64,000 bases of DNA from Pristiophorus japonicus (taxonomy: Eukaryota), in assembly GCF_044704955.1 (NCBI RefSeq), contig NC_091999.1:44702001-44766000 (forward strand). Reading direction: 5' to 3'. Shown one piece after another: positions 1-64,000 of the stretch (its first letter is position 1; every line of letters begins with the position of its first letter). Below the pieces are notes generated by a model. It was not told the origin of the DNA, did not search any database, and was given only the letters and a program-made list of their open reading frames with translations. Made by a program: the position numbers and the translations under genes.

Positions 1-1595
1 ACACAATAGTGATTCAATAACAAAGTTCGGTTGCACAGTAAGAATTTCATATTAAATTAACAAAATGCAATTTACAACACGGCTTTGAGTTATAATTAAA
101 GACACTGCTAATCATCTCTGTAAACAGGAGGTAACAAGTAACTGAACTCCCGACTCAAACTGAACACACGGTGGAATCAATATGTTGTCAGTGAACTAAT
201 TTCAGGCATAATTAATAATTGTATCCAGCCTCTAAAAGTTTCTGCTCCTCTTAATGGAGCCCAGTGTACTGCAGGATTTTGGAATGCGAATAATATTAAG
301 AAAATTATATTGATATTATAACATATTTTAAGAACATTGGAAGATAGTATCGCATTATAATATTATAATCGGTTTGTTAATAGTAATTTATTTCAGCTAC
401 AACCTGAATAATTGCTAATTATATAGCTGGTAATTACAGTTACGTTTTACTCAGTAAATATCAGCATCGTAAACATAAATTTATAGTTCAATATATAATT
501 ATCACCAATAATTGTTGTGTTAAAATATATTTCAATGATTTCTGATTCCTAAAACCTTCCTGTTCTCTGCCTACAATCTGCTTTCAAACAGTTTCAAACA
601 CATATCTTGTTTGTATTCGATCAGGAACCTGCTGCTGCCCGCTGTCACCGATATTAAACATTGTAGAAACGCCAAATAGTTTCACAAATTTTTGGTATTC
701 TGAATAACAGCGGCACAAACTCTCCTCAGCAGATCAATACTAAATCACATCACTGAGGGGCGGACAGAACCTTTCATGAACAGATCCTTCATTCTCTAAA
801 CCATTTCATCAGAATTAAATGTATCATTGCAAAAAGTCTCTTTACAGAATCACCGAAGCCGCCTAACACTAAAATAACTAATGATTGAATTCAACTGAAA
901 TATAAAATAATGACAGCAGAATTGTGATTTGGTGGATCATGTAAAATACATTAATGTTAATATTATAGCATATTTTAATAATAATGGGTGATATAACTAC
1001 ATCATTATAATGTTAGTAATATTAATTTAAATCAGGTCCATCTGGAATTTAAATCAGGTCCATCTGGAAATGTGTTAATTTTTCAGTCCTTAATTACAGC
1101 AACACTTCACGTATTGAATCTGTGCATTCGGGAACATTCGGTCAGTAGATGACAAATGTAATTTTCACTAAAATCTTTAAATTCCTTAAGAATATATATT
1201 GAGCGCTAAGGTTTCTGTTATGTGTCTAAAATGTTCTTTCAAAAATATTTAAACACAATGTTTGTATTCGATCAGAAAAACTGCAGCAATCATAGGTCAC
1301 CGAGATTAAACATTGCAGAAGTGTCAAACAGTGTAACAACTTTAAAGTATTTAACGTAACTCAAGCACAGAAACTCGTTAGCAGATAAACACCAAATCAC
1401 TTCAACAACAACTTATGTGGAGAAACAGTTGAATTCTATAATCACATTGTAGCAGAATTACATAAAACATTGAAAAACCTCAATAGAGAACCCACCGAAT
1501 CCAAGTTTCAGTGAACGAAATAATTATTAAAATAAAGAGAAATGTAAAATAAAGGCACAAATACAACAGTTGCAGAATGTATGAATGTTCCTTAC
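1..1595 (-). other. IgH J-C intron (AT-rich, with diverged internal repeats)
   Basis: Begins at the J donor; no C exon recognised in the window; ~608-752 resembles ~1259-1404; 22-bp tandem duplication at 1024-1067. Confidence 0.8.
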
Positions 1596-1660
1596 CTGCA
1601 ATCACCGTCACCATGGTCCCTGGTCCCCAGTAGCCCATGGCGTCCCTATTCCCGTGGTCC
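1596..1660 (-). other. IgH D(D)J segment, apparently pre-joined (J reads DAMGYWGPGTMVTVIA, followed by GTAAG donor)
   Basis: - strand: CACTGTG-GGACCACGGGAATAGGGACGCCATGGGCTACTGGGGACCAGGGACCATGGTGACGGTGATTGCAG-gtaagg. WGxG J motif; phase-1 donor at 1595-1591; 28 nt between heptamer and TACTGG. Confidence 0.9.
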
Positions 1661-1688
1661 CACAGTGATAGGAACCCGTACACATATT
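1661..1688 (+). promoter_or_regulatory. Recombination signal sequence, 12-bp spacer (D-type 5' RSS)
   Basis: CACAGTG (1661-1667) + ATAGGAACCCGT (12 nt) + ACACATATT (degenerate nonamer). A 23-nt spacer gives no nonamer-like sequence. Confidence 0.75.
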
Positions 1689-2093
1689 GCATTCAGTCTC
1701 TGCTCAGTACTGATTCTCAACATTCATTCGAAATACACATGCACTTCAAATACAAATTCGCTTCTTATCAAGTTTAGAATTTAGCCAACAGTTTGCAGAA
1801 CAAATAGAAGGAGAACACAGTTCTCACCAGCTCCCTGCAGGTATCGGGCACAGTGAATCGAGCATCATGTCCAGCTCTGCAATTGTTGACACTGTTAACA
1901 TTAAACAGGAGCACAACCGAAACCTCCCTCTGTACATTGGTTAGAGTGTTACATTTTCACCATTGAATTATCAGTGTCTTAGTTTTGTAAGAAGCGGTTT
2001 GTGGTCTGGTTTTGAACACTGCCGTTAACATTGCATTTGACACAATTACTGACCGTCAGGTTATGTTGGAAGTTATTGAATTCCCCCTCGATC

Positions 2094-2132
2094 TGTTCTT
2101 GTACGGGTCCAGCCCTGGTTCCTCTCGCTGTG
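2094..2132 (-). promoter_or_regulatory. VH recombination signal sequence, 23-bp spacer
   Basis: - strand CACAGCG (2132-2126) + 23 nt + ACAAGAACA (2102-2094), directly after YYCARH. Confidence 0.95.
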
Positions 2133-2436
2133 GTGCCTTGCACAGTAATAGATGGCGGTGTCTTCGCTCCGCAGTTTCTTCATGTCCAACGCGAAGATGT
2201 TGCTTGAAGTATCTTTGGACACAGTAAATCGGCCCTCAGTCCCCGGGGTGTAATGCTTGTCCGATGAACTGTAATATCTAATCAGCCACTCCAGCCCCTG
2301 TCCGGGATGTGGCGGACCCAGTACATGTAGCTGCCACCAAGATCTAAGCCGCTGGTTTTACAGGTCAGACTCAGGGAGCCCCCGGGAATCCTGGTCTCTG
2401 CCTCGGGCTGAGTCAACACCATATCCGACTGGACAC
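2133..2436 (-). pseudogene. IGHV: Shark IgM-type VH exon with 1-nt frameshift in FR2
   Basis: Acceptor ttctacag, then [42 protein letters not shown], one base missing near 2307 (TGA at 2284-2282). Restored frame: [58 protein letters not shown]. Both Cys and the FR2 Trp are present. Confidence 0.93.
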
Positions 2437-2561
2437 CTGTAGAAATAATCAAAAACCCCGAGGATCAATCCTGGTGAAATGATTCCTAATTCTGTAACAT
2501 TCCAGAGAGACTAACACTGAGACAGGAACAGTGAAAGACTTGGACAATAAAAACTACTCAC

Positions 2562-2607
2562 GGGAAAAGAAAGCCAGCAACAGACTGAGAGAAATAGCCG
2601 ACCTCAT
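2562..2607 (-). CDS. IGHV: IgH V leader exon (MRSAISLSLLLAFFS)
   Basis: 46-nt exon, ATG at 2607, phase-1 GTGAGT donor at 2561, 125-nt intron to the V exon; hydrophobic signal peptide. Confidence 0.95.
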
Positions 2608-2697
2608 CCTCCTGGCAATGTGTGGTGAATGGTTTCGGCAAGAACTCACTGGGCAAACGCACTCCCAGACTGTTGTATTGCGGTCCCAGTGACCGGC

Positions 2698-2782
2698 AGT
2701 TAAATTCCCGGGAGGTGGGGGCGAGGTTACAGGCGCCGCCCGTTGATTCCCTGATAGAGGCGGCTTCTGGGTCCACGTCACT
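2698..2782 (-). promoter_or_regulatory. VH promoter: CRE-like decamer AGTGACGTGG (2782-2773) and TATA-like ATTTAA (~2700)
   Basis: Decamer ~165 bp upstream of ATG; no ATGCAAAT octamer seen nearby. Fits the established octamer-less, TCR-Vbeta-like decamer promoter of shark IgH. Confidence 0.6.
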
Positions 2783-4324
2783 CCTTCCACATCACCAACA
2801 GAATGGACTCACATCTGGACTCTAAATAAAATCCATTTATTTCCTCACTGCTTCACAGGGTCGTGAATCTCTGAGATTGAATTACATTATTAGGTTCTAA
2901 AGACACGGCCAGTTTATGTTTCTCCATCTCCTGCTATCTATCCATGCATCTGTACCAATAAAGTATCCCCTATAATCTGAATTATTATCACTCTATGTAA
3001 CCGAGTGCGGGAGATGGGTAATGTGATTCTATTTACGGTGCACTTGGCTAAACCGACACACTTTTGGTCTGGAGATGAGATCATACTTCTCACATTATAC
3101 AATTTATTCTCATTGCATTTCACTAACTGCCCGTTAGTCTGCGAACCCCAGACAGTCCTTTATAAAATTAGCTGTAAAATGAGTCCGCTTGCCTGATCAC
3201 TAACCACAGCAGTTGAAGGAGACACATAAGAAAGGTGTGCCCGCCCTCTTCAGACCAGTGTTTTATGAGAGAAACTTGTGAATCAGAACCGATAATGTGA
3301 TCAGCAAACCTCGACATCCAAACCCTTGCAGCTAACTTTAATAGCGACCGAATGTGTAACAGACACGGGTAACAGGAACACGGTGTATCAGGACATAGCG
3401 GTAAGTTACAGAATATCACAGGAACAAATGCTTCATCTCCAGCAGAAACAGATCACAATCTGGGCATTTCACAACCCAATGGTAGCCGGGCTATGAGAGG
3501 GGTTGTTGAGGGATCCAAATCAGCTCAAATTACACCGCACACTGCGCGGCTACTAATCAGGAATAATGGAGACATTAGTTTAGACCAGGCGCAGAATTCT
3601 GTGAGAATATTAAAGAAGTGCAGCTGGCACTTCTCTGTGAGAATATTCAAGGCAATTCAATCTGTTTTAATTACTTTGCGAATCTCACTCATCCCTCTAC
3701 AGTGTAGGGTGGGGCCATTAAACCTCACTCCAGTACTTCATGCTGTACTGATTAACGGGACTGGATGTCTAGAATGGTCTTTATTTGGAAATAGTTTACA
3801 TTCGATACCGTGTGGATCAATTCATTATTTTCCAATCCTATTTTATAATATGGTGAGCATGAAATTTACGGACAATCATTCTTGAGATGTTATACCATGT
3901 AAAATGTTTCTTGTTTTAAAAGTGCTACTGAATAATTTAATGTTCAAACAGTTAAATATCATCTTTCTCCCATTCTTGTTCACGCTAATCTGAACCACAC
4001 AACTTTTGGCAGTAACCCAACCGACTGCCGTCAGCGAGCATCGAATACCAGTGTCATTTACATGAAGCATGTGGGGTTCTGTGCAGTCCATCAAAGGTCT
4101 GTTTTCTCACTACTGACCGCATACCTGGAAGCCAACTTTAAAACGTTTACATTATCAAAATACACATTTTTATACACATCTACCCAGTAACAGTACTGGA
4201 GTTAAGTTTAATTTTTTTCGACATGTAAATGTGTGTAACTGTTCCCATATCCCAGGAAAGGAAATATATCCAATGTCTCAGATACAATGTCGGTAGTGGC
4301 AGTCAGCTGGAGTATCAGTACCGC

Positions 4325-4595
4325 NNNNNNNNNNNNNNNNNNNNNNNNNNNNNNNNNNNNNNNNNNNNNNNNNNNNNNNNNNNNNNNNNNNNNNNNNNNN
4401 NNNNNNNNNNNNNNNNNNNNNNNNNNNNNNNNNNNNNNNNNNNNNNNNNNNNNNNNNNNNNNNNNNNNNNNNNNNNNNNNNNNNNNNNNNNNNNNNNNNN
4501 NNNNNNNNNNNNNNNNNNNNNNNNNNNNNNNNNNNNNNNNNNNNNNNNNNNNNNNNNNNNNNNNNNNNNNNNNNNNNNNNNNNNNNNNNNNNNNN
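4325..4595. other. Assembly gap
   Basis: Run of N. Confidence 1.
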
Positions 4596-5203
4596 GATCA
4601 GTGCTGGGTCTACGACTGTTCACATTTTATATTAATGATTTAGATTTTGGAGTCGAAAACACAATTTCTAAATTTTCAAATGCACGAGTGGGGGGCGGGT
4701 CGGGGTTTCAATACTGTGGAACACTGCTACGAATTGCAAGAATGCATGAATTGACTAATTAATTTCAACACAGATAAGTATGAGGTATTACGTTTTGGTA
4801 AGAAAAATAAGGTCACTTATCACTTATAAAATAAGAATCCTAGTGAGATGGAGGAACCAAAGTCTCTGAGAGTGCAAATACACACATCATTAAAAGTAGC
4901 AACGCAATTAATAATGCCATAAAAATAAGGAAACATGCACGCGGGTTTATTTCTAGAGGGATAGAATTGAAAAGTGCAAAAGTTATGCTAAACTTGGTGA
5001 TACCACATTTGAAGTACTTTGTACAATTGTGCCAAACCCACGCCCTTTCTCTGAAGCCCTGCATATGTTTCCATTTAGATATGTGGATAGTGCAGGGAAG
5101 TGCAGTTGAGGTAGAAGTTCAGCTATGATCCCGTTGAATGATGGGACAGGCTCGAGGAACCGTATGGCCTACTCCTGCTCCCAATACTTATGTTCTTATG
5201 TTC
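4596..5203 (+). mobile_element. Degenerate CR1 LINE 3' fragment
   Basis: SVLG..LF..YINDLD RT remnant; (CTTATGTT)n tail near 5187-5203. Confidence 0.8.
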
Positions 5204-5209
5204 TGATTT

Positions 5210-6010
5210 TCAAGAAAATATGGACCTTAGATACACAATCTCTCCTCATAGGACAGCCGCCGCCCCAACCACCCCCCCGACCCCTGCTCCGCCATCCCAG
5301 GAATCAGGCTGATGCACCTTCGATGCACTCCCTCTAAGGCAAGTATATCCTTCCTTAGTTTAGGAGAAATAAACTGCACACAATACACGAGGTGTAGTCT
5401 CAGCAGGGCCCTATAGAAGTGCATAAAGGCTTCTTTGCTCTAATACTCCAATCCCTTTGAAATAAAATGTTGCTTACCATTTGCTTTCCTAATTGGTCAC
5501 TTTGGCTCTATGTTAGCTTTCTGTGATTCGTGCAGAAGGCCATCCAGGTCTTTCTCAGTAGCAACATTACCCACTTTCACAGCATCCAAAAAATATTCTG
5601 CGTTTCTATTTGTCCTATCAAAATGCGTAACTTCACACTTCTCCACATTATACTCAATCTGCCATGTCCTTGCCCACTCACCTAACTTGTCAATATGCCT
5701 TTTCGGCCTCCTTACTTGCTCCTCACTGCTTACTGTCCTACCTAACTTTGTTTTATACAGTACACTAATTTCGTCATCTTTCTATACACGTGTAGAAGTA
5801 CTAACAATCTGTTTTTAGGTTTTTGATAGCTTATTTCATTTTATATTTTCTCCCATATGATCAGTTGCATGTGCATCTTTTGCAGAATTCTAAAATCTTC
5901 CCAATTTTCGGGCTTACTACTGGTTTTGTCAACATAATACGCATGTTCAATTAATTTAATACTATCTTTAATTTATTTTGTTAGCCACAGTTGCACCATT
6001 TTTCCTGTCA
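5210..6010 (-). mobile_element. Degenerate CR1 ORF2 fragments
   Basis: YRAL.R.HL.YCVQF.SP.LRKDILALEGV motif on - strand. Confidence 0.8.
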
Positions 6011-6859
6011 GGTTTTTATTCATTATGGAAGTTTATCTAATCTGACGGCTCTGTATTATGAGCCGAAGGTGAATTTGCAAAATAATTTTGCAAATTCCGC
6101 CCTTGATACTTCCTGATCATCTGCACCTCTTGTGATTCGCTCTAAAAACAAATCCTCTGCGTAAACGTTCAAGAAAGTTATAGTGGTTTGAATTCTGAAT
6201 CATGTTTAAATTAAGCTCTGGGGCCTACAGCTGATATCCTTTATCAGCAGGTGGCGACAGTGATCATATTGAAAGATGAGTCATGTGGAGACGGATGTTG
6301 CTGAGCATTTCAGTCACCGTCTGCATTGTCAACACAAGTAATAGCATTTTAACAATATAATTAATGCTCAGATTACTTCTCAGTCAGTCAAATTTGAAGG
6401 GAGCATGTATCCTTCGAAATAATCTGAAGGGCAAAGAAAGATAGCATTATTTCAATGCAAACTTTAGGAAGATTGTCGGGCTGTTGCCGAGGATGCAGAG
6501 GAGATTGCTGCAAGGCATGAGGGAGTTCAATTATGTCGACACGAGAGAGGATGGGATTATTCTTATTATATCAGGGAATGCTTAGGGCGGAATTAACAGA
6601 GGTTTTCAAAATTGTGAAGGGGTTTCATAGTGTTGATCGTAAGGTAGGGTTTCCATCGGCAGGTCTATCGGTAACCAGAGGACAAACATTAAGATGATTG
6701 ATGAAATAAATCTAGATGGGAGAAAAGGAGATTTTTTTATGCAGCGAGTTGTAATAACCTCGAATGTATTGTCTGAAAGGGTGATGGCAGCAGATTCAAT
6801 TATAACTTTCAAATCGGGAAATGATATATATTTGAAAAGGAAAGATGATCTGTGTAATA

Positions 6860-8692
6860 AAAAGAGAGACAGTGTCGAGGATAGTATAAACAGAGACAGT
6901 GCCTGGCGTAATATAAACAGAGACTGGGCCGAGTGTAACAAAAACAGAGACAGCATTCAGTTTAATATAAAAAGAGACAGGGTCAGTACTTAAGGAGGTG
7001 GCCTTGGAAATAGTGGATGCATTGACAGTCATTTTCCAACATTCCATTGACTCTGGATCAGTTCCTATAGAGTGGAGGGTAGCCAATGTAACCCCACTTT
7101 TTAAAAAAGGAGGGAGAGAGAAAACAGCGAATTACAGACCGGTCAGCCTGACATCGGTAGTGGGTAAAATGATGGAATCAATTATTAAGGATGTCACAGC
7201 AGTGCATTGGAAAGAGGTAATATGATATCCAAGTCAGCATGGATTTGTGAAAGGGAAATCATGCTTGACAAATCTTCTGGAATTTTTTGAGGATGTTTCC
7301 AGTAGAGTGGACAAGAGAGAACCAGTTGATGTGGTATATTTGGAGTTACAGAAGCCTTTGGACAAGGTCCCACACGAGAGATTAATGTGCAAAGTTAAAG
7401 CACATGGGATTGGGGGTAGTGTGCTGACATGGATTGAGAACTGGTTGTCAGACAGGAAGCAAAGAGTAGGAGTAAATGGGGACTTTTCAGAATGGCAGGC
7501 AATGACTAGTGGGGTTCCGCAAGATTCTGTGCTGGGGCCCCAGCTGTTTACACTGTACATTAATGATTTAGACGAGGGGATTAAATGTAGTATCTCCAAA
7601 TTTGCGGATGACACTAAGTTTGGTGGCAGTGTGAGCTGCAAGGAGGATTCTTTGAGGCTGCAGAGCGACTTGGATAGTTTAGGTGAGTGGGCAAATGCAT
7701 GGCAGATGAAGTATAATGTGGATAAATGTGAGTTTATCCACTTTGGTGGTAAAAACAGAGAGACAGACTATTATCTGAATGGTGACAGATTAGGAAAAGG
7801 GGAGGTGCAAACAGACCTGGGTGTCACGGTACATCAGTCATTGAAGGTTTGCATGCAGGTACAGCAGGCGGTTAAGAAAGCAAATGGCATGTTGGCCTTC
7901 ATAGCGAGGGGATTTGAGTACAAGGGCAGGGAAGTGTTGCTACAATTGTACAGGGCCTTGGTGAGGCCAGACCTGGAGTATTGTGTACAGTTTTGGTCTC
8001 CTAACCTGAGGAAGGACATTCTTGCTATTGAGGGAGTGCAGCGAAGGTTCACCAGACTGATTCCCGGGATGGCGGGACTGACCTATCAAGAAAGACTGGA
8101 TCAACTGGGCTTGTAGTCACTGGAGTTCAGAAGAATAAGAGGGGACCTCAAAGAAACGTTTAAAATGCTGACGGGGTTAGACAGGTTAGATGCAGGAAGA
8201 ATGTTCCCAATGTTGGGGAAGTCCAGATCCAGGGGACACAGTCTAAGGATAAGGGGGAAGCCATTTAGGACCGAGATGAGGAGGGATTTCTTCACCCAGA
8301 GAGTGGTGAACAAGTGGAATTCTCTACCACAGAAAGTTGTTGAGGCCAATTCACTAAATATATTCAAAAAGGAGTTAGATGAAGTCCTTACTACTAGGGG
8401 AATCAAGGGGTATGTTGAGAAAGCAGGAATGGGGTACTGAAGTTGCATGTTCAGCCATGAACTCATTGAATGGCGGTGCAGGCTAGAAGGGCCGAATGGC
8501 CTACTCCTGCACCTATTTTCTATGTTTCTATGTTTCTATACAGGTTCTAGTATAATATAGAGAGGGACAAATTCTACTGTAATTTAAATAGAGACATGGT
8601 CTAGTGTAATATAAACAGAGACAGGATCTTGTGTAATATAAACAGAGACTGGTTATAATGTAATATAAACAGGATCAGGGTCTAGTGCAATA
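6860..8692 (-). repeat. 27-bp minisatellite in reverse orientation, split by the CR1 at 6985-8539
   Basis: TAGTGTAATATAAACAGAGACAGGGTC-like units at 6860-6984 and 8540-8692. Confidence 0.8.
6985..8539 (+). mobile_element. Young 5'-truncated CR1 LINE (RT half of ORF2 + 3'UTR), same family as the element at 40.4-45.4 kb
   Basis: Near-identical to 43800-45364; FADD motif; one frameshift and one stop; (TTTCTATG)n tail; flanked by ACAGGGTC/ACAGGTTC inside a 27-bp minisatellite array. Confidence 0.95.
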
Positions 8693-8806
8693 TTAGATAG
8701 AAGTACAGATAGATGGATAGAAGTACGAATCGAACGACGGATGGACAGACGGACGGTCCGACCGACCAAACGACAGATAGACAGACGGATAGACAGTCAG
8801 ACAGAC
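8693..8806 (+). repeat. (GATA/GACG/GACA)n microsatellite
   Basis: Directly visible. Confidence 0.85.
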
Positions 8807-8869
8807 ATGAAGATTTGCAAGGTTGGAATGTTGCTATCAAATTATTCTAGACATTCTGTATGGTTAAAT

Positions 8870-9700
8870 TACCCTAGACTCTGTTTAATTATAACTGCTG
8901 TGGACCATCTCTCTATTCAGATTGCACAAGGCCCTGTCTCAGTTATTACTGCACTAGTCTCGGGATCTATTTTATTACTGTAGATCCTGTCTCAGTTACA
9001 CTGCAATAGATCCTGTCCCTGTTCATATTATGCAAGTCTCTGTATCAGTTATCACAGTACCTGGCCGTCCGTTATAATACATTAGATTCTGTCACAGTTA
9101 CTACTGAACTAGACGCTGCCTCTATTTATATTACCATACACCCAGTTTCTGTCAATATTTCACTAGTCCTTGTGCTGTTTATATTACACTACACTCTGTC
9201 TCAGTTTACATTGCACTAGAAAATGTTAACGTTTATAATACAATAGATCATGTATTAGTTATTATTACAACAAGATATCCTTTATTATGTTATGTTGAAC
9301 CGTGACACAGTTTATATTATTCTAGCCACTGTCTCTTTATAATAGATTGGCCCTGCCTCTGTTTATATTATACTAGACCCTGTCTCTGTTTATATTACAC
9401 TAGCCCCTGTCTCAATTTTTATTCACTAGACCCTGTCTCTGTTTATATTGTACTAGAACCTGTTTTTTTTTATTAAACTCGACACTGCCTCTGTTTATAT
9501 TAAACTAGACTCCGTATTTTTTATGTTGCACTGGACCCTGTATCTGTTTATATTACACTAGACGCTGCCTCTGTTCATATTACACTAGACGCTGTGTCTG
9601 CTTATTTTACACTAGACCCTGTCACTGTATACATTACACTAAATGCTCTCTCTGTCTATGTTACAATTGGACCTGTCTCGGTTATTACTACACTGCAGCT
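8870..9700 (+). repeat. 27-bp minisatellite array (TATTACACTAGACCCTGTCTCTGTTTA)
   Basis: Tandem degenerate 27-bp units. Confidence 0.9.
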
Positions 9701-9934
9701 TGGGGTATAGATGTGTCTACATAGTTCAAATTGAACAATCCGAGTCGCTGAGGGTCATAGGTCGCATTAATGTAGCTATGGCGACCAAGTCACGTTGATG
9801 ACGCTGCATTGTTGTGAACAATGATGTCACCCATTGTTTACGTGTTGCTGACGTGAACATGTCAAACAGGCAAAAACGAAATGCAAGTTTCAGGAAGGTG
9901 CACTGATAATAACATTTTTCTGGGATAGTGATGT

Positions 9935-10360
9935 CACACTGTGCCATCAAACATTCCCAGGGCACGTACAGCGCGGGTCTATGCAGAGTAAAGCTCCCTC
10001 AATGCTGTCCCAGCAAACAATCCCAGCGCAGTTACAGCATGAGTCGAGAAACAGTAAAGCTCCCTCTACATCGTCCCATCAGACACTCCCAGTGCAGGTA
10101 CAGCACGGTTTAGATAGAGAGTAAAATTTGTTCTGCACCGACCCATCAAACTCGCCCAGGGCAGGTATAGCACTGGTCTATGCAGAGTAAAGCTCCCTCC
10201 ACATTGTCCCATCAAACACTCCCAGGGATGGTACAGAACAAGTTAGCTACAGAGTAAAGCTCCCTCTACCCCATCTGATCAAACACACCCAGGGCAGGTA
10301 CATCAAGGGTTAGATGCAGAGTAAAGGTCTCGCTACAGAGTCCCATCAAACACCCCCAGA
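9935..10360 (+). repeat. ~67-bp minisatellite (TCCCATCAAACACTCCCAGGGCAGGTACAGCACGGGTTAGATACAGAGTAAAGCTCCCTCTACACTG-like)
   Basis: About 6 units; homologous arrays at ~25740-25890, 35500-35810 and 57210-57490. Confidence 0.85.
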
Positions 10361-11852
10361 TCATTGAGTTCACACAACATATTTTATTATAATGCTGCCT
10401 CTCCGCACACCCACCAATTTGGTTTGAGGCCTGGAAATAGACCTTAGGGAACATTTTTGTTAGACATTGACTTCGTATTGTGAGGTAAAGATAATGACGC
10501 ATTCTTTAGAGGCAAGGCAGAAGGTGGGGATAGCAGAGAGAAGCAGAGAGGGAGGGGAAACAGGGAATTGCCACTAATACATTGAGCTGTCACTATATAC
10601 GGTGACTAGAATCTTTCCCCATTCTGACCGTGGATATCATCGTTGATTTGTTTACTAATAACTGAAAGAAATCTCCGAAACATCAATTGTTGCTGGAATC
10701 CGTTGAGACATTAGCATTTCTCTCTCTGTTTATTTCTATTCTGTATTGATGAGGAAACATTTATTGTGTTTCTATCATTCAATATTCTAATCTGGGACTT
10801 ATATTTATGTGTTTATTTACATAAACACCTCACTGGTTTCCATGACGTGTTCATGGCAGCAAGACCAGATCCACAAAGTCATTAACTGATTAGTTTAACT
10901 CACAGCACGGGTTTATTTTATGAATATTGACAGTTGGTATAAAGAAATGGAAATATCTCCAGCAGTGACATCGGTTTTTGGTTTGTTCAATTAGAAGAGA
11001 TGTGATTTATATCAAAGGGAAAATATTAAATTTAAAAATTCAATTCTGAATATTCTGCTACCAAAGTCAGTGGATCTTCTCTGAACAATAAGTAATTCAC
11101 TGGATGTCCATTTAGCATAAGATTCCAGCCATTTAAACTAAACAAGTTAAAACTGCAACAAGAGGAGTAACCCATTGCTAAGTGTATTTAAATGTTGACA
11201 TTTAGAAATAACTTTCACAACTTTCACGTCCTCGGACTGTCCAAAAGCACTTTACAATGAAGTACATTTGAAGTGTAGTCACTTTTGTAATGTAGGAAAC
11301 GTGGAGTTAAATTGCGCACAGGAAGCTCCCACAAACGTAATGTGATAAATACCACAGAATCTATATTTTAGTGATGCTGGTTAATGGATAAATATGTGTA
11401 ATGGACATCGGGTTGAACTGCACTGTTATTTAAAATCTGCCATTCAATCTCTTACATCCAACTGTGAGTGAAGACTCAGCAGATGTAACGTCTCATCCGA
11501 AAGACTGCACTACCGAGAATATACCCTCCCCCCCACCCCCCCCCCCCCCGCCACCCCGGTACTGGTACCAGGAGTGTCAACCGAGATTATGTGCTCAGTC
11601 TTTGGAGAGGGGTTTCAACCCACAGCCTTCTCACTCAGAGGCTACTGTAATTCCATTATAGCGGGGCTTTAGTACACCACAGCTTTATTTTTTAGATATT
11701 GTAATTTAGTTCCGAGTGTCCAAAGTTCAGTGCCTGAGACTAGTCCTGCACAGTCGGTTTATTTCCCGGGGATAATGCTCTTATCTTGCCTGGGATGATA
11801 TTCCGGCACTTGTAAAATGTGATTTCCATATCAAATCTTAGCGACTTCGCAT
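10360..11852 (-). pseudogene. Copy 1 (partial, most diverged) of the multi-exon FIIND-like pseudogene
   Basis: Homologous to copies 2-4: exon 11852-~11752 (KCRNIIPGKIRALSPGNK), large exon ~11185-10834 ending at GTGAG, exon near 10660-10400 (GKILVTVYS). Confidence 0.5.
11205..11660 (-). mobile_element. Deu-domain SINE (SacSINE1/AmnSINE1-like)
   Basis: Reverse complement of the core GGATGAGACGTT...GGATGTAAGAGAT and a tRNA-like head (GGGTTGAAACCC); same intronic position in all four units. Confidence 0.75.
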
Positions 11853-12039
11853 CTGGATGTCCGTGAGGTGCATCAGTCGAGCAGCTGGAAACTGGGACGG
11901 TGCTCCTTAGATCAGAGAATGTTAAGGGTGATTTAATAGGGGTGATCAAAATTATGAGGAGCTTTAATCGAGTAAATAGTTAGAAATCTTTTCCACTGGT
12001 AGGACGTACATTAACCACAAGCCAGAGATTTAAAATGTA

Positions 12040-15000
12040 TTACTGCACTAGATCCTGTCCCTGCTGAGATTACACTAGATCCTATCCCTGTTTACATTAT
12101 TCGAGACCCTGTCTCTGTTTATATTAACTTGGACCCTATCTCTCTTTACATTACACTAGATATTGTCTCTGTTTATAGTACACCAGGTCCCGTTTCTGTT
12201 TATATTACACGAGACCCTGTCTCCGTTTATATTTCACGAGACTCTGTCTCAGTCTTTACTCCACTACACCATGTCTCTGTTTATATTACACTAGACCCTG
12301 TCTCTGTTTATATTACGCTAGAACCTCTCGCTGTTTATGTTATACTAGACCCTGTCTCTGTTTATATTTCACCAGACCCTGTCTCTGATATATTACACTA
12401 GACCCTGTCTCTGTTTATATTACCCTAGAACCTGTCTCAGTTTATATTGCACGACCCTGTCTCTGTTTATATTACACTAGACCCTTTCCCTGGTTAAGTT
12501 ACACTCGCCCATATATCTCTTTATATTACACTAGAACCTGTTTCTTTTTATGTTGCACTAGAGCCTGTCTCTGTTTATCTTGCACTCGGCCCAGTCTCTA
12601 TTTAAATCACTCTAGACGCTGGCTCAGTTATAATTCATTGCAACTTATCTATGCTTATATTAGGCCTTACATCTCAGATGGAATATTATTGACAATTTTG
12701 TGCACCACATTTCCATAACGATGTACAGACACTAAAAAGGGTACTGAAGAGGTGTAACTAGTTGTTACCAGCGATGAGGGACTTCAATTAGAGAGTTCAA
12801 AAGTTAGAGCTGTTCTCCTGTAAAAGAGAAGTTTAACTAGCGACCTAATAGTTGTCTTCAACATGATAACTAGTTTTCTAATGTAGAGGAAATATGATGG
12901 GACATGTCTTCACCGAGAGGGTGGTGGAGTCTGAAACGCACTATATGAAATATTGGTAGAGGCAGGAAATCTCAACATATATAAAAGATTCTTGAATGTT
13001 CAGTTAACGTGTCGTAACCTACAGGCTACTGAACACGAGCTGGAAAGTGGGATTAGGCAAGATAGCTCTTGGTCGGCTGGCACTATACAATGAGCTGAAA
13101 TGGCCTCCTTCCGTGCTGTCAATTTCTAAGATTCTATGATATATTATATCGGCTCCCACTAAGCAGAGGTCCTAGATTTAAAAGCATTGGCATAAGATCA
13201 GGAGCGGAGAAGAGCAGAATTGGTTTTCACTCAGGGTCAGCAGAGGCACGATGGACCGAATAGCTTCCTTTAAGCTGTAATTGTCTGTGACACTATGAAA
13301 TTACAGCAGATTGTTTCTCAGTTTTTACTACAATACACCATGTCTCTGTTTATATTATACTAGACCCTGTCTCTGTTATTCTTACGCTAGGCCCTGTCTC
13401 TCTTTATATTACGCTAGACCCTCTCGCTGTTTATGTTACACTAGACCCTGTCTCTGTTTATATTACACCAGACCCTGTCTCTGTTTATATTACACTAGAC
13501 CCTGTCTCTGTTTATATTACCCTAGAACCTGTCTCAGTTCATATTACACGACCCTGTCTCTGTTTATATTACACTAGACCCTTTCGTTGGTTATGTTATA
13601 CTCGCCCATATATCTATTTATATTACACTAGAACCTGTCTCTTTTTATGTTACACTAGAGCCTGTCTCTCTATATCTTGCACTAGGCCCAGTCTCTATTT
13701 AAATCACTCTAGACGCTGGCTCAGTTATTAATTCATTGCAACTTATCTCTACTTATATTTGGCCTTAGACCTCAGTTGGAATATCATGGACAGTTTTGAG
13801 CACCACATTTCCATAACGATGTACAGACACTAAAAAGGGTACTGAAGAGGTTTAACCGGTTGTTACCAGCGATGAGGGACTTCAATTAGAGATTTAAAAA
13901 GTTAGAACTGTTCTCCTGTAACAGAGAAGTTTAACTAGCGACCTAATAGATGTCTTCAACATGATAACTAGTTTTCTAATGTAGAGGAGATATGAGGGAA
14001 CATGTCTTCACCGAGAGGGTGGTGGAGTCTGAAACGCACTATATGAAATATTGATAGAGGCAGGAAATCTCAACATATATAAAAGATTCTTGAATGTTCA
14101 GTTAACGCGTCGTAACCTACAGGCTACTGAACACGGCAGGATAGCTCTTGGTCGGCTGGCGCTATATAATGAGCTGAAATGGCCTCCTTCCATGCTGTAA
14201 ATTTCTAAGATTCTATGATATATTGTATCGGCTCCCACTAAGTAGAGGTCCTAGATTTTAAAGCATTGGCATAAGATCAAGAGCGGAGAAGAGCAGAATT
14301 GGTTTTCACTCAGGGTCAGCAGAGGCACGATGGATCGAATAGCTTCCTTTAAGCTATAATTGTCTGTGACACTATGAAATCACGGCAGATTGTTTCTCAG
14401 TTTTTACTCCACTACACCATGTCTCTGTTTATATTACACTAGACCCTGTCGCTCTTTATATTACACTAGGCCCTGTCTCGGTTTATATTACACTAGACCC
14501 TATCTCTGTTTATATTGCACCAGACCCTGTCTCTGTTTATATTACACCAAACCCTGTCTCTGTTTATATTATGCTAGATGCTCTCGCTGTTTAAATGACA
14601 CTAGACCCTGTCTCTGTTTATATTACACCAGACCCTGTCTCTGTTTATATTACACCAGACCCTGCCTCTGTTTATATTATAATTAGACCCCGTCTCTGTT
14701 TATATTACACCAGATCCTGTCTCTGTTTATATTACACTAGACCCTATCTCTGTTTATATTTCATTAGACCCTGTCTCTGTCTACATTACCCTCGACCCTG
14801 TCTCTGTTTACTTTACACTAGACCTTGTCTCTGCTCATGCTACACTGGATCCTGTCTGTGTATATAATATACTAGAGCCTAACTCTGTTTATATACCATG
14901 CCTCTGTATACATTACATGAGACCCTACCTCTGTTTATATTACACCAGGCCCTGTCTCTGTTTATATTACCCTAGTCCATGTCTCTTTATATATTACAGT

Positions 15001-15250
15001 AGAGCCTGTCTCTGTTTACATTATACTAGACCCTGTATCTGTTATATTATACTGGACCATGTCTCTTTATATATTGCACGAGACCCGGTCTCTGTTTATT
15101 TTACACCAGGTCCTGTCTGTGTTTATATTGCACTGGATCCTGTCTCGATTTATATTGCACTGGATCCTGTTTCTTTTTATATTACACTCGACATTGTCAC
15201 TGTTTAAATTACCAAGACCCTATCTCTGTTTATATTACACGAGATCCTGT
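12040..15250 (+). repeat. 27-bp minisatellite arrays interleaved with a tandemly duplicated CR1 3' remnant (12650-13310, 13750-14390)
   Basis: The YYTRPCLCL-repeat ORFs reflect the 27-bp period; ~1.1-kb direct duplication. Confidence 0.9.
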
Positions 15251-15256
15251 GCGATT

Positions 15257-16624
15257 TTAAAAAGGAGACTGCAAAAAGCAGGAAACTATAGGCAAGTTAG
15301 CCTAACATCTGTCGTTGGGAAAATACAGGACTCCATTATTAAGGAAGCAGTAGCGAGATATTTGGAAATGCATAATTCAATTAATCAAAGTCAGCATGGT
15401 TTTATGAAAAGGAATTCATGTTTGACATATTTGCTTGTGTTCATTGAGGATGTAACGATTAGGGTAGATAAGGGAGAACCAGTGGATGTGTTATATTTGG
15501 ATTTCCAGAAAGCAATCGATTAGGTGCCACATAAAAGATTCCTGCACAAGATAAAAGTTCAAGGGGTTGGGGCGAATGTCTTAGCATAGATAGAGCTTTA
15601 GATAACTAACAGAAAACAGAGAGTCGGGATAAATGGGTCATTTTCCCGTAGGGAAACAGTGACTAGTGTGGTGCCGCAGGGATCGGTGCAATCTATTTTA
15701 ATGTCTTGGATGAAGGGACAGAGTGTAATGTAGCCAAGTTTGCTGATGATAAACAGATGGGTGGGAAAACAAATTGTGAGGAGGACACAAAATATCTGCA
15801 AAGGGATATAGACAGGCTAAGTGAGTGGGCAAAAGTTTGGCAGATGGAGTATAATGTGGGAAAATGTGAGGTTATCCACTTTTGCTGGAAAAATTAGAAA
15901 AGCAAATTTTAATTTAAATGAAGAAAAATTGCTAAGTGCTGCAGGACAGAGAGACCTGTGTGTCCTTGTGCTTGAAACACAAAACGTTAGTATGCAGGCA
16001 CTGCAAGTAATCAGGAAGGCAAATGGAATTCTGGCCTTTATTGCAAGGGGCATAAAGTATGTAAGCAAAGGAGGCCTGCTGCAACTGTACAGGGTATTGG
16101 TGAGGCCACACCTGATGCACAGCGTACAGTTTTGGTCTCTGTATTGAAGGAAGGATATACGTGCTGTTCAGAGAAGATTCACTAAGTTGATTCCGGATAT
16201 GATGCGGATGACTTATGAAGATAGGTTGAGTAGGTTGGGCCTATACACATTGGAGTTAAGTACAATGAGAAGGGATCTTATCGAAACGCATAAGGTAATG
16301 TAGGCCTCGACAAGTTGGATGCAGAGAGGATATTTGCACTCATCGGGGAAAATAAAATTTGGGACATAGTTTTAGAATAAGGGACTGCCCATTTAAAGCT
16401 GATATGAGGAGGAATTTCTTCTCTCAGAGGACTGCAAATCTGTGTAATTCGCTGTCCCAGAGAGCTGTGGAGGCAGGATCATTGATTATATTTAAGGCGG
16501 ATATCAGCAGATTTTTGAGCGATAAGGGAATGAACGGTTATGGGGAGCGGGCAGGGAAGTGCAGCTCTGTCCATGATCAGATCAGCTTACACCTGCTCCT
16601 ATTTCTTAAGTTCTTATGTTCTTA
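15257..16624 (+). mobile_element. 5'-truncated CR1 LINE, older subfamily
   Basis: GNYR.VSLTSVVGK...FADD...; (CTTATGTT) tail. Confidence 0.9.
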
Positions 16625-16679
16625 GGATTCTATGACAATGTTTACACTGGCAGGAGGGCTATTATCCGGAGGACACAAC

Positions 16680-17960
16680 TATTGTTGCACAAGACCATGC
16701 CTCAGGTTATATTGTACTAGGCACTGTCTTTGTTTTGATTTTATTAAGACCTGTCTCATTTATTACTGCACAGGGCCCTGACTCCGTTGATATTATATTA
16801 GACCCTGTCACAGTTATTTCTGCACTAGACTCTGTCTTTGTTTATATTAGATCAGAGTTGTTTCTCTTTTTATAATATTAAACCCTGTCTCAGTTATTAC
16901 TGCACTAGTCCAGTCTCTGTTTACATTACACAGAACCTTTCTCTGATTTCAGGGCTGTAGGCACGGACGCAGTTACCGTTCTGCTAAACAATGTTTCTCT
17001 TTATATTACATTCAACCGTGTCTCTGTTTATATTACATTGGGCCCTCTCTCAGTTATTACTGTACTAGGCCCGTTTTTTTAATATATTACACAAGATTTT
17101 TCTGTTTATATTGTACTAGAACCGATCTCTGTTAAATTACACTAGATCCTGTCTCTGTTTATATTACACTAGACCCTGTCTCGTTTATATTACACTAGAT
17201 CCTGTCTCTGTTTATACTACGCTCCACCATGTCACTGTTTATAGTACTCTACATCCTGCCTCTGTTTATATTACACTAGACCCTGTCTCTGTTTATACTA
17301 CGCTAGATCATGTTACTGTTTATATTGCACTATATCATGTCTCTGTTTATATTACACTAGACCACGTCTCTGTTTATAATACACTAGATACTGTCCGTAT
17401 TTATATTACACGAGAACATATCTCTGTTTATATTACACTAGATCCTCTCTCGGTTTATGTCACATTAGACCCTGCCTCTGTTTGTATTAAACTCGAACCT
17501 GCCTCCGTTTATTTTACACTAGACGCTGCCTCTGCTTATACTACATTACACCCTGTCTCTGTTTATGTTACACTAGGCCCTGTCCCTGTTTACAGTACAC
17601 TAGTCCATGTCCCTGTTTATATTACACTCAAATCTGTCTCTGTTTATGTTAAATTAGACACTGTCTCTTTTTAAAGGCCTCTAGGCCCTGTCTAAGTTAC
17701 CATTCTGCTAAATCATGTTTTTTTTTACATTACATTCAACGGTATTTCTGTTTATATAAAGTAGGGCCCTGTCTTAGTTATTACTGCACTAGACCCTGTC
17801 TTTTGCTATATATTACACGAGCCCATTTCCCTGTTTATATTAAACTAGACCCTGCCTATGTTTATATTACACAACGCCTGTTTCTGTTTATATTCCACTG
17901 GACCCTGTTTCTGTTTATATTACACTAGAAGTTGTCACTGTTTATTTCATGCTCGATCCT
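16680..17960 (+). repeat. 27-bp minisatellite array
   Basis: Tandem 27-bp units. Confidence 0.9.
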
Positions 17961-17967
17961 GTCGCCA

Positions 17968-18770
17968 TCTAAAAAAGGACGTAGACAAAAGCAGTAAACT
18001 ATAGACCAGTTTGCCTAACATCTGTCGTTGGGAAAATGCTGGAGTCCATTATTAAGGAAGCAGGAACGGGCATTTGGAAAAGTATAATTCAATCAAGCAG
18101 AGTTAACATGGTTTTATGAAAGGGAAATAATGTTTGACAAATTTGTTGGATGTCTGTAAGGTTGTAACGAGCAGGCTGGATAAAGTAGAACAAGTGAATG
18201 TAGTGTATTTGCATTTCCAGAAGGCAATCGATTAGCTGCTACATAAAAGGTTCCTGCACAAGATAAAATTTCACAGGGTTTGGGGGTGATATATTAGCGT
18301 AGATAGAGTATTGGTTAAATAACAGAAAACAGAGAACTGGCTTAAATGGGTCATTTTCCGGTTGGAAATTGTGTTGTGTGGTGCCGCAGGGATCGTGCTG
18401 TGGCCTCAACTATTTACATTCTATATTAATGACATGGATGACGGGACTGAGTGTAATATAGCCAAATTTGCTGATGATAGAAAGATGGATGGGAAAGCAA
18501 ACTATGAGGAGAACACAAAAGATCTGCAAAGCGATATAGCCAGGCTAAGTGTGTGGTCAAAAATTTGGCAGATGGAATATAACGTGGGAAAATGTGATGT
18601 TATCCATTTTGTCAGAAAAAATAGAAAAGCAAATTCTAATATAAATGAAGAAAAATTGCAAAGTGCTGCAGTACAGAGGGACCTGGGTGTCCTTGTGTTT
18701 GAAACACAAAAAGTTAGCATGCTGTTACAGCAGATAATCAGGAAGACAAATGGTATGTTGACCTTTATTG
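17968..18770 (+). mobile_element. CR1 RT fragment with the same 5' truncation point as the copy at 15257
   Basis: YINDMDDGTECNIAKFADD; same array-to-CR1 junction (GATCCTGT...TAAAAA..GGA). Confidence 0.85.
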
Positions 18771-19350
18771 GTACTGTACTAGACTCTGCTTATTTTAATA
18801 TTGCACAGTGCCCTGCCTCATTTATTATTGCTCTTGACCCGATGTCTAGTTATATTGCACTATGCCCTGCATCTGTTCATATTACACTGGGCCATACCTC
18901 AGTTATTACTGCACTAAGCCATGTCGCTGTTTATATTACACAATGTTCTCCCTGTTATACTGCATGAGAACACGTCTCTCTTCATAATACAGTAGGCCCT
19001 GTCTCAGTTATTACAGCACTGCGCTGTGCCCCTTTTCATATAGTCTCATATTAAATACTGTCTCATTTGTTGCTGCCCACTGGTATGTATCTCTCATATT
19101 ACATGAAACCTTGCCTCAGTTATAATGCACTAAGCAATGTCTATGTTTATAATACACTGGGTACTCTCCGTTATTACCATCGATACCATCTCTCTAGTTA
19201 TATGACATTCGGCACTGTCACAGTTAATACTACACGAAACGACGTCTCCTCTTTATATTGCTCTAGGTTTTGTCTCTGTTATTAATGCATTAGACCATTC
19301 TTCTCTACAAATTACACGATACACTTTCTTAATTAGTACTGAACTATGCC
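18770..19350 (+). repeat. Highly degenerate 27-bp minisatellite
   Basis: Decayed TTATTACTGCACTAG/TTATATTACAC units. Confidence 0.7.
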
Positions 19351-19489
19351 ATGCCTCTATTCAATTAGATGACGGATGATCGACATCTTAACTCCATCGA
19401 CCAGCTTTGGTTCCGTCACCCGTAATCTCCTAACCGAACCAAAATCTACCAATCAATCTCTGGCAGCAATTAGAAAATAATGCCTCTGC

Positions 19490-20312
19490 CTGTTAAAGCC
19501 TTCCCTTTATGAAGGGATTTGATACGGTTAAAAGTGAGACAGTGTTTACACTGAAAGGAGTGTCGGTAACCAGAGGATACATATTTAAGATCATTTGCAA
19601 CAAAAAAACAGAAGGGAGATGTGGAGATGTTTTAATGTAGCAAGTGGTTCTGATCTGGAATGCAGAAGATATACACTATCGTTCGTTTTTAAGAATAGAG
19701 ATTTAGGGTGCAAATGCAAGGAACATACAGCTAAACATCTGTAAAATATTGGTTATACTCCAGCTGGAGTATTGTGTTTGATTCTGAGAGCCACATTTAG
19801 GAAAAATTGAACGGCCTTGGAAAGGGTGCTTGGGGAATTTACTAGAATAGTACCTTGGACAAAATACTTCAATTCAGTGAAGACACTCGGGGCATTGAGA
19901 TTGTTGTCATTAGAGCGGAGAAGGTTAAAAGGAGCTTTTACAAACATGTTCAAGACCGTGAATGATTCTGACACTTGAAATAAGAAGACAATTTTGCAGT
20001 GGCTGAAGGGTCTGTAACCAGATGACACACATTTAAGGAATTGGCAAAAGAGCCCGAGGCGAAATGAGGAAAAAGAAATACACAATGAGCTGTTATGATC
20101 TGGAATACTCTATCTGATATGGTGGTGCTTTCGGTATTAAATTTCAAAAGTGAATTGTATAAATAATTGAACTGGAAATAATGCAGAGTTATTGGGAAAT
20201 AGCAGGGGTAGTGGGACCAAACGGTTAGCTGTTTCAACTCAGTCAGGGACAGGCACCAGAGAGCTGAATATGCACGGTGTGTGCTGTATCATTCTTCCAT
20301 TCTGCGATTCTA
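19490..20312 (+). mobile_element. Old CR1 3' remnants
   Basis: PQLEYC motif and a decayed (ATTCT) tail. Confidence 0.65.
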
Positions 20313-20432
20313 TATCTACATCATGTCTCGGTTCATATTACACTAAGACCCCTCTCGGTTTATAAAACACTGGTTCCTGCCGCAGTTATTATTGCACTGG
20401 TCAAGGCATTTTTTTATATCACGCCATGAGTT

Positions 20433-21360
20433 TAGAACACAAGAACATAAGAAAATAAGAAATAGGAGCAGGAGTAGGCCATTTGTCCCTTCGAGCCTGC
20501 TCTGCCATTTAATAAGTTCATGGCTGGTCTGATCATGGACTCAGCTCCAATGCCCTGCCCGCTCCTCCTAACCCTTTAATCACTTATTGCTCAAAAATCT
20601 GTCCATCTCTGCCTTACATACATTCAATGACGCAGCCTTCACGCCTCTCTGTTGCAGAGAATTACACAGATTTACAAGCCTCTGAGAGCAGAAATTCCTC
20701 CTCATCTCAGTTTTAAATGGCAGCACCTTATTCTGAGATTAAGCCTCCTAATTTTAGTTTCCCCTGTGAGTGGAAATGTCCTCTCTGCATCCACCTTCTC
20801 GAACCCCTTCATTATGTTATAAGTTGCGATAAGATCATCTCACATTTTCTGAACTCCAACATGTATAGGCCCAACCTACTCAACTTTTCTTCATACATAT
20901 ATCCGCTCTTCTCCGGAATCAATCTAATGAACCTCCTCTGAAAAGTCTCCAATGCATATATAACCTTCCTTAAATTCGGAGAACAAAACTTTACGCAGTA
21001 CTCCAGCTGTGGCCTCACCAATACCCTGTAGAGTTGTAGCAGGACGTCTCTGCTTTTGTACTCAATTCCCTTTGCAATAAAGGCCAACATTCCATTTGCC
21101 TTCCTGAATACTTGCTTTACCTGCATAGTAATATTTTGTGTTTCATGCACAAGTACACCCAGGTCCCTCTGTACCGCAGCACTTTGCAATTTATGTCCAT
21201 TTAAATTATAATTTGCTTTCTTATTTTTTTCTGCCAAAGTAGATAATCTGAGATTTTCACCGTTATAATCCATCTGCCAAATTTTTGTCCAGTCACTTAG
21301 CCTGTCTATATCACCTTGCAGATTTTTTTAGTGTCTTCATCACAATTTGCTATTGCACCC
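20433..21360 (-). mobile_element. CR1 LINE 3' fragment
   Basis: ORF 20812-21273 (LQLYRVLVRPQLEYCV); AAGAACAT tail. Confidence 0.9.
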
Positions 21361-21459
21361 AAAATGTATTTTTACCCAACCACTTGAATGGCCCCATTAA
21401 CTCCGTGTTGTGGTCAGTTTACTCATCCTCCCAGCAGTCCCTCTCTTGGTTCTCGATGC

Positions 21460-22010
21460 CCTGGACCCTGTCACAGTTATTAATGCACTAGACCCAGTCT
21501 CTGTTTATATTACACTGGACCCTGTCTCTGTTTAATTAACACACGTCCCTATCTCTATTTATATTATACTAGACCTTGTCTCTGTTTATATTACATTAGA
21601 CCCTGCCCCTGTTTATATTACACCAGAACCTGTCTCTGTTTATATTCAACTAGCCCCAGTCTCTGTTTATATTACACTAGACCCTGTCATGGTTTATATT
21701 ACACAAGCCCCTGTCTCTGTTTATGTTACACTAGGCCCTGTCTCTATTTATATTACACTTGTCCCTATCTCAGTGTATATTACACTAGACTCGTTCCTTG
21801 TTTATATTACACTGGACCATGGCTCTGTTTATATTATACTAGGCACTGTCTCAGTTATTCCTGCCATAGACCATGGCTGAAATATATTATAATAAATTCC
21901 TGTCTCTCTTCATGTTACTTTGCATCTTGTCTAAACTATTAGTGCGCTGGATCCTGTCTGTATTTCTTATACCATAGAACCTGCCTCAGTTATTACTGCA
22001 CTTGCGCATG
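21460..22010 (+). repeat. 27-bp minisatellite array
   Basis: Tandem 27-bp units. Confidence 0.9.
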
Positions 22011-22986
22011 CGTCTGTTACATAAGCAGACGATATAAAGAGAGATCGATAGATATTAATATAAATAAAGATGTGTGTATGTGTAGGTGTGAGGATGCAAT
22101 ACTTTTTTGTTTGGAAGTATATGTTTAGATTTGTTAACAGCTATCAACACGTGTGTGCAATCTCTAATTGATCTGGTATTATGACGGTAATATTTGCGTT
22201 GAGAGGATGGGGTGAATCTTGTAACAATCTCCCAATGATGGACTGGGATTGAGGGACAGGACGGAAGGTGTGCACTTTGAACTACTGGCAACATCCGTGT
22301 GTTGGAGGTTACTAAATCACAATGTGTTTTCCTGTGTCAATTTCTCCAAGTTCTTTAACGTTAACGATTGTTTTTCATCCAGTATTTTCTATTTAGCTGT
22401 GACGTGACCCACTGAGTATGTCAGACAGAGCCTGGAACCGTGACCTCAGAGCACCGCGGGATGGGCGGCCGCAGGGTCCTAATATCCACCGGAAAAAAAT
22501 TCTCACCTTGTGAAATGAACAACTGAAAAGAGAACACAAAAAGTGTTTGGTATATGTGTATGTGTCTTTGTGTATATGTACGTTTGTGTGTTTATGAATG
22601 TGTGTGTGTGTGTGTGCGTGTGTGTGTGTGACTGTATGTGAGTGTGTACAAAACAATTGCAGACATTCATAATGTGTGCAAGTGCATTCCACAAAGATAA
22701 ATGATTAGCTTCAGCCAATATTTTCCAGCATTTTACTATATTCAAAATGCAATCACAGGTCGTTTAATAGCTTTAAAATGTCTTGATAACCCATTCTCTT
22801 GCTTGCTCTTGTTTAGAAAATGATGTCACTCTGACCATTCTGTTATCAGGTGACCATTTCTGTCAGCAGTATTCAGTGTGAAACGGGATTAAATTACACC
22901 TAGGATAATGAGCATCCAGACGCCAGTCTCTGCTCTTTATCGTCTTGTAATCACCTCATCATCACCCAGAAAACACTGATGTACTC

Positions 22987-23417
22987 GTTGACGGAGCGCA
23001 GCCAAAGTTAACCAAACTGATTCGCGGGATGACAGGATTGACATATGAAAAAAAATTTGATTGACTAGCCTTATATTCGCTGGAATTTAGAAGAATGAGA
23101 GGGGATCTCATAGAATCATATACAATTCTGACGGGATTGGACAGGTTAGAAGTAGGAAGAATGTTCCCGATGTTGGGGAAGTCTAGAACCAGGAGTCACA
23201 GTCTAAGGATAAGGGGTAAGCCATTTAGGACAGAGATGAGGAGAAACTTCTTCACCCAGAGAAATGTGAACCGATGGAATTCTCTACCACAGAAGGTTTT
23301 TGAGTCCAGTTAGTTGGATATATTCAAAAGGGAGTTAGATCTGTCCCTTACGGCTAAAGGGATCAGGGGGTATGGAGAGAAGACAGGAGTGGGGTACTGA
23401 AGATATATGATCAGCCC
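22987..23417 (+). mobile_element. CR1 3' fragment inserted into a pseudogene exon of unit 2
   Basis: MRGDLIE...NRWNSLPQ; absent at the homologous sites near 33290 and 55115. Confidence 0.85.
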
Positions 23418-23554
23418 ATGATAGTAAAAATGAAACTGCACCTGTACCTGGCAGGAGGTTAATAAATCCGTAATTATCTGGCATTATTTCTCTCATTACA
23501 CCAGATCCCGACCCTGTCGCAGGTTTTACTGCACTAGACCCAGTCTCAGTTTAT

Positions 23555-25003
23555 ACGGTTTATGTGGTGGACTTCTAAAAGTTGTTTGATAAAGTGCCAT
23601 AAAAATTTAAACCCATAGAATAAAGTGGACATTGACAGCATGATATATGACAGAGTAGTGGTGACCAGTTATTTTTTGATGGACTGGGGGAAGGTATACT
23701 GTGATATTCTGCAGCGTTTGGTACGAGGAATACTGCGTTTCTTCATTTATATTCATGACTTAGACTTAAGAGTACAGGGTAAAATTTCGAAATTTGCAGA
23801 TGATACAAAACCTGGAAATAGTGTGAACAGTGAGGAGGATAGTGATGACTTCAAGAGGACATAGACATGCTGATGGAAGGGGTGCACTCGTGGCAAATGA
23901 AACGGAGAAAAGTGTGCAATGAATCACTTTTATAAGACGAATGAGGAGAGGAAAAATAAACCAAAGCGTACAATTCTAAAGGAGTTGCATGAACACAGTG
24001 ACCTGATGGTATGTGTGCACAAATCATTGAAGGTGGCAGGGCCGGTTGAGAAAATGGTCAAAAAAGCTTACATGATCCTGGGCATCAAAAATACACACAT
24101 AAAGTACAAAAGAAAGGACGTTATGATGAACGTTTATAAAACACTGGTTAAGCCTCACCTGGAGTATTGTGTCCAATTCTTTAGGAAGGATATAAGGCCT
24201 TAGAGAGGATTCAGAAAATATTTACATTTGTGGTTCTAGTGACACGGTACTTCGGTTAAGTGGATAGTCTGGAGAAGATGGAATTGTTCTCCTTGGAGCA
24301 GGAAGGTTGAGATGAGATTTCATAGAGGTGTTCAGAACACAAGGGGACGAGACAGAGTAGATATCGAGAAACTGTTCCCATTGGTGGAAAAATCGAGAAC
24401 AAAGGGCACAGATTTACGGTGATTAGCAGATTGGAAAATTGCAAATATAATGCCCCTATTTACAGGCAAAAAGCTGGAAACTATAAACCAGTTAGTCTAA
24501 CAGCTGTGCTTGGGAAAATGTTGGAATCCATTATTAAAGAAGCAGTGGCAGAATATTTGGAAATTAAAAATTCGGTCAGGCAGAGTTAGCATGGATTTAT
24601 GAAGGGGAAGTCATGTTTGACACATTTTCTGGAAATCTTTGAGGATGTAACACACAGGGTGGATAAAGAGGAACCAGTGGATGTGATGTATTTGGGCTTT
24701 TAGAAGGCATTTGACAAGGTGCCACATAAAAGGTTACTGCACAAGATAAACATTCACGGGTTTGGGGCTGATATTATAGCAAGGAGAGAGGATTAGCTAA
24801 CTGACAGAAAACAGAGAGTCAGGATCAATGGTTCATTCTAGGGTTGGCAATCAGTAAATATTGGGGTGCTGCAGGGATCAGTGCTGGGAACCCATCTGTA
24901 TACAATCTATCGACTTTGAAGAAGGGATCGAGAGTAACATAGCCAAGTTTTATGATGATACAAAGATGGGAGAAAAAGCAATGTGTGATGAGGACACAAA
25001 AAT
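23555..25003 (+). mobile_element. Old CR1 RT fragments (two adjacent)
   Basis: KISKFADDTK; PHLEYCVQF; second fragment starts near 24425. Confidence 0.85.
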
Positions 25004-25054
25004 ACTCCACTACACCTCAGTAGACCATTCTCAAGTTTATTTTACCCTATCCAT

Positions 25055-25465
25055 CACGTTAAATATTCCCTCCCTCCTCCAACGGTGCAGCATGCCTGCA
25101 ATGATTAAAATCGCCAAGATGCTTTGCAGCAACTCCCCAAGACATCCTCGACAACCCTTTCCAGACCTGCGACCTCTTCCACCTGGAAGGGCAAGGGCAG
25201 CGTGGTCATGGGAACACCATCATCTCCATGTATCCCTCCAAATCACACATCAACCTGACTTGGAAACTTATTACCGTTCCTTCATAGTCGCTGGGTCAAA
25301 TTCGTGGAACCCCCTCCCGAACAATGTGGGGATTCCATCACCACATGGACTGCAGCGGTTCAAGGTGGCAGCTCGCCACCTGCTTTTCAAGGCCAATTCG
25401 GGATAGACCATCAATGCTTGCGTTGTCAGCGACACCCACACCCATATGCAAGGTGCGAATAAAGA
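25055..25465 (+). mobile_element. 3' end of a different L2/CR1-group non-LTR element
   Basis: SL..R.....CSNSPRH.RQ.FP.LRPL.P.R.RAA motif; paralogs at 34665-35225 and 56483-56885. Confidence 0.65.
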
Positions 25466-26569
25466 TATGTCCCTGTATCAGTAATCCTGCACGGGGCCCT
25501 ATCTCAGTTATTACTGCACTAGAACTATTAATATTGTACTCGGCCCGGGAGTAGATATTACTGGAATATGTCATGTCTTTGTTCCTATTACACAAGGCCC
25601 TGTCTCTGTTTATATTAAACTAGACCAGGACATGGATTCTATTACACTAGCCCCATCCTTTTACATTATTAAACTCGACCATACCTCTGTTTATATTCCA
25701 CTTGACCCTGTCTCAGTTATTACTGAACTAAACTCTGTAACTTCCAGGCCAGGTTCAGCATGTGTTAGCTACATAATAAAGCGCCCTCTTCTCTGCACCA
25801 TCAAACATTCCCAGGCCAGGGACAGCATGTGTCAGGTACAGATTAAAGTGCCCTCTATTCTGCCCCATCACATACTCCCAGGGCAGGTATACCTTTAAGC
25901 ATAAACCTCCAGTATCACATTAGTGATGTTGCTGTACATGCTGACGAGAAGGAGTATTTCCCCATTCATTCCGCGGGTATCATCTTTCCTTTATTCTAAT
26001 AAAATTTAGTGAAATGTGCCAAAAAACAATTGTTGCGAGTCTGTTAAGAGATTTGCATTTCTATCTATCTTTATTTCTATGGTGTGTTGGTGGGGAAACA
26101 TTATTGTGTCTCTGTCGCTCAATATTCTAATCTGGGACATCTATTTCTGTGATTATTTACATAAAGGCCTGAATGGTTCCTATGAATTTTTCATGGCAGA
26201 AAAATCATGACAACAGAGTCACTTATTGATTAGTCTCAACTCACAACAAGGGCATATTTTAAGAATATTGACTGTGGGTACACAGAAGTAGCAATATGTC
26301 GAACGGTGACGTTGGCTTCAGCTTTGTTTAATTAGAACAGATGTGATTTATATCAAGGGGAATAAATATTAAAATGAATAATTCAGTACTGAAAGTTCTG
26401 CTGCTGAAATCAGTGGAACATCTCTGAACACGCTGCTATTCCACTGGATCACCATTTCGTGGAAGATTAAACGCATTGAAACTAAGCAATTTCAACCAGT
26501 GACCATCAGTAATATCTGAGCGTTTCACGTATCGCAACTTCTATTTAAGAATGTTGACATTTAGAAAAG

Positions 26570-27005
26570 CTAGCATTTATATAGCGCCCTTCGTGACCTC
26601 ATGATGTCCCAAATGCTTTACAGCCAATGAATTACATTGGAAGTGTTGTATTGTTGGAAATGTGGCAACCATTCTGTGCACAGCAAGATCCCATACACAG
26701 CAATGAATAATGATCAGATGATCTGTTTTTCAGATGTTGTTTGAGGGACAAATGTTTTCCGTGGAAACCCTGGAGAACTCCTCAGCTGTTTAAGATAGTG
26801 AAATGAATCTTTTAATTCCACCTCAATGGGAAGATGGGGCATCAGCTTAATGTTTGCCACAAAAGACGGCAGCTCTGACCGTGCAGCACACCTTCAGTAC
26901 TGGCATCGGGCATACGACACATATTATGGCCTCAGGTCTCTGGAGTGGTGTTTAGTATCTGTGAACTTCTGAGTCAGAGGCGAGAGTGATCCCACTGAGC
27001 CGAGG
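26570..27005 (-). mobile_element. Deu-domain SINE
   Basis: Paralog of 11205-11660. Confidence 0.75.
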
Positions 27006-27379
27006 CTTGAACATACCACAGCTTGTATTTTAAAATGTTGCCATTCAGTTCATCCTGCCTGAAGTTCAGGGCCTGAGCACAGTCTTACTCCGATCAGTTT
27101 ATTATCATGCGTGAGGTCTCTTATCTTGTCCGGGATGTCATTTCCACACTGAGGTTTCCACTGGGTCTATATAAAAGTGACAGCGATTCCACAAGGAACA
27201 TCTGGAAGTGCCCGAGGCAGAAGGACTCACGGAACTTGAGTTTTACACTGTGTGAGCTGCAACATCAGAGCAGCTGAAAGCTAGGATTGTTCTCCTCAGA
27301 GCCGAGTAGGTTATGGGCCACATAATCGAGGTGCTCAAGAAGATGAAGAGTTTTGATCGGGTAAAATGGGAGATACTCC

Positions 27380-27680
27380 ATCATTTCCTCCCACTATCCT
27401 TCCCTCCCACCACCCGTCTCTCCTTCCCTCTCACCCATCATCCCTCTCTCCCTCCATCCCTCCCCCTCCACCCATCTCTCCTTTCCTCCCTCCCTTCATC
27501 AATCCGTCCCTCCATCCCTGCCACCCTCCTTCCATTTCCAGCCCTCCATACCTCCATTGCTCCCCACATCAATCACTCCCTCCCCGCACCCATCCCTCCC
27601 ACCGTCCAACCATCCCTCCACCCCTCCATCACACCACCCCGTCCATGCTCCACTCCTCCCTACTTCCATCCCTCCCTCAG
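27380..27680 (+). repeat. Pyrimidine-rich (CCAT/CCCT)n low-complexity tract
   Basis: Paralogs at 37490-37697 and 59163-59395. Confidence 0.85.
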
Positions 27681-28104
27681 CTCAGCCGATTCTTATTTTC
27701 CCTTTGCAGTGTTTCTGCTTCCAACGATGAGGATTCCTGAGCTGGAATGTTCTGCACCCAATTCCTCCACCGGGCTTTCATATATATTAATAAATAAGAG
27801 AGAGAGCGACAGCAAATGGATATATTTAACTGATAAGAAATAAAATGGTGACCTTTCCAGAGAGGGAGTTGGCTGGGGAAATGGCACTCGGTAGAAATTC
27901 TAGTTGGGGCAGTCGGGATAATTTTCCTTTATATAAATAAAAAAAAATATGGGTAACATCTTTAAAAATTGTTTTATGTCATCGTCGACTTTCAGCTTCT
28001 CGTTTTCCCTCCCCATTCTCGCTGTTGAGGATGGGTCAGTGCCCGCCTGGAGCTTGTTGCCATTGTGTGTACGGTATGGTAACTCGCAAGCTCTCGCTAC
28101 ACGG

Positions 28105-31100
28105 ACAGACTTGGAGAAGCTGGGGCTGTTCTCCATACAGCAGAGAAGGGTGAGGGGAGATTCAGTAGATTTGTACCTGCATGAGGGACTTCAGTTAAAG
28201 TGGAGACTGGAGAAGATGGGATTGATCTCCTTGGAGGGGGCAAGGTTGAGGGCATATGTAATAGAATGGTACCAGGGATGAGGGATTTCAGTTAATGTGG
28301 TGATACAGGAGAAGATGGGATTCTCCATTTAGAGGATGAAAGTCTAAGAGAAGATTTGATGGACGGTTTTGAAATCATCAATGGATTAGACAGAGTATAT
28401 AAACAGAAACTGTTTCAGAGGGATGGCGATTGACAAAAGAACAAGAAGTGATATGTAGACGAAATTCTCTATGCAACCACGAATTAGGATTTAGAATGTA
28501 CTGCATGATAGGGTGGTAGATACAGATTCAATAATAGCCTTCAAAAGGAAATTGTGTAAATATTTGAAGGAGAAAAAATGCAGTGATATAGGGAAGGAGC
28601 GTGGGATTGACATTAACTGGATTATTCTTCGAAAGAGCCGCCACAGACTATATCGGCTGAATGGCCACCGTCTGTGCTGTACTAATCTATGAGTGACCAT
28701 AACATGGTTGAATTTCACATTCAATTAGTGGAGGGTGGGGTGGGGGGAGCTGGTGGGTGAGAGTTGGTTCACAAAACAGCGTCCTAAGTTTAAATGAAGG
28801 AAACTATGAGGGCAGAGTTGGCGAAAGTGGACTGGGAAAATAGATAAAGGGATGGGACAGATGATGAGCCATGGCAGATATTTAAGGAGATATTGCATAA
28901 CTCGAAACAAAAATATATCCCAATGAGAAGGCAACACTGCATGAGATAGGGATAACCATCCGTGGCTAACTAAGGAAATAAGGGAAGGTATCAAAATTAA
29001 GACTAGTGGGAGGTCAGAGGATTTGGAAACTTTTAAAAGCTAGCAAAGAAATAATAAATGATAAAGAGAGGGAAGATAGATTATGAAAGTAAACTAGCAT
29101 GAAATATACAAACAGATAGTAAGAGTTTCTACAGGTGCATAAAAAGGAAAAGTTTGGCTAAAGTAAATATTGGTCACCGAGACGATGAGACTGGGCAATT
29201 AATTACGGAGACCAAGGAAATGGCAAAGTCGTTGAAGAAATATGTTGTATTTGTCTTCACGGTAGAATACATTAAAAACATTCCAATAGTGGAACATCAA
29301 TGGCTATAGGGAGGGAGGAAGTTATTACAATCATGATCACTAATGAAGTAGTACTTGGTAAAATAATGGGACTCAAGACGGACAAGTCCCCTGGAGCTGA
29401 CGGCTTACATCTTCGGGTCCTAAAAGTAGTGACTGCAGAGATAGTTGATGCTTTGGCTGTAATCTACCAAAACGTCCTGGATTCTGGGGCGGGCCCAGCA
29501 GATTGGAAAATTGCAAATATAACACCACAATTTAAAAATGAAGGCAGACAAAAAGCAAGAAACTATAGATCAATGAGCCGAACGTCAGCCATTGGGAAAA
29601 AAGTTGGATGCCATTCAGGAAGCAGAAGCGGGACATTTGGAAAAGCATCATTCAATCAAGCAGAGTCAGCATGGTTTAATGAAAGGGAAAGCATTTTTGA
29701 CAAAATTGCTGGAGTTCTTTGAAGATGTAACGAGCAGAGTGGATAAGGGGGGACCAGTGGATGTGGTGTATTTGTATTTCCAGAATGCATTCGATAAGGT
29801 GCCATATAAAAGGTTATTGCACAAGATAAAAGTTCACGGGGTTGTGGTTAATATACTAGCATGGATAGCGTATTGGCTAACTAGCAGATCGGTTAGTCGG
29901 GATATTTGGGTCATTTTCTGGTTGGCAAACAGTGACTAGTGGGGTGCCGCAGGGATCGGTACTTGGTCCTCAACTATTAACAATCTATAGTAATGAATTG
30001 GATGAAGCCACTGAGTGTAATGTTGCCAAGTTTGCTGATGATATAAAGATGGGTGAGAAAGCAAATTGTGACGTCGACACAAAAATCTGCAAAGGGATTT
30101 AGACAGGCTAAGTGAGTGGGCAGAACTGTAGAGGATATTGTACGAGAATACTGCGTAAGGTTTTGGTCTCCATATTTAAGGAACGATATACTTACATTGG
30201 AGGCTGTCCATAGAAGGTTTACTAGGATGAGTCCGGAGATGAGGAGGCTGACTTATGAAGATAGGTTGAGTAGGTTGAGCCGATACACATTGGAGTTCAG
30301 AAGAATGAGAAGTGATTTTACTGAAACATAGGATAACGAGGGGGCTCAACAAGGTGAATCCAGAGAGGATATTTCTTATTTTTTAAGTACTTATGTTTTT
30401 ATATTTATATTGCGCTGGGAACAGTAGCTGTTTATATTACACTAGACCTTGTCTTTATAATACACTAGACCTTGTCTCTGTGTGTATTACACTGGGCCCT
30501 GCCTCTGTTTATATAGCACTAGACCCAGTCTCCCTTCATGTTGCACTAGGTCGTGTATCATTGCACTTCACAAGAAGTCTTTGCAGATTGGAAAACTGCA
30601 AATGTAAAGCACCTATTTAAAAAAGGAGGAAGCCGGAAAGCAGGAAACTATAGACCAGGTAGCCTTAAATCTGTGTTTGGGAAATTGTTGGAATCCATTA
30701 TTAAATAAGCTTTAGCAGGATATTTGGAAAAGCATAATTCGGTCAGGCAGAGTCAGCATAAATTTATGAAGAGGAAGTCATGTTTGCAAAAATTGCTGGA
30801 AATCTTTGAGGATGTAACGAACAGGGTGGATAAAGGGGAACCAGAGAATGTGGTGTATTTCGACTTCCAGAAGGCATTTGACATCGTGCCACATAAAAGG
30901 TTACTTCACAAGATAAACCTTCACGGCGTTGGGGGTAATATATTAGTATTGATAGAGGATTGTCTAATTAACAGAAAACAGAGATTCGGGCTAAATTGTT
31001 CATTCTCGGTTTGGCAATCAGTAAATGGTGGTGTGCCGCAGGGATCAGTGCTGGGGTCCCAGCTATTTACAATCTATACTAACGAATTGAATGAAGGGAC

Positions 31101-32030
31101 CGAGTATAACACAGAGAAGCTCGTTTACGATAGAAAGATGTGAGGAAAAGCAATATGTAAGGAGGACTCAAAATATCTGCAAAAGGACATAGACAGGCCA
31201 TGTGAGTGGGAAAAAATTTGACAGATGAAGTATAATGTAAGAAAGTGTGAGATCATGCACTTTGGCATTACAAATCAAAGAGCAACGTTTTAATTAAATG
31301 GAGAAATATTGCAAAGTGCTGCAGTACAGCGGGACCTGGGGGTACTTGTGCATGAAACACAAAAGGTTAATATGCAGGTAAAGGAAGTGATCAGGAAGGT
31401 AAATGGAATTTTGGCCTTTATTACAAAGGGGATGGCGTATAATAGCAGGTTGGTCTTGCTACAGTTGAACAAAGTATTGGTGAGACCACACCTGGAAAAT
31501 GCGTACAGCTTTGTTTTCCACATTTACGAAAGATTATACTTGCTTTGTAGGCAGTCCAGAGAATGTTCACTAGGTTGAATGCGGAGATGAGGGGCTTGAC
31601 TTACGAGGAATGGTTGAGGAGGTTGGGCATCTACTCATTGGAATTCAGAAGAATGAGTAGTGATCTTATCGAAAAGGTGGCTACAGAGAGGATCTTTCCA
31701 CTGATAGGGTAGACTAGAACTCGGGGCATAATCTTAGAATAAGGGGCCGCCCAGTTAACACTGAGATGAGGAGGAACTTCTTTTCTCAGAGGGTTATAAA
31801 TCTGTGGAATTCATTGCCTCAGAGAGCTGTGGATTCCGAGAAATTGAATAATTTAAAGACAGAGATAGACAGTTTTTATGCGATAAGAGATTAATGGGTT
31901 ACGGCGAGCACACAAGGAATTGGATCTGAATCCATGATCGGATCAGCCATGATCGTATTGAATGGCGCAGCAGGCTCGAGGGGCCGTATGGCCGACTCCT
32001 GCTTCTATTTCTTATATGCTTATGGTTTTC
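28105..32030 (+). mobile_element. Cluster of decayed CR1 LINEs (28105-28690, 28690-30375, 30580-32030)
   Basis: KSPG.DG.H.RVLK, SQHG, VPQGSVLG motifs; 28690-30375 shares an internal deletion with 51725-53750. Confidence 0.88.
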
Positions 32031-32715
32031 TAATGTTACAATGTCTGTTTGTGTCGGCCTAGGCTCAGTGTGTCTCAGTTCGCTCCGGTCTCAGAAAGTT
32101 TTGGGATAAACTCACAAGCCAAGGAATGTATCTCTATTTATTGTAGAACAGACCCTGTCTTCGTTATTTGTGCACTTGACCATGCGTCTGTTAGATAGAC
32201 AGAAGATATATAGACGATGGATAGATATTAATAAAAATAAAGATATTTATGTGTGTGGGTGGGAGGATGCAATACTTTTTTGGTTAGAACATAGGTTTAG
32301 TTTCATTATTCGGTAACAAGAGTTGTGGGCAATGTCAAATTGATCTGGTATTGTGTCTGTAATATTTGTGTGTGAGCGGATGGGGTGAACATTGTAACAA
32401 TCTCCCAGAGATGGACTGGGATTGAGGGACAGGACTGAAGGGGAGCAATTCACTGCACTTTGCACTACTTAGTGGCACTCGGTGTGTTAAAGATTACTAA
32501 TTCACACTTGTGTTGCCCTGTGCCAATTGCTCCCAGTTCTTTAATGTTAAGGATTGTTTTTCCTGCAGTATTTTCTATTGAGCTTTCACGTGACCCATTG
32601 ATTGTGTCAGACCGAGCCTGGAAACGTGATCTCAGAGTACCGCCGGATGTGCGGCCGCAGGGTCCAAACATCCACCGGAATTGAAATCATCTGCTTAAGA
32701 CGAACAACTGAAAAG

Positions 32716-32905
32716 NNNNNNNNNNNNNNNNNNNNNNNNNNNNNNNNNNNNNNNNNNNNNNNNNNNNNNNNNNNNNNNNNNNNNNNNNNNNNNNNNNNNN
32801 NNNNNNNNNNNNNNNNNNNNNNNNNNNNNNNNNNNNNNNNNNNNNNNNNNNNNNNNNNNNNNNNNNNNNNNNNNNNNNNNNNNNNNNNNNNNNNNNNNNN
32901 NNNNN
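32716..32905. other. Assembly gap at a (TG)n microsatellite
   Basis: Run of N; paralogous TG tracts at 22550-22647 and 54730-54805. Confidence 1.
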
Positions 32906-33449
32906 TGTTTGCATGTGTGTGTGCATATATGTGTGTGTTTGTGTGTGTGTGTATGTACAAAGCACATCATTCATAAGGTGTGCAAGTGCATTCCACAAAG
33001 GTAAACTATTAGCTCCAACCATTATTTTTCAGCATTTTATTTTATTCAACAGCTAATTGCAGATCGTTTACTACCTTTAACATTTATTGATAACACATTG
33101 TCTTGCTTGCTCTTCTTTAGAAAGTCATGTCACACTGACCATTCTGTTATCAAGTTGACCATGTATGTCCGCAGTATTCAGTGGGAAAGTGGATTAAATC
33201 ACACCGAGAATAATAAGCATCCAGCCACCAGTCTCAGCGGTTTATTGTCCAGTGATCACCTCACCATCACACAGAATCCGCTGATATACACCTCAAGTGT
33301 ATGATTATTGGTGCAAGTGATGGTAAACATGAAACTGCACCTGTACCTGGCATGAGGTTAATAAATCTGTAACTATCTGACTTATTGTCTCTCTCATTAC
33401 ACTAGACCCCATCGCAGTTTTTACTGCAGTAGATTCAGTCTCAGTTTTT

Positions 33450-34595
33450 TTGGTTGATGTGATGGACTTCCAAAAGGCATTTGATAAAGTGCTTTGATAA
33501 TATCCTTGTCAGCAAAGTTGAAACCCATAGAATAAAAGGGACAGTGGCATCATGGATATGAAATTGGCTGAGTGACAGGAATCAGAGAGCTGTGGTTTTT
33601 TTTGGACTGGAGGAAGGTATACAGTGGTGTTTCGCAGCGGCTGGTTCTAGGAACATTGCTTTTCTTGATTTATATTCATGACCTAGATTCGGGTGTACTA
33701 GGCACAATTTCAACATTTTCAAACTATTCAAGTCTGGGAAGTTTAGTGAACAGTGAGGAGAGGAGTATAGTGATGACTTCAAGAGGACAGCGACATGCTG
33801 GTGGAATAGACGGACACGTGGCAAATGGAACGCAGAAAAGTGTGAAGTTACACATTTTGGTAGGAAGAACGAGGAGATTAAAATTAACTAAAGGGTACAA
33901 TACTAAAAGCTGTGATGAACTCAGGGACCTGGGGGTATATATGCAAAAGTGTTTGAAGGTGGCAGGGCTGGTTGAGAAAGTGTTTTAAAAAACATATAGG
34001 ATCCTGGGCTTCATAAATAGAGGCATAGAATATATAAGCAAAGAATTTATGATGAACCTGTGTAAAACACGGTTTCGACCTCAACCTATTACTGTGTCCA
34101 ATTCTGGACACCGTACTTTAGGAAGGATGTGAACGCCTTAGAGCGGGTGCAGAACATATTTATTTGTGGTTCCAGGGATAAGGTACTGCAGTTATGTGGA
34201 TAGACTGGAGAAGCTGGGGTTGTTCTCCTTAGAGCACAGAATTTTGAGATGAGACAAAATAGAGGTGTTCAGAATCATAAGGGGTCGAGACAGAGTAGCT
34301 GGAGAGAAACTGTTCCCATTGGCGGAAGTGTCGAGAACAGGATACAGATTTATCACAATTGCAGAACAGCCTATATTTAAATGTGGAAAAATTACGATCT
34401 GGAATGCACTGCCTGAAAGAGTGGTGGAGACAGATTCAATCATGGCATGGAATTGGATAAGTTCCTGAAGGAAGAACAATCACAGGGTTACCGGAAAGGG
34501 CAGGGGAGTGGACCAGCTGAAATACTCTTGCAGAGGGCGGCATGTTCTATATGGGCCGAATGACTCTCATCTGTGCCATAATTCTATAATTCTAT
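33450..34595 (+). mobile_element. Old CR1 RT-3' fragment
   Basis: Paralog of 23555-24425 and 55245-56410. Confidence 0.85.
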
Positions 34596-36684
34596 ACTAC
34601 ACCAGGGACTGTCTCAGGTATTACTATGCGAGACCCTCTTCAAGTTTATATTACCCCAGCCACAACGTTAAAAATTCACCCGCTCCACCACCGGCGCACC
34701 ATGTCTGCAGTGATTACTATCCACAATGTGCATTGCAGCAACTCGCCAAGACATCTTCGACAGCACTTTCCAAACCTACGACCTCTTTCACCTAGAAGAA
34801 CAAAGGCCGCAGGCTCCTGGGAACACAATCACCTCCAAGTTCGCCTCCAAATCGCACACCATCTTGACTTGGAAATGTATTACCATTGCTTAATAATCGC
34901 TGGTTCAAATTCGTGAAACCCGCTCCCTAACACTGTGGGAGTGCCTTCACCACACGGTCTACAGCGGGTCAAAGGGGCAGCTCACAACCTGCTTCTCAAG
35001 ACCTATTATGGATAGGCAATTAATGTTGGCCTTGATTGCACTGTCTGAATGATTGGTGAGACAGATTCAATCATGGCATGGAATTGGATATATTCCTGAA
35101 GAAAGAACAATCGCAGGGCTACGTGAAAGATCAGTCGAGTGGACCAGCTGAAATACTCTTGCAGAGAGCGGCATGCTCTGTGTGGGCCGAATGACTCTCA
35201 CCCCCGCATGACAGGAACGAATAAAACAATGTCCCTGTATCAGTAATTACTGCACTAGGCCCTACCTCAGTTATTACAGTAATAGAACTATTAATATTGT
35301 ATTAGGCCCGGTTTCATATATTACTGGAATAGGCAATGCCTTTGATCCAATTACACAAGTCCCCGTCTCTGTTAATATTAAACTAGACACGGACGCTGTA
35401 TATATTACTCTAACCCCATCATTTCACTTAACTAAAATAGACAATGTCTCTGTTTCTGTTAAATTTGACCCTGTCACCGTTATTAATGCACTAAACACTG
35501 TAACTCACAGGTCAGGTACAGCTTGTGCCAGATACAGAGTAAACCGACCTCTACACTGTCAAATCGAACATTCCCAGGACAGGTACAGTACGGGTTAGAT
35601 ACAGAAAAATGGAATCTATACACAATCCCATTAAATACTTACAAGGTAGGTACAGTACATGTTACATACAGTGTAAAGCTCCCGCGACTCTGTCCCATCA
35701 AACACTCCCAGGGCAGGTGCAGCACGAGTCAGATCCAGAGTAAAGCGAGCTCTACACTATCCATCAAACACTGGGGCAGGTAGAGCACAGTTTAAATACT
35801 CCCAGGTAGTTTAATGCACAGGTCACATCTTGGTTTAAAGCTCACTCTGCGCATTCCAATCAAGTTGATACGAGGCGTAACATTAGGGTTTCAAGGAAAA
35901 CTTTTGTTAGATTTTAATATCTAGTTGTGGGAGATGGCCAATTATCTATCCTTGAGAGACAATAGGAAAAGTAGAAATAGGAGAGGGAGAGGATACAGGG
36001 AATCTCCACTGACACATTTGTGATGTTACTATATACGGTGAATAGGATCTTTCCCCATTCTGTCCATGGTTATCATCTTTACTTTATTCTCCTATAATTT
36101 AGAGAAATGCCCCCCAAAAAAATTTCTACTGGAATCCGTTGAGAAATTTGCATTTATTTCTCTGTTTATTTCTATGCTGTGTTGGTGGGGAAACATTTAA
36201 ATTGTTTCTGTCACTCAATACTCTAATCTGGGACTTCTATTGCTGTGTTTATTTACATAACCGACTCACTGGGTCCCATGAAATGTTCATGGCAGTAAAA
36301 TCAGATCAACAGAGTTATTTATTGATTCGTCTCCTCTCACAACAAATGTTTATTTTAAAAATATTGACAGTTGGTACAACATTAATAGAAAATTCTCCCA
36401 ACAGTGAGGTTTGCTTCAGTTTTGTTCAATTAGAACAGATGTCATTCATACCAAAGGAATATATAGTAAAATGAATAATTCAGTTCTGACAGCTCTACTG
36501 CCAAAATTAATGGAACATCTCTGAAAAGGCTGCTATTCCACTGGATCTCCATTTAGTGGAAGATTTAAACCATTGAAACTAAACAAGTAAAATGGGTGAC
36601 CAGAGGAGTGTCCTACAATCACATTAATTTCTGAGCTTTTCACATATCGCAACTTGTATTTACAAATGTTGACATTTAGAAACA

Positions 36685-37130
36685 CCTTGCATTTATATAG
36701 TGACTTTCTTGACCTCATGATGTCCCAAATTGCTTTACAGCCAATGAATTACTTTGGAAGTGTGCTCACTGTTGTAATGTAGGAAACGCGGGAGCCAATG
36801 TGTGCAGAGCAAGCTCCAACAAAGAGCATGAAATATTGATCAGATAATTTGTTTTTCAGATGTTGGTTGAAGTGCAAATATTTGCGCTGGAAACCCTGGA
36901 GAACTCATGTCCTCTTCAGTATAGTGACATGAATCCCTTAAATCCAACTGAGCAGAAAGTTGAATCCTCAATTTATTGTATGCCCCGAAAGACGTTATCT
37001 CTGACAGTGCAGCACTCCCTCAGTACTGGCGCCGTGCGTGTCGGCATAGATTATTGGCTCAGGTTTCTGGAGTGTGGATTAATATCTGTGACCTTCTGAT
37101 TCGCAGGCCAGAGTGAACCCACTGAGCCGA
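36685..37130 (-). mobile_element. Deu-domain SINE
   Basis: Paralog of 11205-11660. Confidence 0.75.
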
Positions 37131-38429
37131 GGCTTGAACATATCACAGCGTGTACTTTAAAATGTTCACATTCAGCTCATCGTGTCTGAAGTTCAGGGCC
37201 TGAGCCCAGTCTTATAGCAATCTATTTATTTTCAGGGGCGAGTTCTCTTATTTTGCCTGGGATGTCATTCTCACACTGGGATTTCCACTGGGTCGATATA
37301 AAAGTGACACCGACTCCGCAAGTCACATCTGGATGTGCCTTAGGTAGAAGGACTCACGGAACTTGAGCTGCAGCATCAAAGCAGCTGGAAGCTAGGATTG
37401 TTCTCCTTAGAGACGAGCACGTTATGGGCCACTTAATAGAGGTGTTCCAAATCATGAAGAGTTTTGATGGGGTAAATTGGGAGATACTCCATCACTTCCC
37501 CCACCATCCCTCTCGCCATCCACCCGTCTCTCCTTCCTTCCCTCCCTTCATTCTTACCTCCGTACATACCTCCATCCCTCCCTCTATCAATCGCTCCCTT
37601 CCTGCAGCCATCCCTCCCTCCCTCCGTCCATCCCTCCACCGTTCCATCACTTCATCCCTCCCTTGCTCCACTCCACCCTCCACTCTTTCCTCCCTCAGTC
37701 CAAACGATTATTATTGTTCCCTTTGCAGAGTTTCTGCTTCCATCGATGACGCTTCCCCAGCTGGAATTTTCTGCACCCAATTCCTTCAGCGGGTGTTCAT
37801 ATGTATTAACAAAAAAGAGACAGAGCGATGTCAAATATATATATTGAAGCCCCCACCCGAAAAAAACTGACAAGAAAAAAAATGCTTACCTTTCAGGAGA
37901 GGTAGTTGGCTGGGGAACTGTCACTGGGTCGAAGTTCTGGCTGCGGCAGTCACGATATATTTCCTTTTTTAAATAAAAAAAATAAGTTAACAATTTTTTT
38001 AAAATTTCAAGACATCGTCGGCTTTCAGCTGCTCTTTTTTCCTCCGCCATTTCGCTGTTGAGGACTGGCCAGCGCCCGCCTGGAGCTCGCTGAATTGTGT
38101 GTACGGGATGGTAGGACGCAAGCTCTCACTACGTGGCCAGACTTGGAGAAGCTGGGGTTGTTCTCCTTACAGCAGAGAAGGTTGAGGGGAGATTTACCAG
38201 ATTGGTACCATGGATGAATGACTGGAAACACTAGTTCAGCCCCAGCTAGAGTATTGTGTCTAAATCTGGGCACCATACTTTAGGTAGGACGTGAAGAATT
38301 CCGAGAGGATCTGGAAGAGATTTACTGGAAATGTATCAGGGATGGGGGATTGAAATTATATGGAGAGACTAGAGAAACTGGAGCTGTTCTACTTAGACCA
38401 GAAAAGGTTAAGAGGAGATTTAGTAAATG

Positions 38430-39651
38430 ATAAGAACATAAGAACATAATAAAAAGGAGCTGGAGTCGGCCATACGGCCCCTCGAGCCTTTTGCGCCACT
38501 CAATACAATCATGGCTGATCTGACCATGGACTGATCTCCACTTCCCCGTCCGCTCCCCATAAACCCTTATCCCCTTATCATTTAAGAAACGATCAAATCT
38601 GTCTTAAATTTATTCAATATCCCACTTCCACAGCTCTCTGCGGCAGCGAATGCCACAAACTTACAACTCTCTGAGAGAAGAAATTTCTCCTCATATCTGG
38701 TTTAAATGGGTTCCCCAATTCTAAGATCGTGCCCTCTAGTTCTAGTCTGCCCCATCAGTGGAAACATCCTCTCTGCATCCACTTTGTCAAGCCCCTTCAT
38801 AATCTTATACGTTTCGATAAGATCACCTCTCATTCTTCTGAATTCCAATGAGTAGAGACCCAACCTACTCAACCTTTCCTCATAAGTGAAACCCCTCATC
38901 CCAAGAATCAACCTAGTGAAACTTCTCTGAACTGCCTGCAAAGCTAGTAAATCCTTTTGTAAATACGGAAACAAAAACTGCACGCAGTATTCCAGATGTG
39001 GCCTCAGCAATACCTTCTATAGGTGTAGCATGACTTCCCTGCTTTTATACTCTATCCCCTTTGCAATGAAGACCAAAATTCCATTGGCCTTCCTGATCAC
39101 TTGCTATACCTGCATTCTATCCTTTTGTGTTTCATGCACAAGTAACCCTAGGTCCCGCTGTACTGCGGCACATTGCAATCTATCTCCATTTAAATAATAA
39201 TGCTGTTTATTTTCTTTCGGCCAAAGTGCATGACCTCTCATTTTACAACATCATACTCCATCTGGCAATTTTTTTCTCACTTACTTAGCCTGTCTATGTA
39301 TTTTTGCAGATTTCTTGTATCCTCCTCACACACTACTTTTCCTTCCATCTTTTTATCGCCAGCAAACTTGGCTACGTTACACTCAGTCCCTTATTCCAAG
39401 TAGTAAATGTTGGTTGTAATTAGTTGAGGTCGCAGCACTGATCCCTGCGGCATGCCACTAGTTACTGGTTGCCAACCAGAGAATGGACCATTTGTCCCGA
39501 CTCTCTGTTCTTTGTTCCAATCCTCTATCCATGGTAATATATTACCCCCAGCCCCGTGATCTTTTATCATGTGCAGTAACCTTTTATGTGGCACTTTGTC
39601 AAATGATTTCTGGAAGTCCAAAGAACCCTATCCAATGGTTCCCCTTTATCC
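38430..39651 (-). mobile_element. Antisense CR1 (3' part), continued at 49385-49545 after the nested insertions
   Basis: ORFs 38702-39010 and 39391-39621; uninterrupted paralog at 60130-61505. Confidence 0.9.
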
Positions 39652-40228
39652 GAGAGGCAGCGGGAGTTCGTGGTCGCTGAGGCGTGAGTGCGGGGATCGG
39701 CAGAGGCCTATAAAAGGCCGCGAGAGGCAGCGGAAGTTCGTGGTCGCTGAGGCGTGAGTCTTGGGATCAGCAGCGGCTTATAAAAGGCCGCGAGAGGCAG
39801 CGGGAGTTCGTGGTCGCTGAGGCGTGAGTCCGAGGATCAGCATAGGCCTAGAAAGGCCGCGAGAGGCAGCGGGAGGTCGTGGTCGCTGAGGCGTGAGTCC
39901 GGGGATCAGCAGAGGCCAAAAACGCCGCGAGAGTTCGTGGTCGCTGAGGCGTGAGTCTGGGGATCAGCAGAGGCCTATAAAGACCGCGAGAGTCAGCGGG
40001 AGTCCGGGGATCAGCAGAGGCCTATAAAGGCCGCGAGAGGCAGCGCGAGTTCGTAGTGGCTGAGGCGTGAGTCCGCGGATCAGCACAGGACGATAAATGC
40101 AGCGGGAGTTCGTGGTCGCTGAGGCGTGAGTCCGGGGATCAGCAGAGGCCTATAAAGGCCGCGAGAGGTAGCGGGAGTTCGTGGTCGCTGAGGCATGAGT
40201 CCGGGGATCAGCAGAGGCCTATACAGGC
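39652..40228 (+). repeat. ~70-bp GC-rich 5'UTR monomers of the decayed CR1 (about 8 copies)
   Basis: CGAGAGGCAGCGG at 39651, 39721, 39791, 39860; units carry variants of AGGCCTATAAAGGCC. Confidence 0.9.
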
Positions 40229-40525
40229 GTACTTGTACAGCTACAGGGAGAAGGAAAAAAGGGACAGAAAGTTGACGTCACAGCCTAGGAGGTAACTGAT
40301 TGACTGGTGATTGGTGAGTATCTTTGCTTTTTCTTTTTTTTATCAGTCAGTAACTTTTAACATTGTTGTTGCCAATTTAAGTGTATAGGCCTCTCACCGA
40401 CCCCGGACTCGCGCTGCTCCGAGCTCCCGCCTCCTCGACTGACTGCTCGACTCCCGCTGGCCTTTATAGACCTCTCGCTGACCCCGGACTCGCGCTGCTC
40501 CGAGCTCCCGCCTCCTCGACTGACT

Positions 40526-41160
40526 GTCGGCGAGAGGCCTATAAAGGCCAGCGGGAGTCGGGCAATTCGAGCAGTCAGTCGAGGAGGCGGGAGCTCGGAG
40601 CAGCGTGAGTCCGGGGTCGGCGAGAGGCCTATAAAGGCCAGCGGGAGTCGGGCAGTTCGAGCAGTCAGTCGAGGAGGCGGGAGCTCGGAGCAGCGTGAGT
40701 CCGGGGTCGGCGAGAGGCCTATAAAGGCCAGCGGGAGTCGAGCAGTTCGAGCAGTCAGTCGAGGAGGCGGGAGCTCGGAGCAGCGCGAGTCCGGGGTCGG
40801 TGAGAGGCCTATACAGGCCAGCGGGAGTCGAGCAGTTCGAGCAGTCAGTCGAGGAGGCGGGAGCTCGGAGCAGCGCGAGTCCGGGGTCGGTGAGAGGCCT
40901 ATAAAGGCCAGCGGGAGTCGGGCAGTTCGAGCAGTCAGTCGAGGAGGCGGGAGCTCGGAGCAGCGCGAGTCCGGGGTCAGCGAGAGGCCTATAAAGGCCA
41001 GCGGGAGTCGAGCAGTCAGTCGAGGAGGCGGGAGCTCGGAGCAGCGCGAGTCCGGGGTCGGTGAGAGGCCTATAAAGGCCAGCGGGAGTCGAGCAGTTCG
41101 AGCAGTCAGTCGAGGAGGCGGGAGCTCGGAGCAGCGCGAGTCCGGGGTCGGCGAGAGGCG
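40526..41160 (+). repeat. 90-bp 5'UTR monomers (7 copies, one an 81-bp variant); ~145 bp of inverted monomer at 40382-40526
   Basis: YGAGAGGC at 40531, 40621, 40711, 40801, 40891, 40981, 41062, 41152. Confidence 0.95.
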
Positions 41161-41199
41161 TACCGGTGCAGCTACAGGGAGAAGGCAAAAAAACAAAGG

Positions 41200-41246
41200 T
41201 GACGTCACAGCCTAGGGGGTAAGTGATTGGCTGGTGATTGGTGAGT
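41200..41246 (+). promoter_or_regulatory. CRE (TGACGTCA) plus two inverted CCAAT boxes in the CR1 5'UTR
   Basis: TGACGTCA 41200-41207; GATTGG at 41225 and 41236; CRE conserved in the older copy at 40273-40280. Confidence 0.55.
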
Positions 41247-41326
41247 AGTTTTTCTTTTTCTTCTTATATTGGTCAGTAACTTTTAACATTGTTATTACCA
41301 GTTTAAGTGTATCTAAGGGTTAAGAC

Positions 41327-42274
41327 ATGGCAGGAGAGCTCGGTCGGGTGTTATGCTCCTCCTGTACCATGTGGGAACTCAGGGACGCTTCCGGTGTCCC
41401 TGACGACTATGTGTGCGGGAAGTGTATCCGCCTCCAGCTCCTGACGGACCGCGTTACGGAATTGGAGCTGAGGGTGGATTTACTCTGGAGCATCCACGAT
41501 GCTGAGAATGACGTGAGTATCACGTGTAGTGAGTTGGTCTTACCGCAGGGAAAGGGTCCACAGCCAGATAGGGAATGGAAGACCAGCAGGAAGAGTAGAG
41601 CAAGGAAGGTAGTGCAGGGGTCCCCTGCGGTCATCCCCCTGCAAAACAGATACACCGCTTTGGGTACTGTTGAGGGGAATGACTCATCAGGGGAGGGCAG
41701 CAGCAGCCAAGTTCATGGCACCGTGGCTGGCTCTGCTGCACAGGAGGGCAAGAAAAAGAGTGGGAGAGCGATAGTGATAGGGGATTCAATTGTGAGGGGA
41801 ATAGATAGGCGTTTCTGCGGCCGCAACCGAGACTCCAGGATGGTATGTTGCCTCCCTGGTGCAAGGGTCAAGGATGTCTCGGAGCGGGTGCAGGACATTC
41901 TGAAATGGGAGGGAGAACAGCCAGTTGTCGTGGTGCACATTGGTACCAACGACATAGGCAAAAAAAGGGATGAGGTCCTACGAAACGGATTTAAGGAGCT
42001 AGGAGCTAAATTAAAAAGTAGGACCTCAAAAGTAGTAATCTCGGGATTGCTACCAGTGCCACGTGATAGTCAGAGTAGGAATCGCAGGATAGCGCAGATG
42101 AATACGTGGCTTGAGCAGTGGTGCAGCAGGGAGGGATTCAAATTCCTGGGGCATTGGGACCGGTTCTGGGGGAGGTGGGACCAGTACAAACCGGACGGTC
42201 TGCACCTGGGCAGGACTGGAACCAATGTCCTAGGGGGAGTGTTTGCTAGTGCTGTTGGGGAGGATTTAAACTAA
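41327..42274 (+). CDS. CR1 ORF1p: zinc-finger/leucine-zipper + SGNH esterase
   Basis: CxxC...CxxC (CSSC, CGKC); GDSIVRG, LPGA, HIGTND, DGLHL. Confidence 0.95.
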   Translation: MAGELGRVLCSSCTMWELRDASGVPDDYVCGKCIRLQLLTDRVTELELRVDLLWSIHDAENDVSITCSELVLPQGKGPQPDREWKTSRKSRARKVVQGSPAVIPLQNRYTALGTVEGNDSSGEGSSSQVHGTVAGSAAQEGKKKSGRAIVIGDSIVRGIDRRFCGRNRDSRMVCCLPGARVKDVSERVQDILKWEGEQPVVVVHIGTNDIGKKRDEVLRNGFKELGAKLKSRTSKVVISGLLPVPRDSQSRNRRIAQMNTWLEQWCSREGFKFLGHWDRFWGRWDQYKPDGLHLGRTGTNVLGGVFASAVGEDLN

Positions 42275-42351
42275 TATGGCAGGGGGATGGGAACCAATGC
42301 AGGGAGACAGAGGGAAACAAAAAGGAGCCAAAAGCAAAAGACAGAAAGGAG

Positions 42352-45258
42352 ATGAGGAAAAGTGTAGGGCAGAGAAACCCAAGGCAAAGAACAAAAAGGG
42401 CCACTGTACAGCAAAATTCTAAAAGGACAAAGGGTGTTAATAAAACAAGCCTGAAGGCTTTGTGTCTTAATGCAAGGAGTATCCGCAATAAGGTGGATGA
42501 ATTAATTGTGCAAATAGATGTTAACAAATATGATGTGATTGGGATTACGGAGACGTGGCTCCAGGATGATCAGGGCTGGGAACTCAACATTCAGGGGTAT
42601 TCAACATTCAGGAAGGATAGAATAAAAGGAAAAGGAGGTGGGGTAGCATTGCTGGTTAAAGAGGAGATTAATGCAATAGTTAGGAAAGACATTAGCTTGG
42701 ATGATGTGGAATCTATATGGGTAGAGCTGCAGAACACCAAAGGGCAAAAAACGTTAGTAGGAGTTGTGTACAGACCTCCAAACAGTAATAGGGATGTTGG
42801 GGAGGGCATCAAACAGGAAATTAGGGGTGCATGCAATAAAGGTGTAGCAGTTATAATGGGTGACTTTAATATGCACATAGATTGGGCTAGCCAAACTGGA
42901 AGCAATACGGTGGAGGAGGATTTCCTGGAGTGCATAAGGGATGGTTTTCTAGACCAATATGTTGAGGAACCAACTAGGGGGGAGGACATCTTAGACTGGG
43001 TGTTGTGTAATGAGAGAGGATTAATTAGCAATCTCATTGTGCGAGGCCCCTTGGGGAAGAGTGACCATAATATGGTGGAATTCTGCATTAGGATGGAGAA
43101 TGAAACAGTAATTTCAGAGACCATGGTCCAGAACTTAAAGAAGGGTAACTTTGAAGGTATGAGGCGTGAATTGGCTAGGATAGATTGGCGAATGATACTT
43201 AGGGGGTTGACTGTGGATGGGCAATGGCAGACATTTAGAGACCGCATGGATGAAGTACAACAATTGTACATTCCTGTCTGGCGTAAAAATAAAAAGGGGA
43301 AGGTGGCTCAACCGTGGCTATCTAGGGAAATCAGGGATAGTATTAAAGCCAAGGAAGTGGCATACAAATTGGCCAGAAATAGCAGCACACCTGGGGACTG
43401 GGAAATATTTAGAACTCAGCAGAGGAGGACAAAGGGTTTGATTAGGACAGGGAAAATGGAGTACGAGAAGAAGCTTGCAGGGAACATTAAGGCGGATTGC
43501 AAAAGTTTCTATAGGTATGTAAAGAGAAAAAGGTTGGTGAAGACAAACGTAGGTCCACTGCAGTCAGAATCAGGGGAAGTCATAACGGGGAACAAAGAAA
43601 TGGCGGATCAATTGAACAAGTACTTTGGTTCGGTATTCACTAAGGAGGATACAAACAACCTTCCGGATATAAAAGGGGTCAGAGGGTCTAGTAAGGAAGA
43701 GGAACTGAGGGAAATCTTTATTAGTCGGGAAATTGTGTTGGGGAAATTGATGGGATTGAAGGCAGATAAATCCCCAGGGCCTGATGGCCTGCATCCTAGA
43801 GTACTTAAGGAGGTGGCCTTGGAAATAGCGGATGCATTGACAGTCATTTTCCAACATTCCATTGACTCTGGATCAGTTCCTATGGAGTGGAGGGTAGCCA
43901 ATGTAACCCCACTTTTTAAAAAAGGAGGGAGAGAGAAAACAGGGAATTATAGACCGGTCAGCCTGACCTCAGTAGTGGGTAAAATGATGGAATCAATTAT
44001 TAAGGATGTCATAGCAGTGCATCTGGAAAATGGTGACATGATAGGTCCAAGTCAGCATGGATTTGTGAAAGGGAAATCATGCTTGACAAATCTTCTGGAA
44101 TTTTTTGAGGATGTTTCCAGTAAAGTGGACAAAGGAGAACCAGTTGATGTGGTATATTTGGACTTTCAGAAGGCTTTCGACAAGGTCCCACACAAGAGAT
44201 TAATGTGCAAAGTTAAAGCACATGGGATTGGGGGTAGTGTGCTGACGTGGATTGAGAACTGGTTGTCAGTCAGGAAGCAAAGAGTAGGAGTAAACGGGTA
44301 CTTTTCAGAATGGCAGGCAGTGACTAGTGGAGTGCCGCAAGGTTCTGTGCTGGGGCCCCAGCTGTTTACATTGTACATTAATGATTTAGACGATGGGATT
44401 AAATGCAGTATCTCCAAATTTGCGGATGATACTAAGTTGGGTGGCAGTGTGAGCTGCGAGGAGGATGCTATTCGGCTGCAGAGTGACTTGGATAGGTTAG
44501 GTGAGTGGGCAAATGCATGGCAGATGAAGTATAATGTGGATAAATGTGAGGTTATCCACTTTGGTGGTAAAAACAGAGAGACAGACTATTATCTGAATGG
44601 TGACAGATTAGGAAAAGGGAAGGTGCAACGAGACCTGGGTGTCATGGTACATCAGTCATTGAAGGTTGGCATGCAGGTACAGCAGGCGGTTAAGAAAGCA
44701 AATGGCATGTTGGCCTTCATAGCGAGGGGATTTGAATACAGGGGCAGGGAGGTGTTGCTACAGTTGTACAGGGCCTTGGTGAGGCCACACCTGGAGTATT
44801 GTGTACAGTTTTGGTCTCCTAACTTGAGGAAGGACATTCTTGCTATTGAGGGAGTGCAGCGAAGGTTCACCAGACTGATTCCCGGGATGGCGGGACTGAC
44901 CTATCAAGAAAGATTGGATCAATTGGGCTTGTATTCACTGGAGTTCAGAAGAATGAGAGGGGACCTCATAGAAACGTTTAAAATTCTGACGGGTTTAGAC
45001 AGGTTAGATGCAGAAAGAATGTTCCCAATGTTGGGGAAGTCCAGAACCAGGGGTCACAGTCTGAGGATAAGGGGTAAGCCATTTAGGACCGAGATGAGGA
45101 GAAACTTCTTCACCCAGAGAGTGGTGAACCTGTGGAATTCTCTACCACAGAAAGTAGTTGAGGCCAATTCACTAAATATATTCAAAAGGGAGTTAGATGA
45201 AGTCCTTACTACTCGGGGGATCAAGGGTTATGGCGAGAAAGCAGGAAGCGGGTACTGA
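42352..45258 (+). CDS. CR1 ORF2p: AP endonuclease + reverse transcriptase
   Basis: 968 aa open; LNARS, ITETW, VYRPP, GDFN, SDH; NYRPVSLTS, GVPQGSVLGP, FADD. Confidence 0.97.
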   Translation: MRKSVGQRNPRQRTKRATVQQNSKRTKGVNKTSLKALCLNARSIRNKVDELIVQIDVNKYDVIGITETWLQDDQGWELNIQGYSTFRKDRIKGKGGGVALLVKEEINAIVRKDISLDDVESIWVELQNTKGQKTLVGVVYRPPNSNRDVGEGIKQEIRGACNKGVAVIMGDFNMHIDWASQTGSNTVEEDFLECIRDGFLDQYVEEPTRGEDILDWVLCNERGLISNLIVRGPLGKSDHNMVEFCIRMENETVISETMVQNLKKGNFEGMRRELARIDWRMILRGLTVDGQWQTFRDRMDEVQQLYIPVWRKNKKGKVAQPWLSREIRDSIKAKEVAYKLARNSSTPGDWEIFRTQQRRTKGLIRTGKMEYEKKLAGNIKADCKSFYRYVKRKRLVKTNVGPLQSESGEVITGNKEMADQLNKYFGSVFTKEDTNNLPDIKGVRGSSKEEELREIFISREIVLGKLMGLKADKSPGPDGLHPRVLKEVALEIADALTVIFQHSIDSGSVPMEWRVANVTPLFKKGGREKTGNYRPVSLTSVVGKMMESIIKDVIAVHLENGDMIGPSQHGFVKGKSCLTNLLEFFEDVSSKVDKGEPVDVVYLDFQKAFDKVPHKRLMCKVKAHGIGGSVLTWIENWLSVRKQRVGVNGYFSEWQAVTSGVPQGSVLGPQLFTLYINDLDDGIKCSISKFADDTKLGGSVSCEEDAIRLQSDLDRLGEWANAWQMKYNVDKCEVIHFGGKNRETDYYLNGDRLGKGKVQRDLGVMVHQSLKVGMQVQQAVKKANGMLAFIARGFEYRGREVLLQLYRALVRPHLEYCVQFWSPNLRKDILAIEGVQRRFTRLIPGMAGLTYQERLDQLGLYSLEFRRMRGDLIETFKILTGLDRLDAERMFPMLGKSRTRGHSLRIRGKPFRTEMRRNFFTQRVVNLWNSLPQKVVEANSLNIFKRELDEVLTTRGIKGYGEKAGSGY

Positions 45259-48200
45259 AGTTTCATGTTCAGCCATGAACTCATTGAATGGCGGTGCAGG
45301 CTAGAGGGGCTGAATGGCCTGCTCCTGCACCTATTTTCTATGTTTCTATGTTTCTATGTTTCTAATTCATGGCAGGAGAGCTCGCTGGGGTGTAATGCTC
45401 CTGCTGTACCGTGTGGGAACTCGGGGACACTTCCGGTGTCCCTGACGACTATGTGTGTGGGAAGTGTATCCGCCTCCAACTCCTGAAGGACCGCGTTGCG
45501 GAATTGGAGCTGAGGGTGCATTCACTCTGGAGCATCCGCGATGCTGAGAATGACGTGAGTATCACGTGTAGCGAGTTGATCGTACCGCAGGAGAAGAGTC
45601 CACAGCCAGATAGGGAATGGAAGACCAGCAGGAAGAGTAGTGCAAGGAAGGTAGTGCAGGGGTCCCCTGTGGTCATCCCCCCTGCAAAACAGATATACTG
45701 CTTTGAGTTCTGTTGGGGGGGATGACTCATCAGGCGTGGGCAGCAGCAGCCAAGTTCATGACACCGTGGCTGGCTCTGTTGCACAGGAGAGCACGAAAAA
45801 GAGTGGGAGAGCGATAGTGATAGCGGATTCAATTGTGAGGGGAATAGATAGGCGTTTCTGCGGCCGCAACCGAGATTCCAGGATGGTATGTTGCCTCCCT
45901 GGTGCAAGGGACAAAGATGTCTTGGAGCGGGTGCAGGACATTCTAAAAAGGGAGGGAGAACAGCCAGTTGTCGTGGTGCACATTGGTACCAACGACATAG
46001 GAAAAAAAAGGGATGAGATCCTACGAAACGAATTTAATGAGCTAGGAGCTAAATTAAAAAGTAGGACCTTAAAAGTAGTAATCTCGGGATGCTAGCAGTG
46101 CCACGTGCTAATCAGAGAAGGAATCGTAGGATAGCGCAGATGAATACGTGGCTTGAGCAGAGGTGCAGCAGTGAGGGATTCAAATTCCTGGGGCATTGGA
46201 ACCGGTTCTGGGGAAGGTGGGGCCAGGACAAACTGGACGGTCTGCACGTGGGCAGGACCGGAACCAATGTCCTCGGGGGAGTGTTCGCTAGTGCTGTTGG
46301 GGAGGAGTTAAACTAATATGGCACGGGGATGGGAACCAATGCAGGGAGACAGAGGGAAACAAAAAGGAGGCAAAAGCAAAAGACAGAAAGGAGATGAGGA
46401 AAAGTGGAGGGCAGAGAAACCCAAGGCAAAAAACAAAAAGGGCTACTGTACAGCAAAATTCTAAAAGGACAAAGGGTGTTAAGAAAACAAGCCTGAAGGC
46501 TTTGTGTCTTAATGCAAGGAGTATCCGCAATAAGGAGGACTAATTAACTGCGCAAAAAGATGTTAACAAATATGGTGCGATTGGGATTACGGAGACGTGG
46601 CACCAGGATGATCAGGGCTGGGAACTCAACATCCAGGGGTATTCAACATTCAGGAAGGATAGAATAAAAGGAAAAGGAGGTGGAGTAGCATTGCTGGTTA
46701 AAGAGGAGATTAATGCAATTGTTCGGAAAGACATTAGCTTGGATGATGTGGAATCTATAAGGTAGAGCTGCAGAACACCAAAGGGAAAAACACGTCAGTG
46801 GGAGTTGTGTACAGACCTCCAAACAGTAGTCGGGGAGTGCATCAAACAGGAAATTAGGGGTGCATGCAATAAAGGTGCAGCAGTTATAATGGGTGACTTT
46901 AATATGAACATAGATTGAGCTAGCCAAACTAGAAGCAATACGGTGGAGGAGGATTTCCTGGAGTGGAGAAGGAATGGTTTTCTAGACCAATATGTCTAGG
47001 AACTAACTAGGGGGGAGACCATCTTCGACTGGGTGTTGTGTAATGAGAGAGGATTAATTAGCAATCTCATTGTGCGAGGCCCCTTGGGGAAGAGTGACCA
47101 TAATATGGTGAAATTCTGCATTAGGATGGAGAATGAAACAGTTACTTCAGAGACCATGCTCCAGCACTTAAAGAAGGGTAACTTTGAAGGGATGAGGTGT
47201 GAATTGGCTAGGATAGATTGGCGAATGATACTTAAGGGGTTGACTGTGGATGGGCAATGGCAGACATTTAGAGACCGCATGGATGAACTACATCAATTGT
47301 ACATTCCTGTCTGGCATAAAAATAAAAAAGGGAAGGTGGCTCAACCGTGGCTATCAAGGGAAATCAGGGACAGTATTAAAGCCAAGGAAGTGGCATACAA
47401 ATTGGCCAGAAATAGCAGCGAACCCGGGGACTAGGAGAAATTTAAAACTCAGCAGAGGAGGAGAAACGACTTTATTAGGGCAGGGCAAATGGAGTACGAG
47501 AAGAAGCTTGCAGGGAACATTAAGGCAGATTGCAAAAGTTTCTATAGATATGTAAAGAGAAAAAGGTTAGTAATGACAAACGTAGATCCCCTCCAGTCAG
47601 AATCAGGGGATGTCATAACCGGGATCAAAGAAATGGCAGACCAATTAAACAGGTACTTTGTTTCGGTATTCACTAAGGAGGATACAAACAACTTTCCGGA
47701 TATAAAAGGGGTCAGAGGGTCTAGTAAGGAGGAGGAACTGAGAGAAATCTTTATTAGTTGGGAAATTATGTTGGGGAAATTGATGGGATTGAAGGCCGAT
47801 AAATCCCCAGGGCCTGATGGACTGCATGCCAGAGTACTTAAGGAGGTGGCCTTGGAAATAGCGGATGCATGACAGTCATTTTCCAACATTCCATTGACTC
47901 TGGATTAGTTCCTTTCGAGTGGAGGGTAAACAATGTAACCCCACTTTTTTTAAAAAAGGAGGGAGAGAGAAAACAGGGAATTATAGACCGGTCAGCCTGA
48001 CCTCAGTAGTGGGTAAAATGATGGAATCAATTATTAAGGATGTCATAGCAGGGCATTTGGAAAGAGGTGACATGATAGGTCCAAGTCAGCATGGATTTGT
48101 GAAAGGGAAATCATGATTGACAAATCTTATGGAATTTTTTGAGGATGTTTCCAGTAAAGTGGACAAGGGAGAACCAGTTGATGTGGTATATTTGGACTTT

Positions 48201-49874
48201 CAGAAGGCTTTCGACAAGGTCCGACACAAGAGATTATTGTGCAAAGTTAAAGCACATGGGATTGGGGGTAGTGTGCTGACGTGGATTGAGAACTGGTTGT
48301 CCGACAGGAAGCAAAGAGTAGGAGTAAATGGGTACTTTTCAGAATGGCAGGCAGTGACTAGTGGGGTACCGCAAGGTTATATGCTGGGGCCCCAGCTGTC
48401 TACACTGTACATTAATGATTTAGACGAGGGGATTAAATGTAGTATCTCCAAATTTGTGGATGACACTAAGTTGGGTGGCAGTGTGAGCTGCTAGTAGGAT
48501 GCTATGAGGCTGCAGAGTGACTTGGATAGGTTAGGTGAGTGGGCAAATGCATGGCAGATGAAGTATAATGTGGATAAATGTGAGGTTATCCACTTTGGTG
48601 GCAAAAACAGAGAGACAGACTATTATCTGAATGGTGACAGATTAGGAAAAGGGGAGGTGCAACGAGACCTGGGTGTCATGGTACATCGGTCATTGAAGGT
48701 TGGCATGCAGTACATAAGGCGGTTAAGAAAGCAAATGGCATGTTGGCCTTCATAGCGAAGGGAATTGAGTCCAGGGGCAGGGAGGTGTTGCTACAGTTGT
48801 ACTGGGCCTTGGTAAGGCCACACCTGGAGTATTGTGTACAGTTTTGGTCTCCTAACTTGAGGGACATTCTTGCTATTGAGGGAGTGCAGCGAAGGTTCAC
48901 CAAACTGATTCCAGGGATGGTGGGACTGATCTACCAAGAAAGACTGGATCAACTGGGCTTGTATTCACTGGAATTCACAAGAATGAGAGGGGACCTCATA
49001 GAAACGTTTAGAATTCTGACGGGTCTCTACAGATTAGATGCAGGAAGAATGTTCCCAATGTTGGAGAAGTCCAGAACCAGGGGTCACAGTCTAAGAATAA
49101 GGGGTAAGCCATTTAGGACTGAGATGAGGAGAAACGTATTCACCCAGAGAGTGGTGAACCTGTGGAATTCTCTACCACAGAAAGTTGTTGAGGCCAATTC
49201 ACTAAATATATTCAAAAGGGAGTTAGATGGAGTCCTTCCTACTAGGGTGATCAAGGGGAATGGCGAGAAAGCAGGAATGGCGTACTGAAGTTGCATGTTC
49301 AGCCATGAACTCATTGAATGGTGGTGCAGGCTAGAAGGCCTGAATGGGCTACTCCTGCACCTGTTTTCTATGTTTCTATGTTTATATCCAACCTGTTCGC
49401 AACATACTCAACGAACGCCAGAAAATTTGTCAAACACGACTTCCCCTTCATAAATCCATGCTGACTCTGCCTCACCGAATTTTGTTTTTCCAAATGTACT
49501 GCTACTGCTTCTTATTTAATGAACTACGACATTTCCCAACCAATATTAGACCCAAGCATGAGGGACATCAGTTAATGTGCAGAGACTGCAAAATATGGGA
49601 TTGTTCTCCTTGGAGGAGCGAAGTCTAAGCAGAGATTTGATAGAGCTGTTTAAAATCCTCAACGGTTTAGATAGAGTAAATAAATATAAACTGTTTCAGA
49701 TGTATGGTGATTAACAAAAGAACCAGAGGCGATATTTGGACGAAGTTTTCTATGCAACCACTGGTTAGGATTTGTATTGTACTGCCTGATAGGGTGGTAG
49801 ATACAGACTCAATCGTTTCCTTCAAAAAGAAATTGTACAAATACTTGAAGGAGGAAAAAAGCAAGGGATATAGG

Positions 49875-51419
49875 GAACATGTCGCCAAGAAACTTACAAA
49901 CTCGAATTTTGCTGTGCAACTCGAGGTGTCCACTGACATTAGTGATAAATGTTAGCATTTGCTCGCTTCATTCATGAAAACGAGATATTTAACCGATTTC
50001 TGTGCTGAATAGAATTCCCGGAAAATACTAGAGGTGAAGACATATTTGATTCCGTGAATTCTTATTTGGAAGACTTGAACATTTCATGGGACTCATGTAT
50101 TGAAATCTGCATGGACGGTGTTCAGTCTATGGTGGGATTTGTCAAAGGATTCATTATGCTTGCAAAAAAACATAATTCAAATATATTATTCACCCAATGC
50201 TTTTTGCATAGAGAAGCACTTGTTACAAAGACATTACTGCTAGAATTAAAATCTGTGTTCGGTCAAGTTGTTAATATCATAAATTATATGAAATCAAGTC
50301 CTTTAAAAACTTGCATGTTTAAACAGCTCTGCAAAGTGATGGATGCAGAGCACGAATGTTTACTTTTGCACACAGAGGTAAGATGGCTTTCAAGGGGAAA
50401 AGTCTTATGTCGTGTATTTGAACTTAAAGAATAATTGTCAGTACTTTTTGAAAAAGAAGGAAATGATACATTTTGCAAATACCTTAAGAGTGAAATGTGG
50501 TGTGCTAAGTTGGCATATTTGGCAGCTATAGTTAATTGTGCAAAAGCGTTAATACCAGTATGCAAGGGCGAAATGAAAACATTCTCACCTCTACAGACAA
50601 GCTATTAGCTTTTCAGAAAAACATTTCTACCTAGAAAAAGATAGCAACAGAAACAAAATCTTGAAATGTTCCCTTTGATACCAAATCACAGTGTTAAAAA
50701 GGTTGCACCTATTGTGATAGAGCATTTGGCATCACTGGAAGACAACATCAAAAAATATTTTCCATCTTTGGATGTAGAGAATATGATTGGGTGAGAAATC
50801 CATTTTCTCCAACTAGCACGTCAGATTTTGATTTTACATTGCAAGAAGAAGAAAAATTGACTTCCATTTCGACAGACCACAGCCTTAAAATGAAACCTTC
50901 AGATATGTCTCTTGATGCATTCTGGATTTCTATTAAAGAAGAATATCCTGCAATATTAAAAAAAGCTTTGATAATTCTGATGCAGTTTTCAACATCTCTG
51001 CGAATTAGGATTCTCAACTCTTACGAATATCAAATGAAAAAAAAGGGAAAAACTTAGCGAACTTGAACACGAAATGAGAGAGGCCTTATCGGTTATACGC
51101 CGTAATATTAGTGACATTTCCAAAAAAACGTCAGGCACAAGTAACATATCAAAATACTAATTAATCTATAATTAACGTGAGGAATTATTATTATAGTTTA
51201 TTATTTTATTGTTACATTCAGAATAAAAAATAATTAATAACATACATGTGTACAATGATGTATATCTTCATATACTGTGATTAATAAAATGTTTTTGAAA
51301 TTTTCTGAAACTTGCTTATTTTAACCTTTGTGTTCACATTTTAAGCCCTTCAAAGTGTGCCACCAAAAATTCTAGTATACAAAAGTGTGTCGCTAACACA
51401 AAAAGGTGGAGAACCACTG
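49875..51419 (+). mobile_element. 3' half of a Buster/Charlie-type hAT transposon (defective transposase), right TIR
   Basis: CFLHREAL, HTEVRWLSRGKVL, WVRNPF motifs; ends GGTGGAGAACCACTG followed by GTTTAGAT (51420-51427). Confidence 0.92.
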
Positions 51420-51724
51420 GTTTAGATAGAGTAAATAACTAGAAATGGATTCAGATGTAAGGTGATTGACCAAAGAACTAGAGGCGATATTTGGACGAAA
51501 CGTTCTATGCAACCACTGGTTAGGATTTGGGTTGTACTGCCTGATAGGGTGGTAGCTATAGATTCAATAGTTGCCCTGAAAAGGAAAGTGTACAAATATT
51601 GAAGGAGGAAAAAATGCAGGGATATAGGGAAAGTGCGCGGGAGTGGGGCTAACGGGATTGCTCTTCGAAAGAGCCGGCGCAGACTCTATGGGCTGAATTT
51701 TCACTGTCTGTGCCATACTAATCT

Positions 51725-53750
51725 ATCAATGACCAGAACACGGTTGAATTTCAAATTCAGTTGGAGAGTGCGAGAGTTGGTTCTCAAACCACTGTACAAA
51801 CCTTAAAAAAAGGAGGCTACAAAGGTCTGAGGGCAGTAATTGCTAATGCGGACTGTGAAAATAGATAAAAGTATGGGACGGTTGATGAGCAGTGGCAGAC
51901 ATTTAAGTAGATATTTCATAATTCGCAACAAATAGATATCCCAATGAGAAGGTAAGACTGCAAGAGAGGAGATAACCATCCGTTGCTAACTAAGGAAATA
52001 AGGGATGGGACCAAATTGGAAACAAAGGCATACAGTCTGGCCAAGACTAGTGGGAGGCCAGAGGATTGGGAAACTTTTAAAAGCCAGCAAAGAACAACTT
52101 AACAAATGATAAAGTGAGGGAAGATAGGTTATGAAAGTAAACTAGCGCAAAATAGAAAAACAGATAGTAAAAGTTTATACAGGTACATTACAAGCAAAAG
52201 TGAGGTTAACGTAAATGTTGGTCATCAAACGGATGAGACTGGGGAATTAATAATGGAGAACAGGGAAATGACAGAGACTTTGAACAAATATCTTGTATCG
52301 GTTTTCATGGTTGCAGACACTGCACACATCCAAATTGTGGAAAATCAAGGGGCTATATGGAGGGAGGAATTTATTACAATCTCTATCATTAATGAAGTCA
52401 TACTCGGTAAAATAATGGGACTAAAGGCGGACAAGTCCCCAGGGCCTGATGGGTTACACACCATGGTCCTAAAAGAAGTGGCTGCAGAGATAGTGGCTGC
52501 ATTGGTTGTAATCTACTAAAATTTCTTAATTCTGCGGCGGTCCCAGCGGAATGGAAAACGGCAAATGTAGTGCCCCTATTTAAAAAAAAAATAGGCAGAC
52601 AAAAAGCAAGAAACTATAGACCAGTGAGCGGAACATCTGTCATTGAGACAATGGTGGAATCCGTTAAGGAAGCAGTAGCGGGAAATTTGGAAAAGCAAAA
52701 TTCAATCAAGCAGAGTCAGCGTAGTTTCATGAACGGGACGACATGATTGAAAAATTTGCTGGAGATCTTTGAGGATGAAACGAGCAGGGTGGATTAGGGG
52801 GATCCAGTGGATGGGGTGTATTTGGATTTCCAGAAGTCTTCGATATGGTGCCACATAAAAGATTACTGTACAAGATAAAAGTTCTCGGGGTTGAGGGCAA
52901 TATATTGGCATGGATAGATGATTGGCTCACTAACTGATCGGAGGGTCGGGATAAATGGGTCAATTTCCGGTTGGCAAACACTATCTCGTGGTGTGCCACA
53001 GGCATCGGTGGTGGAACCTCAACTATTTACAATCGATAGTAATGAATTGGATGAAGGGACCTAATGTAATGTAGCCAAGCTTTGAGACGATAAAAAGAAG
53101 GGTGGGAAAGAAAATTGTGAGGAGGGCACCAATAATCTGTAAAGGGATATGGATAGACTAAGTGAGTGGGCAATAATCTGCAGGATATTGGTGAAGCCAC
53201 ATCTAGAGTACTGCATCCAGTATTGGTCTCTGTATTTAAGGAAGGATGTACATGCATTGGAGGCTTTCCAGCGAAGGTTGATTCGGGAGATGAGGGTGTT
53301 GAATTATGAAGATAGTTTGAGTAGGTTGGGCCGATACACATTGGAGTTCAGAAGAATGAGAGGTGATCTTATTGCAAATTATAAGATAATGAGCGTACTC
53401 GACAACGTGAAGGCAGAGAGGATACTTCCACTTATAGAGGAAAATAAAACTAGGGGACATAGTCTCAGAAAAACAAGCTGCGCATTTAAAACTGAGCTAA
53501 CGGGGAATTTCTTCGCTCAGAGGGTTGTAAATCTATGGAATTCTCAGCCCCAGAGAGTTGTGCAGGCTAGGCTATTGAATATATTTAAGGCGGAGATCGA
53601 AAGTTCTTTGAGTGATAAGAGAATAAAGGGTTATGGGGATCGGGCAGCGAAGTGGAGCTGAGTCCATGATCAGATCAGCCATGATCTTATTAAATGATGA
53701 GCAGGTTCGAGGGGCCAGTGGCCTAATCCTGTTCCTATTTCTTATGTTCT
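51725..53750 (+). mobile_element. Decayed CR1 ORF2 with internal deletion
   Basis: Paralog of 28690-30375; KADKSPGPDG. Confidence 0.88.
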
Positions 53751-54010
53751 TTTGTTTACATTACACTCGGCACTGTTTCTCTGAAATTGCACTAGACACT
53801 GTCTCTGTTTATATTACACGAGACCCAGTCTCTCTTAAATTACACTAGACCCTGCCTCTGTTTATATTACACTAGACCCTGTCGCTGTTTAAATTACACT
53901 AGACCCTGTCTCTGTTTATATTACACTAGACCCTGCCTCACTTTATATCACACTAGACCCTGTGTCTCTTTCCGATATGCTAGACTCTGCCTCCCTTTGT
54001 TACACTAGGC
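53750..54010 (+). repeat. 27-bp minisatellite array
   Basis: Tandem 27-bp units. Confidence 0.85.
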
Positions 54011-55244
54011 GTTTTATGTTAGTCTGGGCCATGTATCCGTTGATTTCACAAGACAATGTCTGTTTGTGTCAACCGAGGCTCAGGTTGTCTCATTTTCTCC
54101 TCGGTCCCAGATAGTTTTGGGATGAACTCCCTCTCCAAGGATTATATCGCTATATATTGTACAACAGACCCTGTTGTAAGTTATTTCTGCCATGCGTCTG
54201 TTAGAGAGACAGAATATATATAGACGGTAGATAGATAGTAATATAAATAAGATATTTATGTGTGTGGGTAGGAGGATGCAATACTTTTTTTTGGTTGGAA
54301 CACACGTTTAATTTCGTTAATAGCTATCAAGAGTTGTGTGTAATGGCGTATTGATCTGGTATTGTGTCGGTAATACTTGTGTTGAGAGGATGGGGTGAAT
54401 CTTGTAATAATCTCCGAGATAGACTGGTATTGAGGGACCAGAATGAAGGTGAGCAATAATGCATTTTACACTACTTAGTAGCAAACTCTGTGTGTTAAAG
54501 GTTACAAATTCACACTTGTGTTGCCCTGTGCCAATTGCTCTGTTATTTAATGTTAAGGGTTGTTGTTTCTATTGAGCTTTCACTTGACCCACTGATTGTG
54601 TCAGAGCGAGCCTGGAACCGTGATCTCACAGCACCGCCGGATGGGCGGCCGCAGGGTCCCAATATCCACCGGAGTTCATTCTCTCATCTGGTTAAGACGA
54701 TCAACAGAAAAGAGAACACACAGTGTTTTCTATATGTGTATGTATGTGTGTATGTGTGTACGTGTGTGTGTATGTGTTTATGTGCATGTTTGTATGTGTG
54801 TGTACAAATTAGAATGTGTGCAAGTACATTCCACAAAGAAAAATGATTAGCTTTTCAGCATTTTATTTTATTCAACAGCTAATTGCCGATCCCTTAATAC
54901 TGTTAACATTTATTGATAACACATTGTCTTGCACGCTCTACTTTAGAAACTGATGTCACACTGACCATTCTGTTATCATGGTGACCATGTCTGGCCACAG
55001 TATTCACTGGGAAAAGGAATTAAATTACACCGAAGATAATGAGTGCCAGCCACCAGTCTCTGCGCTTTATTGTCCAGCAATCATCTCAGCATCACACAGA
55101 ATCTCCTGATATACACCTCAAGTTTATGATGATTGGTGCAAGTGAAGGTTAACATGAAACTGCAACTATACCTGGCATGAGGTTACTAAATCTGTAATTA
55201 CCTCACTTATTTCTCTCATTACTGCACTAGACCCAGGCTCAGTT

Positions 55245-56412
55245 TATATCGTTGATGTGGTGGACTTACAAAAGGTGTTTGATAAAGTGCCTTGATAATA
55301 TCCGTGCCAGCAAAGTTGAAATCCATAGAATAAAAGGGTGAGTGGCAGTCTGGATATGAAATTGACTGAGTGATAGGAATCAGAGAGTAGTGGGTTTTTT
55401 GGACTGGACGAAGGTATACAGTGGTGTTCTGCAGCAGTTGGTATGAGGAATACTACTTTTCTTGATTTATATTCATGACTTCGATTGTGTAAGGGCATAA
55501 TTTCAATATTTGCAGATGACTCAAAGCTTGGAAGTATAGTGAACAGTGAGGAGAGTTATTATAGACTTTAAAAGGACATAGTTTTGCTGCTAGAATAGAC
55601 GAATACATGGAAAAAGAAACACAGAAAAGTGTGAGGTGATACATTTCGGTAGGAGGAACGAGGAGAGCCAAAATGAACCAAAGGGTACAATTCTAAAGGG
55701 TGTGCTGAACACAGAGACCTCAGGATATATGTGCATAAATCATTGAATGTGGCAGGGCAGATTGAGAAAGTGGTTTAAAAAGCAGATGGGATCATGGGCT
55801 TCATAAATACAGACATAGAATACAAAAGCAAGGAACTTATGATGAATAAGTATAAAACACTGATTCGGCCTTAACTGGAGTATTGTGTCCAATTCTGGGC
55901 ACCGCACTTTAGGAAGGATGTGAATCCTTGGAGAGGGTGTAGAAAAGATTTACGTGTGGTTCCAGTGATAAGGTACTTCGGTTATGCGGTCTAGTCTGGA
56001 GAAGCTGGGGTTGTTCTCATTAGAGCAAAGAAGTTTGAGATGAGATTTGATCGAGGTGTTCAGAATCAAGGGGTCCAGACAGAGTAGCTGGAGAGAAACC
56101 TTTCCCATTGGCAGAAGGGTCGAGAACAGAGGACACAGATTTAATGTGATTGGCACAATCTAAGGCGACATGAGGAAAACGTTTGTATGCAGCGAGTGGT
56201 TATGATCTGAAATGCAATGCCTGAAAGGGAGGTGGGGGAGATTAAACCATGGCATTCCAAATGGAATTGGATAAGTACTTGAATGAAGAAAATTCACTGG
56301 GCTATGGGAAAGGGCGGAGGACTGGACTAATTGAAATACTCCTGCAGAGAGCGACACGGGCTATATGGGCCAAATGGCCCTCTTCTGTGCTGTAACCATT
56401 CAATGATTCTAT
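55245..56412 (+). mobile_element. Old CR1 RT-3' fragment
   Basis: Paralog of 33450-34595. Confidence 0.85.
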
Positions 56413-58359
56413 AATACACCAGAGCCTGTCTCAGTTATAACTACACAAGACACTGTTCCAGTTTATATAACCATACACTCCATGTTAAATATTCAGTCCC
56501 TCAACCACCGGTGCACCATGTCTGCAGTGATTACTATCCACAAGATGCATTGCAGTAACTCGCCAAGACATCTTCGGCAGAACTTTCCAAATCTACAACC
56601 TCTTCCACCTAGAAGGACAAGGGCAGCAGGCTCATGAGAACACCGTCATCTCCACATAGCCCTCCAAATCACACAGCATTCTAGTTTTGAAATGTATTAT
56701 CTTTCCTTCATAGACACTGGGCCAAGTTCTTCAACACCCTCCCTAACACTGTGAGTACCTTCTTCACACGGTCTGCAGCGGTTGAAGGTGGCAGCTTACC
56801 AACTGCTTCTCAAGGCCAATAGGGAAAGACAACAATATTGGACTTGCCAGCGACACATACACCCACATGTCAGGAACCAATAAACAATGTCCCTGTATCA
56901 GTCGTTAAATGCTAGTCACTACCTCCGTTCGTACTGCACTTGAACTATTAATATTGTACTCGGCTCTGTCTCAGATATTAATGGAATATGCCATGCTTTT
57001 GTTCCTATTACAAAAGACCCTGTCTCTGTTTATATTAAACTAGACAAGTACATTGCTTATGTTACAGTAGCCCCATCCTTTCACATTGCTGCATTAAACC
57101 ATGTTTCTTTTTATATTAGACTAGACCCCATCACCGTTATTACTGCACGAGACCATGTCTCTCTTTATATAACACTACACGCTATGTCAGTTATTACTGC
57201 TCTAGACCCTATAACTCCCAGGGCAGGTACAGCATGTGTCAGATACAGAGTAAAGCTCCCATTATACTCTCCCATCACACATTCACAAAACAGTAACAGC
57301 ACGGGTTAGATACAGTGTGATGCTCCCTCTAAACTGTCACATCACACACTGCCAGGACAGGTATAGTACGGTTTAGGTGAAAAATAATGCTCCCTCGACA
57401 ACATCCCATCAAAAAACACCCAGGGCAGGTAAAGCATGCGTTAGATACAAGAGTAAAGATCCCTCTAAACTGTCCCATCAAAAACTCCAATGTCACTTAA
57501 TGCATAGGTCACATTTTGGACTAAAACTCCCTCTGTGCACTCCAATCAATTTGGTCCGAGGCATATCCTTATGGTTGAGGGAAACCTTGTGTTACATGTT
57601 GACATCTAGTTGTGGGGAAATGTCAATGACCTATTCTTGAGCGATAGGAGGAAAATGGAAAATTGAGAGGCAGATGATAGACAAATCTTCACTATCACCT
57701 TTGTGATGTTGCTGTACATGCTGAGGAGAAGCAATCGTTCCCCATTGTGTCGGTGGGTATCATCTTCACTTTACTCTCTTATAATGTAGAGAAATGTACC
57801 AAAAAACAATTGTTGCTGGAATCTGTTGAGAGATTTGCATTTCTCACTGTCTTTATTTCTGTGCTTTGTTGGTGGGGAAACTTTTATTGTGTCTCTGTCG
57901 CTCAATGCTCTAATCTGGGACTTCTATTTCTGTGTTTATTTACATAAACGGCTCACTGCTGGTCATGAAGTGCCCATGGCAGCAAAATCAGATCAACATA
58001 GTCACTTATTGATTCGACTCAACTCACAGCAATGAATTATTTTAAGAATATTAACAGAAGTAGAAATATGTCGAACAGTGACGTTAGCTTCAGTTTTGTT
58101 CAATTGCAACAGATGTGATTTATATCAAAGTGAATAAATATTGCAATGAATAATTCAGTTATGAAATGTCTGCTGCTAAAATCAGTGGAACATCTCTGAA
58201 CAGGCTGTTATTCCACTGCATTTCCATTTAATGGAATAATTAAATAACTGAAACTAAACAATTTAAACCAGTGACCAGAGGAGTGCCGAAAATCACAGGA
58301 TTATCTGAGCATTTCACATATCACAACTTCTATTTTGAAATGTTGATATTTAGAAACAC

Positions 58360-58790
58360 TTTGCATTTATATAGCGCCTTTCATAATCTCATGATGTCCC
58401 AAAATGATTTACAGACAATGAATTACTTTGGAAGTGTGGTCACTGTTATGTACGAAACATTGCAGCCAATTGGTGCACAGCAAGATCCAGCAAACAGCAA
58501 TGAAATAATGATCAGATCATCTATTTTTCAGATATTGGTTAAGGGATAAATATTTGCGCTGTAAACCCTGGAGAACTCCTCTACACTTCAATATAGTGCT
58601 ACGCGTCCTTTAAATCCACCTGTGTGGGAAGACGGGGACTCAGTTTAATGTCTGCACCAAAAGACATTGCAGCACTCCCTCAGTACTGGCACCAGACGTG
58701 TCAGCATAGATTATTTGCTCAGGTCTCTGGAGTGGGGTTTAGTATCTGACCTTCTGAAGCAGAGGCGAGAGTGATCCCACTGAGCCGAGG
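58360..58790 (-). mobile_element. Deu-domain SINE
   Basis: Paralog of 11205-11660. Confidence 0.75.
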
Positions 58791-60129
58791 CTTGAACATT
58801 TTACAGCATGTATTTTAAAATGTTGCCATTCAGCTCATCGTGTCTGAAGTTCAGGGCCTGAGCCCAGTCTTACTCCGGTCTGTTTATTATCAGGGGCGAG
58901 TTCTCCAATCTTGCCTGGGATGTCATTTCCACACTGGTATTTCCACTGGGTCCATGTAAAAGTGTCAGCGATTCCGCAAGGAACAGCTGGAAGTGCCTGA
59001 AGCACAAGGACTCACGGCTTACACTAGTTTTGCACTGTGTCAGATGCACTATCAAAGCAGCTGGAAGCTGGGACTGTTCTGCTTAGAGCCGAGCAGGTTA
59101 TGGGCCACTTAATAGAGGTGCTCAAAATCATTAAGAATTGTATTCGGGTAAATTGACATATATTCCATCACTCCGTCCCTCCAGTCCTCCCATGCTCCAC
59201 CCGTCTCTACTCCACTCCCTCCCTTTATCGCTTCCTTCCTCCATCCCTTCCACCCTCCACCGGTCTCTCCTTCCCTCCCTCCATCAATCTCTCCCTCCCT
59301 GCACCCATCCCTCCCTCCCTCCATCTATTCCTACCCATCCATCACGCCACCCCTCCCTTGCTCCACTTCTCCCTCCCTCCATCACTCCCTCAGCCCAACC
59401 GATTTTCTTTTCCTTTCCAGTTTTTCTGCTCCCATCGATGAGTATTCCTCAGATGGAATTTTCTGCACCCAAGTCCTTCACCGAGCTGTAATATATATTA
59501 ACAAATAAGAGAGAGAGCGATGGCTAATATATATATTTAATACCACCCCCCCCAAAAAAAATACCTGACAAGAAATAAAATGGCAACCTTTCCGGAGAGG
59601 GAGTTGGCTGGGTAACTGGCACTGGATAGAAATTCTAGACAGGGTAGTCAGGATATTTTTCCGTTATGTAAATAAAAAAATTAAAGATAATAATTTTAGA
59701 AATTGTTTTAAGACATCGTCGACTTCAGCCGCTCATTTTTCCTTCCCTTTCTCGCTGTTGAGGACGGGCCAGTGCCCGCCTGGAGCTCGCTGCCATTCTG
59801 TGTACCGGACGGTAGCATGCAAGCTCTCGCTATGCGGACAGATTTGGAGAAGCTGGGGCTCTTCTCCTTACAGCAGAGAAGTGTGAGGGGAGATTTACCA
59901 GATTGGTACCAGGGATGAATGACTATAAACACGAGTTCAGCCCCAGCTGGAGTATTGTGTCCAATTCTGGCCACCACACTTTAAGAAGGACGTGAAGACT
60001 TTCGAAAGCGTGCAGAAGAGATTTACTGGAAATGTATCAGGGATGGGGATTAAAATTATGTGGAGAGACTGGAGAATCTCGGGCTGCTCTACTTACAGCA
60101 CAGAAGGTTGAGAGGAGAATTAGTAAATT

Positions 60130-61505
60130 ATAAGAACATAAGAACATAAGAAAGAGGAGCAGGAGTAGGCCATACGGTCCCTTGAGCCTGTTGCGCTGTT
60201 CAATAAGATCATGGCTGTTCTGATCATGGATTCAGGTCCACTATCGCGCCTGCTCCCCATTAACCAATATCCCCTTATCATTTAAGAAACTGTTTATTTC
60301 TGTCTTAAATGTGTTCAACGTCCCAGTTTCCACAGCTCTCTGAGCAGGTAATACCACAGATTTACCACCCTCAGAGGAAATTTCTCCTCATCTCAATTTT
60401 TCATGGGCGACCCCAATTCCAAGATCATGCCCTCTAGTTCCAATCTCCGCCATCAAAGGAAACATCCTCTTTGCATGCACCTTGACAAGCCCCCTCATAA
60501 TCTGATACATTTCGATAAGATCACCTCTCATTTTTCTGAATTCCAATGAGTAGCGGGCCAACCGACTCAACCTTTCCTCATAAGTCAACCTCCTTATCCC
60601 CAGAATCAACAGAGTGAACCTGCTCTGAATTGCCTCCAAAGCAAGTTTATCCTTTTGTAAATATGGAAGCCAATACTGCACGCAGTATTCCAGGTGTGGC
60701 CTCACCAATACCGTATATAGCTCTAGCAAGACTTCCCGCTTTTATACTCCATCCCCTTTGCAATAAAAGCCAAGATACCATTGGCCATCCTGATCACTTG
60801 CTATACCTGCATACGATCCTTTTGTGTTTCATGCACAGTATCCCCACGTCCCGCTGTACGGAGGCACGTTGCAATCTTTCTCCATTTAAATAATAACTTG
60901 CTGTTTGATTTTTTTTCTGCAAAGTGCATGACCTCCCACATTCCAACATTATATCCATCTGCCAAATTTTTCCCATTCACTTAACCTGTCTATGTCCTTT
61001 AGCAGATAGTGTGTGTCCTCCTCACACATTGCTTTTCGTCCAATCTTTTTATCGTCAGCAAATAGGCTACGTTACACTCAGTCCCTTCTTCCAAGCCGTT
61101 AATGAAGATCGTAAATAGTTGGGGTCCCTGCACTGATCACTGCAGCATCCCATAGTTTCGCGTTGCAAACCAGAGAATGAACCATTTATCCCGACTCTCT
61201 GTTCTCTGTTAGTTAGCCAATCCTCTGTCCATGCTAATATATTACCCCCAACCCCGTGAACTTTTATGTTATACAGTAAACTTTTATGTGGCACCTTGTC
61301 AAATGCCTTCTGGAAGACTAAATACACCACACCCACTGATTCCCTTTTATCCACTCTGTTCGCTACATACTCAAAGACCTCCAGCAAATTTGTCAAACAT
61401 GACTTCACCTTCATAAATCCAAGCTGCCTCTGCTTGACCGAATTTTGCTTTTCCAAATGTCCTGCTACTGCTTTGTTTATAATGGAATCGAACATTTTTC
61501 CAAGC
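60130..61505 (-). mobile_element. Antisense 5'-truncated CR1 (uninterrupted paralog of 38430-39651 + 49385-49545)
   Basis: ORFs 60388-60729 and 61067-61507. Confidence 0.9.
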
Positions 61506-61636
61506 AAGATTATTACGAGGCATTAGGGACTTCAGTTAATGTGGAGGGAATGGAGAAGATGGGAATGTTCTACTTGAAGGAGAGAAGTTAAAGTGGAGAT
61601 TTGATCGACGTGTTTAAAATCATCAAGGGTTTAGAT

Positions 61637-64000
61637 CAGTCGTTCTCAACTGGTGTTCTGCGGCACATTGGTGTGCCGTGAACCCTTCACAGGTGTGCCG
61701 GCGAATTGTGTAAAAGTATGGTGGACTTTCGCTGATTTCTCAATGAAACACAAACCATTTCACTCTGAAACATAAGGGGAGGGGGAGAGAGAGAAACAGA
61801 CAGACACATATGTCATTTACCTATATGTATGACGCCACTGCTGTAGTAAACATTGCCACTATTGACAAATAACTATCTATTTATCTCTACTATTATCATA
61901 AAAACTATGTTCTAGAGTTGTACAAGTAATAATGACAAGAGATATCACACAAAAACAATTTAAATGTCCATACTCAGAACAAATTCCATTCGCAAAATAT
62001 GTTTCCTTTGAGTACTCGACATCACACACCCCACCCCACCACCCCATCTCTCTCATTCCCGTACTCCCTCCCATTACTGATAGAGAATTGCGAGTGCCTA
62101 CCATCGACTGAGACTGTGTGTGTGTGTGTGTGTGTATGTATAAGCGTGTGCTTGTGTGTGTATGTGCGTCTGTACCAAGGCCTACCCAGAGGGGCAGTTG
62201 GGCCATGGCCACGCCCAATCCAAAATAATAGTATTAAATTATTCATGTGCAAAGCTTAAAATGTCATTATTATATTGGATGAAAGAAATGAAAGAAAAGT
62301 CTAACACATATGCAGTAAAACGTGTAGTTTTTATAATAAAATGTCAAAACCTATTTAATTGCATTTAACCACATTCTTATTTATATTTTGATATTTTTGT
62401 TCATTGATGTGCAGCTTGATGTGTGGCCGGGACTGGCGGCATTTTTGACGCTTTGACCTGATATAGCGCCAATTAGCGGCTCCTTTGATGCAGGCCACAT
62501 CCAATTTGACCTGGTCTCGCCATCCTAGCGGTTACTTTGATTTCTGAGCGTTTGCTTTTAGCCTATTTTGACCACAGTCAAAATCAAAACTTCCTGTTCA
62601 ACTCTAGGTGCGTTTCTGTCTGGACTTCTGGAGTTTGGAAATTGGAAGACTCAGTTCGTATCTGTCTGAAGTTTGGATCATTCAGAAGAACAAAGTTTGT
62701 CTCCCCAATGGAAAAGTCATCATAATAAAACGTAAAAAAGAGCAAGGAGATATCAATGACAATGCCACTACAAGTAGCGCTAGTAGGCCTACAACCAACG
62801 CCAGTACAAGCGGCGCTGAACCGAATCCTAAAAAATCCAAAATTCATCGTCGATATATCGAGGATTATTTGAGGTTCGGTTTTTCATGGACAGGAAAAGA
62901 AGAATGCCCCATTCCATTGTGTGTTTGTGCGGCAAAAAACTGTCGAACAGTGCAATGGTTCCCAGCAAATTGAAACGTCATTTTACTATGAAACATGCAC
63001 ATCTTTCAAAAATAGATCAGAGTTATTTTAGGAGATTGATAGCGACGCAATCAAAACTAGTGATATATTTTGAAAAAATGTTAAGATGTCAGGTAAGGTT
63101 CAAATTGCTTCTTATGAAGTTGCTGAATTAATAGTGCAGAGAATGAAGTCTCATACTGTAGCTGAGTCACTTATTTTGCCTGCATGTCGTAAAATTGCCA
63201 AAATAATGCTTGGTGATGCAGCGGAACAAGAAATTGCAAAAATTCCGCTGTCTGACGATACAATTTGGAGAAGCATAAATGAAATATCACCTAACATTGA
63301 AGAACATGCAGCCAAGAAACTTACAAACTCGAATTTTGCTGTGCAACTCGACGTGTCCACCGACATTAGTGATAAATGTTAGCATTTGCTCGCTTCATTC
63401 ATGAAAACGAGATATTTAACCGATTTCTGTGCTGAATAGAACTTCCAGAAAATACTAGAGGTGAAGACATGTTTGATTCTGTGAATTCTTATTTAGAAGA
63501 CTTGAACATTTCATGGGACTCATGTGTTGGAATCTGCATGGACGGTGTTCAGTCTATGGTGGGATTTGTCAAAGGATTCATTACGCTTGCAAAAAAACAT
63601 AACCCAAATATATTATTCACCCAATGCTTTTTGCATAGAGAAGCACTTGTTACAAAGACATTACTGCTAGAATTAAAATCTGTGTTCGATCATGTTGTTA
63701 ATATCATAAATTATATGAAATCAAGACCTTTAAAAACTTGCATGTTTAAACAGCTCTGCAAAGTGATGGATACACAGCACGAATGTTTACTTTTGCATAG
63801 AGGTAAGATGGCTTTCAAGGGGAAAAGTCTTATGTCGTGTATTTGAACTTAAAGAATAATTGTCAGTATTTTTTGAAAAAGAAGAAAATGATACATTTTG
63901 CAAATACCTTAAGAGTGAAATGTGGTGTGCTAATTTGGCATATTTGGCAGCAACAGTTAATTATCCAAACAGCGTTAATACAAGTATGCAAGGGCGAAAT
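61637..64000 (+). mobile_element. Buster/Charlie-type hAT transposon, left end, with frameshifted BED-finger transposase (~62708 to window end)
   Basis: GTTTAGAT (61629-61636) then TIR CAGTCGTTCTCAAC; RRY.EDYL.FGF, C..C.K.LSN..M.PSKLKRH...H, IPLSDDTI, FAVQLDVSTD. Confidence 0.93.

Follow-up and report, generated by a model that had tools for sequence, protein, structure and literature searches.

A putative germline D-J join with V left free in an IgM minicluster of Pristiophorus japonicus

Shark heavy-chain clusters joined in the germline have been known since the late 1980s, and the order and number of the events behind them have been hard to work out. When germline-joined immunoglobulin clusters are expressed, it is often in pups. 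A change of RSS class by J in the germline has long been proposed as a route by which antigen-receptor loci are reshaped. The closest described systems are the IgM clusters of horn shark and little skate, for which Lewis and Wu (2000; PMC2193153) described germline VDD-J, VDJ and VD1-D2J forms, as well as a horn shark cluster in which a germline hybrid joint had swapped RSSs, with an inversion between D1 and D2; germline VD-J, VD-DJ and VDJ clusters are also reported in PMC5192425 and PMC4279169. In nurse shark lymphocytes, V-DDJ and V-D-DJ occur as somatic intermediates; the order of joining is not fixed, and one subfamily shows V-DDJ prominently (Malecek et al. 2008; PMC2435157). For the nurse shark NS4 (kappa) genes, Lee et al. 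(2000; PMC2193156) placed related joined and split genes in a tree with several independent germline joins; the same authors found heavy-chain joining events hard to dissect and noted that no expression of joined heavy chains had been detected in horn shark. In literature searches that also covered PMC12227049 and PMC2191167, no germline V-DJ or V-DDJ cluster of an elasmobranch was found named, which is a weak negative as the older primary papers are sparsely covered.

The cluster described here lies in a stretch of 64,000 nucleotides of Pristiophorus japonicus (GCF_044704955.1, NC_091999.1, positions 44,702,001 to 44,766,000), hereafter the window, and belongs to an expanded family that we call family A. 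As in the partly joined IgM clusters of horn shark and little skate, apparently inherited joins are found inside a V-D-J-Cmu minicluster and are mixed with open clusters. However, V is joined in all of the forms described in the consulted parts of PMC2193153 and PMC5192425, whereas in the window V is free and the join lies on the D-J side only; moreover, D2 is erased across the whole of the expanded family. The nurse shark V-DDJ and V-D-DJ intermediates show the same configurations but are somatic and come with open germline genes, while those of family A appear to be inherited and amplified. NS4 is a light chain with complete VJ joins, whereas family A is a heavy-chain family whose joins can be dissected. 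We consider it very probable that the window holds an IgM minicluster in which D1 has been fused to J with V left free, that it arose by two RAG joins in succession in the germ cells of ancestors and was then spread by large segmental duplications, and that the window copy is broken as assembled while its intact sisters would be one V-to-DJ join from a finished gene.

The whole minicluster lies on the minus strand of the window. Its leader exon (2562..2607, MRSAISLSLLLAFFS) has an ATG at 2607 and a GT donor at 2561; a motif scan placed a CRE-like hexamer, a possible promoter element, 5′ of the leader at 2775..2780 and found no octamer in 2609-3300. There follows a VH exon of IgM type (2133..2436) with a 23-RSS, as in an elasmobranch IgM minicluster, which in the window copy as assembled has a 1-nt deletion near 2306 that shifts the frame in FR2; the V of a sister copy (L002) gives a Pfam V-set match at 1e-15. 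The 23-spacer RSS of V (2094..2132) consists of a heptamer at 2132-2126, a 23-nt spacer and a nonamer at 2102-2094, and its heptamer and nonamer are identical to those of seven of the nine open clusters of the family. Next come a 405-bp spacer (1689..2093), homologous to the V-D1 spacer of open clusters, and the 5′ 12-spacer RSS of D1 (1661..1688; nonamer 1688-1680, heptamer 1667-1661). From the V heptamer to the D heptamer, spacer and two RSSs included, identity to the five open clusters compared is 86-89%. The heptamer of the 12-RSS is perfect; its nonamer carries two changes beyond the usual family version and has four mismatches to the consensus, against two in most open clusters. A 65-nt segment (1660-1596, DHGNRDAMGYWGPGTMVTVIA) adjoins this RSS and ends at a GT donor; it reads DHGNRDAMGY-WGPGTMVTVIA, and its J Trp codon is preceded by 31 nt (28 nt precede YW).

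An earlier note on this DNA, made from the letters alone, had described this same order of V with its 23-RSS, 405 bp, a 12-RSS and a 65-nt segment running into J, and its coordinates and counts proved correct. It had also seen neither a separate D1 or D2 nor a 23-RSS at J, with which a relaxed scan of positions 1-3000 agrees, as nothing else between V and J passed as a convincing RSS. Near 1850 there is a word resembling a heptamer, rejected as an RSS because it has no nonamer and belongs to the shared spacer. The V frameshift, the TM-exon stop and the extra mismatches in the 12-RSS nonamer are additions to what the note had described. The combination of two free D segments and a J with a 23-RSS, as in a canonical open cluster, is absent both from the window cluster and from all 66 core family clusters classified. 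Elsewhere in the window, 41324-45255 on the plus strand is a LINE-type retrotransposon whose ORF1 is esterase-like and whose endonuclease/RT frame is open for 1002 aa, and further copies related to it are present.

Cmu1-4, the secretory tail and the TM exon lie a few kb after J on the minus strand, beyond the window's left edge (G000:C23:44696812-44687044). The Cmu1-4 exons and the secretory tail are open, with AG/GT exon edges; the TM exon contains a stop that is found in neither L002 nor L017. A protein search with Cmu3 returned nine proteins; all that bear an informative name are IgM or Ig heavy chains of sharks, at up to 75% identity. We take the gene to be an elasmobranch IgM minicluster because it has Cmu1-4, secretory tail and TM exons and its Cmu3 relatives are shark IgM.

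Searches of the assembly by DNA, pattern and protein gave 96 V/J loci, 87 of them classified; these counts are lower bounds, as the best candidates alone were scored, and some of the 150 scored Cmu3 matches have no traced V and J. Nine loci lie outside the 87, namely L072, L089 and L090 together with L085, L087, L088, L091, L093 and L094; the latter six resemble IgH V segments, each carrying a clean 23-RSS but lacking D and J within 2.5 kb, and are possibly used with T-cell-receptor loci. Many Cmu3 matches without a traced V or J lie at 13.9-66.7 Mb of contig C23, and may be orphan or truncated C clusters. Family A comprises 73 loci, mostly on C23, as nine open V-D-J, 20 V-DJ, 34 VD-J and 10 VDJ clusters. 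Seven of the VDJ clusters (L057, L065-L067, L069, L070, L092) form a separate basal lineage with a common 12-codon CDR3 type. In RSS layout, the 34 VD-J clusters match the VD1-D2J form of PMC2193153. A VD-J locus found later, L111, is an addition to family A beyond the 87; with it there are 35 VD-joined clusters (L030, L038-L056, L060-L063, L068, L095-L103, L111) in two junction lineages, and of the 34 scored, 25 have broken V frames in one amplified clade and nine are open. Family B has 14 loci: 11 are canonical (V23-12D1 22-12D2 12-23J), two are germline V-DD-J clusters with differing D-D junctions (L071, L081) and one is V-DDJ (L086), an independent V-free join.

Open clusters of family A have the layout V23-12D22-12J, which would resemble the RSS layout of T-cell receptor beta/delta loci. 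The nine of them (L017-L022, L027-L029), on C23, have a 12-RSS J and V frames that are all open, and their V could in principle join J directly, with D skipped. Throughout the family, J lies behind D2's former 12-RSS in 43 of the 43 classified clusters with a free J. The family A D-J spacer aligns end to end with the family B D1-D2 spacer, through the 5′ heptamer of D2 (score 193; best of 200 shuffles 35), whereas against the family B D2-J spacer there is no alignment (score 26, shuffle mean 26). Intact D2 segments are confined to family B (12 of the 12 found, none on C23), and each of the 44 D2-type flanks in family A maps to a cluster where J comes next. J in family A carries D2's old 12-RSS, because the spacers are homologous and the D2-type flanks all lead into J. 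The free J has 14 nt before Trp in 12 of 43 clusters, as in the 23-RSS J of family B, and two extra in 31; the heptamer before it has one change in nine of 43. A contig from run X6, a different sample, also has J behind a D2-type 12-RSS, so the family layout extends beyond one sample.

In the first of the two proposed joins, the family ancestor would have lost D2, the D2-J spacer and the 23-RSS of J, which would place D2's upstream 12-RSS directly before J, with zero to two extra bases, and yield V23-12D22-12J; the homology is observed, whereas the mechanism is our proposal. A D2-J coding joint trimmed almost to nothing and a hybrid joint would fit equally well as the origin of the 12-RSS J. 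There is a likeness to the RSS swap of horn shark (PMC2193153) in that a segment gains an RSS of the other spacer class by germline recombination; however, the horn shark case is an inversion, whereas the J of family A would have gained D2's 12-RSS by deletion, for which a heavily trimmed coding joint is an equally good explanation. No unjoined family A member with D2 or a 23-RSS J is among the loci found, and the D2-loss step rests on comparison with a distant family. The immediate precursor of the window cluster was a one-D cluster whose J already had D2's 12-RSS. The missing 23-RSS of J is an older trait and not a mark of the window join, because the J of the whole family sits behind D2's 12-RSS.

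The junction itself can be divided into D1 and J. Its first 13 nt (1648..1660) match paralogous D1 at 11 positions, equalled by 6 of 100,000 shuffles. The JH segment (1596..1643, reading WGPGTMVTVIA, GT donor at 1595) has, like free J, 14 nt ahead of its Trp codon, and these match paralogous J starts at 12-13 of 14 positions, 12 being reached by 1 of 100,000 shuffles. Between the two lie four ambiguous bases (1644..1647), either a mutated 3′ end of D1 or N bases. The 31 nt before Trp are accounted for by D1 (13–17 nt) and a full-length J start (14 nt), and 17 + 14 fills them exactly. D2 bases are not detectable in the junction, where the longest D2 match is 4 nt, a length reached by 60,300 of 100,000 shuffles. 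Alignment to paralogous open clusters, which had been suggested as a way of assigning D1, D2, N and J bases, thus settled D1 and J and yielded no D2, with four bases remaining ambiguous. It is very unlikely that a canonical V-D1-D2-J cluster joined D1, D2 and J within this lineage and left D2 bases in the fixed CDR3. The end state would be the same V-DDJ, of which L086 is an example in the canonical family, and the four bases assigned to neither D1 nor J could be counted for it; however, D1 and J together fill the interval, the D2 match is at chance level, no family member was found with D2 or a 23-RSS J, and the V-DJ clades are nested among one-D clusters in the trees.

The window V-to-J distance is 383-398 bp shorter than in the five open clusters, which is the length of the D-J spacer with its two RSSs. 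Both breakpoints lie within about 4 nt of the coding ends, the spacer and both inner RSSs having been removed, and breakpoints at both coding ends point to RAG as the likely maker of the D1-J fusion. In two other junction types, 2 bases form a palindrome with the D1 end (read by eye); apart from its four ambiguous bases, the window junction contains no unambiguous N or P bases. In the second proposed join, the 22-RSS of D1 would have been joined to the 12-RSS of J, deleting ~385-400 bp with little or no trimming; the junction is observed and RAG is the agent we infer. That an ordinary deletion, by microhomology repair or unequal crossing-over, fused D to J is very unlikely: segmental duplication is abundant in the region and clear N or P bases are lacking, but both ends fall ~4 nt or less from coding ends with both inner RSSs gone, the same kind of join recurs in four sequence types of family A and in one cluster of family B, and there are V-D and V-D-J joins as well. 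The earlier note had proposed a germline RAG event that fused D1, perhaps with D2, to J and left V free; the fusion is real, apparently inherited and likely RAG-made, whereas the D2 part is not supported.

The D-J fusion of the window is one of several. The 20 V-DJ clusters fall into four junction types, of 9, 7, 3 and 1 copies. Constraining them to one clade, on a tree of 29 loci with V and D unjoined and with the junction columns left out, was 58 log-likelihood units worse and was rejected (AU p=1.15e-5). Because the V-DJ clusters are rejected as one clade, D-J joining appears to have been repeated, with at least two and probably up to four joins in family A and one more in family B. This count of independent joins could be too high if clusters have undergone gene conversion, and the trees disagree on where the L010-L016 clade belongs. 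All five D-J junction types (four of family A, one of family B) have D in one and the same frame, for which the chance probability is about 1 in 27 with three independent events; this is suggestive only. One further locus, L064 (G000:C1467), carries an in-frame, fully joined VDJ with a CDR3 resembling the L023-L025 D-J junction, and is possibly a former V-DJ cluster whose joining was completed in the germline. A clade of L064 with L023-L025 was neither recovered nor rejected (AU p=0.44) in a tree of 41 of the 87 rows that was without open clusters and others with short flanks.

The junction type of the window is found in nine clusters spread from 15 to 57 Mb of the 68-Mb contig C23, which share 93-99.7% identity over 3-4 kb and are set apart across tens of kb by insertions and point changes. 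The window cluster and L002 are 99.0% identical across 20 kb downstream, and seven blocks sampled further upstream in L002 and L003 all have their match in the window, in the same order (91-99%), which would make the unit of segmental duplication roughly 80 kb. The D-J join is, on this comparison of copies, inherited and not somatic, because nine diverged copies in segmental duplications carry the same junction; duplication of the V-DJ cluster to nine copies is the third, and observed, step. Positions 1593-1709 are spanned by two contigs of DNA run X4, which show 2 and 6 differences and have depths of 26.5 and 9.1; by our own count they are the L003-L008 and L009 alleles. X4 is one sample, possibly that of the assembly; of two runs from other samples, X5 gave no contigs and X6 five, none of them across the D-J junction, which has no bearing either way. 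A somatic lymphocyte intermediate or a misassembly is highly improbable. In nurse shark thymocytes V-DDJ does occur as a somatic intermediate (PMC2435157), but nine copies at separate places share the junction and yet have diverged over tens of kb, and contigs of the DNA run bridge sister alleles of the junction. Least credible is that the segment is a long J by nature, with a 12-RSS of its own, in a light-chain-like V-J cluster without any join, which the 12-RSS of free family A J and the presence of the long segment in nine clusters might suggest; it is contradicted, since the upstream flank is the V-D1 spacer with the D1 RSS and not that of a free J, the first 13 nt are D1, and free J has only 14-16 nt before Trp.

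Within the nine copies, the CDR3 end reads DHGNKDAMGY in seven and, as in the window, DHGNRDAMGY in two. Under the favoured history of two germline joins and duplication, B cells would join V23 to the D 12-RSS. Diversity would then arise at a single junction, roughly a third of the joins would be in frame, and the CDR3 would have the fixed end DHGN(K/R)DAMGY. The window copy as assembled has two faults, the V frameshift and the TM-exon stop. The frameshift could be an assembly error; among the contigs listed for X4 and X6, none has the window's short V allele. Decay of the window copy is indicated independently by the TM stop and by the weaker nonamer; the copy is probably a pseudogene and would have gained all three defects later. 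Among its eight sisters the V frame is open in all, the heptamer is intact in seven (broken in L009), and one has a changed V nonamer. A single V-to-DJ join is thus predicted to complete most sister copies, and the claim that one 12/23 step would finish the gene holds for them as a prediction, whereas it fails for the window copy, with its frameshift and stop.

Across the family, V frames are open in 16 of 20 V-DJ, nine of nine open and nine of 34 VD-J clusters; the V-frame script left two V-DJ clusters unscored, and one stop was seen in each of these separately. A 12-RSS nonamer other than the usual version is found in 17 of the 20 V-DJ clusters and in three of the nine open clusters, and the weakening is thus commoner among the V-DJ clusters. 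V pN/pS is ~1 in all between-group comparisons, open clusters included, and no selection for function is visible in them. A bolder reading, which we offer tentatively and consider doubtful, is that RAG acting in the germline rewired a whole IgM family, which went from two D segments to a single one as D2's 12-RSS was brought to J, and then struck the family recurrently, and that the amplified V-DJ clades are a selected, half-hard-wired repertoire with one somatic join, a fixed CDR3 end and D in a common Gly/Tyr/Ser-rich frame in all five junction types.

The V-free D-J form would add to the known germline-joined shark IgH clusters. Its interest lies in the history of the family and in the CDR3 tag, not in the window copy itself. 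Open, VD-J, V-DJ and VDJ clusters of one close family, together with a canonical outgroup, would allow successive germline RAG steps to be ordered on a tree, and the family offers a candidate case of a J segment switching RSS class in the germline. Moreover, the fixed CDR3 end would provide a ready tag for whether partly joined clusters are used, which has been doubted in earlier work.
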